Positions 1 through 49,644 of a DNA stretch of 49,644 nucleotides are shown here, piece by piece (position 1 is the first letter of the stretch; each line of letters opens with the position of its first letter). This DNA comes from Eubacterium sp. (lineage in GTDB: Bacteria; Bacillota; Clostridia; Oscillospirales; Acutalibacteraceae). The DNA lies in the NCBI GenBank assembly GCA_051881275.1, contig JBJEPO010000130.1:1-49644 (forward strand), written 5' to 3'. Both the position numbers and the translations under genes were made by a program. Under the pieces are notes generated by a model, which was not told the DNA's origin, searched no databases, and was given only the letters and a program-made list of their open reading frames with translations.

Positions 1-691
1 GTTTGTGGTCGGATGGCGGGGCGAGCCGGGAGTAAAGGATGAACCACAGCATGTATTTCAGGGCGAAATCACACAGAGCCTTTATATGCTTGACTCAAAC
101 TCATATCTTAATGACGGAATACTTGGCGGTGCAACCTGGGATTATGACTGCGTTCACGAAAATCAGGTGGAATGGTACGAAAAGAGCCTTGCCCAAATCA
201 CAGAGCAAAACGGCGGTGTTCAGCCAAAATCCCTTGCGTTCTTCCACATTGCGCCAAAGGAAATGCGTGACGCTTATGATGAGTACAAGGCGAATGATTA
301 TAAGGATACCGAGGATATAAAATATATTTACGGTAAAATGGGTGAAAAGGGTGTAGTTGTTTACAGCAGTGAGGAAAATTACGGACTGTTTGACAGCTTC
401 CTTAAAAACGGTTCAACCCAGGGTGTATTCTTCGGCCACGACCATCTTAACAGTATGTCGCTTCTCTATAAGGGAATCCGCCTTACATACGGATACTCCG
501 TTGACTACCTTGCGTACAGCGGTATTTCAAAGTACGGTGCTCAGCGTGGATGCACAATAATCAACACTTCTCCCGACGGACATTTTGACTGTTATCTTGA
601 AAACTATTACCAGGATAAATATCAGACCGTAAATCCCAAGGAGGATGTTACAATGGATGATTTTTATACCGCTGAGGAGATAGCCGAATAA
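1..691 (+). CDS. Calcineurin-like metallophosphoesterase (Dcr2-like), C-terminal part; first ~25 codons look like phosphonopyruvate decarboxylase (5'-partial, probable chimera)
   Basis: Motifs YMLDS, FFHIA, GHDHLN, LTYG, QRG match the Dcr2-type MPP C-terminal half. The N-terminal metal motifs are missing. The frame is open from the window edge. Confidence 0.7.
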   Translation, partial: FVVGWRGEPGVKDEPQHVFQGEITQSLYMLDSNSYLNDGILGGATWDYDCVHENQVEWYEKSLAQITEQNGGVQPKSLAFFHIAPKEMRDAYDEYKANDYKDTEDIKYIYGKMGEKGVVVYSSEENYGLFDSFLKNGSTQGVFFGHDHLNSMSLLYKGIRLTYGYSVDYLAYSGISKYGAQRGCTIINTSPDGHFDCYLENYYQDKYQTVNPKEDVTMDDFYTAEEIAE

Positions 692-697
692 TAATTG

Positions 698-725
698 TTG
701 ACAAAATTAAATAACGGTATATAAT
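698..725 (+). promoter_or_regulatory. Sigma-A promoter for the riboswitch-ribU transcript
   Basis: TTGACA (698-703), 16 bp spacer, TATAAT (720-725), just upstream of the riboswitch. Confidence 0.8.
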
Positions 726-738
726 GTAGTAGAACATA

Positions 739-860
739 GTATTTCAGGGCGAGGTGAAATTCCTCACCGGCAGTAAAGTCTGCGACCCGTTTAGTGTATC
801 TGAACGGCTGATACGGTGAAATTCCGTAACCGACGGTTAAAGTCCGGATGGGAGAAATAT
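739..860 (+). ncRNA. FMN riboswitch (RFN element)
   Basis: Conserved blocks TTCAGGGC-GAGGTGAAATTCCTCACCGGCAGTAAAG, GGTGAAATTCCG...CCGACGGT and AGTCCGGATGGGAGAA; lies upstream of an ECF S component. Confidence 0.95.
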
Positions 861-908
861 ATAATATCTTTATATTTGCGTGGCTTTCGCATATTATATG
901 GTATTACT

Positions 909-942
909 GCCCTGACATATAATGTCGGGGCTTTCTCTTTTT
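909..942 (+). terminator. Riboswitch attenuator (intrinsic terminator)
   Basis: GCCCTGACAT-ATA-ATGTCGGGGC hairpin plus T-rich tail, between the aptamer and the ribU RBS. Confidence 0.8.
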
Positions 943-974
943 CTGAAAAATTAATGGATAAGGAGAGAAAAACT

Positions 975-1595
975 ATGTCAAAAAGTAATTCAAAAAGCAA
1001 ATCATCATCTAACAAAACACGCTTAATCACAGGCACGGCAATGCTTACCGCAGTGGGAGTGGTTCTTCAGTATCTTGAAATTTCAATTCCCATTGTGCCA
1101 AGCTTTATTAAGCTTGATTTTTCCGACCTGCCGGAGCTTATCGGTGCCTTTGCCTACGGCCCTGTTGCCGGAATAGTTATCTGCCTTCTGCGTAATCTTA
1201 TACACATGGCGGTAAGCCAAAGCGGATTTGTGGGCGAGCTTTCAAACTTTATTTTAGGCGCAGTTTTCGCAGGCGTTGCGGGACTTATATACAAGCGTAA
1301 AAAAACAAAATCCAATGCGCTTATTGCCGGTACTGTGGGTGCGCTGACAATGGCGGCTGTAAGCTGGTTTTCAAATTATTTCTTAATTTATCCGCTTTAT
1401 TACAGTGTTTTGGGATTTCCCGAGGAGGCTGTTTTGGCAATGTATCAGGCGATTTTGCCAAAGGTAAAAAATATTGCACAGGCTCTCGTTGTTTTCAACG
1501 TGCCGTTTACATTGGTTAAGGGACTTATCAGTGTTGCTCTCAGTATGATAATATACAAACCCCTGTCGCCCTTGCTTCACGGCAGACAAAAATAA
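975..1595 (+). CDS. ribU: ECF transporter S component, riboflavin
   Basis: FIKLDFSDLPELIGAFAYGP and VGELSNF motifs, ~6 TM segments, FMN riboswitch upstream. Start moved to ATG 975 after the AGGAGA RBS. Confidence 0.9.
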   Translation: MSKSNSKSKSSSNKTRLITGTAMLTAVGVVLQYLEISIPIVPSFIKLDFSDLPELIGAFAYGPVAGIVICLLRNLIHMAVSQSGFVGELSNFILGAVFAGVAGLIYKRKKTKSNALIAGTVGALTMAAVSWFSNYFLIYPLYYSVLGFPEEAVLAMYQAILPKVKNIAQALVVFNVPFTLVKGLISVALSMIIYKPLSPLLHGRQK

Positions 1596-1604
1596 AAATA
1601 ATAC

Positions 1605-1632
1605 TTGACATTTTTAATTTATATTATATAAT
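1605..1632 (+). promoter_or_regulatory. Sigma-A promoter of the rimP-nusA-infB operon
   Basis: TTGACA (1605-1610), 16 bp spacer, TATAAT (1627-1632). Confidence 0.75.
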
Positions 1633-1659
1633 ATGTGTAAGTAAGATTAGTAAACCAAA

Positions 1660-1690
1660 GTGAGGTGGGCCAAACGGTCCGCTTCTTTTT
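1660..1690 (+). promoter_or_regulatory. rimP leader hairpin (probable NusA-dependent attenuator)
   Basis: GAGGTGGGCC-AAAC-GGTCCGCTTC followed by a T-tract, immediately before the rimP RBS; resembles the conserved rimP leader. Confidence 0.65.
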
Positions 1691-1710
1691 ATTGTTGCGG
1701 AGGTGTTTTA

Positions 1711-2199
1711 TTGGCAAAGAAGAACACGGTTGCAAGGGTTGAGGAAATTGTAAAGCCCTTTGCAGACGAGCTTGGTTTAAAAATATGGGACGTGCGCTTT
1801 GCAAAAGAGGGCAGTGAAAAATATCTCAGGATTTTTATTGATAAAGAGGACGGCGTGTCTATTGACGACTGCGTAAATCTTACCCACGCTATATCAAAGC
1901 CTCTTGACGAAGCCGACCCGATTCCCGAAAGCTATATGCTGGAGGTTAGCTCTCCCGGTATTGAAAGAGAGCTGACAAGGGACGAACATTTTGAAGACTG
2001 TATGGGCAGGGCGGTTATGCTCAGAACCATACGCCCCATAGATTCCGCCCGTGATTTCAGCGGAACCCTTACGGGATATGAAAACAAAATCATTACGGTT
2101 ACAATGGCTGACGGCAGTAACCTTCAAATTGATAAAAAAGACGTTGCTTATGTCAAGCTTGACGATTTTGACGACGCCTGGAACAAATCTGAAATGTAA
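1711..2199 (+). CDS. rimP: Ribosome maturation factor RimP
   Basis: LRIFIDK, LEVSSPGIEREL motifs; TTG start after GGAGGTG; precedes nusA. Confidence 0.95.
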   Translation: MAKKNTVARVEEIVKPFADELGLKIWDVRFAKEGSEKYLRIFIDKEDGVSIDDCVNLTHAISKPLDEADPIPESYMLEVSSPGIERELTRDEHFEDCMGRAVMLRTIRPIDSARDFSGTLTGYENKIITVTMADGSNLQIDKKDVAYVKLDDFDDAWNKSEM

Positions 2200-2219
2200 A
2201 ACGAAAGGATGATAGGAAA

Positions 2220-3269
2220 ATGAATAAGGAATTTTTTGAAGCAGTAAAAATGCTTGAGCAGGAAAAGGGATTGTCCGCAGATTTTCTGTATGACAAGATT
2301 GCAACTGCCATTATTACTGCGGCAAAGCACGATTTTAACGGCAAGGACATTGTTCACTGCGACATTGACCCGGAAAAGCAGAAAATGAAGGTTTATGTTA
2401 CAAAAAATGTTGTTGAGGAGATTGAGGACCCGGATACGGACCTTACTCTTGAGCAGGCGCAGGCAATCAGAAAGAGCGCCGCAGTGGGTAAAACAATCAA
2501 TATTCCTCTTAAAACAAAGGATTTCGGCAGAATAGTTGCCCAGACGGCAAAGCACGTTATCCGTCAGAGCATTAAAGAGGCTGAAAGAGGACGTCTGCTT
2601 GAAGAATTCCAGAGCAAAAATCAGGAGCTTCTGTCAGCGAAAATTACACAGATTGACCCTGTTACAGGCAATGCGACAGTTGAAATCGGCAAAAACGAGG
2701 CAATTCTTCCCAAAGCAGAGCAGGTTCCCGGTGAAAATCTCAGCGTAGGCAATATAACAAAAATATTTGTAGTTGACGTAAAGGAAAGCGGAAAGGGGCC
2801 GAAAATTATGATTTCAAGAACACATCCCGGACTTGTACGCAGACTGTTTGAGTCTGAAGTGCCTGAAATATTTGACGGTGTTATAGAAATTAAATCCGTA
2901 TCCCGTGAGGCAGGCTCCCGTACAAAAATCGCCGTTGAATCAAAGGATGAAAATGTTGATCCGGTAGGAGCTTGTATCGGTCCTAAGGGCCAGAGAGTAT
3001 CCGCTATTGTAGAGGCTTTGGGCGGAGAAAAAATTGACATTGCAAAATACAGCGAAAATCCCGAAGAATTTATTGCGGCGGCTCTTGCTCCGGCAGATGT
3101 ATGCTCCGTTGAAATTCTTGACGAGCAGGCAAAATCCTGCCGTGCTACCGTTCCCGACGACCAGCTTTCTCTCGCTATCGGCAATAAGGGACAAAATGTT
3201 CGTCTTGCCGCTAAGCTTACCGGCTGGAAAATTGATATTAAGCCGGAATCAGGATTTTACGAGGGATAA
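2220..3269 (+). CDS. nusA: Transcription termination/antitermination factor NusA
   Basis: FGRIVAQTAK, S1 and KH domains, REAGSRTKIAV, SLAIGNKGQNVRLA. Confidence 0.98.
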   Translation: MNKEFFEAVKMLEQEKGLSADFLYDKIATAIITAAKHDFNGKDIVHCDIDPEKQKMKVYVTKNVVEEIEDPDTDLTLEQAQAIRKSAAVGKTINIPLKTKDFGRIVAQTAKHVIRQSIKEAERGRLLEEFQSKNQELLSAKITQIDPVTGNATVEIGKNEAILPKAEQVPGENLSVGNITKIFVVDVKESGKGPKIMISRTHPGLVRRLFESEVPEIFDGVIEIKSVSREAGSRTKIAVESKDENVDPVGACIGPKGQRVSAIVEALGGEKIDIAKYSENPEEFIAAALAPADVCSVEILDEQAKSCRATVPDDQLSLAIGNKGQNVRLAAKLTGWKIDIKPESGFYEG

Positions 3270-3295
3270 TATATTATTGGAAATCAGGTGATTTA

Positions 3296-3568
3296 ATGAA
3301 GGCAAAAAAAGTACCGCTGAGAAAATGCACAGGCTGCGGAGAAATGTTTGACAAACGCACACTTGTACGTGTTGTAAAAAGTCCCGACGGCGAAATAAGC
3401 CTTGACCTTACAGGCAAAAAATCCGGCAGAGGCGCTTATGTTTGCAAAAATATTGACTGCCTGAAAAAAGCAAGAAAAAAACGTGCTCTTGAGCGTGCCT
3501 TCGGCGTGCAGATAGAGGACAGTGTTTATGACAGAATGGAAGAAGAAATAAACGATGAGCAACAGTAA
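3296..3568 (+). CDS. ylxR: YlxR/RnpM family RNA-binding protein
   Basis: PLRKCTGC, GRGAYVC motifs; canonical position after nusA. Confidence 0.95.
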   Translation: MKAKKVPLRKCTGCGEMFDKRTLVRVVKSPDGEISLDLTGKKSGRGAYVCKNIDCLKKARKKRALERAFGVQIEDSVYDRMEEEINDEQQ

Positions 3569-3890
3569 ATATATGTCTATGCTTGGTATGGCACGCCGTG
3601 CCGGAAAGCTGTCAATGGGGCACGATACGGCGATGAAATCCATACGCTCGGGCAAGGCAAGGCTTCTTCTTTTTGCCGGTGACATTTCACCACGGCTCAT
3701 AAATGAATTTGACAAGGCTTCGCAGAAATACTGCCCCGGCATAATCTGTATTAAGCTTAATGAAACCGTGGATATGATTCACTGTGCGCTGGGCTACAAG
3801 GCCGGCGTCATAACCGTTAACGATAATAATTTTTCAAATCGCATTATACAATTAATTCAGGAGGAAAACGTGTATGGTAATAAAATTTAA
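3555..3890 (+). CDS. ylxQ: L7Ae/YlxQ family RNA-binding protein
   Basis: LGMARRAGKL motif; lies between ylxR and infB. Confidence 0.88.
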   Translation: MSNSKYMSMLGMARRAGKLSMGHDTAMKSIRSGKARLLLFAGDISPRLINEFDKASQKYCPGIICIKLNETVDMIHCALGYKAGVITVNDNNFSNRIIQLIQEENVYGNKI

Positions 3891-6270
3891 GGTATCCGAC
3901 GTTGCCAAAAACCTCGGACTGCCCAATAAAGCAATAATTGAACTGCTTTCTCAATACTGCGACGGTCCTGCAAAAAAAGCAAATACTGTGCTTGAGGAGA
4001 ACGAGCTTAACATTCTCTTTGACGCACTTACACAAAAGCACAGCGTTGATGATTTAAGCAAGCATCTTGTTAAGCCAAAGAAGCCTAAAAAAGCCGAGTC
4101 AAAGCCTGAAAAGGCACAGGCAAAGTCCTCGGAGAAGGACGGTAAGGCAGACGAGGCGGCAGAGGCTAAGAATAAAAAACGTCAGAGCCAGGCGGCTATT
4201 CTTCAAATGGCGGAGCAGGCGGCAAAAAGAGCCGAGGAAAAGGCAAAGAAAAAAGCCACCCAGCAGCCTCAGGCAAGAACTAAGGGCGAGGCACGTCACG
4301 TTGACACAAGAGTTAACAATGTTAACCTTGAAAAATACAATCAAAAGTATGAGGATATCGCACCGGCAAGAAATATGGGCGATTATCAGAAAAAGCAGAA
4401 GCTTAACCAGAAATCAAAGCAATACAGAAAGAAAAAGCCACAGGGTATGCACGCACGCTCAAAGAAAGAGACAGAGGCACAGCGTCTTGCCCGTATTGCA
4501 GAGCAGAGAAAGAAACAACAAATCACAATTACCGTTCCCGATGAAATCAGCGTGGGCGAGCTTGCTTCCCGTCTGCGTATGACCGCAACAGAGGTTATCA
4601 AGGAGCTTATGAAATTAGGCATGATGGTTACGGTTAATGAGATTATTGACTTTGACACCGCCGAAATCGTTGCTACCGAATTGGGCGCAAAGGTTGAAAA
4701 AGAGGTTGTTGTTTCCATTGAGGAGCAGATTATTGAGGAAGACGACGAGGACGATGAAAACGCAATTCCACGCTGTCCTGTTGTATGCGTAATGGGACAC
4801 GTTGACCACGGTAAGACATCAATCCTTGACGCCATCAGAAATACCGATGTAACCTCCACCGAGGCAGGCGGTATTACTCAGGCAATCGGTGCATATCAGG
4901 TTGAAGCACCCGACGGATCAAAAATTACCTTCCTTGACACACCGGGCCACGCCGCATTTACCGCAATGCGTGCAAGAGGTGCAATGGCAACGGATATTGC
5001 CGTGCTTGTTGTTGCCGCAGACGACGGTATTATGCCCCAGACTATTGAGGCAATCAACCACGCAAAGGCGGCAGGTGTTGAGATTATTGTTGCTATCAAC
5101 AAAATGGATAAAGAGGGTGCAAACCCCGACAGAGTAATGCAGCAGTTAACAGAGCACGGTCTTGTTCCTGAGGAATGGGGCGGCGACATAATCTGCGTGC
5201 CTGTTTCCGCAAAGACAAAAATGGGCATTGACAAGCTACTTGAAACAATTAATCTTGTTGCCGAAATGTGTGAGCTTAAAGCCAATCCCGACAGGTCGGC
5301 AAAGGGTGTTGTTATTGAGGCAAAGCTTGATAAGGGACGCGGTCCTATCGCTACTCTGCTTGTACAAAACGGTACTCTTAAGTCCGGCGACGTTATTGTT
5401 GCAGGTACAGCAGTGGGCAAGGTAAGAGCAATGACCGACCACCGAGGAAGAAAAATTAACACCGCAGGACCTTCTGTTCCTGTTGAAATTATGGGACTTG
5501 ACTCTGCGCCTATGAGCGGTGATTTGTTCAACGCCGTATCCGACGAGCATCTTGCACGTCAGCTTGTTGAACAGCGTAAGACCGAGGCAAAGGAGGAAGA
5601 ATTCAAGGCATACCAGAAGGTTACTCTTGACACCTTGTTTGACACACTTCAGGAGGGTGAGCTTAAAGACCTTAATATTATCGTTAAGGCTGATGTTCAA
5701 GGCTCTGTTGAGGCTGTTAAGCAGTCACTTCTCAAAATTGAAAATGATGAAGTGCGTGTAAAGATTATTCACGGCGCAGTAGGTGCTGTAAGCGAGTCCG
5801 ACGTAATGCTGGCAAGTGCGTCAAACGCTATTATTGTAGGCTTTAACACAGCAGTTGAGCCTGCCGCACAGGACAATGCAGACCGTGACGGAATTGAAAT
5901 TAAAACTTACGACATTATTTATGACGCTATTGAAGATATTGAAAACGCTATGAGAGGTATGAGAGCGCCTAAGTACCGTGATGTTGACACAGGTACCGTT
6001 GAGGTGCGTGAGGTTTATAAAATTTCCTCCGCCGGCACTATTGCAGGCTCTCTTGTTACTTCGGGTACAATCCGCAGGGACGGCAAGGTTCGTGTTATAA
6101 GAAACGGCAAGAAAATTGCCGATGTTGAGCTGGCTAACCTCAAGAGATTTAAGGACGAGGTTAAGGATGTTTCATCAGGCTATGAATGCGGTATTTCCCT
6201 TAAGGATTGGGACGACATACGCCAGGGCGATATCTTGGAAGCATACTATGTAGAGGAATACAGAGACTAA
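3874..6270 (+). CDS. infB: Translation initiation factor IF-2
   Basis: [17 protein letters not shown] GTPase motifs; KADVQGS. Confidence 0.99.
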
Positions 6271-6638
6271 TGGCAGGTTATCGTATAGACAGAATATCGG
6301 AAGATATTAAGAGAGAAATTATTGCAATTATCCGTGACCTTAAGGACCCACGGATAAAAGGCATGCTCACCGTAGTAAAGGTAGATGTCAGCAATGATTT
6401 AAGCTATGCAAAGGTATATGTAAGCGCAGTTGAGGGAATAGAGGTTGCCAAGGAATCCGTTAAGGGCTTAAAGGCGGCAAGCGGTTATATCCGCCGTTGT
6501 CTGGGCGCATCCTCCGTTTTGCATCTGCGCAAAATACCCGAGCTTAAATTTATTGCAGATGATTCTATTGAAAAGGGAATGGAGCTTTTTGATAAGCTTA
6601 GAGATGTAGAGGACACAATAAAAAATAATGAAGATTAA
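6270..6638 (+). CDS. rbfA: Ribosome-binding factor A
   Basis: KDPRI, DLSYAKVY, LRKIPEL.F..DDSIE. ATG 6270 overlaps the infB stop (TAATG). Confidence 0.95.
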   Translation: MAGYRIDRISEDIKREIIAIIRDLKDPRIKGMLTVVKVDVSNDLSYAKVYVSAVEGIEVAKESVKGLKAASGYIRRCLGASSVLHLRKIPELKFIADDSIEKGMELFDKLRDVEDTIKNNED

Positions 6639-7575
6639 TGTTGAAGAATGTGCCCGTATATTAAAGGAACAGGATGATATACTCATTCTCACCCACGCTC
6701 ACCCGGACGGCGACACGCTGGGATGCGGCTTTGCTCTTTGCCGTGCGCTTTTGAAAATGGGCAAAAGAGTAAGGGTGGAATGCGGTGACCCTATTCCGAA
6801 AAAATACGGCTACCTGTATGATGATATTGATACCGAGGATTTTGAGGAAAAATTTATTGTTGCAACGGACGTTGCCACCCTTAATCTTTTAGGTGATTTA
6901 AGCGATAAATACGGCTCAAGAATAAATCTGTGTATAGACCATCACGGCACTAACACCGAATATGCCGATAATTTACTGCTTGATGATACTGCGGCGGCTG
7001 CCTGCGAAATAATACTTAAGGTTATTAAGGCCTTGGGTGTTGAAATTGACGCAAAAACGGCGAACTGCCTTTACACAGGTATTTCCACCGATACAGGCTG
7101 TTTCAGATATTCAAGCACCACCGGCGACACATATCGTGCGGCGGCTGAGCTTATTGATTTAGGCACAGATAACGGCAGAATTAACCGTATTATGTTTGAA
7201 ACAAAAACAAAAACCTACGCCGCACTGGAGCGTATGGCTATTGAGGGTATGCAGTTTTTCTGCAACGACAGAATTTGCGTAATAACCATTACTCAGGATA
7301 TGTACGAGCGAACAGGCTCCAACGAGCAGGAAACCGAGGCTATTGCACCTCTTACAAGGCAAACCGAGGGTGTTGAAATCGGTCTTACAATCCGTGAAAA
7401 GACCGACGGAAGCTGTAAAGCCTCAATCCGCACCTTTGAAAGTGTTAATGCGGCAGAGCTTGCAAAGAATTTCGGCGGTGGAGGACATCTTCAGGCGGCG
7501 GCGTGCCGTTTTGACTGCTCCGTTGAGGAGGCAAAAAAGCTGCTTGTTGAAAAAGGCAGGGAACTGCTGAAATGA
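6628..7575 (+). CDS. nrnA: DHH/DHHA1 bifunctional oligoribonuclease/pAp phosphatase
   Basis: HAHPDGD, IDHH, TDTG, GGGGH motifs. Confidence 0.92.
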   Translation: MKINVEECARILKEQDDILILTHAHPDGDTLGCGFALCRALLKMGKRVRVECGDPIPKKYGYLYDDIDTEDFEEKFIVATDVATLNLLGDLSDKYGSRINLCIDHHGTNTEYADNLLLDDTAAAACEIILKVIKALGVEIDAKTANCLYTGISTDTGCFRYSSTTGDTYRAAAELIDLGTDNGRINRIMFETKTKTYAALERMAIEGMQFFCNDRICVITITQDMYERTGSNEQETEAIAPLTRQTEGVEIGLTIREKTDGSCKASIRTFESVNAAELAKNFGGGGHLQAAACRFDCSVEEAKKLLVEKGRELLK

Positions 7576-8465
7576 CGGGAATTATCTGTATTAATAAAGA
7601 CAAGGACATTACCTCGTTTAAGGCAGTTGCCAAGGTGCGTGGTATAACCGGCGAAAAAAAGGTGGGCCACACAGGCACCCTTGACCCTATGGCAACAGGC
7701 GTTTTGCCTGTAATGCTGGGCGGTGCCACAAAATTCCTTGACTATTTGCCCGACAGCGACAAGGGTTACAGGGCGGTATTTAAGTTAGGAATAACCACCG
7801 ACACCCTGGATATAACAGGAAATGTAATCTGTGAAAAGCCCGTAACTGTCGGCGCAAAGGATGTTGAGGCGGTTTTGGAGAAATTCCGGGGTGAAATTAT
7901 GCAGATTCCCCCAATGTACAGTGCAAAATCCGTTAACGGCAAAAGGCTTTATGAGCTTGCCCGTCAGGGTCAGGTTATTGAAAGAGAGCCGTACGCCGTT
8001 AATATAAAAAGCCTTACCCTTGCCGATTACAGTGATAACAGTTATACAATTGACGTTTTATGCTCCAAGGGGACTTATATCAGAAGCTTGATTGACGATA
8101 TAGGCAAAGAATTGGGGTGCGGTGCGGTTATGACCGAGCTTGTACGCACCAGGGCAATGGGGTTTACTCTTGAGGACTGTGTTACAACAGACGAGCTTCA
8201 AAGGCTTCATGATGACGGCGCAGGCTTTGGCTCGGCAGTTATACCCCTTGAGGAAATTTACAAAGCATATCCCTGTGCCGTAGTAACACCGGCGCAGGCA
8301 AAAAGGTTTTCCAACGGCGGAGACCTTGATATAAAGAGAATTAAAAATCCCCCCGAAAAAGACTCGGTGTGCAAGGTGTATTCCGCCGAAAAGATATTTT
8401 TGGGACTGGGAAAAAGCGACGGACAGGAACTGAAGGTGCTCCGTCTGCTGACAAGAAGAGATTAG
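7572..8465 (+). CDS. truB: tRNA pseudouridine(55) synthase
   Basis: GHTGTLDPMATGVL, PPMYSA, CSKGTYIRSL. Confidence 0.98.
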   Translation: MTGIICINKDKDITSFKAVAKVRGITGEKKVGHTGTLDPMATGVLPVMLGGATKFLDYLPDSDKGYRAVFKLGITTDTLDITGNVICEKPVTVGAKDVEAVLEKFRGEIMQIPPMYSAKSVNGKRLYELARQGQVIEREPYAVNIKSLTLADYSDNSYTIDVLCSKGTYIRSLIDDIGKELGCGAVMTELVRTRAMGFTLEDCVTTDELQRLHDDGAGFGSAVIPLEEIYKAYPCAVVTPAQAKRFSNGGDLDIKRIKNPPEKDSVCKVYSAEKIFLGLGKSDGQELKVLRLLTRRD

Positions 8466-9281
8466 ATGGAAACGACAGAATACAAAAAGCGAACAGCAAT
8501 AGCGCTTGGTGATTTTGACGGTATGCACCGTGCTCATCAAACGGTAGTTACCGGCGGAGAAAACGCCGTAATTTACTGTGTAAACAACCGCTTTTCACTG
8601 CTTCAGAGAAGTATTTTTGAAAGGCGTTATCCCAATGCGGTTTTTGCGGATTTTAATGAGCTGAAAAATATGTCAGCCACGGATTTTATAGATAAAATCC
8701 TTATAGAAAAATACCGTGCAGGTATGATTTTATGCGGATTTAATTTTCGCTTCGGCAAAAACGCAATGTGGACGGCAATGGATTTAAGGGAATATCTTGA
8801 GGAAAAGGATGTTTGGGTAAGAATCCTTGAGCATCTTGACTACAAGGATAAGCCTATAAGCTCCACAAGAATAAGAAGCTGTATTCTTGAGGGCAATATT
8901 ACCGACGCAAACAAAATGCTGGGCTACAATTTTACCTTTGAAGGACCTGTTATAGCCGGTGACAAAAGAGGACGGACGATTAATTTTCCCACAATTAACC
9001 AGCATTTGCCCGAGGGCTTGGTTGTTCCTAAATTCGGCGTTTACGAAAGCCGTACCTTTGTTGACGGCAGGGAATACAAATCCTTTACCAATTTTGGCAT
9101 AAGACCCTCCTGGCGAGTGGAGGTGCCTTTGGCGGAAACCCATATTTTTGATTTTGACGGCGACCTTTACGGCGAAATCATTAGGGTTGAGCTTGTTAAA
9201 TATTTGAGAGAGGAAAAGAAATTTTCATCACCAAAGGAATTGAAAGAGCAGTTAACCTATGACAAAAGCAGTATTATTTGA
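8466..9281 (+). CDS. ribF: Riboflavin kinase/FAD synthetase with shortened N-terminal domain
   Basis: GDFDGMHRAH, GFNFRFG, ISSTRIR, GRTINFPTIN, ETHIFDF, LREEKKF; follows truB. Confidence 0.88.
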   Translation: METTEYKKRTAIALGDFDGMHRAHQTVVTGGENAVIYCVNNRFSLLQRSIFERRYPNAVFADFNELKNMSATDFIDKILIEKYRAGMILCGFNFRFGKNAMWTAMDLREYLEEKDVWVRILEHLDYKDKPISSTRIRSCILEGNITDANKMLGYNFTFEGPVIAGDKRGRTINFPTINQHLPEGLVVPKFGVYESRTFVDGREYKSFTNFGIRPSWRVEVPLAETHIFDFDGDLYGEIIRVELVKYLREEKKFSSPKELKEQLTYDKSSII

Positions 9282-9921
9282 CTTTGACGAAACCCTCCAG
9301 GACAGAACCGAGGCGTTTGAGAGCTATATGGACGCATTTTTGCAGACATACCGCCCGGATTTAAGTCAGACGGAAATTGAAAAATGCAAAGAGGATATGC
9401 GCTCCACAGGCAACGGCGGTTATGTTGACCGAGTTAAGTGGTATCAGCGTCTAATTGATATGTGGAGCTGGCAGGACGCACCGGACGCACAGGAGCTTGC
9501 CAAGCATTACGATTACACCTTCGGCGACCACTGTGTTATTTTTCCCCATACCGTACCGTTGTTAAAAAAACTGCGGGAAATGGGATTGATTACGGGAATT
9601 ATCAGCAACGGTCCCTCATATCTTCAAAATCATAAAATGGATATGAGCGGTCTGCGTGATTACTGCGACATCGTGGTAATCAGCGGTGATGTAGGCGTAC
9701 ATAAGCCGGACCCTCAGCTTTTTGTTTACACGGCAAATAAGCTGAATTTGGAAACTCGGGACTGCGTTTATGTGGGCGACCATCCCGTAAACGACATTAA
9801 AGGCGCCCTTGATTCCGGCATGAAGGCCATTAGAATGAACTGGGGTTGGTTTAAAAATCAGGACCTGCGCCCCGACGTGCCGGTAATTGATGATATTATA
9901 GATGTATTAAAATATATATAA
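9259..9921 (+). CDS. HAD-superfamily hydrolase (YjjG/PynA-like)
   Basis: FDFDETL (DxD), ISNG, KPDP, VGDH..ND motifs. Confidence 0.88.
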   Translation: MTKAVLFDFDETLQDRTEAFESYMDAFLQTYRPDLSQTEIEKCKEDMRSTGNGGYVDRVKWYQRLIDMWSWQDAPDAQELAKHYDYTFGDHCVIFPHTVPLLKKLREMGLITGIISNGPSYLQNHKMDMSGLRDYCDIVVISGDVGVHKPDPQLFVYTANKLNLETRDCVYVGDHPVNDIKGALDSGMKAIRMNWGWFKNQDLRPDVPVIDDIIDVLKYI

Positions 9922-9936
9922 TTTCTTAGAACATAC

Positions 9937-9966
9937 AAGTCCTTTACCATGTGTAAAGGGCTTTTT
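9937..9966 (+). terminator. Intrinsic terminator
   Basis: AAGTCCTTTAC-CATGT-GTAAAGGGCTT plus T-tract after the HAD gene. Confidence 0.75.
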
Positions 9967-10036
9967 ACTTTGATAGGATTGACTTGCTCCGGATAAAATG
10001 CTATTTTTATTAAAAACAATTCAAATGGGTGATAAT

Positions 10037-11305
10037 ATGAAAAAAATTGCAAGTGTATTCTTGTCAATCGCAATGCTTATATCGGTAATTGCACCTATAA
10101 GTATAACTGCAAATGCAGGATGCATTTCGTTTAGACAGGATTATTCCACGCACACTCTTTATATAACCAATTCAACAGACGGAGAGGTTACATTTTTGCC
10201 TGACAGTGACAACGGAGTAAATAGGGGAAATATTGAAAAAATCGTTTTCAGCGAAGGTATTGAGAGTGTAAATATTTCTTATCTTTATGGCTTTTCCAAT
10301 GTCAAAACAGTTGAATTTCCCAAAAGCGTATGCTATATCAGTTCGGGAATGTTCCGCAATTTAGAAAGTCTTACATCAATTAAGGTTAATTCAAAAAACA
10401 TTGCTTACTGTTCAATTTCCGGAGTACTTTATGCAAAGAATACCAAAACAAAGACTTTGAAAGCGTTTCCTCAAAATAAAAAAGCGGACAGCTTTGTTTT
10501 ACCTTCTAACGTCGGATCGATAGATGAGGACGCGTTTTTCTATTGTAAAAGAATTAAGAGCGTTGACTTATCTAAGGTAAAGAAAACGAAATATCTGAAA
10601 TATTTTTACATCGGAGAATATGCTTTTTACGGTTCATCAATAACCTCCGTAAAAATGCCTAAGCTTTCCACCTATGTATATAGCTTTGCTTTTGGTTATT
10701 GTGATAATTTGAAAAAATTAGACTTGTCAAAATGCAAGTATGTTGATAGTTATACTTGCAGTGATTGTAAAAATTTAAGCACATTAATACTGCCTAATAT
10801 TAAAACCATACCTGAAAGGCTTGCTGAATTCTGTCCTAAGCTTAAAAGCGTTTATGTTCCGGGTAAAGTTAAGAGTATAGGAAAATATGCGTTAGGCACG
10901 GCTTTTGCCAGCGAAGTTGAGGTCTATAAGGTTAAAGGCTTTACATTGTACTCAAAAAACAATTCTGCGGCTAAAAGCTATGCTAAAAAGTACGGATATA
11001 AACATACGACGGTTAAAACCCCGGCGTCAACCTCAATAACATCCCTTTCAAAAAGCAGCAAAGGTTTTACTGTAAAGTGGAAAAAGAAGGGATATTCCGG
11101 ATATCAAATTCAGTATAGCACTTCATCTAAGTTCAGCAGTCCTAAATATATTACTGTTTCAGGAAGTAAAAATACATCTAAAAAAGTCAGTAAATTAAAA
11201 GGGAAGAAGAAATACTATGTTCGCATAAGGACATATAAGACGGTAAGCGGAACGAAAGTGTTTTCCTCATGGTCTAAAGCTAAATCTGTTACAACAAAAA
11301 AATAA
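10037..11305 (+). CDS. Secreted BspA-like leucine-rich-repeat (LRR_5) protein with C-terminal FN3-like domain
   Basis: Signal peptide ending ANA; IGEYAFYGSSITSV-type repeats; C-terminal VKWKK..GYQIQYS..YYVRIRTY..FSSWS. Start set at ATG 10037. Confidence 0.85.
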   Translation: MKKIASVFLSIAMLISVIAPISITANAGCISFRQDYSTHTLYITNSTDGEVTFLPDSDNGVNRGNIEKIVFSEGIESVNISYLYGFSNVKTVEFPKSVCYISSGMFRNLESLTSIKVNSKNIAYCSISGVLYAKNTKTKTLKAFPQNKKADSFVLPSNVGSIDEDAFFYCKRIKSVDLSKVKKTKYLKYFYIGEYAFYGSSITSVKMPKLSTYVYSFAFGYCDNLKKLDLSKCKYVDSYTCSDCKNLSTLILPNIKTIPERLAEFCPKLKSVYVPGKVKSIGKYALGTAFASEVEVYKVKGFTLYSKNNSAAKSYAKKYGYKHTTVKTPASTSITSLSKSSKGFTVKWKKKGYSGYQIQYSTSSKFSSPKYITVSGSKNTSKKVSKLKGKKKYYVRIRTYKTVSGTKVFSSWSKAKSVTTKK

Positions 11306-11320
11306 TTGTTTATTACGAAT

Positions 11321-11360
11321 AAGGACATCTGCACATTGTGCGGGTGTCCTTATTTTTTTT
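11321..11360 (+). terminator. Intrinsic terminator
   Basis: AAGGACATCTGCAC-ATT-GTGCGGGTGTCCTT plus T8. Confidence 0.85.
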
Positions 11361-11487
11361 GTGAAGGAATTTGTGATTGATTTTTACAAAATGAGCAAAA
11401 GTGAGCAAATATTAATGATTGATTGTTCATATATCACAAGTAAAACAGGGCAAAATATGCAGAATTAACAAGAATAACTGCTCACTG

Positions 11488-11517
11488 TTGACTGTTATTG
11501 AATGAATTTGATATAAT
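11488..11517 (+). promoter_or_regulatory. fru promoter overlapped by putative FruR 10-bp direct repeats
   Basis: TTGACTGTTA/TTGAATGAAT/TTGATATAAT; the array contains -35 TTGACT and -10 TATAAT. Confidence 0.65.
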
Positions 11518-11558
11518 TAAGGCACAGAAAGGGAAACTTAAACGTTTAGGTGAAAACA

Positions 11559-12305
11559 ATGCTGACACAGGAGAGAAGAACAAAAATACTTGAAGTGCTG
11601 GAGGAAAAGGGCAGTGTAACCGTTACACAGCTAAGCGAATGCTTTGACGCCAGCGAATCAACAATACGCCGTGATTTAGTGGCTCTGTCACAGCTGGGCA
11701 GGCTGAAAAAGGTACACGGCGGCGCAATGATATCCTCACAGGAATTCCTCAGAAATGAGGAGGTAATGGAGGAAAAAAGCCTTAAATTTGTTGACGAAAA
11801 AACGCAGATTGCAATGTACGCCGCTCAGCAGATTAACGACGACGATTTCGTTTTTATTGACGCAGGCTCAACCACCTACCTTATGACTAAGTACATAAAG
11901 GACACAAAGGCAACCTTCGTTACAAACGGAATTGCTCACGCAAAGGAGCTGTCAAAAAACGGATGCAAGGTGTTTGTTTTAGGCGGCGAGCTTAAAGAGA
12001 CAACCGAGGCGATAATAGGTCTTGTTGCCGCTTCAAATCTGCAAAAATACAATTTTTCAAAGGCTTTTATCGGAGCAAACGGTATCACTGAGAAGCAGGG
12101 CTTTACTACTCCCGATACCGAGGAGGCAATGCTTAAAGCAGTTGCAATAGAGCGCAGCTTTGTTTCTTATGTGCTGGCGGACAGCTCAAAATTCGGCAAG
12201 GTATCCGCCGTAAGCTTCGGCGGTCTTGACTGTGCCTGCATTATCTGTGACAAATGCTCCGACGAATCCGTAAAAGAAAAATGTGTAGTAAAAGAGGTGA
12301 TATAG
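11559..12305 (+). CDS. fruR: DeoR/GlpR-family fructose repressor
   Basis: SESTIRRDL..L...VHGGA HTH, IDAGST; upstream of fruK/fruA. Confidence 0.9.
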   Translation: MLTQERRTKILEVLEEKGSVTVTQLSECFDASESTIRRDLVALSQLGRLKKVHGGAMISSQEFLRNEEVMEEKSLKFVDEKTQIAMYAAQQINDDDFVFIDAGSTTYLMTKYIKDTKATFVTNGIAHAKELSKNGCKVFVLGGELKETTEAIIGLVAASNLQKYNFSKAFIGANGITEKQGFTTPDTEEAMLKAVAIERSFVSYVLADSSKFGKVSAVSFGGLDCACIICDKCSDESVKEKCVVKEVI

Positions 12306-13217
12306 TTGGTTTACACTATAACATTTAATCCTGCACTTGATTATGTTATGAATCTTGCGTCACTGCGCACCGACGATATAAACCGAACCGAAAGCGAGGA
12401 GCTGTATTACGGCGGTAAGGGAATTAATGTGTCGGTAATACTCAGCAGGCTGGGAATTGACAATACGGCGCTGGGATTTTTAGCAGGATTTACAGGCAAA
12501 AGGCTTGAACAAATGCTTGTAAAGGACGGTATAAGCTGCGACTTTAATTATTTAAAGGACGGTTATACAAGAATAAATGTAAAGATAAAAGCGGATACTG
12601 AAATTGATGTAAACGCCAACGGTCCCGATGTAAAAGCAGAGGATATAAAGGCTTTGATGTCAAAGCTTGACGAAATAAAGCAGGGCGATTATCTGGTGCT
12701 TTCAGGCTCCATACCAAAATCCCTGCCGGATGACATATATCAGCGCATTATGGAAAAGCTAACCGGCAGAGGCGTTCGCTTTGTGGTTGACGCAGAAAAG
12801 GATTTGCTTTTAAATTCGCTGAAATACAAGCCGTTTCTGATTAAACCTAATCATCACGAGCTGGGCGATATTTTTAATGTAAAAATTGACAGTGATGAGG
12901 ATATAATAAAATATGCGAAGGCTTTGCAGGAGCAGGGCGCAGTGAACGTGCTTGTTTCCATGGCAAAGGACGGCGCAATGCTGATTGACGAGCACTCAAA
13001 GGTGCACAAAATAGAAAACGCACCGGGAAAGGTTGTCAATTCGGTAGGCTGCGGCGACAGTATGGTGGCAGGCTTTGTTGCCGGCTTTATTGACAAAAAC
13101 GATTACGAGTATGCGTTAAGGCTGGGCGCCGCCTGCGGAAACGCTACTGCATTTTCAAAAGAACTTGCACTTTATGATGAAATAAAGGCAGTTTTTAATA
13201 AATATTATTTAACATAG
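12306..13217 (+). CDS. fruK: 1-phosphofructokinase (PfkB family)
   Basis: TITFNPALD, GGKGINVS, IKPNHHEL, NSVGCGDSMVAGF; TTG start after GAGGTG. Confidence 0.95.
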   Translation: MVYTITFNPALDYVMNLASLRTDDINRTESEELYYGGKGINVSVILSRLGIDNTALGFLAGFTGKRLEQMLVKDGISCDFNYLKDGYTRINVKIKADTEIDVNANGPDVKAEDIKALMSKLDEIKQGDYLVLSGSIPKSLPDDIYQRIMEKLTGRGVRFVVDAEKDLLLNSLKYKPFLIKPNHHELGDIFNVKIDSDEDIIKYAKALQEQGAVNVLVSMAKDGAMLIDEHSKVHKIENAPGKVVNSVGCGDSMVAGFVAGFIDKNDYEYALRLGAACGNATAFSKELALYDEIKAVFNKYYLT

Positions 13218-13284
13218 AACAACGGTAAATCCGCCACTATAAACGGTGGTTCAAATTAATCGTTATCTAAGGGAGGGCTATATT

Positions 13285-15216
13285 ATGAGAATAATAGATT
13301 TGCTTAAATCCGACGCAATAGATTTAAACGTATCTGTTTCGTCAAAGGCAGAGGCTATCAATAAAATGACAGAGCTTCATAAAAAAGCCGGAAATCTTGC
13401 GGACGCCGAGGCTTACAAAAAGGCGATACTTGCAAGAGAGGAGCAGGGTACAACGGCTATCGGAGAGGGCATTGCGGTACCCCACGCAAAATCCGACAGC
13501 GTAAAGGCTCCCGGTTTATCGGCTATTACAGTACCGGCAGGTGTAGATTACGGCGCACCCGACGGAAAACCGTCCGACATACTGTTTATGATTGCGGCAC
13601 CTATGGACGGCGATTTACATCTTGAAATACTTTCAAGACTTATGGTAATGCTTATGGAGCCGGAATTTTGCAACGCCTTGAGAGGCGCAAAAACACCTGA
13701 GGAATTTCTCAGCATTATAGATAAAAAAGAGGCGGAGAAATATCCCGACGAGGTTAAGGAGGAGGCTTTGAAAACGGAGGGATACAGAATCCTTGCCGTT
13801 ACGGCTTGCCCCACAGGCATTGCCCACACATATATGGCGGCTGAGGCTCTTGAAAAAGCCGGCGAAAAAATGGGCTATCCTCTTAAAGCGGAGACAAACG
13901 GCTCCGGCGGAGCAAAAAATGTTCTTACCAAAAAAGAAATTGAAGAATGTGACGGCATAATCATTGCCGCCGATAAAAATGTTAAAATGGCGAGATTTGA
14001 CGGCAAGCCTGTTGTAAAGGCATCCGTCAGCGCAGGCATCAATAAGCCTGAGGAGCTTATACAGAAAATCGTTGACGGCAGAGCAGCTGTTTACCACGCA
14101 GACGGTTCACAGCAGGAGGCAGTTGACGATGATGAAAAGGAAGGCTTCGGCCACAGAATTTACAAGCACCTGATGAACGGTGTATCGCACATGCTTCCCT
14201 TCGTTGTAGGCGGCGGTGTTATGATTGCCTTGGGCTTTCTTATTGATACCCTTGCCGGCAACGCAAACGCAGGCGGTAATTTCGGACAGACTAATCCCAT
14301 TGCATCGGTTATCTTCTGGATAGGTAAAGCGGCATTCTCATTTATGCTTCCTATTCTTGCAGGATATATCGCTCAGTCAATAGCAGACCGTCCAGGTCTT
14401 TTGCCCGGTATCGTCGGCGGATATCTTGCCACCACCGGCGCAACGCTCAGCTCGCCCACAGGCGACGACAGTGCGGTTTCGGGATTTTTAGGTGCACTGC
14501 TGGCAGGCTTTGTGGCAGGTATTATCGTTGAACTGCTGAAAAAAGCGTTTAACTGGCTGCCTAAATCAATGGACGGCATCAAGCCCGTATTCATTTATCC
14601 CCTTTTAGGCACTGCACTAATTGGCGTATTTATGCTTCTTATTAATCCTGTTGTGGGACTTATCAACACAGGTCTTTCAAACGGTCTTTCCTCTCTCGGC
14701 GAAACCAGCAGACTTCTCCTTTCAATAGTTCTTGCGGCAATGATGGCTATTGATATGGGCGGTCCGTTCAACAAGGCGGCTTATGTATTCGGCACTGCCG
14801 CTATTGCAGACGGCAACACCTGGATTATGGCGGCGGTTATGATTGGCGGTATGGTACCACCTATTGCCATCGCACTTTCAACAACATTTAACAAGAAAAA
14901 GTGGACTAACGAGGAAATCAAAAACGGTCCTGTTAACTATCTTATGGGACTTTGCTTTATCACCGAGGGCGCAATTCCCTACGCCGCATCAGACCCCCTT
15001 CGTGTAATTCCGTCCTGTATGGTAGGCTCTGCGGTAGCAGGCGCAGTAACTGCGTTGTTCGGATGTGCCTGTCCTGCGCCCCACGGCGGTATATTCACCT
15101 TTGCGGTGGTTGACCATCCCCTTGGTTATTTGATTGCCCTTGCGGCAGGTTCGGTTGCAGGCGCACTTATGCTTGGTCTGCTTAAAAAAACAAGAAGAGA
15201 AGAGGTAAATGCGTAA
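13285..15216 (+). CDS. fruA: PTS fructose-specific EIIABC
   Basis: IIA GIAVPH, IIB ACPTGIAHTYMAAE, IIC DMGGPFNK and ITEGAIP. Confidence 0.96.
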   Translation: MRIIDLLKSDAIDLNVSVSSKAEAINKMTELHKKAGNLADAEAYKKAILAREEQGTTAIGEGIAVPHAKSDSVKAPGLSAITVPAGVDYGAPDGKPSDILFMIAAPMDGDLHLEILSRLMVMLMEPEFCNALRGAKTPEEFLSIIDKKEAEKYPDEVKEEALKTEGYRILAVTACPTGIAHTYMAAEALEKAGEKMGYPLKAETNGSGGAKNVLTKKEIEECDGIIIAADKNVKMARFDGKPVVKASVSAGINKPEELIQKIVDGRAAVYHADGSQQEAVDDDEKEGFGHRIYKHLMNGVSHMLPFVVGGGVMIALGFLIDTLAGNANAGGNFGQTNPIASVIFWIGKAAFSFMLPILAGYIAQSIADRPGLLPGIVGGYLATTGATLSSPTGDDSAVSGFLGALLAGFVAGIIVELLKKAFNWLPKSMDGIKPVFIYPLLGTALIGVFMLLINPVVGLINTGLSNGLSSLGETSRLLLSIVLAAMMAIDMGGPFNKAAYVFGTAAIADGNTWIMAAVMIGGMVPPIAIALSTTFNKKKWTNEEIKNGPVNYLMGLCFITEGAIPYAASDPLRVIPSCMVGSAVAGAVTALFGCACPAPHGGIFTFAVVDHPLGYLIALAAGSVAGALMLGLLKKTRREEVNA

Positions 15217-15482
15217 TGGTATCAAAGGATTTTACAATTAAAAATAAAATGGGTCTTCACATGCGCCCTGCCAATGTTTTTGTAACGGAAATGACTAAGT
15301 TTAACTCCGATGTTAACATTGTAATGAACGGCAAAAAAATAAACGGCAAAAGCATTATGAATATTATGGCGGCCTGCATTAAATGCGGCAGTGAAATCAC
15401 CGTTGAATGTGACGGCGCAGACGAGGCTGATATGCTTTCAAAGGCAACTGAATTGATTGAATCAGGCTTCGGCGAGGATTAA
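15216..15482 (+). CDS. ptsH: Phosphocarrier protein HPr
   Basis: GLHMRPA (His15) and KSIM (Ser46). Confidence 0.95.
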   Translation: MVSKDFTIKNKMGLHMRPANVFVTEMTKFNSDVNIVMNGKKINGKSIMNIMAACIKCGSEITVECDGADEADMLSKATELIESGFGED

Positions 15483-15490
15483 ATAATAAA

Positions 15491-15523
15491 CACCTCTCCG
15501 TATAAAGCGGAGAGGTGGATTTT
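15491..15523 (+). terminator. Hairpin between ptsH and ptsI (weak terminator or mRNA stabiliser)
   Basis: CACCTCTCCG-TATAAAG-CGGAGAGGTG with a poor U-tract. Confidence 0.5.
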
Positions 15524-15565
15524 GGGTATTAATACATAATACCTTTAACATCAAGAGGTGAGATT

Positions 15566-17179
15566 ATGCTTAAAGGAATAGGAGTATCACAGGGCTACGG
15601 CATAGGAAAAGCAGTGATTATCAAAGACATCAGCCTTGATTACAGTGCGGTAAAATTTACCGACGCCGATGACCAGAAGAACAGACTTCACGGCGCTGTT
15701 GAAAAATATACTGAGGATACAAAAAGACTTGCCGAGGATTTGAGAAAAAGCGCAGGCGATAAAGAGGCTGAAATACTTGAAGGTCATCTTATGATGCTTC
15801 AGGACCCCTTTATGCTTTCTCAGATGGATGATAATATTGACTCGGGAGCCACTGCCGAGTCGGCGGCGGACACGGTTTGCACAATGTTTATTGATATGTT
15901 CTCCGGCGTTGACGACGAGCTTACAAGGCAGAGAGCCTCCGACGTAAAGGACATACGTGATAATTTGCTTCGTCTGCTTTTAGGTGTAAAATGCGTTGAT
16001 ATTTCGGCGGTGCCTAAAGGCTCGGTGCTTGTGGCAAAGGATTTTACCCCGTCAATGACAAGCCGAATTAACAAGGATAATGTGGCGGCTATTATTACGG
16101 AGGTAGGCGGCGTTACAAGCCACAGTGCAATTCTTGCAAGGGCAATGGGCATACCTGCGGTTTTGTCGGTTGCCAACGCATCAAATATTATCTGCGATTC
16201 ACAGCAGCTGATTGTTGACGGCTTTAAGGGTAAAATTATAACCGAGCCCGAGCAGTCGCTTCTTGACGAATATCTGCAAAAGCAAAAGGATTATCTAAAA
16301 GAAAAAGAGAGCCTGACCCGATATTTTTCAAAGGCAACCGTTACAAAAGGCGGTGCGGTAAAAAAGGTTTACGGCAATATCGGCAAGGCGGAGGACGCTC
16401 AAAATGTGCTCCAAAACGGCGGAGAGGGAATAGGACTGTTCCGCACGGAATTTCTGTTTATGGACAGAGAGCACGAGCCTACCGAGGAGGAGCAGTTTGA
16501 GGCTTATTCCACCGTCGCAAAGGCTATGGACGGCAAAGAGGTTATTATCCGCACCCTTGATATAGGCGGCGACAAGGCTATTGATTACCTTTCCATAGAT
16601 AAAGAGGAAAATCCGTTTTTGGGACACAGGGCAATTCGCTACTGCCTTGATAATACAGACCTTTTCAAAAAGCAGATTCGTGCAATTCTACGTGCGGCTC
16701 AGTACGGCGATATAAAAATTATGCTTCCGCTGGTGACTACGGTTGATGAAGTGCGCCGTGCAAAGGATATTATTGCAGATTGTGCCGTGGAGCTTAAAAA
16801 TGAGGGCTTAAGGTATGCGCAGGCTCCCGTGGGCGTTATGATTGAAACGCCGTCGGCGGCGCTTATTTCCGATTTACTGGCAAAGGAGGCGGCGTTCTTC
16901 TCCATAGGCACCAATGATTTAACAGGCTATGTTATGGCGGTGGATAGGGGAAACGCCAAGGTCAGCGGACTTTATGACGTTTTTCAGCCGTCGGTATTGA
17001 GGGCAATAGAAATGACGATTAAAAATGCCAAAGCCGCCGGAATACCTGTGGGTATGTGCGGCGAGGCGGCGTCGGACAGCCGTCTTATTCCCGAGCTGGT
17101 GAAATGGGGGCTTGATGAATTTTCCGTATCTCCCTCATCAATTCTTCAAACAAGAAAAAATATCTGCCATTGCGATTAA
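15566..17179 (+). CDS. ptsI: PTS enzyme I
   Basis: GGVTSHSAILAR, GIGLFRTEFLF, FSIGTNDL, GMCGE. Confidence 0.97.
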   Translation: MLKGIGVSQGYGIGKAVIIKDISLDYSAVKFTDADDQKNRLHGAVEKYTEDTKRLAEDLRKSAGDKEAEILEGHLMMLQDPFMLSQMDDNIDSGATAESAADTVCTMFIDMFSGVDDELTRQRASDVKDIRDNLLRLLLGVKCVDISAVPKGSVLVAKDFTPSMTSRINKDNVAAIITEVGGVTSHSAILARAMGIPAVLSVANASNIICDSQQLIVDGFKGKIITEPEQSLLDEYLQKQKDYLKEKESLTRYFSKATVTKGGAVKKVYGNIGKAEDAQNVLQNGGEGIGLFRTEFLFMDREHEPTEEEQFEAYSTVAKAMDGKEVIIRTLDIGGDKAIDYLSIDKEENPFLGHRAIRYCLDNTDLFKKQIRAILRAAQYGDIKIMLPLVTTVDEVRRAKDIIADCAVELKNEGLRYAQAPVGVMIETPSAALISDLLAKEAAFFSIGTNDLTGYVMAVDRGNAKVSGLYDVFQPSVLRAIEMTIKNAKAAGIPVGMCGEAASDSRLIPELVKWGLDEFSVSPSSILQTRKNICHCD

Positions 17180-17250
17180 GAGCGGATTTGGCTTAGCTTT
17201 ATGCGTTCCGTCAGCCTTTTATGACCGGCGGAGCGTTAATTTTTGACAGA

Positions 17251-17417
17251 TTGTGAAAAAAATGTCAATCAGTATATCAGGCTGTAAAATGCACAAAAAT
17301 TATTGTGAATTTATTATCAATTTGTTGAAAAAATAGAAAGTTGCATAAAACCCTTGCACTTTTCAAATATTGTATTAATATATAAGAGCAAATGAAATAT
17401 TGTTAATTAATTGTCAA
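17251..17417 (+). promoter_or_regulatory. Three Rex-like operators upstream of adhE
   Basis: 18-mers TTGTGAAAAAAATGTCAA (17251), TTGTGAATTTATTATCAA (17303), TTGTTAATTAATTGTCAA (17400); compare Rex consensus TTGTKAA-N4-TTMACAA. Confidence 0.75.
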
Positions 17418-17438
17418 TCTTTTACAGGAGGAATACAA

Positions 17439-20036
17439 ATGGCAAAAGAAATAATTGACAGCGTTGAAAAGCTTGAAGCGGAGATTGCGAGAGTTCGCAA
17501 GGCTCAGCAGGAGTTTTCAACCTATACACAGGAGCAGGTGGATAAAATCTTCTTTGCCGCCGCAATGGCAGCAAACAAGGCAAGAATCCCCCTTGCAAAG
17601 GACGCAGTTGCGGAAACAGGCATGGGTATAGTTGAAGATAAGATTATCAAAAACCACTATGCCGCAGAATATATCTATAACAAATACAAAGACACAAAAA
17701 CCTGCGGAGTTATTGATGAGGACAAGGCTTACGGCACACAGTCTATTGCTGAGCCTATCGGCGTAGTTGCCGCTGTTATACCTACCACAAACCCCACATC
17801 AACCGCTATTTTTAAAACACTTATTTCACTTAAAACAAGAAACGGTATTATCATTTCTCCTCACCCGAGAGCAAAGAAATGCACAGCGGATGCGGCTAAA
17901 ATCGTTCTTGATGCGGCAGTAGCGGCAGGTGCACCTGAGGGAATTATAAGCTGGATTGACGCTCCGTCACTTGAGATGACAAATCTTCTTATGAAGGAGG
18001 CTGACATCATCCTTGCAACAGGCGGTCCCGGTATGGTTAAAGCCGCATATTCAAGCGGTAAGCCGGCTCTGGGCGTTGGCGCAGGTAATACTCCTGCAAT
18101 CATTGACGAGTCTGCCGACATTAAGGTTGCCGTTAACTCAATCATTCACTCAAAGACCTTTGACAACGGTATGATTTGTGCTTCCGAGCAGAGCTGTATC
18201 GCTGACAAGAAGATATATAAAGAGGTTAAGAAGGAATTTGAGGCAAGAGGCTGTTACTTCCTTAAGGGTGACGAGATTGACAAGGTCCGCAAGACTATTA
18301 TTATCAACGGTGCCCTTAACGCAAAGATTGTAGGTCAGAAGCCTGTAACAATCGCCGCTCTTGCAGGTGTTGAGGTTCCCGAGGATACAAAAATCCTTAT
18401 CGGTGAGGTTGAGTCCGTTGATATAAGCGAGGAATTTGCTCACGAAAAGCTTTCACCGGTACTTGCTATGTACAAGGCAAAGGATTTTGATGACGCTCTT
18501 GACAAAGCCGCTCAGCTTGTTGCCGACGGCGGTTACGGTCACACATCCTCAGTATATCTTGACGCAACAAATGAAAGAGAAAAGATTGACAGATTTGCCG
18601 CACGTATGAAAACCTGCCGTATTCTTGTTAACACACCTTCTTCATTCGGCGGTATCGGCGACCTTTACAACTTTAACCTTGCTCCGTCGCTTACATTGGG
18701 CTGTGGCTCCTGGGGCGGTAACTCCGTATCCGAAAATGTTGGCGTTAAGCACCTTTTGAATATTAAGACTGTTGCAGAAAGAAGGGAAAATATGCTTTGG
18801 TTCCGTGCACCTGAAAAGGTATATATCAAAAAAGGCTGTCTTCCTGTTGCTCTTGACGAGCTTGGCACCGTTATGGGTAAGAAGAAGGTATTTATCGTAA
18901 CCGACAGCTTCCTTTACAACAACGGTTATACAAAGCCGATTACAGATAAGCTTGATTCTATGGGCATTGTTCATACAACATTCTTTGATGTTGCTCCCGA
19001 CCCGACTCTTGCCTGTGCAAAGGCAGGTGCGGCTCAGATGACAGCATTCCAGCCTGACTGCATTATTGCAATCGGCGGCGGCTCGGCAATGGACGCAGGT
19101 AAAATTATGTGGGTAATGTATGAGCATCCCGAGGTTGACTTCCAGGATCTTGCAATGAGATTTATGGATATCCGCAAGAGAGTTTACACCTTCCCGAAAA
19201 TGGGCGAAAAGGCATACTTTATCGCAGTTCCAACATCAGCAGGTACAGGCTCCGAGGTTACTCCCTTCGCCGTTATCACAGACGAAAAGAGCGGTATCAA
19301 ATATCCTCTTGCAGACTACGAGCTTCTGCCTAAAATGGCAATCGTTGATGCAGATATGCATATGACTGCCCCTAAGGGACTCACTGCCGCATCCGGTATT
19401 GACGCAGTAACTCACGCACTTGAGGCTTATGCTTCAATGATGGCTACCGAATACACAGACGGCCTTGCAATTGAGGCGCTTAAAAATATCTTTGAGTATC
19501 TTCCCCGTGCCTATGACAACGGTCCTAACGACCCTGTTGCAAGAGAGAAGATGGCAAACGCCGCCACAATGGCAGGTATGGCATTCGCAAACGCATTTTT
19601 GGGTGTTTGCCACTCAATGGCACATAAGCTGGGCGCATTCCACCACCTTCCTCACGGTGTTGCAAACGCATTGATGATTAACTATGTGCTTGAGTTCAAC
19701 GCCGCAGAGGTTCCTGCAAAAATGGGTACCTTCCCGCAGTACGATTATCCTAAGACTCTCAGAAGATATGCCGAGGTTGCAGAGGCACTGGGCATTGAGG
19801 GCAAGGATGACAATGCTAAGCTTAAGGGTCTTATGGCTAAGATTGACGAGCTTAAAGAGAAGGTAGGCATTAAGAAGACCATCGCAGATTACGGCATCAG
19901 CGAGGAGGACTTCCTTGCAACTCTTGACGAAATGGTTGAGCAGGCATTTGATGACCAGTGCACCGGTGCAAACCCAAGACTTCCGCTTATGAGCGAAATC
20001 AAGGATATGTACCTTCGTGCTTACTACGGCAAATAA
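17439..20036 (+). CDS. adhE: Bifunctional acetaldehyde-CoA/alcohol dehydrogenase
   Basis: ALDH domain (PTTNPTST, ICASEQ, GCGSWGGN) fused to Fe-ADH domain (GGGSAMDAGK, GVCHSMAH); ATG 17439 after AGGAGG. Confidence 0.98.
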   Translation: MAKEIIDSVEKLEAEIARVRKAQQEFSTYTQEQVDKIFFAAAMAANKARIPLAKDAVAETGMGIVEDKIIKNHYAAEYIYNKYKDTKTCGVIDEDKAYGTQSIAEPIGVVAAVIPTTNPTSTAIFKTLISLKTRNGIIISPHPRAKKCTADAAKIVLDAAVAAGAPEGIISWIDAPSLEMTNLLMKEADIILATGGPGMVKAAYSSGKPALGVGAGNTPAIIDESADIKVAVNSIIHSKTFDNGMICASEQSCIADKKIYKEVKKEFEARGCYFLKGDEIDKVRKTIIINGALNAKIVGQKPVTIAALAGVEVPEDTKILIGEVESVDISEEFAHEKLSPVLAMYKAKDFDDALDKAAQLVADGGYGHTSSVYLDATNEREKIDRFAARMKTCRILVNTPSSFGGIGDLYNFNLAPSLTLGCGSWGGNSVSENVGVKHLLNIKTVAERRENMLWFRAPEKVYIKKGCLPVALDELGTVMGKKKVFIVTDSFLYNNGYTKPITDKLDSMGIVHTTFFDVAPDPTLACAKAGAAQMTAFQPDCIIAIGGGSAMDAGKIMWVMYEHPEVDFQDLAMRFMDIRKRVYTFPKMGEKAYFIAVPTSAGTGSEVTPFAVITDEKSGIKYPLADYELLPKMAIVDADMHMTAPKGLTAASGIDAVTHALEAYASMMATEYTDGLAIEALKNIFEYLPRAYDNGPNDPVAREKMANAATMAGMAFANAFLGVCHSMAHKLGAFHHLPHGVANALMINYVLEFNAAEVPAKMGTFPQYDYPKTLRRYAEVAEALGIEGKDDNAKLKGLMAKIDELKEKVGIKKTIADYGISEEDFLATLDEMVEQAFDDQCTGANPRLPLMSEIKDMYLRAYYGK

Positions 20037-20046
20037 TTAATTATAC

Positions 20047-20087
20047 AAAATCACTGCAGAAAATTAATGTTTCTGCGGTGATTTTTA
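20047..20087 (+). terminator. Intrinsic terminator
   Basis: AAAATCACTGCAGAAA...TTTCTGCGGTGATTTT. Confidence 0.8.
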
Positions 20088-20168
20088 TTTTTATGTTTAT
20101 TTAACGGTGCAAATGTGCTATTATTAATTAGTAAAGAACTCTTAAACCCTATCTAAAGGAGTGGTGAA

Positions 20169-20939
20169 ATGGATTTTAAAGAGGATAAATTTATGGTTGC
20201 GCTGGCACTGATTGTAGTTGCCTTTGTAATTGCACAGGCAGTTTTCTTTTTAGTGCGTGCAATTAAGCGAGCCAAGGAATTGGGAATTGAAAAAGCTACT
20301 ATCAAAAGCACTATTGTGTCATCGGGACTGTTTACCATAGCCCCGGCAATAGGCATTGTTGCAACGGTGCTTACTCTTTCGGCGGCACTGGGATATGTTC
20401 TGCCCTGGATTAGACTTACCGTTATAGGCAATATTTCCTACGAGGTTACGGCGGCAACCAACGCCATAGAGGCTTACGGACTCACCGGCGGTATTGCAAA
20501 CCCCATAACCGACCCGGAGGTTTTCGGTACAGTAGCGTGGGTTATGACTCTCGGCTCAATTATGCCACTTATTCTTATTCCGTTTCTGCTTAAAACGGTG
20601 CAGAAAAAAATCGGCAAAACCGTATCAAAAAACAGTAAGTGGTCCTCGGTAATGAGTGCGGCGGCGTTTATCGGACTGATTGCCGCATTTGTGGCACGTG
20701 CCATAATCGGCAAGGGCGAACCGAATGTTCAGGGCGACGGTGCAGGAGTGCTGTCGGTGGCAGCACTGATTTTCTCGGTGGTGCTGATGCTGATACTGCA
20801 AAAAATCGCAACGGTTAAAGGCTGGAAATGGCTTGACTCCTTTGCAATGCCCTTTTCAATGATTGGTGCAATGGCACTTGTAATGCTTTTGGCGCAGGTG
20901 CTTCCCGAATCAATAGCGTTTTTGGAATGGAGGGGCTGA
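20169..20939 (+). CDS. DUF5058-family membrane protein
   Basis: Multi-TM protein; RAKELG, PWIRL.VIG..YE..AA motifs recalled for DUF5058. Confidence 0.75.
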   Translation: MDFKEDKFMVALALIVVAFVIAQAVFFLVRAIKRAKELGIEKATIKSTIVSSGLFTIAPAIGIVATVLTLSAALGYVLPWIRLTVIGNISYEVTAATNAIEAYGLTGGIANPITDPEVFGTVAWVMTLGSIMPLILIPFLLKTVQKKIGKTVSKNSKWSSVMSAAAFIGLIAAFVARAIIGKGEPNVQGDGAGVLSVAALIFSVVLMLILQKIATVKGWKWLDSFAMPFSMIGAMALVMLLAQVLPESIAFLEWRG

Positions 20940-20940
20940 T

Positions 20941-21600
20941 ATGGACAGTAAATATATCAATAAAACTCATACATACGGCAGAATATGGATATTTGTCACA
21001 CTGGCTCTTTTCCTTTGTATTCCTGCCTTTATATGCTATCATCTTAATGTTTTTCCCAAGGCGGATATGGTGTTTAAGGGTCTTGCCACGGTAGCGGTAG
21101 TTTTCTATCCCACCGCAGTTCTTGAGGTTCTTACATATTCTCCTTTGCTGGGAACAGGCGGCACATATCTGGGCTTTGTTACCGGCAATATCACAAATCT
21201 TAAGCTTCCTGTTGCCCTTAACTCAATGGAAAGCGCAGAGGTTGAGCCTAATACCGAGGAGGGCGAGGTTATATCCACAATTTCCATAGCCGTGTCCTCA
21301 ATCGTTACAACAATAATTATTGCCGTGTGCGTGCTGGCGTTCAGGCCTGTTTTGCACAATATTACCGATAAGGACAGCGTTTTCGCTCCTGCATTTCAGC
21401 AGGTTACGCCTGCGCTTTTCGGTGCGCTTTGTGCGTCCTATCTTGCAAAGCACTGGAAAATATCAATTTTACCCATTGTTGTGCTTGTTATAATCCTTTT
21501 GTTCAGCGGAACTCTCGGCACAGGTGTGCTTATTCCTATCGGCGTAGTCGTTTCGCTTTTGGGTGCTCATTTGATGTATAAGAAAGGATGGCTTGATTGA
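20941..21600 (+). CDS. Uncharacterised multi-TM membrane protein (DUF5058 partner)
   Basis: H.YGR, Y.P.LG.GG.YL.F.TGN..NLK.P, PALFG; 1 bp gap after DUF5058. Confidence 0.7.
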   Translation: MDSKYINKTHTYGRIWIFVTLALFLCIPAFICYHLNVFPKADMVFKGLATVAVVFYPTAVLEVLTYSPLLGTGGTYLGFVTGNITNLKLPVALNSMESAEVEPNTEEGEVISTISIAVSSIVTTIIIAVCVLAFRPVLHNITDKDSVFAPAFQQVTPALFGALCASYLAKHWKISILPIVVLVIILLFSGTLGTGVLIPIGVVVSLLGAHLMYKKGWLD

Positions 21601-23063
21601 TGAAAATTTTTCTTATAATTTTAGCGGTAATTGCGGCTTTAATAATAATCACCGCAGTAAAGGCGGTATTTTATAAGGCAAAGCCTGTTGAAATTACGCC
21701 TATGCCAAAGGAAAAGGTTGACAGCGAAAGGGTGCAAAAGCATCTTTCGCAGGCTATACAGATTAAAACAATATCAAATCCCGACGATGACAAGGTGGAC
21801 TGGTCGGAATTTGACAGATTTCACGATTTTCTTGACGAGGCATATCCTCTCATTCACGGAAAGCTGAAAAAAGAGGATATTTCTCAGGCGTCCCTGCTTT
21901 ATACCTGGGAGGGTAAAAATAAGGACCTTGAGCCTATTGCCCTGCTTTCACACCAGGACGTTGTGCCGGTGGCCGAAAGCACCTACAATGACTGGAAGCA
22001 TGACCCCTTTGAGGGCTATAATGACGGCGAATTTATTTGGGGCAGAGGGGCGGTTGATATGAAAAACCACCTTATCTGCGTTATGGATGCGGTGGAAGCA
22101 CTGCTGGAGGAGGGCTTTGAGCCTGAACGCACCGTTTACCTTTGCTTCGGTCATAACGAGGAGATTGTAGCAGGCAAAAACAACGGTGCCAACGCCATAA
22201 TGAACACCCTTAAAGAAAGAGGAGTGCATCTTGATTCAACCCTTGACGAGGGCGGAGCTATTATTAAAGCCAATGTTAAGGGATTGATTGAGGGCAATTT
22301 GGCAGGCGTAGGTATCGCCGAAAAAGGCTACGCCGATTATAAAATTACCGTAAAGGCAAAGGGCGGTCATTCCTCACAGCCACCAAAGCACACCGCCGCA
22401 GGAGCAATAAGCAATGTGGTGCGTGACTTGGAAAATCATCAATTCAAAGCAAGAATGTTACCGTCGGTATATAATCTTTTCAGCGGTGTTGGCAAGCATA
22501 CATCCTTCCCTGCCAGAATGATTATGTGCAACCTGCGTTTCCTTAAGCCTGTATTTTTTGCCGCTATGAAGCAGTTTCCCCCTGCGGCAACATTTATCAG
22601 AACAACCACCGCCTGCACAATGCTCAGCGGAAGTCCTGCGTCAAATGTTCTTCCCCAAACGGCAAGCGTAACCGTTAATTTCAGGGAGCTTCCCGGCGAC
22701 ACCCTGGCGGATACCGAGGCGCACATAAGACGTGTTGTTAAAAACAAGGATATTGATGTGGAATTTCTCAAGGGTAAGGAGGCGTCCAAGGTTTCCTCCA
22801 CCGACTCAAAATCCTTTAAAGCCATAGAAAAGCTTGCCCTGCAAATAAGCGACAAAAACATTGTTGCACCGTTCCTTGTTATGGGCGGAACCGACTCCTA
22901 TCATTACGAGGAAATCTGCGATAATATGTACAGATTTTCGCCCTTCACCATTGACGCATCAATAATGCTTACAACTCACGGTACAGACGAGCGTATTCCC
23001 GTTGACCAGCTTACCGTAGGCGTGGAATTTTTCAAGCGATACATAAAGGAAATGAATAAATAA
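21600..23063 (+). CDS. M20 metallo-amidohydrolase, PM20D1/carboxypeptidase S-like, with N-terminal membrane anchor
   Basis: SHQDVVP, GRGAVDMK, GHNEE, DEGG, GGHSS, GGTDS, HGTDERI. Confidence 0.88.
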   Translation: MKIFLIILAVIAALIIITAVKAVFYKAKPVEITPMPKEKVDSERVQKHLSQAIQIKTISNPDDDKVDWSEFDRFHDFLDEAYPLIHGKLKKEDISQASLLYTWEGKNKDLEPIALLSHQDVVPVAESTYNDWKHDPFEGYNDGEFIWGRGAVDMKNHLICVMDAVEALLEEGFEPERTVYLCFGHNEEIVAGKNNGANAIMNTLKERGVHLDSTLDEGGAIIKANVKGLIEGNLAGVGIAEKGYADYKITVKAKGGHSSQPPKHTAAGAISNVVRDLENHQFKARMLPSVYNLFSGVGKHTSFPARMIMCNLRFLKPVFFAAMKQFPPAATFIRTTTACTMLSGSPASNVLPQTASVTVNFRELPGDTLADTEAHIRRVVKNKDIDVEFLKGKEASKVSSTDSKSFKAIEKLALQISDKNIVAPFLVMGGTDSYHYEEICDNMYRFSPFTIDASIMLTTHGTDERIPVDQLTVGVEFFKRYIKEMNK

Positions 23064-23080
23064 TACTCTGTATAAAGACT

Positions 23081-23110
23081 AAAACCCCCGATTAACGCTA
23101 ATCGGGGGTT
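23081..23110. terminator. Hairpin between convergent genes (bidirectional terminator)
   Basis: AACCCCCGATTA-ACGC-TAATCGGGGGTT. Confidence 0.75.
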
Positions 23111-23126
23111 AACTGTTTAACATTAG

Positions 23127-24251
23127 TTATTCTTCATTAATTATCTGTCTGTAAAAATCTATTGCGCCGTCTATCATTTCATTGCCCGGCTCGTCAAAGG
23201 GGAATAACACGCTGTAAACGTGCTGCAGGCTTTTGCCGTTGTATTTTTCGTAGTCCTTAAGCTCGGTGTTTATTCCTTTGCTTTCCAGCAGCTCGGCAGT
23301 TTTTAAGGTTTGAGAGTGAGCAAGAGAATCACCGCTGCTGGTAATCAGATATGTAGGCGGAAAATCAGGTGCGTAATCTATGATTTCGTCAAGATTCATA
23401 TAATTGTATGTATCTTTTTTCCTGTAATCCTCGCCCCAGCAAAGCTTGGTGTAAACGCTTATTGCGCCCTCCTTCATAAAGGGAACAGGGGAGGTGAGGA
23501 GCAGTGCGCTGATATCCAAATCTGCGCTGACAGTGCCGAAAACCTCTCTCATTTCGGGGCTTCGCAGTAAAACCGCCGAGTAGGAGGCAAGCATACCGCC
23601 GGCGGAGTCGCCTGTCAGCATAATATCCTCGGCGCAGGGATATGCGCTTTTGTTTTCGCTTATCCAGTTAAGTGCCTGCATAACGTCCTGTAACTGCTCT
23701 TTAACCGTAACATCGGGCACAAGACGGTAGCTTATGCTGAACACAACAAAGCCTCTGTCAGCCAGTGCACGGCAGTAATATTCGTTTAAATCCTTGGAGC
23801 CGTACATCCAACCGCCGCCGTGAATATCAATTATCACAGGCAGTTTTTCATCGGGGGTAAGGCTTTTGGGATAAAATACGTCAAGCCTATGATAAATATT
23901 TCCGTCGTCAATATAGGGTATATCCTTTATTGCTTGGGTGTCCGGCGGTGTTTGGTCCTCGTGCTTTTTTGCGTCGCCGTCGGCACAGAAGTACCAAATC
24001 ATCTCCATCATTTTCATAATGCGGTTTCTCTGTAATTTTTTTGTTGCTTCGTCGGAGTAATCAATGCTGTCCGAGATAACGGTTCCGCCGACGCATACCA
24101 GGTCGGCGTCGGTGTCCTTTTGGGGACGTGTAACAATCTCAATGAATACGGTGGCAACGACAGCAATTACCAGCACCGCTATTATAAGTATTTTTAATAC
24201 AGTCAGCATAGTTTTCTTTGCGTTTTTCTGCTTTTTCTCTTTTACAGGCAT
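23127..24251 (-). CDS. Membrane-anchored alpha/beta hydrolase (HSL-type esterase/lipase)
   Basis: IHGGGW, GDSAGG nucleophile, GDSL, QHVY; N-terminal TM segment. Confidence 0.88.
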   Translation of the reverse strand: MPVKEKKQKNAKKTMLTVLKILIIAVLVIAVVATVFIEIVTRPQKDTDADLVCVGGTVISDSIDYSDEATKKLQRNRIMKMMEMIWYFCADGDAKKHEDQTPPDTQAIKDIPYIDDGNIYHRLDVFYPKSLTPDEKLPVIIDIHGGGWMYGSKDLNEYYCRALADRGFVVFSISYRLVPDVTVKEQLQDVMQALNWISENKSAYPCAEDIMLTGDSAGGMLASYSAVLLRSPEMREVFGTVSADLDISALLLTSPVPFMKEGAISVYTKLCWGEDYRKKDTYNYMNLDEIIDYAPDFPPTYLITSSGDSLAHSQTLKTAELLESKGINTELKDYEKYNGKSLQHVYSVLFPFDEPGNEMIDGAIDFYRQIINEE

Positions 24252-24318
24252 AAAAACTTTCCTTTCGGCAATATTACCGTTACCATGGATTTGTTGAGGT
24301 TCGGTTGAACTTAATTTC

Positions 24319-24347
24319 AGTATAGCAAAGGTGTTATTTTATGTCAA
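24319..24347 (-). promoter_or_regulatory. Sigma-A promoter for the esterase
   Basis: Minus strand TTGACA, 17 bp spacer ending TGC, TATACT. Confidence 0.7.
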
Positions 24348-24380
24348 TAAGCTATAAATGCACAAATTGTTATTTTTTAC

Positions 24381-24420
24381 AAAAAACACCCCGACAGAAA
24401 GTTTATCTTCTGTCGGGGTT
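24381..24420 (-). terminator. Intrinsic terminator of the polysaccharide-modification operon
   Basis: ACCCCGACAGAA...TTCTGTCGGGGT hairpin; the A-run at 24381 gives the minus-strand U-tract. Confidence 0.75.
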
Positions 24421-24423
24421 TGA

Positions 24424-24969
24424 CTATTCGGCTAAATTTTTATAAAAAACATTGTAGATAAAACCGCCTGTAAAGCTTTTCATCATCTGCATATATTCTT
24501 CCTTTGAGGTGTGCTCACCGTACAGCATAACCTCATAAATTACTCCCAGCTCCGTAACTCTTACGCCGGAATCGTGAAAGCCGTTTTTTTCATAAAAGGC
24601 TTTTCGCCGTTTTCTCTGTTCGTAATTTGCACTGTCGGGATTTACCTCCTCAATGCTTAGAGTCAGCCGTTTTCCTTTAAATCTCCGCTGTATTTCCTTA
24701 AGTATTTTACTGCCGTAGCCTTTGCTTCGGCAATCACCGTCAACCGCAAGGTAAAAAACATATACCAAATCCTTATAATATATGTTATATACCAGTCCTG
24801 CAAACTGCTCTTTGTCGTAAACGGCAAAAAAGTCGGCGCATTTACTTTTTGAACGGTACTGCAAAAATGCAAAGGGTGCTCTTTCAGCAAGGGGAAAGGC
24901 GGAGGAATACAGACGGCGTACAAGTCGCCTTGCAGTCTTTGATTTGTTTATGTCAAGAAATTTTATCAT
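24424..24969 (-). CDS. GNAT-family N-acetyltransferase
   Basis: YLAV...RSKGYGS, RRKAFYEKNGF. Confidence 0.88.
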   Translation of the reverse strand: MIKFLDINKSKTARRLVRRLYSSAFPLAERAPFAFLQYRSKSKCADFFAVYDKEQFAGLVYNIYYKDLVYVFYLAVDGDCRSKGYGSKILKEIQRRFKGKRLTLSIEEVNPDSANYEQRKRRKAFYEKNGFHDSGVRVTELGVIYEVMLYGEHTSKEEYMQMMKSFTGGFIYNVFYKNLAE

Positions 24970-24975
24970 TTACAA

Positions 24976-26073
24976 TTACTCCGATGCTTTGCGCTTTCTT
25001 TCGGTTAGGGTGATAATTTTACCGTTAATTGTATTAATGAGCTTGTTATACGGCTTTGCCAAAAGCGCAGTCATTATAACGCATACAGCCAGCACGAAAA
25101 CAGATTTCAGTGTGTACATAAGATAGGTGTCGGAGGTGATCTTTTCCGCTAAAAATCTGCCCAGCCTTTGAATGTTTATCTGGTCGTGAACAATCATTAT
25201 GAAAAGCGAATTCAGTCCGAAATAGGACAGCACCTTGCTGACGCCTTTAAATTTTGACAAAACAATGCTTATAAGAACCACGCCTATTGTGCCGGCAAAG
25301 GAGCATATAATCATTTCGGGAATGTGAACAAAATCAAGGTTCTTTATATTATTTATAACAGGCTGTCCCATAAAGGCGATTAATACAATCAGCGCCGCAC
25401 CCATACAGAAGATGGGTATGGTGTTGATAATTTTTTTATTCATTTCAATAAGCAGTCTTAATATTTTTTTGGAATAATATCCTGCCATAATATAAATCAT
25501 AACAAAAAACGGTCTTATAACGGTTTGACAAAGCAAATGAACCACACGCATTATGCCGGATTCGGGTAAGGACTGTAAAGCCATTGCTATTATCAAAGCA
25601 CCGGCCATTGAAATACAGCCAATGGCGATATTAAGCACCGCCTTTTTGCTTTTGCCCAAAATATATACGCACAGGAATTTACCGCCTAAAAGCGCAGAGA
25701 AAAACCAAAGCACGTTTATGCCCGACATTAAAACCGTTGCCGCAATGTCAACGGCAAAGCTTGTGAAATCAATGCTTTTAAGCAATAAAAATTCAACAAA
25801 AAATTCCAACACAAGATAAATTCCGCTGCATACAAAGTAATTTATCAGCAGCTTAAGATTTTTCCTGAAAAAATCATATATGTCTATTTTACTGTTAACC
25901 TCTTTAATTACCGCACCTGACAAAAAGAAAAACAGCGGCATAACAAATGTTACAAACACATTGTACAAAGGACTTTGCGCAGGAATAGAGTGTAAAATTA
26001 CAACGCATATTATTCCTATGCCCTTTGAAATATCAATAGCCTGTATTCTGTTGATTTGCTTTGTTTCTTCCAT
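24976..26073 (-). CDS. Acyltransferase-3 family membrane O-acyltransferase
   Basis: RIQAIDISKGIGI..V..H, MPLFFFLSG, LWFF, G.NSL.I..H; ~10 TM segments. Confidence 0.88.
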   Translation of the reverse strand: MEETKQINRIQAIDISKGIGIICVVILHSIPAQSPLYNVFVTFVMPLFFFLSGAVIKEVNSKIDIYDFFRKNLKLLINYFVCSGIYLVLEFFVEFLLLKSIDFTSFAVDIAATVLMSGINVLWFFSALLGGKFLCVYILGKSKKAVLNIAIGCISMAGALIIAMALQSLPESGIMRVVHLLCQTVIRPFFVMIYIMAGYYSKKILRLLIEMNKKIINTIPIFCMGAALIVLIAFMGQPVINNIKNLDFVHIPEMIICSFAGTIGVVLISIVLSKFKGVSKVLSYFGLNSLFIMIVHDQINIQRLGRFLAEKITSDTYLMYTLKSVFVLAVCVIMTALLAKPYNKLINTINGKIITLTERKRKASE

Positions 26074-26087
26074 AAAACCACCGTAAA

Positions 26088-27635
26088 TTACATAAATTTT
26101 TTGAGTATTTTGATTTTTCCTTTTGTAACGCTGTTAACCAAAGCCACCGCCTGCTTAAATTCCGCAGTCTTGAAAAATGCCGTAAAGAAAATTATATTTG
26201 ACAGCACCGCAGTAACAACCAGCCTTACGGCAATGGTTAAAATAAGCGATGAAAATTCAAACTGACAGCAGAAAATGCACAGGGCACAGACAAGGCATAC
26301 CACAATAACGTAATAAGCTAATTTTAACAGATACTGCTTTAGTCCTTTGTGGAATATTGTCGTAAACAGATTGTGAAAAAGCCAGGGCATACCTACAATC
26401 AGCGTACTTAAAATTGTTGATAAAATTATACCGTATAAGCCCCAAAACTGTACCATAATAAGATTCATCACAAGGTTTGCACCTGCGGTTGCCAAAGGAC
26501 GAAATCTGTCCTGATGCCATATTCCCGCCGAATCCTTGTAGGTGTTAAGCAACGCATTTATCTCTTTTACAAAAAAGTAGATGCAAAAGGCGATTACATA
26601 GCCGTAGGTAAGCATATTTTCCTTGCCTGCCCACAGTTCCATAAAGGGTTGGTAAAGCGTTGCAAGACAGCACACGCAAAAGCCTGAAAGCCAGGATATA
26701 ATAAGGGTAAATTTCTTTAAATCGTTGTAGTTTTTTTCCTCGCTTTCGGTAATTATACTGTTGCCTATTCCGGCGGTGCAGGAGGAAAAAATTATTGACA
26801 CAAATCCAAAAATGGAGGTCTGTATATAAAAATAGTTTTGATAAACAGCAAGAACGGTAAGTCCCAAAAACGCCGAAATAACTATGGTATCCACGGAGTC
26901 AACAATTACCGCACCCACCTTAGAGGTGAAAAGGTCACGTACACGGCGGTTTATTACGGCCACATTTTCCTTTGGCAGAGTGCCCTTCGCCTTGTACTGA
27001 GGATACAGGCGGTCAACTATTAATGCCGTAATTATATTTGTTGCGGCTTGTGTAACAAGCATTACGATTATGTACAGATAGTAGTTTTTTGTGGTGAGGA
27101 GAATTACTGCCTGTATTCCATACTGTACCGTAACGGTGGCAAGCTGTATTTTTGAATTTATATCGGAGCGCTGATGCGCCGTCAGCAGACTGTTTTTATA
27201 GGCAAAAAGCCAGTATGTCAAAACGGTTGCCGCCAAATTCATAAGATACAGAACATATACGTTCATACCCTGGGGAACAGTACCGCTTATGAGCTTTGGT
27301 ATTAAAGGTGTAATGGCACTGCCGACAACAAGAATAACCAGTCCTATTATGCGGTAATATATTTTGTAAAGCCTCATCAGTGCGCATATTGTGTCGCCGT
27401 CATCCTCGGATATGGGCTTGTACATACTGAAAACCATTGCCGAACCGACGCCCAGCTCTGCCAGATTGAGCACCGATAATACGGAGGTGAAAAGACTGTT
27501 TAAGCCTAAATACTGCATACCCAGCGTATAAATCATCAGTGTTCGCATTACGAAGGGTATTGCAAGCTTATACACTTTAAGTATTACACCGAAAACTATG
27601 TTGCGTGCGGCATTTTTACTTCGCTCTATTTTCAT
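26088..27635 (-). CDS. Polysaccharide flippase (Wzx/MOP superfamily)
   Basis: RSKNA.RN, GLNSLFT.VL..L.LAELG.G.A...MYKP; ~12-14 TM segments. Confidence 0.88.
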   Translation of the reverse strand: MKIERSKNAARNIVFGVILKVYKLAIPFVMRTLMIYTLGMQYLGLNSLFTSVLSVLNLAELGVGSAMVFSMYKPISEDDGDTICALMRLYKIYYRIIGLVILVVGSAITPLIPKLISGTVPQGMNVYVLYLMNLAATVLTYWLFAYKNSLLTAHQRSDINSKIQLATVTVQYGIQAVILLTTKNYYLYIIVMLVTQAATNIITALIVDRLYPQYKAKGTLPKENVAVINRRVRDLFTSKVGAVIVDSVDTIVISAFLGLTVLAVYQNYFYIQTSIFGFVSIIFSSCTAGIGNSIITESEEKNYNDLKKFTLIISWLSGFCVCCLATLYQPFMELWAGKENMLTYGYVIAFCIYFFVKEINALLNTYKDSAGIWHQDRFRPLATAGANLVMNLIMVQFWGLYGIILSTILSTLIVGMPWLFHNLFTTIFHKGLKQYLLKLAYYVIVVCLVCALCIFCCQFEFSSLILTIAVRLVVTAVLSNIIFFTAFFKTAEFKQAVALVNSVTKGKIKILKKFM

Positions 27636-28798
27636 TAATTATCCCTGCTTAAAATAAGTTTTAGTTTATTTATTGCCGTGGTCCTGTTTTCATCAATTAT
27701 ACGATGAGCATTTTGGTACTGCTCGCTTGTGATTTCTGCCGGAAGGGTGTCGTAGCTTTCGACAATTCTTTCGCCCAGCTGAAGATTTTTAAAAAGTCCG
27801 TAAAGCCTGCCGGACATATTGTTAAGAGCTCCCTCTCTTCCGAAGGCAAAAAACTGACGTCTGAAAATAACGGAAAATACGCTGGCGTGGAAGGAGTCGG
27901 TAAATACGTAATCTGCGTTTTTAATCAGCCTCAAAAAGTCCTCGGGTCCGGCGGTGAAGTATTCCGGATAATTTGCATTGTTAAGGCAAATTAAATCAAG
28001 GCCCTTTTCCTTTGCAAAATTCTTTGCACACTGCGCCCTTTCGGGAGATACCGTGCCGAGAAAGAAGGTCAGCACATATCCGCCATTTACGGGAAAATCC
28101 GATTTGTCAGCCAAATCGCTCCAAACCTTAGGATTTACCAAAAGCGTCGGGTCGGGCATTACGTCACATTCTCTGCCGGTAAGCTCCTTTACTATTTCCC
28201 TTCCGCTTTCTTCACGTACGGATATGTAATTCATACCCTCAAGATAATGCTTTGCCTGCTGAATGTATTTTTCTTCAAGTCTGTCCGTGCCGAAGCTTGC
28301 CGCCAGAGAAATTCGCTTTTCCTTCGGCGCAAACTGAAGATAGGATATGCTGTTGCCCTGCTTAAAGGACGGATTCCATACCTGGTCGCTGCCGGCGGCA
28401 AAAAAGTCAAATTCCCCGTCGATACCGTCGGGCACGCTTTTACCCTCAATTATTTTCGGATAAATATGCAGATATTCATTGTTGAATTTTTCAAAATTGG
28501 CTCTGCGCCCCTCAAGAAGCTCTGCCTTTCTCTGCTTCGTCTGTGCCGAGTCTTTTTTCTTGATTTTACTGTTAAGCGCATCCAGTGCCTTGTTCTTTTT
28601 CAGTAAAGCCTTGATTTGCTGTGACGTGCTCTTTTTAAGGTATCTGCCATCTATGTATGCGGTGTCCTCGTATGGTATGTTTGTAATGGTCTGCGCCTCA
28701 AATCCCATACTCTCCAGCAGCAGCTCAACGGCTAAATTCTGCAATCTGTTGCCGTAATTAATATTATCGTTGATTGTGATAATACCGATTTTTTTCAT
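27635..28798 (-). CDS. Polysaccharide pyruvyl transferase family protein
   Basis: NYGNRLQ, GSDQVWN, ISVRE, PDPTLL, TDSFHA. Confidence 0.9.
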   Translation of the reverse strand: MKKIGIITINDNINYGNRLQNLAVELLLESMGFEAQTITNIPYEDTAYIDGRYLKKSTSQQIKALLKKNKALDALNSKIKKKDSAQTKQRKAELLEGRRANFEKFNNEYLHIYPKIIEGKSVPDGIDGEFDFFAAGSDQVWNPSFKQGNSISYLQFAPKEKRISLAASFGTDRLEEKYIQQAKHYLEGMNYISVREESGREIVKELTGRECDVMPDPTLLVNPKVWSDLADKSDFPVNGGYVLTFFLGTVSPERAQCAKNFAKEKGLDLICLNNANYPEYFTAGPEDFLRLIKNADYVFTDSFHASVFSVIFRRQFFAFGREGALNNMSGRLYGLFKNLQLGERIVESYDTLPAEITSEQYQNAHRIIDENRTTAINKLKLILSRDN

Positions 28799-28845
28799 AT
28801 ATATTCACCCAAAATAAAACAGATATCCAATATGTTGTATTTTTT

Positions 28846-28874
28846 ATTGTATCACGTTTTTATCTGTATTGCAA
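28846..28874 (-). promoter_or_regulatory. Promoter for the pyruvyl transferase-flippase operon
   Basis: Minus strand TTGCAA, 17 bp spacer ending TGA, TACAAT. Confidence 0.65.
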
Positions 28875-28899
28875 TTATTAAAAATATAATAAAAAATAC

Positions 28900-28928
28900 T
28901 TTACAAACGGAGTTCGCTGTGCTATAAT
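28900..28928 (+). promoter_or_regulatory. Promoter for the SPxTG protein-srtB-LCP cluster
   Basis: TTTACA, 17 bp spacer ending TGC, TATAAT. Confidence 0.7.
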
Positions 28929-28999
28929 TTAGTAAATTGTAATAATATGAGTAGGTATCTGTATCGGGTACTGCTTAATTTAATTAGGGGTGTTTAACG

Positions 29000-29506
29000 A
29001 TGAAAAAGTTAATTTCAGTTGTTTTGTCTTTGATAATGGCTATGTCTGTATGCGCCGCTTGCGTAATACCGGCAATGGCTGCTGATACAGTTCTCAGTCC
29101 CAGCGACACAACAAAAAGAACTACCATTAATGTAGAGGTTAACGGTTCTACCTCCGATGACGTAAGCTACGAGAAGGACCCTGAAAACGATAGCGAAATC
29201 ACCTTCACCTATGACGGCGACGGTAAGCTTATCGGTTGGGAATTCCCCGGTCTTGAGGAAGGCGTAGATTATGAGATTGTTTCTCAGGAAGGCAACTCAA
29301 TCACCATCAGACTTCTTGATGATATTGAGAATGTTACCGCTAATGCTATTGTTGAGTACAAGGGTACAACCAAGGCTACAACAAAGAAAAGCGACAAATC
29401 AAAATCTCCTGCAACAGGTGCTGTAACAGGTTCAGGCCTTGCTGTGGCAGGTGCAGGTGTTGCTATTCTTGCCGCTCTCAAGAAAAAGAGCGATGACGCT
29501 GAATAA
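29000..29506 (+). CDS. Small sortase-anchored surface protein (SPATG sorting signal)
   Basis: Signal peptide ending AMA, acidic beta-rich core, T/K linker, then KSPATG + hydrophobic segment + KKK. Confidence 0.85.
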   Translation: MKKLISVVLSLIMAMSVCAACVIPAMAADTVLSPSDTTKRTTINVEVNGSTSDDVSYEKDPENDSEITFTYDGDGKLIGWEFPGLEEGVDYEIVSQEGNSITIRLLDDIENVTANAIVEYKGTTKATTKKSDKSKSPATGAVTGSGLAVAGAGVAILAALKKKSDDAE

Positions 29507-29520
29507 TTAAAGCAAATTAT

Positions 29521-29556
29521 AAAAGGCCCGTAATCCTTTGATTACAGGTCTTTTTT
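29521..29556 (+). terminator. Intrinsic terminator
   Basis: AAAAGGCCCGTAATC-CTTT-GATTACAGGTCTTTT. Confidence 0.7.
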
Positions 29557-29593
29557 ATGTTAAAAATAAATCATACATAATGGGTTGATAACA

Positions 29594-30415
29594 ATGTCGG
29601 ACAAGAATACCGAAAAAAATGCCAAAAGCAATTCTAATAACAAAAGCAAAAAAACTGCCAAAGTAATACTTATAATTATTGCGGTGCTGATGATAATATT
29701 CGGCTCCGTATCCTTCGGAATATATTTATATAATCAGTATAGTGCAGGCGCAGGTGACGACGAGCTTTCAACTGCGGTTACTACGACGCAGGCGGTTTCC
29801 GATAATGAGGGAAAAGCGGAAAATCCCATTGATTTTGACGCACTTAAGGAGAAAAACGACGAGATTTACGCATGGATAAAGGTTCCCGGCACAAAGGTTG
29901 ATTATCCTATCGTTCAAAGCGCCGACAACGACGAATTTTACTTAAAGCACGATGCTCTTACTAAAAAGTGGCAGGCAAACGGTGCAATTTATACCGAGAT
30001 GTCAAATCATACTGATTTTTATGACCCTATTACCGTAATTTACGGCCATAACGGATACAGTGATTCTATGTTCACAACGCTTCACAAGTTTGAGGACAAG
30101 GAATTTTTTGACGAGCACGAATATTTTTATATTTATACACCTGATTCAAAGCTGACCTACCAGATAATCTCGGCGTTCAAATATGATGACAGGCATATAA
30201 TGAACTCCTTTGATTTTAACGATATTACGGTTTTGGAGAATTTCCAGGCAAATCTGATTAATCCTAAATCAAATAATAAAAATGTCAGGGATAAGCTTGA
30301 CAAAACCATTACAAGATTGGATAATATAGTAATCTTATCCACCTGTATAACAAACCAAAAGAGCAGCAGATATTTAGTTTGCGGGGTATTAATTAATAAT
30401 GAAAAAACCGATTGA
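29594..30415 (+). CDS. srtB: Class B sortase
   Basis: IDFDAL, AWIKVPGT.VDYPIVQ, IYGH, LSTC and downstream Arg; N-terminal TM segment. Confidence 0.92.
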   Translation: MSDKNTEKNAKSNSNNKSKKTAKVILIIIAVLMIIFGSVSFGIYLYNQYSAGAGDDELSTAVTTTQAVSDNEGKAENPIDFDALKEKNDEIYAWIKVPGTKVDYPIVQSADNDEFYLKHDALTKKWQANGAIYTEMSNHTDFYDPITVIYGHNGYSDSMFTTLHKFEDKEFFDEHEYFYIYTPDSKLTYQIISAFKYDDRHIMNSFDFNDITVLENFQANLINPKSNNKNVRDKLDKTITRLDNIVILSTCITNQKSSRYLVCGVLINNEKTD

Positions 30416-31766
30416 TCCAAATTTAAACAATTTAAGCGACGAGGATTTTTTGCTGAGTGCGGACAAGCTTAAAAACAAGCCGAATTTTTCTTTTGATGAT
30501 TCTGCTATACTGAAAAAGCCGGATGAGCCTCATTTTAAAGTGACTCAGGCGGACGAGCAGGGATTGACTCACAGTGATTATCATTCGGGTGAACATTCGT
30601 CATCAGGCGGTTCTTCATCAAGCCACAGCTCCTCCTCCCAGCACTCGTCCTCGCATCATTCATCATCCTCACATCATCATTCCTCATCATCGCATCATCA
30701 TTCTTCCTCCTCTCACAGCAGGTCAAAACGACGCAGTTCAAAGAAGAAAAAGATGCCCTTGGCGGCACGTATTATTATTGCTATTGCACTGATTTTACTG
30801 TTGATAATTCTCATTGTGGGCGGAACCTTCTTCATTCTTCAGCAGACCGGTAAGAAGGACCTGCAGACCTCTGTCACTGAGGAGGTGCCGTATCAGGAAA
30901 CAATAGAGTATAAAGGGCATACCTACGTATTTGATAAGGATGTTGTGTCCATGGCATTTTTGGGCATTGACCAGCGAGATTTGGACCAATCCTCAAAAAA
31001 TCAGTTTGTGGGTGCCGCCGACGCAGATATTGTTCTTGCTATTGATACCAAGGACGCAACGGCAAAGGTTATTGCCATTCCCCGTGATACTATTGTTGAT
31101 GTTGATACTTACAGTAAAAGCGGTGTGTTCCTAAGCACCCAAAAGATGCAGTTGTGTCTTGCCTACGCTTACGGAGACGGAAAAGCCAAAAGCTGTACCA
31201 ATGTTACAAATTCAATCAGCCGTATATTGTACAATGTGCCCATTGATAAATATTTTGCCCTTGACTTAAACGGAATTGCTCCGCTGAACGACGCTATCGG
31301 CGGTGTTACTGTGGAATCACTGTACGATTTCAATACAAGCGTGCTTAATGTAAAAAAGGGTGAAACCGTTACCCTTAAAGGCGATATGGCGGAGGCCTAT
31401 GTCCGTACGAGAAGCCTTGACGATATTAACGCATCCCTTAACCGTACCGACAGGCAGGTTCAGTATGTTAAGGCGTATGTTTCTCAGGCAGTACCTGCGG
31501 TTGTAAAGGATTTTGGCGTAGTGTCCGACCTTTATAATACCGCCTCCGAATACAGCCAGACAAATATTTCCGTCAATAACGTAACATATCTTGCCTCCCT
31601 TCTTCTTTCAAAGGGTGTTACAGGATTTGATACATATAAAATTGAGGGCGAAATGAAAGAGGCTAAGATAACAGATTTTCCCGACGCAGTTCACGCTGAA
31701 TTTTATCCCGACGAGGATAAGCTTATGGAAACCGTCCTTGAGGTTTACTATGACAGAATAGATTAA
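30399..31766 (+). CDS. LCP (LytR-CpsA-Psr) family glycopolymer transferase with His/Ser-rich N-terminus
   Basis: FLGID, AD, IPRDT, LAYAYG, DAIGGVTV, YVRTR, R..RQ. Confidence 0.9.
   Translation: MKKPIDPNLNNLSDEDFLLSADKLKNKPNFSFDDSAILKKPDEPHFKVTQADEQGLTHSDYHSGEHSSSGGSSSSHSSSSQHSSSHHSSSSHHHSSSSHHHSSSSHSRSKRRSSKKKKMPLAARIIIAIALILLLIILIVGGTFFILQQTGKKDLQTSVTEEVPYQETIEYKGHTYVFDKDVVSMAFLGIDQRDLDQSSKNQFVGAADADIVLAIDTKDATAKVIAIPRDTIVDVDTYSKSGVFLSTQKMQLCLAYAYGDGKAKSCTNVTNSISRILYNVPIDKYFALDLNGIAPLNDAIGGVTVESLYDFNTSVLNVKKGETVTLKGDMAEAYVRTRSLDDINASLNRTDRQVQYVKAYVSQAVPAVVKDFGVVSDLYNTASEYSQTNISVNNVTYLASLLLSKGVTGFDTYKIEGEMKEAKITDFPDAVHAEFYPDEDKLMETVLEVYYDRID
30570..30752 (+). repeat. His/Ser low-complexity tract with imperfect HHHSSSS (21-nt) repeats
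   Basis: CAT/TCA/TCC-rich DNA encoding 14 His among Ser runs, followed by RSKRRSSKKKK. Confidence 0.9.
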
Positions 31767-31783
31767 TAAATAAATTATTTGAC

Positions 31784-31822
31784 AAACACCTGATTTCTGC
31801 AAAGGAAATCGGGTGTTTTTTT
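31784..31822 (+). terminator. Intrinsic terminator
   Basis: AAACACCTGATTTC...GAAATCGGGTGTTT plus T-tract. Confidence 0.8.
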
Positions 31823-31884
31823 ACGCCATTTTAACTGTATTTTATATAAAACCAAACGGAAATTTAATATATAGGCTTTACAAT
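31820..31884 (+). promoter_or_regulatory. Putative Pho-box array/promoter of pstS
   Basis: Degenerate hexamers at 11-bp spacing: TTTACG 31820, TTAACT 31831, TTATAT 31842, CAAACG 31853, TTAATA 31864; then TACAAT. Confidence 0.45.
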
Positions 31885-31940
31885 GCTCTTGTATCGCAAA
31901 AGCGATATATAATATGATTGTTTAAGAAAGGAGTAAAAAA

Positions 31941-32834
31941 ATGACAAAGATAAAAAAGGCAATCATCTCAATTATGGCAGCATCAGTTGCAATCACAGCA
32001 GTGCTTGCAGGCTGCAGCACATCAAAAAAAGACAGCAGTACAGACGATAATCAAGCACAGGCTATTACAGGAAGCATTACAGTAGTATCCCGTGAGGAAG
32101 GCTCGGGCACCCGTGATGCGTTTACCGAATTAATGGGTATTATTGATGAAAATGACAATGATATGACTGTGCAAACTGCAGAATTTACCAATTCAACCTC
32201 AGTTATGATGTCAACAGTACAAGGCAACGAAAAAGCAATAGGCTACGTATCTCTCGGCTCACTGTCAGATACCGTTAAAGCCGTATCGCTTGATGGAGTT
32301 GAGCCGTCAGTATCTACTGTAAAGGACGGCACCTATAAGCTTCAAAGACCGTTTAATATTGCTTACATAGATTCGTCGCTTTCTGACATTGCCAAGGATT
32401 TCATAGCATATATTATGAGCACCCAGGGGCAGGCGATTATAGATAAGGAAGGCTATATCAGTATAGAAAGCACTGCCGAATATCAGCCTTCATCACTTTC
32501 GGGCACTGTAACCTTGGCAGGCTCAACATCTGTTGCACCGGTTATGAATGTTATTGCAGACGAGTACAAAAAGCTTAATCCGCAGGTTAAGATAGAAATT
32601 CAGGAATCCGGTTCATCAGCAGGAATACAGTCGGCTATAAGCGGTGCAGTAGATATTGCAATGTCTTCAAGAGAGCTTAAAGAGGACGAGGCAAAAACAC
32701 TTAAAGCAGAAAAAATTGCATTGGACGGCATTGCTGTAATTGTAAACAATAATAACAGCATTTCTAATCTTACATCAAATCAAGTTAAGTCAATTTATAC
32801 AGGTGAAATCACTGCTTGGGATGAATTGAAATGA
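31941..32834 (+). CDS. pstS: Phosphate ABC transporter substrate-binding lipoprotein (circularly permuted type)
   Basis: Lipobox LAGC; SREEGSGTR, LQRPF, AGSTSV, GSSAG, LDGIAVIV. Confidence 0.93.
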   Translation: MTKIKKAIISIMAASVAITAVLAGCSTSKKDSSTDDNQAQAITGSITVVSREEGSGTRDAFTELMGIIDENDNDMTVQTAEFTNSTSVMMSTVQGNEKAIGYVSLGSLSDTVKAVSLDGVEPSVSTVKDGTYKLQRPFNIAYIDSSLSDIAKDFIAYIMSTQGQAIIDKEGYISIESTAEYQPSSLSGTVTLAGSTSVAPVMNVIADEYKKLNPQVKIEIQESGSSAGIQSAISGAVDIAMSSRELKEDEAKTLKAEKIALDGIAVIVNNNNSISNLTSNQVKSIYTGEITAWDELK

Positions 32835-33691
32835 CAAAAAAATTAACTGAAACCGCTATGCGCATATTATTTTTGATTTGTGCGTCAGTGTCGGTAATAG
32901 CGGTTGTGCTGATTTGCAGATTTATATTTGTAAATTCGGTTCCGGCAATATCGCAAATAGGATTAGGTAATTTTATTTTTGGCAGAGAATGGCGTCCGAG
33001 ACAGAATATGTATGGAATTTTTCCTATGATAACAGCAAGCGTGTATGTTACGGCGGGTGCTGTTATCGTAGGCGTTCCTACGGGATTGCTTACTGCGATA
33101 TTTCTGTCATTTTATTGTCCGAAAAAGCTTTACAAAATATTAAAGCCGATGATTAACCTATTGGCATCTGTGCCTTCTGTTGTTTACGGATTTTTCTGTC
33201 TTATGGTAGTCGTTCCGGTAATGCAACGGCTTACGGATACAAGCGGTAAGGGGATAATTACAGCGTCAATTTTGTTAGGCATAATGATACTGCCTACTAT
33301 AATAAACACTGCTGAAACATCTCTTAAATCCGTACCGTCACAATATTTTGAAGGTGCCCTTGCTTTAGGAGCAACCAAAGAACGATGTATATTTAAAACC
33401 GTATTACCGGCGGCTTCATCAGGAATTTTGTGCGGTGTAATTTTAGGTATAGGCAGAGCCATAGGCGAAACAATGGCTGTTGTTATGATTGCAGGCAATC
33501 AGCCGGTACTGCCGGACAGTATTACGTCAGGGGTAAGAACATTAACAGGTAATATTGTACTTGAAATGGCGTATGCGGCAGGATTGCACAGGCAGGCTTT
33601 AATAGCGACGGCGGCCGTTTTGTTTGTGTTTATACTTATTATCAATTTATGCTTTACAGCGTTGGCAGGATTAAGGAGGAATAAGCAATGA
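32831..33691 (+). CDS. pstC: Phosphate ABC transporter permease
   Basis: LLASVPSVVYG, ALALGAT, GRAIGETMAV. Confidence 0.95.
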   Translation: MTKKLTETAMRILFLICASVSVIAVVLICRFIFVNSVPAISQIGLGNFIFGREWRPRQNMYGIFPMITASVYVTAGAVIVGVPTGLLTAIFLSFYCPKKLYKILKPMINLLASVPSVVYGFFCLMVVVPVMQRLTDTSGKGIITASILLGIMILPTIINTAETSLKSVPSQYFEGALALGATKERCIFKTVLPAASSGILCGVILGIGRAIGETMAVVMIAGNQPVLPDSITSGVRTLTGNIVLEMAYAAGLHRQALIATAAVLFVFILIINLCFTALAGLRRNKQ

Positions 33692-34524
33692 AACGGCTGA
33701 AAAAAATTGTTTGTTATCCTGCCGCTTTTTTTGCCCGTTTATGTGTGTATGCTGCTGCGGTTGTTACGGCATGCGTAATTGTATTTGTTATAGCGTACAT
33801 TCTGATAAAGGGGATACCTAATTTAACGCCGGAGCTGTTTTCTCTAAAGCATACTGCACAGAATCATTCTATGCTCCCCTCAATATTAAATACATTATAT
33901 ATTACATATATTACCCTTTTGATAGCTGTTCCGATAGGCGTTTTTTCAGCGATATATTTGGTGGAGTATTCAAAAAAAGGCAGTAAATTTGTTAAGATTA
34001 TAAGAATTACAAACGAAACGCTTGCAGGAATACCGTCAATTGTATATGGATTATTTGGTTTTTTGGCATTTGTTATTGCGAGAGAGTGGGGCTATTCACT
34101 TAAAGCGGGAGTAATTACCCTGGCAATTATGGTATTGCCTGTTATAATTCGCACAACAGAGGAAGCATTAATGTCTGTACCTATATCCTACCGTGAAGGC
34201 TCATTCGGTTTGGGTGCCGGTAAGCTAAGAACAATATTTAAAATAATTTTGCCCTGTGCAGCTCCGGGAATTCTGTCCGGCGTTATTTTGGCAACAGGCA
34301 GAATTGTCGGCGAAACAGCGGCACTTATCTATACGGCAGGAACAGTTCCCGATGCTGCCGAAAGTTTAAATTCGTCCGGCAGAACTCTGTCGGTGCACTT
34401 GTACTGCCTTTTGTCAGAGGGATTATTTACGGACCAGGCATACGCCACCGCAGTTGTTTTGCTTGCAGTTGTGTTGGTTATAAACGCTCTGTCAAATATG
34501 ATTGTAAAAAGGATGTCAAAATGA
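33688..34524 (+). CDS. pstA: Phosphate ABC transporter permease
   Basis: [30 protein letters not shown]. Confidence 0.95.
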
Positions 34525-35276
34525 GTAAAAGTAAATATGAAATAAAAAATCTTGAATTATATTACGGCAGCTTCAAGGCTATTAAGGGCATAAATATGAG
34601 TATTGAGGAAAACGGCATAACAGCCTTTATCGGACCCTCCGGATGCGGTAAATCAACGGTTATTAAGACTCTTAACCGTATGAATGACCTTGTTGACGAC
34701 TGTAAAATTACCGGACAGGTTTTGTTGGACGGTGTGGATATTTACAAAGATATAGATGTGAATGTTCTTCGCAAACGAGCCGGTATGGTATTTCAAAAAC
34801 CAAACCCTTTCCCAATGAGTATTTATGATAATATCGCCTATGGTCCCAGAACGCACGGTGTAAAAAAGAGAGGTCAGCTTGATGAAATTGTGGAAAAAAC
34901 ACTGCGCAAGGCCGCATTGTGGGATGAGGTTTCGGATAAATTGAAAAAGAACGCCCTCACTCTGTCGGGCGGACAACAGCAAAGGCTGTGTATTGCACGT
35001 GCTCTTGCCGTAAATCCGGAGGTTTTGCTTATGGATGAGCCAACCTCTGCGTTGGATCCAATATCAACATCAAAAATAGAGGACTTGGTTTTGGAGCTTA
35101 AAGAGAACTACACAGTTATTATTGTTACTCATTCAATGCAGCAGGCGGCAAGAATTTCTGATAAAACAGCATTCTTTTTGTTAGGCGAGGTTGTTGAAAT
35201 GGGCAGTACGAAGGATATTTTTTCGCACCCGGACGACCCGCGCACAAGCGATTACATTAATGGAAAATTCGGATAA
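34521..35276 (+). CDS. pstB: Phosphate ABC transporter ATPase
   Basis: [38 protein letters not shown]. Confidence 0.97.
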
Positions 35277-35288
35277 AAGCATAAAAAA

Positions 35289-35312
35289 TAAACCCCAAAA
35301 GGTTGGGGTTTA
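35289..35312. terminator. Bidirectional terminator between pstB and the TSUP gene
   Basis: TAAACCCCAA-AAGG-TTGGGGTTTA. Confidence 0.7.
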
Positions 35313-35323
35313 TAGCATATATT

Positions 35324-36097
35324 TTACTTTGTAAAAATATTTACGCTGATTACGGCAATGCCGAGAATTAACAGGATAACGCCGGTGGCACGGTTAAGAG
35401 CTTTCGGCGAGGCTTTGTTGGCGAATTTCGCCGCAATGCGTGCCCAAATCAGCGTGAACACAACGCACAGTAAAAGCGTTGTAATATCGGGCATACCGCC
35501 CATTGCAAAGTGACTGACAGAGCCGGTAAGGGCCGTAAAGGTCATAATGAATACGCTGGTTCCTACGGCGGTTTTCAGCTCGTAGCCTAAAACTGTTGTG
35601 AGGATTAACAGCATCATCATTCCGCCGCCTGCGCCTACGAAGCCGCATATAAATCCGATTACCGTTCCGCAGACCACGGACTGAATAATTCTTTTCTTTT
35701 TGCTGACGCTGTTCATTTTTTCCTTTGTGGTCATAACAGGCTTTACAATGAATTTTATTCCTAAAAACATTGTCATAAACATTGAAAAATTGCCCATTGT
35801 GGTGTTTGGAACAAGCTTTGCAATGTAGCTGCCCACCAACGTAAACAAAAGAACAAAAATCATCATTATAACGCCGTTTTTTACGTCAATATTTTTATTC
35901 TTTTTGTAGGTGTAAGCACTGATCGCACTGGCGAGAACATCACTTGCCAGGGCAATTCCCACCGCCTCATAAGCCGGCATGCCTAAAAATGTAATAAGCA
36001 TAGGACTTATTACTGCGGCGGCGCTCATTCCGGCAAATCCCGTGCCTAAGCCTGCGCCCATACCGGCAAGAAAACAAATTATAATTTTTAAAATCAT
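35324..36097 (-). CDS. TauE/SafE (TSUP) family transporter
   Basis: Gly-rich TM repeats, GFVGAGGG, AVGTS; ~8 TM segments. Confidence 0.85.
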   Translation of the reverse strand: MILKIIICFLAGMGAGLGTGFAGMSAAAVISPMLITFLGMPAYEAVGIALASDVLASAISAYTYKKNKNIDVKNGVIMMIFVLLFTLVGSYIAKLVPNTTMGNFSMFMTMFLGIKFIVKPVMTTKEKMNSVSKKKRIIQSVVCGTVIGFICGFVGAGGGMMMLLILTTVLGYELKTAVGTSVFIMTFTALTGSVSHFAMGGMPDITTLLLCVVFTLIWARIAAKFANKASPKALNRATGVILLILGIAVISVNIFTK

Positions 36098-36193
36098 ATT
36101 ACAAGGGTCATCTCTTTTATAAGTATATAAATGACATTTTAGCCATTTGTCTTATAAATGTCAATATTTATAGTTAAACATTAATATTTATTT

Positions 36194-36224
36194 AAAAAAT
36201 GCCTCTGCTGAGTACAGAGGCGTT
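36194..36224 (-). terminator. Intrinsic terminator
   Basis: AAATGCCTCTG...CAGAGGCGTTT with an upstream A-run, downstream of the YeiH gene. Confidence 0.65.
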
Positions 36225-36229
36225 TATAA

Positions 36230-37315
36230 TTAAAGATTTGTACTGTAAATTCCCGTTAACTGCTGAACACCCAGAGAAACGGCGGTTATTGCAACCCAGC
36301 AGCAAAAGCCGAGAGCAATGGGCTTTCCGCCTTTTTTAACAAGATTTACAATATTTGTGTTAAGACCTATTGCGCACATCGCCATTGCAATGAAGAATTT
36401 TGCCAGCCATTTTGCCGCACCCACAAAGGCTTCGTTATAAAATACGGTAAAGCTGCTTTCAGGCAGTGCGCCGATAATTGTTGTTATAACGGAGGCGGCG
36501 ATGAAATACAGAATGAAAAAGGGGAAAATGCTTTTAAAGGATACCTTTGCCCCCTCACCTCCGGATTTTTTTGCCCTTCTTGTTCTGATGAAGGCCAGCA
36601 CAAGAGTAATTGGTATAATGGCGAGAGTTCTCGTAAGCTTTACGGTTACTGCAGAGGAAAGTATGCCGGTTGTGCCGTAAATTCCCTCGGCGGTTGAAGC
36701 GGCGGCGGTTACTGAGGAGGTATCGTTTACTGCCGTACCTGCAAATATGGCAAATCCCTCACTGCCCAAGCCGATTTTATATCCCAGCGTGGGGAAAATA
36801 AGCGCCGCTATTACATTGAAAAGAAAAATTACGGAAATTGACTGCGCCACTTCCTCGTCGTCGGCGTCAATTACCGGCGCTGTGGCGGCTATTGCCGAGC
36901 CTCCGCAGATTGAGGAGCCGACGCCCACAAGACAGGCAACCTTTTTGTCAATTTTCATTACCTTCATCAGTATCATTGCAACTATAAGCGAAATAAGAAT
37001 AGTGCAAATAATTACAGGCAGGCTCTGTGCGCCGACCTTTGCGATTGTACCTAAATTAAGGCTGAAGCCCAAAATAATTACCGCCCATTGCAGAATTTTT
37101 TTGGAGGTAAAGGTAATTCCGCTTTTCATCATATCGCTTACGGCAAATTTCGGCGCAATAAGGGTTATAATCATACCGATAAGTATGGCGAAAACCGGTG
37201 CGCCGATAACGTCAAAGCTGAAGGAGCCTATTTGAATTTCAGCCAGCAAAGTTGCCGCCGCCGCAATCAGCACGCAGACGGCTATGCCGGGAAGATTGTT
37301 TTTTAACTGTTTCAT
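36230..37315 (-). CDS. YeiH/UPF0324 family putative sulfate exporter
   Basis: GSSICGGSAIAATAP, GTAVNDTSSV, VKLTRTL. Confidence 0.9.
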   Translation of the reverse strand: MKQLKNNLPGIAVCVLIAAAATLLAEIQIGSFSFDVIGAPVFAILIGMIITLIAPKFAVSDMMKSGITFTSKKILQWAVIILGFSLNLGTIAKVGAQSLPVIICTILISLIVAMILMKVMKIDKKVACLVGVGSSICGGSAIAATAPVIDADDEEVAQSISVIFLFNVIAALIFPTLGYKIGLGSEGFAIFAGTAVNDTSSVTAAASTAEGIYGTTGILSSAVTVKLTRTLAIIPITLVLAFIRTRRAKKSGGEGAKVSFKSIFPFFILYFIAASVITTIIGALPESSFTVFYNEAFVGAAKWLAKFFIAMAMCAIGLNTNIVNLVKKGGKPIALGFCCWVAITAVSLGVQQLTGIYSTNL

Positions 37316-37356
37316 ATTTTCATCTCTTTATTAAAATTTATATAACTATTATACAC

Positions 37357-37394
37357 AAAAAATCGGTGAAAACAATATGATTTCACCGATTTTA
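37357..37394 (-). terminator. Intrinsic terminator
   Basis: AAAATCGGTGAAA...TTTCACCGATTTT. Confidence 0.75.
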
Positions 37395-37397
37395 TTA

Positions 37398-38195
37398 TTA
37401 TTCCGAAAGCAACATTCTGTCGTTGTCAAGCTCCTCGCCGGAATTAACCTTGAATTTAGCAAGCAGATCGGCAGTTGTAAGATTCTTTTTCTCCTCACCG
37501 CTGACATCGTAAATAATCTTGCCGTCGTTCATCATAACAAGGCGGTTGCCTATGTTAATGGCGTCCTTCATATTATGGGTAATCATAATTGTTGTAAGAT
37601 TGTCTTTGTTTACAATTTTTTCGGTAAGGGAAAGAACCTTGTGAGCCGTTTTCGGGTCAAGGGCGGCAGTGTGCTCGTCAAGCAGAAGAAGCTTTGGCTT
37701 ATTCATAGTTGCCATAAGCAAGGTGATAGCCTGACGCTGACCGCCGGATAAAAGTCCCACCTTTGAGGTAAGCCTTGTTTCAAGTCCTAAATCAAGCTCT
37801 TTAAGAATTTGTGCATAATGCTCCTTTTCCTTGCGTGTTACACCGAAGGCAAGTCCTCTTGCTTTGCCTCGTCTTGCGGCAAGGGCAAGGTTTTCAACTA
37901 TCTGCATATCGGCGGCAGTACCGTTCATCGGGTCCTGGAAAACTCTGCCGATATATTTTGCTCTTTTGTGCTCCGGAAGCTTTGTAACGTCAACGCCGTC
38001 AATAATAATTGAACCGCAGTCAACGGGATATACACCTGCAACCATATTGAGCATTGTGGATTTTCCGGCGCCGTTACCGCCGATAACCGTTACGAAATCA
38101 CCCTCGTTAAGAACAAGGTCAACACCGTTTAACGCTTTTTTCTCATTTACAGTACCTGGGTTGAAGGTTTTGTGAACATTTTTAATCTCAAGCAT
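37398..38195 (-). CDS. ABC transporter ATPase (TrpZ-like)
   Basis: GGNGAGKST, RVFQDP, LSGGQRQ, LLDEHTAALDP. Confidence 0.9.
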   Translation of the reverse strand: MLEIKNVHKTFNPGTVNEKKALNGVDLVLNEGDFVTVIGGNGAGKSTMLNMVAGVYPVDCGSIIIDGVDVTKLPEHKRAKYIGRVFQDPMNGTAADMQIVENLALAARRGKARGLAFGVTRKEKEHYAQILKELDLGLETRLTSKVGLLSGGQRQAITLLMATMNKPKLLLLDEHTAALDPKTAHKVLSLTEKIVNKDNLTTIMITHNMKDAINIGNRLVMMNDGKIIYDVSGEEKKNLTTADLLAKFKVNSGEELDNDRMLLSE

Positions 38196-38199
38196 ATTC

Positions 38200-39102
38200 T
38201 TAAACCTCCTTTGCTTTCAGACGCTTATTGGCAATTTTTGATTTCCAGTAGGGTGCGCCCAGGAACAGTGCAACAACGATTGCCGAAAACAGTTTAAGGT
38301 CGTTTGCGTCAAGTCCTAATTTAAGTACAAGGGCAATTACTATGTAATAGATAACGCTTCCGAATACTGCGGCAAGCAATTTGAGGGCAAAGTTTTTGAA
38401 AATTTTGCCGAAAATAACCTCGCCGATAATAACTGCGGCAAGACCGATTACGATAGCGCCTCTGCCCATATTGATATCTGCGCTTCCGCTGAACTGTGCA
38501 AGAAGTCCGCCGGAAATTGCAACAAGTCCGTTTGAAATAACGAGACCTATAATTTTTCTTGTATCTGTGTTGATACCGTTGGCTCTTGCCATATTCTGGT
38601 TTGAACCTGTGGCACGGATTGAATGACCCATCTCTGTGCCGAAGAACCAGTAAAGCACGGCAATTATTACTACTACGAATATACCGGCTACAAGTATGGT
38701 ACGCCAAATTTGGAGCATATTTGACGATACGATAAGGTCAAAATTACGCCAGCTTATTGTAACATTTGCACGTCCGCTCATAATACGAAGATTGATTGAG
38801 TACAACGCAAGCTGTGTCAGAATACCTGCCAGAATAGCCGGTATGCCGAATTTTGTATGAAGTATGCCGGTGGCAAGACCTGCAAGACAGCCGGCAATAA
38901 ATGCTATCAGCAAAGCGATATAAATATTTGTTCCGTTTGTTGTAAGCACAACGAGAACGGCGCCGCCGGTGCCCAGTGTGCCGTCAACGGTAAGGTCCGC
39001 AAGGTCAAGAATTTTGTATGTGATGTAAACGCCTATCGCCATAATGCCCCAAATCATACCCTGGGCAATAGGAGAAGGCAGGGATTGCAAAAATTCTAAC
39101 AT
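38200..39102 (-). CDS. ABC transporter permease (TrpY-like)
   Basis: ADLTVDG, LYSINLRI, MGRGAIVIGLAAVIIGE. Confidence 0.88.
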   Translation of the reverse strand: MLEFLQSLPSPIAQGMIWGIMAIGVYITYKILDLADLTVDGTLGTGGAVLVVLTTNGTNIYIALLIAFIAGCLAGLATGILHTKFGIPAILAGILTQLALYSINLRIMSGRANVTISWRNFDLIVSSNMLQIWRTILVAGIFVVVIIAVLYWFFGTEMGHSIRATGSNQNMARANGINTDTRKIIGLVISNGLVAISGGLLAQFSGSADINMGRGAIVIGLAAVIIGEVIFGKIFKNFALKLLAAVFGSVIYYIVIALVLKLGLDANDLKLFSAIVVALFLGAPYWKSKIANKRLKAKEV

Positions 39103-39124
39103 AAGTATAAATTCTCCTAAGCAA

Positions 39125-39161
39125 CAAAAAAGCGATAAGGATAAATTTCTTATCGCTTTTT
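39125..39161 (-). terminator. Hairpin after the binding-protein gene (terminator or stabiliser)
   Basis: AAAAAGCGATAAG...CTTATCGCTTTTT. Confidence 0.7.
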
Positions 39162-39183
39162 ATTTTGTTTTAGTTTGTTATTT

Positions 39184-40209
39184 TTATTCAGCAGTCATAT
39201 CAATGGCTTCATATTCGTTGGGGATTGTGATGCCAAGCTTTTCTGCTCTGTCAGCAACATATTTCTTTGTAAGGTCTTTTGCGTACTGAATTTCCATATC
39301 GCCGGGGTTCTTGCCGTTTACAAGAATGTCATAAGCCATTTCGCCGGCAGCCTCGCCGATGCTGTAATAGCTGATTGAAAGTGTAGCGATACCGCAGCCC
39401 TTGCAGATACCCTCTTCACCTGCGATTACAGGAACCTTTGCAGGCTCAAGGATGTTGTTGATAGCCTCTGTGTTGGAAGCGGCGGTGTTATCGGTAGGAA
39501 TGAATACTACATCGCACTTGTCGGTAACAATCTGCTGTGTAACAGCGGATACGTCGTTTGTGTCAACGAAGGTGTATTCCTTGCTTGTCATACCGAGAGC
39601 CTTAATTTCCTCAGAGATAACGGTTGCCTGATACTTTGAGTTTGTTTCAGCAGAGCAGTAAAGGATACCTACTGTCTTTGCGTCGGGAACAAGCTCTTTA
39701 ATCATAGCTGCCTGGTCCTCTAAAGGAGCAAGGTCAGATGTACCTGTTACGTTAAAGCCTGTTTTACCTGTCCAGTCTTTAATGCCAAGACCTGTTGCGT
39801 AGTCTGTGATAGATGTAGCAACAATCGGAATGTCGGCAGTAGCCTGAGATGCGGTAGCCATAGCATCTGTTGCGTTAGCCATAATCAAGTCAACCTGGTC
39901 TGCTACGAACTTGGAGTTAATAGTAGTACAGTTTGTCTTTTCGCCTGATGCGTTCTGCTCGTCAAACTCAAATGTAATGCCGTTTTCTTCGCCGAGAGCA
40001 GTAAGCTTGTCCTTAAAGCCCTTTGTTGCCTCGTCAAGAGCCGGATGCTGAACCAGCTGGCAGATACCTATTTTGTATGATGCCTTTGCAGCTGCAGATG
40101 TAGCGTCGGCTTCATTGGTGTCTGTGTTACCTGAACATCCTGCAAATACAGATGCTACCAATGCACCTGAAAGTGCAACCGCAGCAATCTTTTTGATTAC
40201 CTTTTTCAT
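39184..40209 (-). CDS. ABC substrate-binding lipoprotein (TrpX-like; probably aromatic amino acid)
   Basis: Lipobox FAGC; QLVQHPALD, NVTGTSD, E.NS, PTDNT. Confidence 0.85.
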   Translation of the reverse strand: MKKVIKKIAAVALSGALVASVFAGCSGNTDTNEADATSAAAKASYKIGICQLVQHPALDEATKGFKDKLTALGEENGITFEFDEQNASGEKTNCTTINSKFVADQVDLIMANATDAMATASQATADIPIVATSITDYATGLGIKDWTGKTGFNVTGTSDLAPLEDQAAMIKELVPDAKTVGILYCSAETNSKYQATVISEEIKALGMTSKEYTFVDTNDVSAVTQQIVTDKCDVVFIPTDNTAASNTEAINNILEPAKVPVIAGEEGICKGCGIATLSISYYSIGEAAGEMAYDILVNGKNPGDMEIQYAKDLTKKYVADRAEKLGITIPNEYEAIDMTAE

Positions 40210-40328
40210 AATATTTTACCTCACTTTAAATTAATAAAGAATTATCGTGAATTCAGTTTAACACATAAAAGCGTTAAAATCAACTGTTATTTTATATAAT
40301 ATTATTTGGATTTTTTTGTGAAAATACA

Positions 40329-41276
40329 CTAAACACCTTCGGCACGGTCAATATTTTCCCTTATTACCATACAGGTGTGCGCCATCTGCTCCTTCTCCTT
40401 ATCGTTTAACGGCAGTTCAATAATATCCTCAATGCCGTTTCTGCCGATAACGCAGGGAACACCGCAGGCTACGCCGTCAAAGCCGTACTCGCCCTGAAGA
40501 TAAACGGAGGCTGGAATAACCCTTTTTTCATCGTGGAAAATTGCCTTGCAAATATCTGCACAGGCGGCGCCTATGCCAAATTCGGTAGAGCCTTTGCCGT
40601 TGATTATATCATATCCTATATAACGTGTTCTTTCAAGCACGGTTTCCTCGGTAAGCCTTCCGTATTTTTCCGGCTTTTGCTGTTGAAGCTCCTTGTAATT
40701 CTGTCCGCCGATTGTGAGAGTAGAAAAGGGGACGAAGGCACTGTCGCCGTGCTCGCCCACAGCGCAGGCTGTAACGCTTTTTCTGTCAACCGAGGCAAGC
40801 TCCGACACTGTTCTTTTAAGCCTTGCGGTGTCAAGACTTGTGCCGGTGGAAAAGCATCTTTCCCTGGGCATACCCAGGTGTGCTCTCACATAGTTTCCCA
40901 TTATATCCGCAGGGTTGGTAACGGATATTATTATTCCCTTGTAGTTAACAGGCTTAAGGTTTTCAACAACGTCTTTAATCATAACGATGGAATCGTCAAG
41001 AACGTCAAGACGTGTTTGTCCGGGCTTTCTGGGCATACCCACCGAAATAAATATTATGTCGGCGTCGGCACATTCCTCATATCCGCCTACTTTAATTTTT
41101 GTTGTTGAGCCTAAAAACAGGCAGGCGTCTGCCACGTCATAGCAGTTTGCCTGTGCCTTCGGCATATCCTTATCTATAAATACAATTTCATCGGCGGTGC
41201 CCTGAAAGCAAAGTGCCATTGCTATATGCGAGCCGACATGGCCTGCGCCGATTATTACAACCTTTCTTTTTTGCAT
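40329..41276 (-). CDS. L-lactate/malate dehydrogenase family 2-hydroxyacid dehydrogenase
   Basis: GAGHVG, PRKPGQTRLD, TNPAD, GTSLDTAR, GEHGDS. Confidence 0.88.
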   Translation of the reverse strand: MQKRKVVIIGAGHVGSHIAMALCFQGTADEIVFIDKDMPKAQANCYDVADACLFLGSTTKIKVGGYEECADADIIFISVGMPRKPGQTRLDVLDDSIVMIKDVVENLKPVNYKGIIISVTNPADIMGNYVRAHLGMPRERCFSTGTSLDTARLKRTVSELASVDRKSVTACAVGEHGDSAFVPFSTLTIGGQNYKELQQQKPEKYGRLTEETVLERTRYIGYDIINGKGSTEFGIGAACADICKAIFHDEKRVIPASVYLQGEYGFDGVACGVPCVIGRNGIEDIIELPLNDKEKEQMAHTCMVIRENIDRAEGV

Positions 41277-41336
41277 TTTAATGTCCTTTTAATTATTTTC
41301 CTTAATCTATTATATGATGCTCAGGGCAGATATAGC

Positions 41337-42029
41337 TTATTTTTTAAAGCGGTAGCCCTTGCCCCAAATTGTGTGAATATAGTCTGAATTTTTGTCGGCG
41401 GCAAAAAGCTTGTCCCTTATTCTGTTTACGTGGACGGTAACCGTAGAGGTTTCGCCCATGGAATCGTACTGCCATATTTTTTCAAAAAGCTCCTCCTTGC
41501 CGAAAACAGTGTCGGGATTTTCCGCAAGACAGGCAAGCAGGTCAAATTCCTTGTTGGTAAACACAATTTCGTTGTCGTTTACAAATACCCGTCGTGAATT
41601 TTTGTCAATTTTAAGATTGTCAATGCTGATTACGGAGGCGGCTTCGGCAGGGGAGCCGGTAAGACGCTCATACCTGCTGATGTGGGCAATAACTCTTGCC
41701 ACAAGCTCCGACGGACTGAAGGGCTTTACAATATAGTCGTCGGCACCGAAGCCAAGTCCCTTTATTTTGTCAAAATCGTCCTTTTTTGCACTTACAATTA
41801 TAATGGGAGTGTTGTCGTTTTCTCTAACCCTACGGCATATTTCAAGGCCGTCAACCTTTGGCAGCATAATGTCAAGAATCATCAGGTTAAAGCCGCCCTT
41901 GAGGGCAAGCTCCAGTCCCTCGGCACCGTCCGAAGCGGTTACCGCTTCAAAGCCGTTTGCCTCAAGATAATCCTTTTCAAGATGAAGTATATTTTCGTCA
42001 TCTTCAACAATCAGTATTTTTTTCTTCAT
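41337..42029 (-). CDS. OmpR/PhoB-family response regulator
   Basis: VEDD, LDIMLP, GADDYIVKPF, winged helix, TIWGKGYRF. Confidence 0.95.
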   Translation of the reverse strand: MKKKILIVEDDENILHLEKDYLEANGFEAVTASDGAEGLELALKGGFNLMILDIMLPKVDGLEICRRVRENDNTPIIIVSAKKDDFDKIKGLGFGADDYIVKPFSPSELVARVIAHISRYERLTGSPAEAASVISIDNLKIDKNSRRVFVNDNEIVFTNKEFDLLACLAENPDTVFGKEELFEKIWQYDSMGETSTVTVHVNRIRDKLFAADKNSDYIHTIWGKGYRFKK

Positions 42030-43551
42030 CTAAATCGCTCCTCTTATTAAGTGAAATGTATATTGTCAAGCCTTCGCCCTCTTTGCCCATTGCCCAAATA
42101 TGACCGCCGTGAAGCTCAACAATTTGCTTGCAGACGAAAAGACCTATTCCGGAGCCTTCGCCGGATTTGCTCCTTGCCTTGTCGGCACGGTAAAAGCTGT
42201 CAAAAATTCTGTTGAGATTTTTTACGTCAACGCCCATTCCGTTGTCCGATATGCTGATTATAACAGATTTTTCATAATTTTCAACGGATAGCTTTACTTC
42301 GCCCTTAATGTCCTTTTTTGTGTACTTTACCGAGTTTGACACTATGTTTCGTATAACCCTTGCAAAACGGTCTGCATCCAAATCAACCATTACGTCGCCG
42401 TCGCAGTTGTCGGTAAAGGTAAAGTCAAAATCCTGCTGTTCAAGCTCAAGGCTGATGTCCTCGGCGCAGTCACGCAGAAATGCGTTAAGATTTGTGGGCT
42501 GTGCGTCAAGCTCAACCTGTCCCAGCTCCAGCTTTGATACGGTCAGCAGGTGGTCCAGCATTTTTTCCGTATCATTGGTGGCGGAATATATGGTTTGCAG
42601 GTATCTCTGCTGCTTTTCCGGGGTGTCGGCTATGCCGTCCATAAGTCCCTCAACATATCCCTTAACCGATGTCAGCGGAGTTCTTAAATCGTGGGCAATG
42701 CCGGCAATCATCTCTTTACGGGACTGCTCCATTCGGTTTTGCTCCTCAAGCGAGTTTTTTAACTGCCGTGACATTTTGTTAAAGGAGTCAACTGTCTGTC
42801 CTATTTCATTTGTGCTCTTGTAGTCAATAACGTAATCAAGATTACCGTTTGCAATTTCGTCCGCACCCTCAGCCAGCTTTTGCAGAGGCTTGCTGATAGT
42901 CCGGGAGGTTATGAAGGACAGTGCGATGATTGATATTATAAACAACGCAACAATTATAATTATAAGAAGTCCCGTTTTGCCGAAAAGCAGTGAGCCTACG
43001 TCCTGGGGACTGTACTTTTTTGATGCGTCGTTTACCGTGTAATCCTCGTTGGCGATTATAACCACATATTTTTCCTTGTCGGCGTTGGCGTGGCTGACAA
43101 TAACTATGCCCTTTTCGCCGAAGTAATTAATATTTTCACTGAAATCTATGGGCACTATGTTGTTTGCCTTTTCTATAACGCTCTCTTTTTTTGCGGTTGA
43201 ATAAAAGGTTTTTCCGTTTTGCTCAATGTAAATTACCGAGCCTAATTCCTCCAGAGGAGATACAAATTCCTCAATGCTTTTGATTTTTTTACTGTCGCTG
43301 TCGTCGGATATAAGCTCGTTTGATATGGAGGACATTGTTTGGCTCCACTGGATTTGGTTAAGGGTGGAATATGTATTTGTGGTTACGGAGGAAAAATTAA
43401 AATAAGACGCAATGGTGCTTAAAAAAATTGAACTGAAAATAATAAGAATTACCAGCGGAATAGCAATTGCCGCCACGGTTGACAATGTAATTCTTGTGGT
43501 TATTTTAAAGTTTTTATAGCTTCGTTTTTTTGCTTTTTTCTTCTGCTTCAT
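42004..43551 (-). CDS. HAMP-domain sensor histidine kinase
   Basis: 2 TM segments, HAMP, AHDLRTPLT, NSVKY, DNGMG, GSGIGL. Confidence 0.95.
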   Translation of the reverse strand: MKQKKKAKKRSYKNFKITTRITLSTVAAIAIPLVILIIFSSIFLSTIASYFNFSSVTTNTYSTLNQIQWSQTMSSISNELISDDSDSKKIKSIEEFVSPLEELGSVIYIEQNGKTFYSTAKKESVIEKANNIVPIDFSENINYFGEKGIVIVSHANADKEKYVVIIANEDYTVNDASKKYSPQDVGSLLFGKTGLLIIIIVALFIISIIALSFITSRTISKPLQKLAEGADEIANGNLDYVIDYKSTNEIGQTVDSFNKMSRQLKNSLEEQNRMEQSRKEMIAGIAHDLRTPLTSVKGYVEGLMDGIADTPEKQQRYLQTIYSATNDTEKMLDHLLTVSKLELGQVELDAQPTNLNAFLRDCAEDISLELEQQDFDFTFTDNCDGDVMVDLDADRFARVIRNIVSNSVKYTKKDIKGEVKLSVENYEKSVIISISDNGMGVDVKNLNRIFDSFYRADKARSKSGEGSGIGLFVCKQIVELHGGHIWAMGKEGEGLTIYISLNKRSDLDEEKNTDC

Positions 43552-43600
43552 ATTATTGACCGGTCCGTATTTTCTGACGTTTAAAATCGTTCACTGCTCT

Positions 43601-43629
43601 ATTCTATAACAAAACGGACTATTTTACAA
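43601..43629 (-). promoter_or_regulatory. Putative promoter of the two-component system
   Basis: Minus strand TTGTAA, 17 bp spacer, TAGAAT. Confidence 0.5.
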
Positions 43630-43700
43630 GTCAATAATGTGTATAACCAATATATAAATATAAATAGAAAATAAATAATAGATAAAATTTACTAATTTTG

Positions 43701-43729
43701 TTGACTATTTTTTATTTATGTTGTATTAT
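43701..43729 (+). promoter_or_regulatory. Putative promoter of the VTC cluster
   Basis: TTGACT (43701), 17 bp spacer, TATTAT (43724). Confidence 0.6.
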
Positions 43730-43739
43730 TTACTCGGTA

Positions 43740-43768
43740 TGTTAATTCTTTGTTAATATGCTGTTATG
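43740..43768. promoter_or_regulatory. Three direct repeats at 11-bp spacing (OmpR/PhoB-type operator candidate)
   Basis: TGTTAAT (43740), TGTTAAT (43751), TGTTATG (43762). Confidence 0.55.
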
Positions 43769-43790
43769 TATTCAAAAGGGGTGTGATTTT

Positions 43791-44570
43791 ACGGCTATCT
43801 CAACTTTTAAAAGATATGAGCGAAAGTATCTTATAAAAAAAGATAAACTTGAAGAAATTATGCCGACCCTGCTTGAATATATGGAGCTGGACCCGTTCTG
43901 CCTTAACGGAAATGAATACAGGATTTACAGCATTTACTATGATACCGTAAATCACGACATTATCCGTCAAAACTCATCAAAGCCGGTTTATAAGGAAAAG
44001 ATGAGAATACGCTCCTACTATGACCGCAAGGACCCGGAGGACAAGGTCTTTATGGAAATCAAGAAAAAGAGCGAGGGCGTGGGCAACAAGCGCAGAATTA
44101 AAATCAAGCTTAAAGAGATTGAGCCTTTTGTTAACAAAGGTATTCTGCCCGAAACAAAGGATTATCTGTCCGCACAGGTTGCCAAGGAGTTACAGTATTT
44201 TCTTAAAATGAACAAGGTTGCTCCGGCGCTGTATGTTCAGTATGACCGTCTGGCGCTTTTCGGCAAGGAGGACAAAAATTTCCGTATGACGTTTGACAGG
44301 AATGTACATACAAGAAGGTCAAATTTCGTTTTCGGCGAAAGCGATGAGGATGAGCTTCTGCTTCCCGATGACGTTTATATTATGGAAATTAAAATACTCG
44401 GCTCGATGCCCTTGTGGCTTACAAGACTGCTGAGTGAAAACAATTTGTTCAGCCACGGATTTTCAAAATACGGCGTTAAGTACAAGCGTGACGCTCAGGA
44501 GCATAATCTTGAATATTATGTGACCGACGCCAACGGAAACCGGGTTGATTTTGACTACTTTCTTGATTAG
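43791..44570 (+). CDS. VTC-domain (CYTH/TTM) polyphosphate polymerase-like protein; start ambiguous (ACG 43791 or ATG 43758)
   Basis: RYERKY (ExK), SIYYDT, KEKMRIRSY, EIKKK, KRR, YDR, RMTFD, MEIK, FSKY. Confidence 0.88.
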   Translation, partial: TAISTFKRYERKYLIKKDKLEEIMPTLLEYMELDPFCLNGNEYRIYSIYYDTVNHDIIRQNSSKPVYKEKMRIRSYYDRKDPEDKVFMEIKKKSEGVGNKRRIKIKLKEIEPFVNKGILPETKDYLSAQVAKELQYFLKMNKVAPALYVQYDRLALFGKEDKNFRMTFDRNVHTRRSNFVFGESDEDELLLPDDVYIMEIKILGSMPLWLTRLLSENNLFSHGFSKYGVKYKRDAQEHNLEYYVTDANGNRVDFDYFLD

Positions 44571-44604
44571 GGTACCCTAAATATTATGACGGAGGAATTT
44601 ATTA

Positions 44605-45309
44605 ATGGAAGATTTTATGTATGCGCTAACTAGCGGAGATTATGCGTCACAGCTTTCAATAAAAAGCGTTATTGAGGTTGTGCTTTCCGCTTCAATAATA
44701 GGACTTGTAATAAGTCTTGTTTATCTGTTCACACATAAGAAAGAGGGATATTCACAGGCGTTCTGTGTATCACTTATATTGCTTGCACCCATTGTTGGCA
44801 TGGTAATTCTTGTAATCGGCAACAATGTGGCGACAGCCTTCAGCCTTGCAGGTGCATTTGCTCTTGTAAGATTTAGAAGTGCGCCCGGCGACCCGAAGGA
44901 CATTGCTTTTGTATTTTTAAGCGTAACCATGGGTCTTACCTGCGGTTTGGGCTACGCTCTTTATGCGGCGGTTGCGGCACTTATTCTTTGTGTAATTATC
45001 GTTTTGCTTCATATTACAAAGTATGCAGGCAAAAAGGGCAGTACATACGAGCTTAAAATTACCGTTCCCGAAACCCTTAACTATGCAGGCGCATTTGACG
45101 AAACCCTTAAAAAATATACGAAAAATTACCGTATGGTAAGAGTTAAGAGCGTTGATTTCGGCGCATTGTTTGAAATCAGTTACAGCGTTACACTTAAAGA
45201 TGACTCAAATATCCGTCAGATGATGGACGATTTAAGAGCACTTAACGGCAATCTTAAAATTATGCTTTCCACGGAAGCCACTGCCGTAAGAAGCTTTCAT
45301 TTCCAATAA
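44605..45309 (+). CDS. DUF4956-family membrane protein
   Basis: IGNN.A.AFSLAGAFALVRFRS..GDPKDI, GLTCG; ~4 TM segments plus soluble C-terminal domain. Confidence 0.88.
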   Translation: MEDFMYALTSGDYASQLSIKSVIEVVLSASIIGLVISLVYLFTHKKEGYSQAFCVSLILLAPIVGMVILVIGNNVATAFSLAGAFALVRFRSAPGDPKDIAFVFLSVTMGLTCGLGYALYAAVAALILCVIIVLLHITKYAGKKGSTYELKITVPETLNYAGAFDETLKKYTKNYRMVRVKSVDFGALFEISYSVTLKDDSNIRQMMDDLRALNGNLKIMLSTEATAVRSFHFQ

Positions 45310-45328
45310 TATTTTCCCCTATGCAAAC

Positions 45329-45359
45329 AGGAATGCCCCTATTATACGGCATTCCTTTT
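45329..45359 (+). terminator. Hairpin/terminator after DUF4956
   Basis: GGAATGCC...GGCATTCC followed by TTTT. Confidence 0.55.
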
Positions 45360-45452
45360 CGCAATTATTAGGACTGAAAAATTACTACAATTTGACGAAA
45401 ATTTACATTAACCTACAAAATATAGGCTTTCTTACTCAACAGGGAGGACTCT

Positions 45453-47417
45453 ATGAAATCTATTAAAAAAATAATTGCCGTATTTACTGCGGTTTCGGTA
45501 ATGGCGTGTTGCTTTGCAGGCTGTTCGGGAAAGGCTGAGCCGACGGCTGATACTACAGTCTCAACCACTGCCTCAACTACTCAGCAGGTTGTTTCTGCGG
45601 TTGATGTAAGCAAAAGCGCAGAGCAGGAAATTATATCCTTTACCGGTACTGACAAGGACGGTAATACCCTTAACCTTGTGCCTGTTTTTGACAAGGACGG
45701 CAAGACCGTTATTGCAGGCTACATAACCTCCGTTACAAACAAGGCAAAGCAACTGCTCAATGCAAATCAGTACAAGCTTTTAAACTGCGTTGTTGGTGCG
45801 TCTTCCGCTGACGGAAAGATTGTTCTTGACACGGATAAGGACAAAAACCTTGTACAGATAGAGGCATATTCCGACATGCAGGGCAATCTCGTGTGTATGA
45901 AGGACACCAAGGACCTTAACAAAAACAAGAATACCGCCGAATTTATTAAAATTATGTCGGGTATTGACAGTAACAAGGTCAAGATATATATGGCATACAC
46001 CACTGCCGACAAGCAATATCAAGCCGTTACAATTTCTTCGGAAAATAATAAGCTTTATATGACCGACAACGGCAAAAAGACAGAGGTTAAGCTTGTTAAC
46101 GCCCTTAACACCGCCGCTTCAAAAACGGTGTCAAAGGACGCAAACGATAACAAAAAGAAATCAAAAACAACTACTACCAAAACAAGCACAACCAAAAAGA
46201 CATCAACAACCGCACCTGCCAAAAGCTATATTAACATTAAGCTTTTGAAAAACAGAGCGGCTGAATGTAACTCACCAAATGTTACTCTCAGCACAGGAAA
46301 GGTTGTTATTACAAAAGGCGGAAATTATAAAATCACCTCCTCCACAGACAGCTGGCACGGACAGATTGAGCTAAGGCTTAAAAATACGGAAAGTGCCGAG
46401 CTGAGATTTGAGGATGTAAAGATTTCCAACGATTCGGAAAACATTATCAGAATTATTGATACAAGCATCACCAGCGACAGAAGCTTTATTGAGGCAGAGG
46501 CTATGGCAGGAACAGCCGCAGACGACGCTATCAAAGAGGTTGCGGATAACGACAAGGCTCCTAATGTAGATATATCATTCCCCACAGGTACAAAAAGCAC
46601 CTTTGAAACCTCAGCAAACAGCTACACAGGTGTTATCTATAACGAATCAAAGCTTACATTAAAGGGTAACGGCAGTGCATCAATAAATTCTACAAGAAAC
46701 GCCAACAACTGTATATGCTCCACCAAGAGCATTACCGTTAAAAATGTAAGACTTACTCTTACAACAGCGCAAAACGGCTCAACCGCAAATCTTGCGGAAT
46801 CAACAGGTTCTGCAAAGGGAATTTACTCTTACAGCAAGGTTATTATGGAAAGCGGAAGTCTTAATATAAAATCAAACGGCGACGCAATCAGATGCGATTC
46901 ATTTACGTCAAAGGGCGGTACAACAACTCTTAATTCTTCCGCCTGCGACGGTATTGACGCCGATGACGCCATTGTTCTTTCCGGCGGAACGGTTAAATCC
47001 ATTGCTTTGCAGAAGTCCTGCTTTAAGGTAAGACGAGTTAACAATACCGAAAAAGGCACCGGAAAGGGTGTCCGTCCCGGAAAAGGCGACACCTTTAAAA
47101 TCACAAAGGGCACTGTAATCGGCGAAAGCAAGAAAATTACCACCGTGCAGAAGGCGTCAACCCAGGCAAGCATAACCTGCAAGGCGCAGAAGGCAGGCAA
47201 GGGAACAGCCGCCGCAGCAGAGGAAAGCAAGGTTCCCGTTAAGTTCAACATCAGCGGACTTAAAAAATCGGAAAACGAATGTATAAAATTCCTTTATTCC
47301 TCATCAAGCGTTACCTCCGGAAAGGCTTATACCGTTACCGGCGGTAAGGACCCGGGCACTGTAAAGTGGAGCGGTAAAGTAGGAACAGCGGAAATTACAT
47401 CGTCAAACACTAAGTAA
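45453..47417 (+). CDS. Lipoprotein with C-terminal Cthe_2159/DUF4353-like beta-helix domain
   Basis: Lipobox FAGC; T/K linker; VVITKGGNY.I, LTLKGNG, GDAI, DGIDAD..I..SGGTV repeats. Confidence 0.72.
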   Translation: MKSIKKIIAVFTAVSVMACCFAGCSGKAEPTADTTVSTTASTTQQVVSAVDVSKSAEQEIISFTGTDKDGNTLNLVPVFDKDGKTVIAGYITSVTNKAKQLLNANQYKLLNCVVGASSADGKIVLDTDKDKNLVQIEAYSDMQGNLVCMKDTKDLNKNKNTAEFIKIMSGIDSNKVKIYMAYTTADKQYQAVTISSENNKLYMTDNGKKTEVKLVNALNTAASKTVSKDANDNKKKSKTTTTKTSTTKKTSTTAPAKSYINIKLLKNRAAECNSPNVTLSTGKVVITKGGNYKITSSTDSWHGQIELRLKNTESAELRFEDVKISNDSENIIRIIDTSITSDRSFIEAEAMAGTAADDAIKEVADNDKAPNVDISFPTGTKSTFETSANSYTGVIYNESKLTLKGNGSASINSTRNANNCICSTKSITVKNVRLTLTTAQNGSTANLAESTGSAKGIYSYSKVIMESGSLNIKSNGDAIRCDSFTSKGGTTTLNSSACDGIDADDAIVLSGGTVKSIALQKSCFKVRRVNNTEKGTGKGVRPGKGDTFKITKGTVIGESKKITTVQKASTQASITCKAQKAGKGTAAAAEESKVPVKFNISGLKKSENECIKFLYSSSSVTSGKAYTVTGGKDPGTVKWSGKVGTAEITSSNTK

Positions 47418-47437
47418 AAAGGCAGGAGGATATGTTT

Positions 47438-49644
47438 ATGAAAAAGAAGTTCAAAGGCATAATTGCCGCGTTTGTTGCGCTGGTAATTGTTGTTACAACA
47501 ATCTGTATCAGCCCCATTACAGCGCAGGCAATCAGCACTCCTCAGGATTTGGAGAGCACCGCCGTTCAGTTTTGGGCCGATCCGGAAAACTGTGTGACCG
47601 AAAATGATTTGGCGTCATACACCGCCGGTACAAAAACTGCAATGACAGGTGCGGTAGGTGTTTTCGCCCGCAGTACATCATCAACAAACTACTATCTGTT
47701 TTTGCCCTCAGATGCGGATTGTACCAATCTTAAGGTTTGGTTTAACGCATCAAGCGCCACCGTTGACGGAACAGAGGTAATTAACGGACAGAAAACCGAC
47801 GTATTTTCTGCCATCAACGCCGGCGGAATATCTCAGACCTACAGTATTGCTCTTGATTCAAAAACATACAGTGTTACCGCTATGAAATCAGGCGAGGTAG
47901 GCGCAGTATATATTGATACAAGCACCGGCTCTATGAAATCCGTTAACACCTCTGAGGACAAGAGCGCTTACGAAACCGGTACTATTATGGTAATTGACTC
48001 TGACGGTACCATTAACTATAACGGCGCCCTTGAAAAGATTAACGGACGCGGTAACGGCACCTGGTCAACTACCAATACAAAAAATCCATACAATATTAAA
48101 TTGGGCGTTTCAACAAGTCTTTTGGGATTGCCGAAAGCAAAAAAGTGGTGCTTGCTTGCAAATTCATCGGACGCTACGCTTATTAAAAATCAGTTGTCCT
48201 ACGATTTTGCGGATTATATCGGCGTAAAATATCAGCCTCGCTGTAAGCCGGTTGACTTGTACATCAACCATCAGTATTACGGCTCATATCAGCTCAGCGA
48301 AAAGGTTGAAATTAAATCAAACCGTATAGACGTTACAGACGCTTATGAAAATCTTGAAATCGCTAACGGCACAACGGATACAACAACAGGTATTACAACA
48401 CCTGCCGATTTAACCGGTACTGCCGTTACCACATATAACCCCAACACCACGGGTACAAACACAACAAACCTTCCCGACCACTCGGTATCATCAAAGAGAT
48501 ATTCAACAGGTCTGAACAATCCGACGGACATAACCGGCGGATACCTGTTTGAGCTTGAAATAAGTAACCGCTGGGTTGAAGAAAATGCCGGCTTCTGTGC
48601 TTATAACAGACAGGGCTGGGTAATTAAAAGCTGTGATTACGCAACACAGGAAATGGTTGATTACAGCTACGATTTGCTTTATGCAATGGGCTCTGCCGTT
48701 TACAACAGCGGTACGGTGCCAAGTGCATCAACCACCACCAACTGTTCTTCTCTTTCGTCTTTAAGCGAATTCACTTACGGACCGAGAAGTATTACAAACC
48801 CTGCACCTGCAAGTCAGTATCAGGGCAAAAAATGGAGCGATATTCTTGATGCGGATTCAGCAGTAAGATATTACTGGACCCAGGAATATTTTAAGAATAT
48901 GGACTCATCCACATCCTCTACATATTTTTATAAGGACAGCGATTCTATTGACACAAAGGTATATGCAGGACCTATGTGGGATATGGATAACTCAATCGGT
49001 TATGACTGCGGCACCGGCGAACGCTGGGGCTACAGCTGGACCTCCAGCACAGGCTGGTACACAAAGAATGCAAGACTTTATCGCTGGAGAAGCAAGGACT
49101 CCACCACAACATATTCCACAGATAAGCAGTCCCCGCTTAACTTTTACGGCGCACTTGCTACAAATTGTACTGATTTCTGGCAGATGGCGCAGAATTACTG
49201 GTATTCACGCATTGAGCCGGCAACAAAGATTTTGCTGGGCGAAGCAACAGACCCAACCGGTGTACTTAAATCCACCGAATACTATGCGTCCACAGTAGAA
49301 AAATCTGCAAAAATGAACGCACTTAGAATGGACATTACCGACTATGACGCCGCATCGGTTATCAGCGGAATGAACAACTGGTTTACAGAGCGTAACACAT
49401 GGATTGACAGCCAGTTTGCAAAGGTTGACATTAACAACTGTACAGTTGCGGATATTGCAAGTCAGCCATGCACAGGCTCTCCGATTGAACCGACCCTTAC
49501 AATCACATATAACGGCGCAACTCTTGAAGAAGGCGTTGATTACGAGGTTGAGTATTCAAATAATATTACTGCAGGTAAAAGTGCAGTTGCAACAATAACC
49601 GGTTTAGGATTATACGAGGGTACAAAAACAATTAACTTCACAAT
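47438..49644 (+). CDS. Secreted CotH-family kinase (3'-partial; not in the ORF track)
   Basis: GGAGGA RBS then ATG 47438; signal peptide ending AQA; YYLFLP; GRGNGTW, KNPYNIKL, KKWCLLAN, VDLYIN..YYGSYQLSEKV, GGYLFELE, EYFKNMD, GPMWDMDNSIG; Ig-like repeat at the end; frame open to the window edge. Confidence 0.92.
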   Translation, partial: MKKKFKGIIAAFVALVIVVTTICISPITAQAISTPQDLESTAVQFWADPENCVTENDLASYTAGTKTAMTGAVGVFARSTSSTNYYLFLPSDADCTNLKVWFNASSATVDGTEVINGQKTDVFSAINAGGISQTYSIALDSKTYSVTAMKSGEVGAVYIDTSTGSMKSVNTSEDKSAYETGTIMVIDSDGTINYNGALEKINGRGNGTWSTTNTKNPYNIKLGVSTSLLGLPKAKKWCLLANSSDATLIKNQLSYDFADYIGVKYQPRCKPVDLYINHQYYGSYQLSEKVEIKSNRIDVTDAYENLEIANGTTDTTTGITTPADLTGTAVTTYNPNTTGTNTTNLPDHSVSSKRYSTGLNNPTDITGGYLFELEISNRWVEENAGFCAYNRQGWVIKSCDYATQEMVDYSYDLLYAMGSAVYNSGTVPSASTTTNCSSLSSLSEFTYGPRSITNPAPASQYQGKKWSDILDADSAVRYYWTQEYFKNMDSSTSSTYFYKDSDSIDTKVYAGPMWDMDNSIGYDCGTGERWGYSWTSSTGWYTKNARLYRWRSKDSTTTYSTDKQSPLNFYGALATNCTDFWQMAQNYWYSRIEPATKILLGEATDPTGVLKSTEYYASTVEKSAKMNALRMDITDYDAASVISGMNNWFTERNTWIDSQFAKVDINNCTVADIASQPCTGSPIEPTLTITYNGATLEEGVDYEVEYSNNITAGKSAVATITGLGLYEGTKTINFT

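What the first reader, a model, noticed from the sequence alone, without database searches (positions are those of the whole stretch)
43791..49644. VTC polymerase + DUF4956 + beta-helix lipoprotein + secreted CotH kinase: candidate polyphosphate export and extracellular phosphorylation system
Seen: four co-oriented genes encoding a soluble VTC/CYTH protein with basic tunnel motifs, a ~4-TM DUF4956 protein, a Lys-rich lipoprotein with a Cthe_2159-like beta-helix, and a signal-peptide CotH kinase. Established: yeast Vtc4 makes polyP from ATP and passes it through a channel built from Vtc TM helices; CotH proteins are atypical kinases; Cthe_2159 binds cellulose and polygalacturonate. Inference: this is a split bacterial counterpart of the VTC complex. 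DUF4956 would be the channel, the lipoprotein would capture the exported polyanion, and CotH would use it as phosphoryl donor outside the cell, where ATP is scarce. I recall this neighbourhood recurring in other genomes but know of no functional description.
Basis: partly seen in the sequence, partly recalled or inferred. Interest (0 to 1): 0.85.

Follow-up and report, generated by a model that had tools for sequence, protein, structure and literature searches.

The report
Polyphosphate-supplied exported kinase gene cluster
Five co-oriented genes in a gut bacterium join a yeast-type polyphosphate-making enzyme and a membrane protein to a surface lipoprotein and a giant secreted kinase; exported kinases of this family almost never occur without the enzyme-membrane pair, so the pair likely supplies phosphate donor outside the cell, an untested route.

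Summary
The genes are VTC (probable ACG start at 43791), DUF4956, a Cthe_2159 lipoprotein and CotH. CotH runs off the contig; its apparent continuation on contig C163 gives 1,747 aa, followed by a fifth secreted gene.

The VTC keeps the Vtc4 catalytic residues and resembles a polymerase more than a hydrolase. The genome shows no PPK1, PPK2, PPX or PelG.

VTC and DUF4956 mark the same 22 of 161 Bacillota genomes. Exported-type CotH came with VTC in 16 of 17 genomes; spore-type CotH without a signal peptide occurs without it. This one-way dependence is the best support for donor supply.

Corrections: DUF4956 is MgtC-like (five helices plus ACT), with no detected Vtc1 homology. The core is VTC-DUF4956. 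This VTC clade usually sits beside Cthe_2159 or alone, and CotH is a lineage-specific addition. Most partner lipoproteins are acidic.

The VTC/DUF4956/CotH set is in print as pel accessory genes, without biochemistry; that paper's claim that it is confined to pel loci fails here. This scan noted the module before on other DNA (455 notes). No mechanistic step is shown.

The parts
43701..43729 (+). sigma-70-like promoter candidate (TTGACT-17-TATTAT)
   Evidence: 10 of 12 consensus match; the region holds 18 such sites against 12.7 +/- 4.0 in shuffles, so weak
43791..44570 (+). VTC / triphosphate-tunnel enzyme, predicted polyphosphate polymerase; 259 aa from the probable ACG start (residue numbers in this report count from the ATG at 43758)
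   Evidence: PF09359 8e-49; profile hits Vtc2/3/4 in the PDB, best 9e-21; residue counts; start codon
44605..45309 (+). DUF4956 membrane protein: five predicted helices plus ACT domain, MgtC-like, invariant R89-F90-R91
45322..45363 (+). intergenic hairpin (16-nt arms), followed by a weak promoter-like site at 45392-45421
   Evidence: (z -3.0, 2 of 200 shuffles as stable)
45453..47417 (+). lipoprotein with a divergent Cthe_2159 beta-helix; K/T/S-rich linker (234-258); basic K-x-x-x-K-V-R-R patch where canonical members have E-G-[LI]-E
   Evidence: (family profile vs 4PEU, E 2e-55)
47432..49644 (+). 5' part of a secreted CotH kinase (kinase region about residues 151-665; D491 and D517 align with the catalytic aspartates). 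Apparently continues on G000:C163:2-3040 with three repeated beta-sandwich-like modules and a dockerin-like tail
41337..43551 (-). divergent histidine kinase (42004-43551) and OmpR-type regulator (41337-42029); possible regulator of the cluster, not shown
   Evidence: an OmpR-type gene lies within 4 kb of VTC in 22 of 52 loci, against 260 of 5000 random positions in this genome

Best explanation
The cytoplasmic VTC enzyme likely polymerises polyphosphate from ATP, the DUF4956 membrane protein would pass it across the membrane, and the secreted CotH kinase would use it as phosphoryl donor at the cell surface, with the lipoprotein predicted to hold or present the polyanion. Shown here: gene content, conserved catalytic residues, export signals read from sequence, and the one-way genomic dependence of exported CotH on VTC-DUF4956. 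Inferred: polymer synthesis, transport through DUF4956 (probably an oligomer whose invariant R-F-R arginines line the cytoplasmic mouth), and polyP use by CotH. VTC-DUF4956 is best seen as a general supply unit serving exported clients: Cthe_2159 proteins, one or several CotH kinases, nearby or scattered. In this lineage it is joined in one cluster with a basic-patch lipoprotein, a 1,747-aa CotH and a fifth dockerin-like protein. The acceptor (surface protein, such as the lipoprotein's own K/T/S-rich linker, or a glycan) is unknown.
For: Enzyme: positions matching Vtc4 K200, R264, R266, K281, Y359, E426, K428 and K458 are invariant in 40 of 40 bacterial VTCs; R196 and R361 in 39 of 40. R264A/R266A/E426N inactivates Vtc4 (PMC9911596); K458 is catalytic in Vtc4 but dispensable in the hydrolase TTM3 (PMC4641920). 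By motif reading, two hydrolase acidic-patch positions (E2, E171) are basic here (R19, K212), as in Vtc4. Pairing: same 22 of 161 genomes, 25 copies each, 24 pairs within about 2.3 kb; 77 of 80 loci; same 3 of 14 control genomes, across Bacteroides, Corynebacterium and Methanosarcina; one 473-aa fusion. Dependence: CotH in 20 of 161 genomes; three carry only short CotH with no N-terminal hydrophobic stretch, two of these three lack VTC; 16 of the other 17 have VTC-DUF4956. Among 41 relatives, 17 of 18 CotH genomes have VTC, and the 18th (62% complete) has DUF4956 cut by a contig end. All 21 genomes with a stand-alone VTC-DUF4956 pair encode Cthe_2159 (19) or CotH (18) elsewhere. Not storage: no PPK1, PPK2 or PPX found in this genome, and VTC does not replace PPK1 (PPK1 in 8 of 22 VTC genomes vs 18 of 139 others). 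DUF4956 R89/R91 are invariant in 39 of 39.
Against: No activity is measured. E21, the hydrolase-type second-metal position that Vtc4 lacks, is kept in 39 of 40. DUF4956 is MgtC-like, and MgtC is described as a regulator (PMC12345266 discussion); its two conserved arginines sit at one helix end rather than along a helix as in the yeast pore. One complete genome (G052) has an exported CotH but no VTC or DUF4956. At least 9 near-complete VTC genomes have no exported CotH (G011, G032, G034, G035, G037, G061, G157, G176, G181), and G032 has neither CotH nor Cthe_2159. In S. intermedius, deleting the VTC gene gave no aggregation defect while deleting cotH or DUF4956 did, with opposite effects on Pel level; a strict linear pathway predicts alike phenotypes. 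Characterised CotH uses ATP. Lipoprotein net charge varies even in this clade (positive in 4 of 9). Genomes are related, so the counts overstate independence.
Confidence: 0.45

Rival explanations
1. PolyP is made and exported, but as an end product: a surface polyanion held by the Cthe_2159 beta-helix (through Ca2+ in acidic members, directly in this clade). CotH attaches, trims or senses the chain rather than using it as donor for single phosphorylations.
For: This VTC clade is most often beside Cthe_2159 without CotH; several complete genomes have VTC-DUF4956-Cthe_2159 and no CotH; the catalytic-loop Asn of spore CotH is Ser496 here.
Against: The other VTC clade (16 rows) sits beside CotH without Cthe_2159; both catalytic aspartates of CotH are kept; the Asn-to-Ser change is shared by other exported CotH.
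Confidence: 0.2
2. DUF4956 is an MgtC-like membrane regulator or anchor, not a conduit. VTC acts only in the cytoplasm, and the link to exported CotH/Cthe_2159 and the two-component system is regulatory.
For: MgtC similarity and ACT domain; OmpR-type regulators are enriched nearby; differing knockout phenotypes in S. intermedius.
Against: It leaves the exported kinase without a donor and does not explain why signal-less CotH is free of VTC while exported CotH is not; no cytoplasmic polyP-consuming enzyme was found in this genome.
Confidence: 0.2
3. The VTC is not a processive polymerase. It is a triphosphatase or makes only short chains (PPPi), and the donor passed outward is a short polyphosphate or ATP.
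For: Conserved E21 plus an extra invariant K81 not in Vtc4; TTM3 looked like Vtc4 yet proved a hydrolase.
Against: E2 and E171 positions are basic and the K458 equivalent is invariant; the profile finds only Vtc proteins among TTMs in the PDB; the genome has a separate CYTH gene.
Confidence: 0.11
4. The genes are merely an accessory of Pel polysaccharide synthesis, or a chance grouping.
For: Published occurrence beside pel operons.
Against: No PelG in this genome (92.5% complete) or in 18 of 22 VTC genomes; co-gain and co-loss within the genus (11 of 12 VTC genomes have CotH; 12 of 13 VTC-negative lack it).
Confidence: 0.04

Closest known systems
Yeast VTC complex (Vtc4/Vtc3/Vtc1; PDB 3G3Q, 7YTJ, 8I6V)
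   Same: Homologous tunnel enzyme with catalytic residues kept; tight pairing with a membrane protein that has conserved arginines.
   Different: Enzyme is a free 259-aa protein with no SPX or TM domain; it keeps a Glu where Vtc4 has Thr198; the membrane partner is MgtC-like with five helices plus ACT, with no detected kinship to the three-helix Vtc1 unit; it would cross the plasma membrane, not a vacuole.
cotH / polyP polymerase / DUF4956 accessory genes of Gram-positive pel loci (PMC7112168; S. intermedius SIR_1592-1594, PMC12345266)
   Same: The same three families, adjacent; MgtC+ACT reading of DUF4956; secreted CotH.
   Different: No pel genes found here; VTC belongs to the other clade; a Cthe_2159 lipoprotein is inserted; CotH is 1,747 aa with a dockerin-like tail; no DUF4832 hydrolase. 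Those papers propose no export or donor mechanism in the passages read.
C. perfringens NELoc-2 VTC / membrane protein / CotH cluster (PMC2879425)
   Same: VTC genes followed by a 222-226-aa membrane protein and CotH.
   Different: Annotation only; lies beside a glycosyltransferase; that the membrane protein is DUF4956 is my inference from size and place.
Bacillus spore-coat kinase CotH (PDB 5JD9/5JDA)
   Same: R-G motif, Lys and both catalytic aspartates (B. subtilis D228, D251) align.
   Different: Spore CotH is about 360 aa, has no signal peptide, uses ATP and occurs without VTC; this one is secreted, multidomain, with Ser for the catalytic-loop Asn.
Cthe_2159 beta-helix (PDB 4PEU)
   Same: Same family.
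   Different: Divergent (37 bits vs over 300 for typical members), lipid-anchored, basic patch in place of E-G-[LI]-E. Cellulose and polygalacturonate binding is known only for the C. thermocellum protein (as cited in PMC6712302).

Membership tests
VTC polyP polymerase (Vtc4-like) | TTM tunnel domain of the VTC family | tested here: met
   PF09359 8e-49; PDB profile hits Vtc4 at 9e-21
VTC polyP polymerase (Vtc4-like) | catalytic R264, R266, E426, K458 and basic K200, K281, K428 | tested here: met
   R83, R85, E210, K237, K23, K102, K212; 40 of 40
VTC polyP polymerase (Vtc4-like) | absence of the hydrolase acidic patch (second metal site) | tested here: inconclusive
   E2 and E171 positions are basic, but the E4 position is kept as E21 in 39 of 40; mapping to TTM3 is by motif (TTM3 N-terminal motif recalled), E90 not mapped
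VTC polyP polymerase (Vtc4-like) | polyP synthesis from ATP | not testable with these tools
   needs an assay
Eukaryotic VTC complex | Vtc1/DUF202-type three-helix channel subunits | tested here: inconclusive
   DUF4956 members lean to MgtC and model with five helices; non-listing of Vtc chains in fold searches does not exclude kinship
Eukaryotic VTC complex | SPX regulatory domain and TM domain fused to the enzyme | tested here: not met
   the enzyme is a single 259-aa domain
TTM tripolyphosphatases (TTM3, YgiF) | N-terminal ExExK and E-x-E acidic patch | tested here: not met
   RxExK and E-x-K in 39-40 of 40
CotH kinases | CotH domain with catalytic aspartates | tested here: met
   PF08757 3e-24; D491 and D517 align with 5JD9 D224 and D247
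CotH kinases | catalytic-loop Asn five residues after the catalytic Asp | tested here: not met
   Ser496, invariant in 9 of 9 clade members; shared by some other exported CotH; the role of this Asn is recalled from general kinase knowledge
CotH kinases | phosphoryl donor (ATP or polyP) and acceptor | not testable with these tools
   needs an assay
pel accessory gene set | contiguous with pelDEADAFG | tested here: not met
   no PelG in the genome; flanks are a two-component system and, on C163, unrelated genes
MgtC family | membrane domain plus C-terminal ACT domain | tested here: inconclusive
   ACT confirmed (MgtC C-terminal domain 2lqj Z 8.4, rmsd 2.7, 87 aligned, tied with many other ACT folds); membrane similarity weak (62 of 137 at E up to 5; the window protein itself has no PF02308 hit)

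The most novel reading that the evidence does not exclude
VTC-DUF4956 is a widespread prokaryotic polyphosphate secretion unit, built from a Vtc4-type polymerase and an independently recruited MgtC-type channel. It is the general energy supply for phosphorylation outside the cytoplasm, and exported CotH kinases are polyP-dependent kinases.
Probability: 0.42. Interest if true: 0.9.

Novelty: new variant of a known kind. Interest (0 to 1): 0.68.

Why it matters
How bacteria could phosphorylate anything outside the cytoplasm, and how polyP gets out of bacterial cells, are open questions; an August 2026 preprint calls the source and export route of extracellular polyP unknown (PMC13484657; B. cereus itself is stated there to lack a VTC4 homologue, so this module would not explain that case). 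The module was in about 1 in 7 Bacillota genomes sampled and in three laboratory organisms among the controls, so it can be tested directly. If right, it would give a function to DUF4956, to bacterial VTC proteins and to the many exported CotH kinases of gut and cellulolytic anaerobes, and would show a third bacterial polyP synthase type.

Tried and rejected
Complex prediction of VTC with DUF4956 (1:1, with alignments) returned no verdict (score 0.00 in both runs, controls not folded); it is not used either way.

Fold searches of the DUF4956 membrane part alone gave only generic helical bundles (best Z 8.4 to archaeal virus capsid proteins; no Foldseek hit at E up to 0.001; no Vtc chain among the rows shown): inconclusive. 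The PDB sequence search with the DUF4956 profile found nothing meaningful. NCBIfam has no model for the four proteins. No VTC relative was found in viral contigs with this single query.

The fusion search found 2 long proteins, one a VTC-DUF4956 fusion known from a single cluster member: weak. P0203 looks like a deletion chimera and was not counted.

Rejected: VTC as a PPK1 substitute; restriction to pel loci; general capture by a Lys-rich lipoprotein. Promoter and terminator scans did not exceed chance.

Public runs: a pig-gut contig (X4) spans 42658-48826 at about 95% identity with the same gene order. One RNA run holds contigs of a relative at about 90% identity, which does not show transcription.

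The protein Atlas gave no answer for the fifth gene or the lipoprotein. The original CotH structure paper and the Cthe_2159 structure paper were not held, so the adenine pocket and Ca2+ ligands could not be mapped. Supplements of the pel papers were not read and may hold wider neighbourhood data.
Full report
Observation. The window is the whole contig C130 of a 2.09-Mb, 92.5% complete genome. Close homologues are labelled Eubacterium sp., Oscillospiraceae or Clostridia by their sources, so this is a gut clostridium. Four + strand ORFs fill 43.8-49.6 kb and match PF09359, PF16316, PF14262 and PF08757 above cut-off. Each family is single-copy in the genome. The VTC most likely starts at ACG 43791: a GGGGTG site lies just upstream, and 9 of 10 readable orthologues also use a non-ATG codon there. 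CotH leaves the contig at residue 737. Contig C163 begins with the same 9 nt and matches the C-terminal 1,000 residues of orthologous CotH at 50-57%, giving 1,747 aa, in line with 1,724-1,765 aa ORFs in seven relatives. The tail has three repeats of a beta-sandwich-like module and a weak dockerin-like motif. A fifth secreted gene of 403 aa with a similar motif follows and was seen at five relatives' loci.

The enzyme. A profile of 40 bacterial VTCs finds, among 11 PDB sequences at E up to 1, ten Vtc2/3/4 chains (best 9e-21) and one chance hit. Counting on the Vtc4 chain 8I6V_E, the equivalents of K200, R264, R266, E279, K281, K294, Y359, R373, E426, K428 and K458 are invariant in 40 of 40, and R196 and R361 in 39 of 40. 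R264/R266/E426 are the residues mutated to inactivate VTC (PMC9911596, passages and section 9). TTM hydrolases are marked by an acidic patch E2/E4/E90/E171 and do not need the K458 equivalent (PMC4641920, passages and section 21). By motif reading, two patch positions are basic here (R19, K212) and one is acidic (E21, 39 of 40). The enzyme is therefore polymerase-like with one hydrolase-type residue. The same paper shows that a Vtc4-like appearance misled for TTM3, so activity is inferred.

The membrane protein. The model (137 sequences, pLDDT 88) has five helices and a C-terminal ACT fold; a membrane-only model agrees. Pfam scanning of all 137 members gave MgtC in 62 (E up to 5, best 1.5e-5), and DUF202 was not among the 25 families listed. 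This matches the published MgtC+ACT reading of SIR_1592. G83, R89, F90, R91, G110 and G114 are invariant in 39 of 39 and position 99 is always acidic. If ACT is cytoplasmic, the R-F-R lies at the cytoplasmic end of helix 3, which suits an anion-binding mouth; that is inference. The yeast pore uses basic residues along TM1 of unrelated subunits. Any channel here would be analogous to the yeast one, with no homology detected.

The lipoprotein. The family profile matches 4PEU at 2e-55, but this member is divergent. In 8 of 8 aligned own-clade proteins, K-x-x-x-K-V-R-[RK] aligns where most canonical members have E-G-[LI]-E. In the separate set, KVR[RK] was in 7 of 9 own-clade proteins (one truncated) and 0 of 32 others. 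Net charge is negative in 13 of 13 lipoproteins at CotH-less loci and 32 of 32 outside-clade ones; within the clade it runs from -32 to +25. The basic patch is a single evolutionary event that coincides with the arrival of CotH, so it cannot be tested statistically. A K/T/S-rich linker precedes the beta-helix in the window protein and several orthologues and is a candidate kinase substrate, by analogy with the serine-rich repeats of CotB.

The kinase. D491 and D517 align with 5JD9 D224 and D247, which have the spacing of B. subtilis D228 and D251, both required for activity (PMC7821199, passages). The R-G motif and K217 are invariant in 9 of 9. The Asn five residues after the catalytic Asp is Ser. 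Donor specificity could not be examined.

Co-occurrence. In an even draw of 161 Bacillota genomes (own included, at least 90% complete), VTC and DUF4956 occur in the same 22, with 25 copies each; 24 pairs lie within about 2.3 kb and one is split across contig ends. CotH is in 20, Cthe_2159 in 11, PelG in 7 over cut-off and PPK1 in 26. Three CotH genomes carry only 352-368-aa proteins with no N-terminal hydrophobic stretch (maximum 13-residue hydropathy 0.5-0.7); two of them lack VTC. Of 30 other CotH proteins examined, 29 scored 2.1 or more; CotH not examined were classed by length. Sixteen of the 17 genomes with long, exported-type CotH have VTC-DUF4956. The exception, G052, is complete and stayed negative with my own profile. 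Among 41 relatives, 17 of 18 CotH genomes have VTC, and the last has DUF4956 cut by a contig end. Fisher tests give p 7e-16 and 4e-6 but ignore kinship. The converse is looser: 20 of 22 VTC genomes in the draw have exported CotH or Cthe_2159 (the other two loci end at contig edges), and G032 has neither.

Two clades. A tree of 40 VTCs splits with 100/99 support into 16 rows mostly beside CotH and 24 rows mostly beside Cthe_2159; the window's enzyme is in the latter, and only its own nine-row clade has CotH adjacent (labels). Among 80 further loci of this clade (the best of 590 confirmed; the sets overlap in part with the above), DUF4956 was found in 77. All 8 own-clade loci with enough flank have four genes. 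Of 45 others with at least 6 kb downstream, 21 have Cthe_2159 only, 21 neither, 2 both and 1 CotH only. The 21 stand-alone pairs have unrelated neighbours, yet 19 of their genomes encode Cthe_2159 and 18 CotH elsewhere, often several copies; all 21 have one or the other. In VTC-negative genomes of the phylum draw, each family was seen in 3 of 139; among closer relatives Cthe_2159 was in 6 of 19, so its link is looser than that of CotH.

Literature. Ten searches found the gene set in PMC7112168 (passages), PMC12345266 (abstract and passages) and PMC2879425 (passages). PMC12345266 reports that deleting cotH or the DUF4956 gene lowered aggregation and changed Pel in opposite directions, that the VTC gene deletion still aggregated, and that the three genes were not found together outside pel loci. 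The last point is contradicted here: 18 of 22 VTC genomes and this genome show no PelG. None of these searches returned a biochemical study of a bacterial VTC, of DUF4956 or of polyP use by CotH; subscription journals are mostly outside the library.

Verdict. The cluster is real and conserved. It is a lineage-specific, pel-independent variant of a gene set noted in print but not explained. The pattern that best separates the hypotheses is that CotH with access to cytoplasmic ATP occurs without VTC-DUF4956 while exported CotH almost never does. That favours supply of an outside phosphoryl donor, most likely polyP (0.45), over polyP as an end product (0.2), a purely regulatory membrane partner (0.2), a different donor (0.11) or Pel-only/chance (0.04). 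Earlier notes of this scan reached a similar idea on other DNA; they are not counted as evidence.

Noticed in passing
window 43791-43793; L106-L116: The VTC start is ACG in this genome and three relatives and TTG or CTG in six more, always behind a strong Shine-Dalgarno: a conserved weak start that may keep the enzyme scarce.
   Followed up: partly
window 41337-43551; L106-L185: An OmpR-type regulator lies within 4 kb of VTC in 22 of 52 loci, against about 5% of random positions in this genome; orthology and signal not examined.
   Followed up: partly
L100 (G000:C4:22000-29929): A separate cluster of large secreted proteins with dockerin motifs, one carrying a weak cohesin domain (E 6e-5) plus dockerin; a possible docking partner for the dockerin-like tails of CotH and the fifth gene.
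   Followed up: partly
L029:3897-4600: DUF4956 of relative G016 is split into two overlapping ORFs while the other genes are intact; frameshift or assembly error.
   Followed up: no
L040:3096-3815 and L103:148-4909: In G037 the VTC stands beside an alpha-amylase gene while two-component system, DUF4956 and Cthe_2159 lie together on another contig: a split module with all parts kept.
   Followed up: no
window 37398-40209 and L043:6917-9640: The same three-gene ABC transporter lies about 3 kb from the module both here and in G028, a different family.
   Followed up: no
L099:6912-8174: An integrase-like ORF (read from sequence) lies 2.6 kb beyond the fifth gene on C163.
   Followed up: no
G203: One 1.9-Mb genome with a stand-alone VTC-DUF4956 pair encodes about seven scattered long CotH proteins; several kinases may share one supply unit.
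   Followed up: partly
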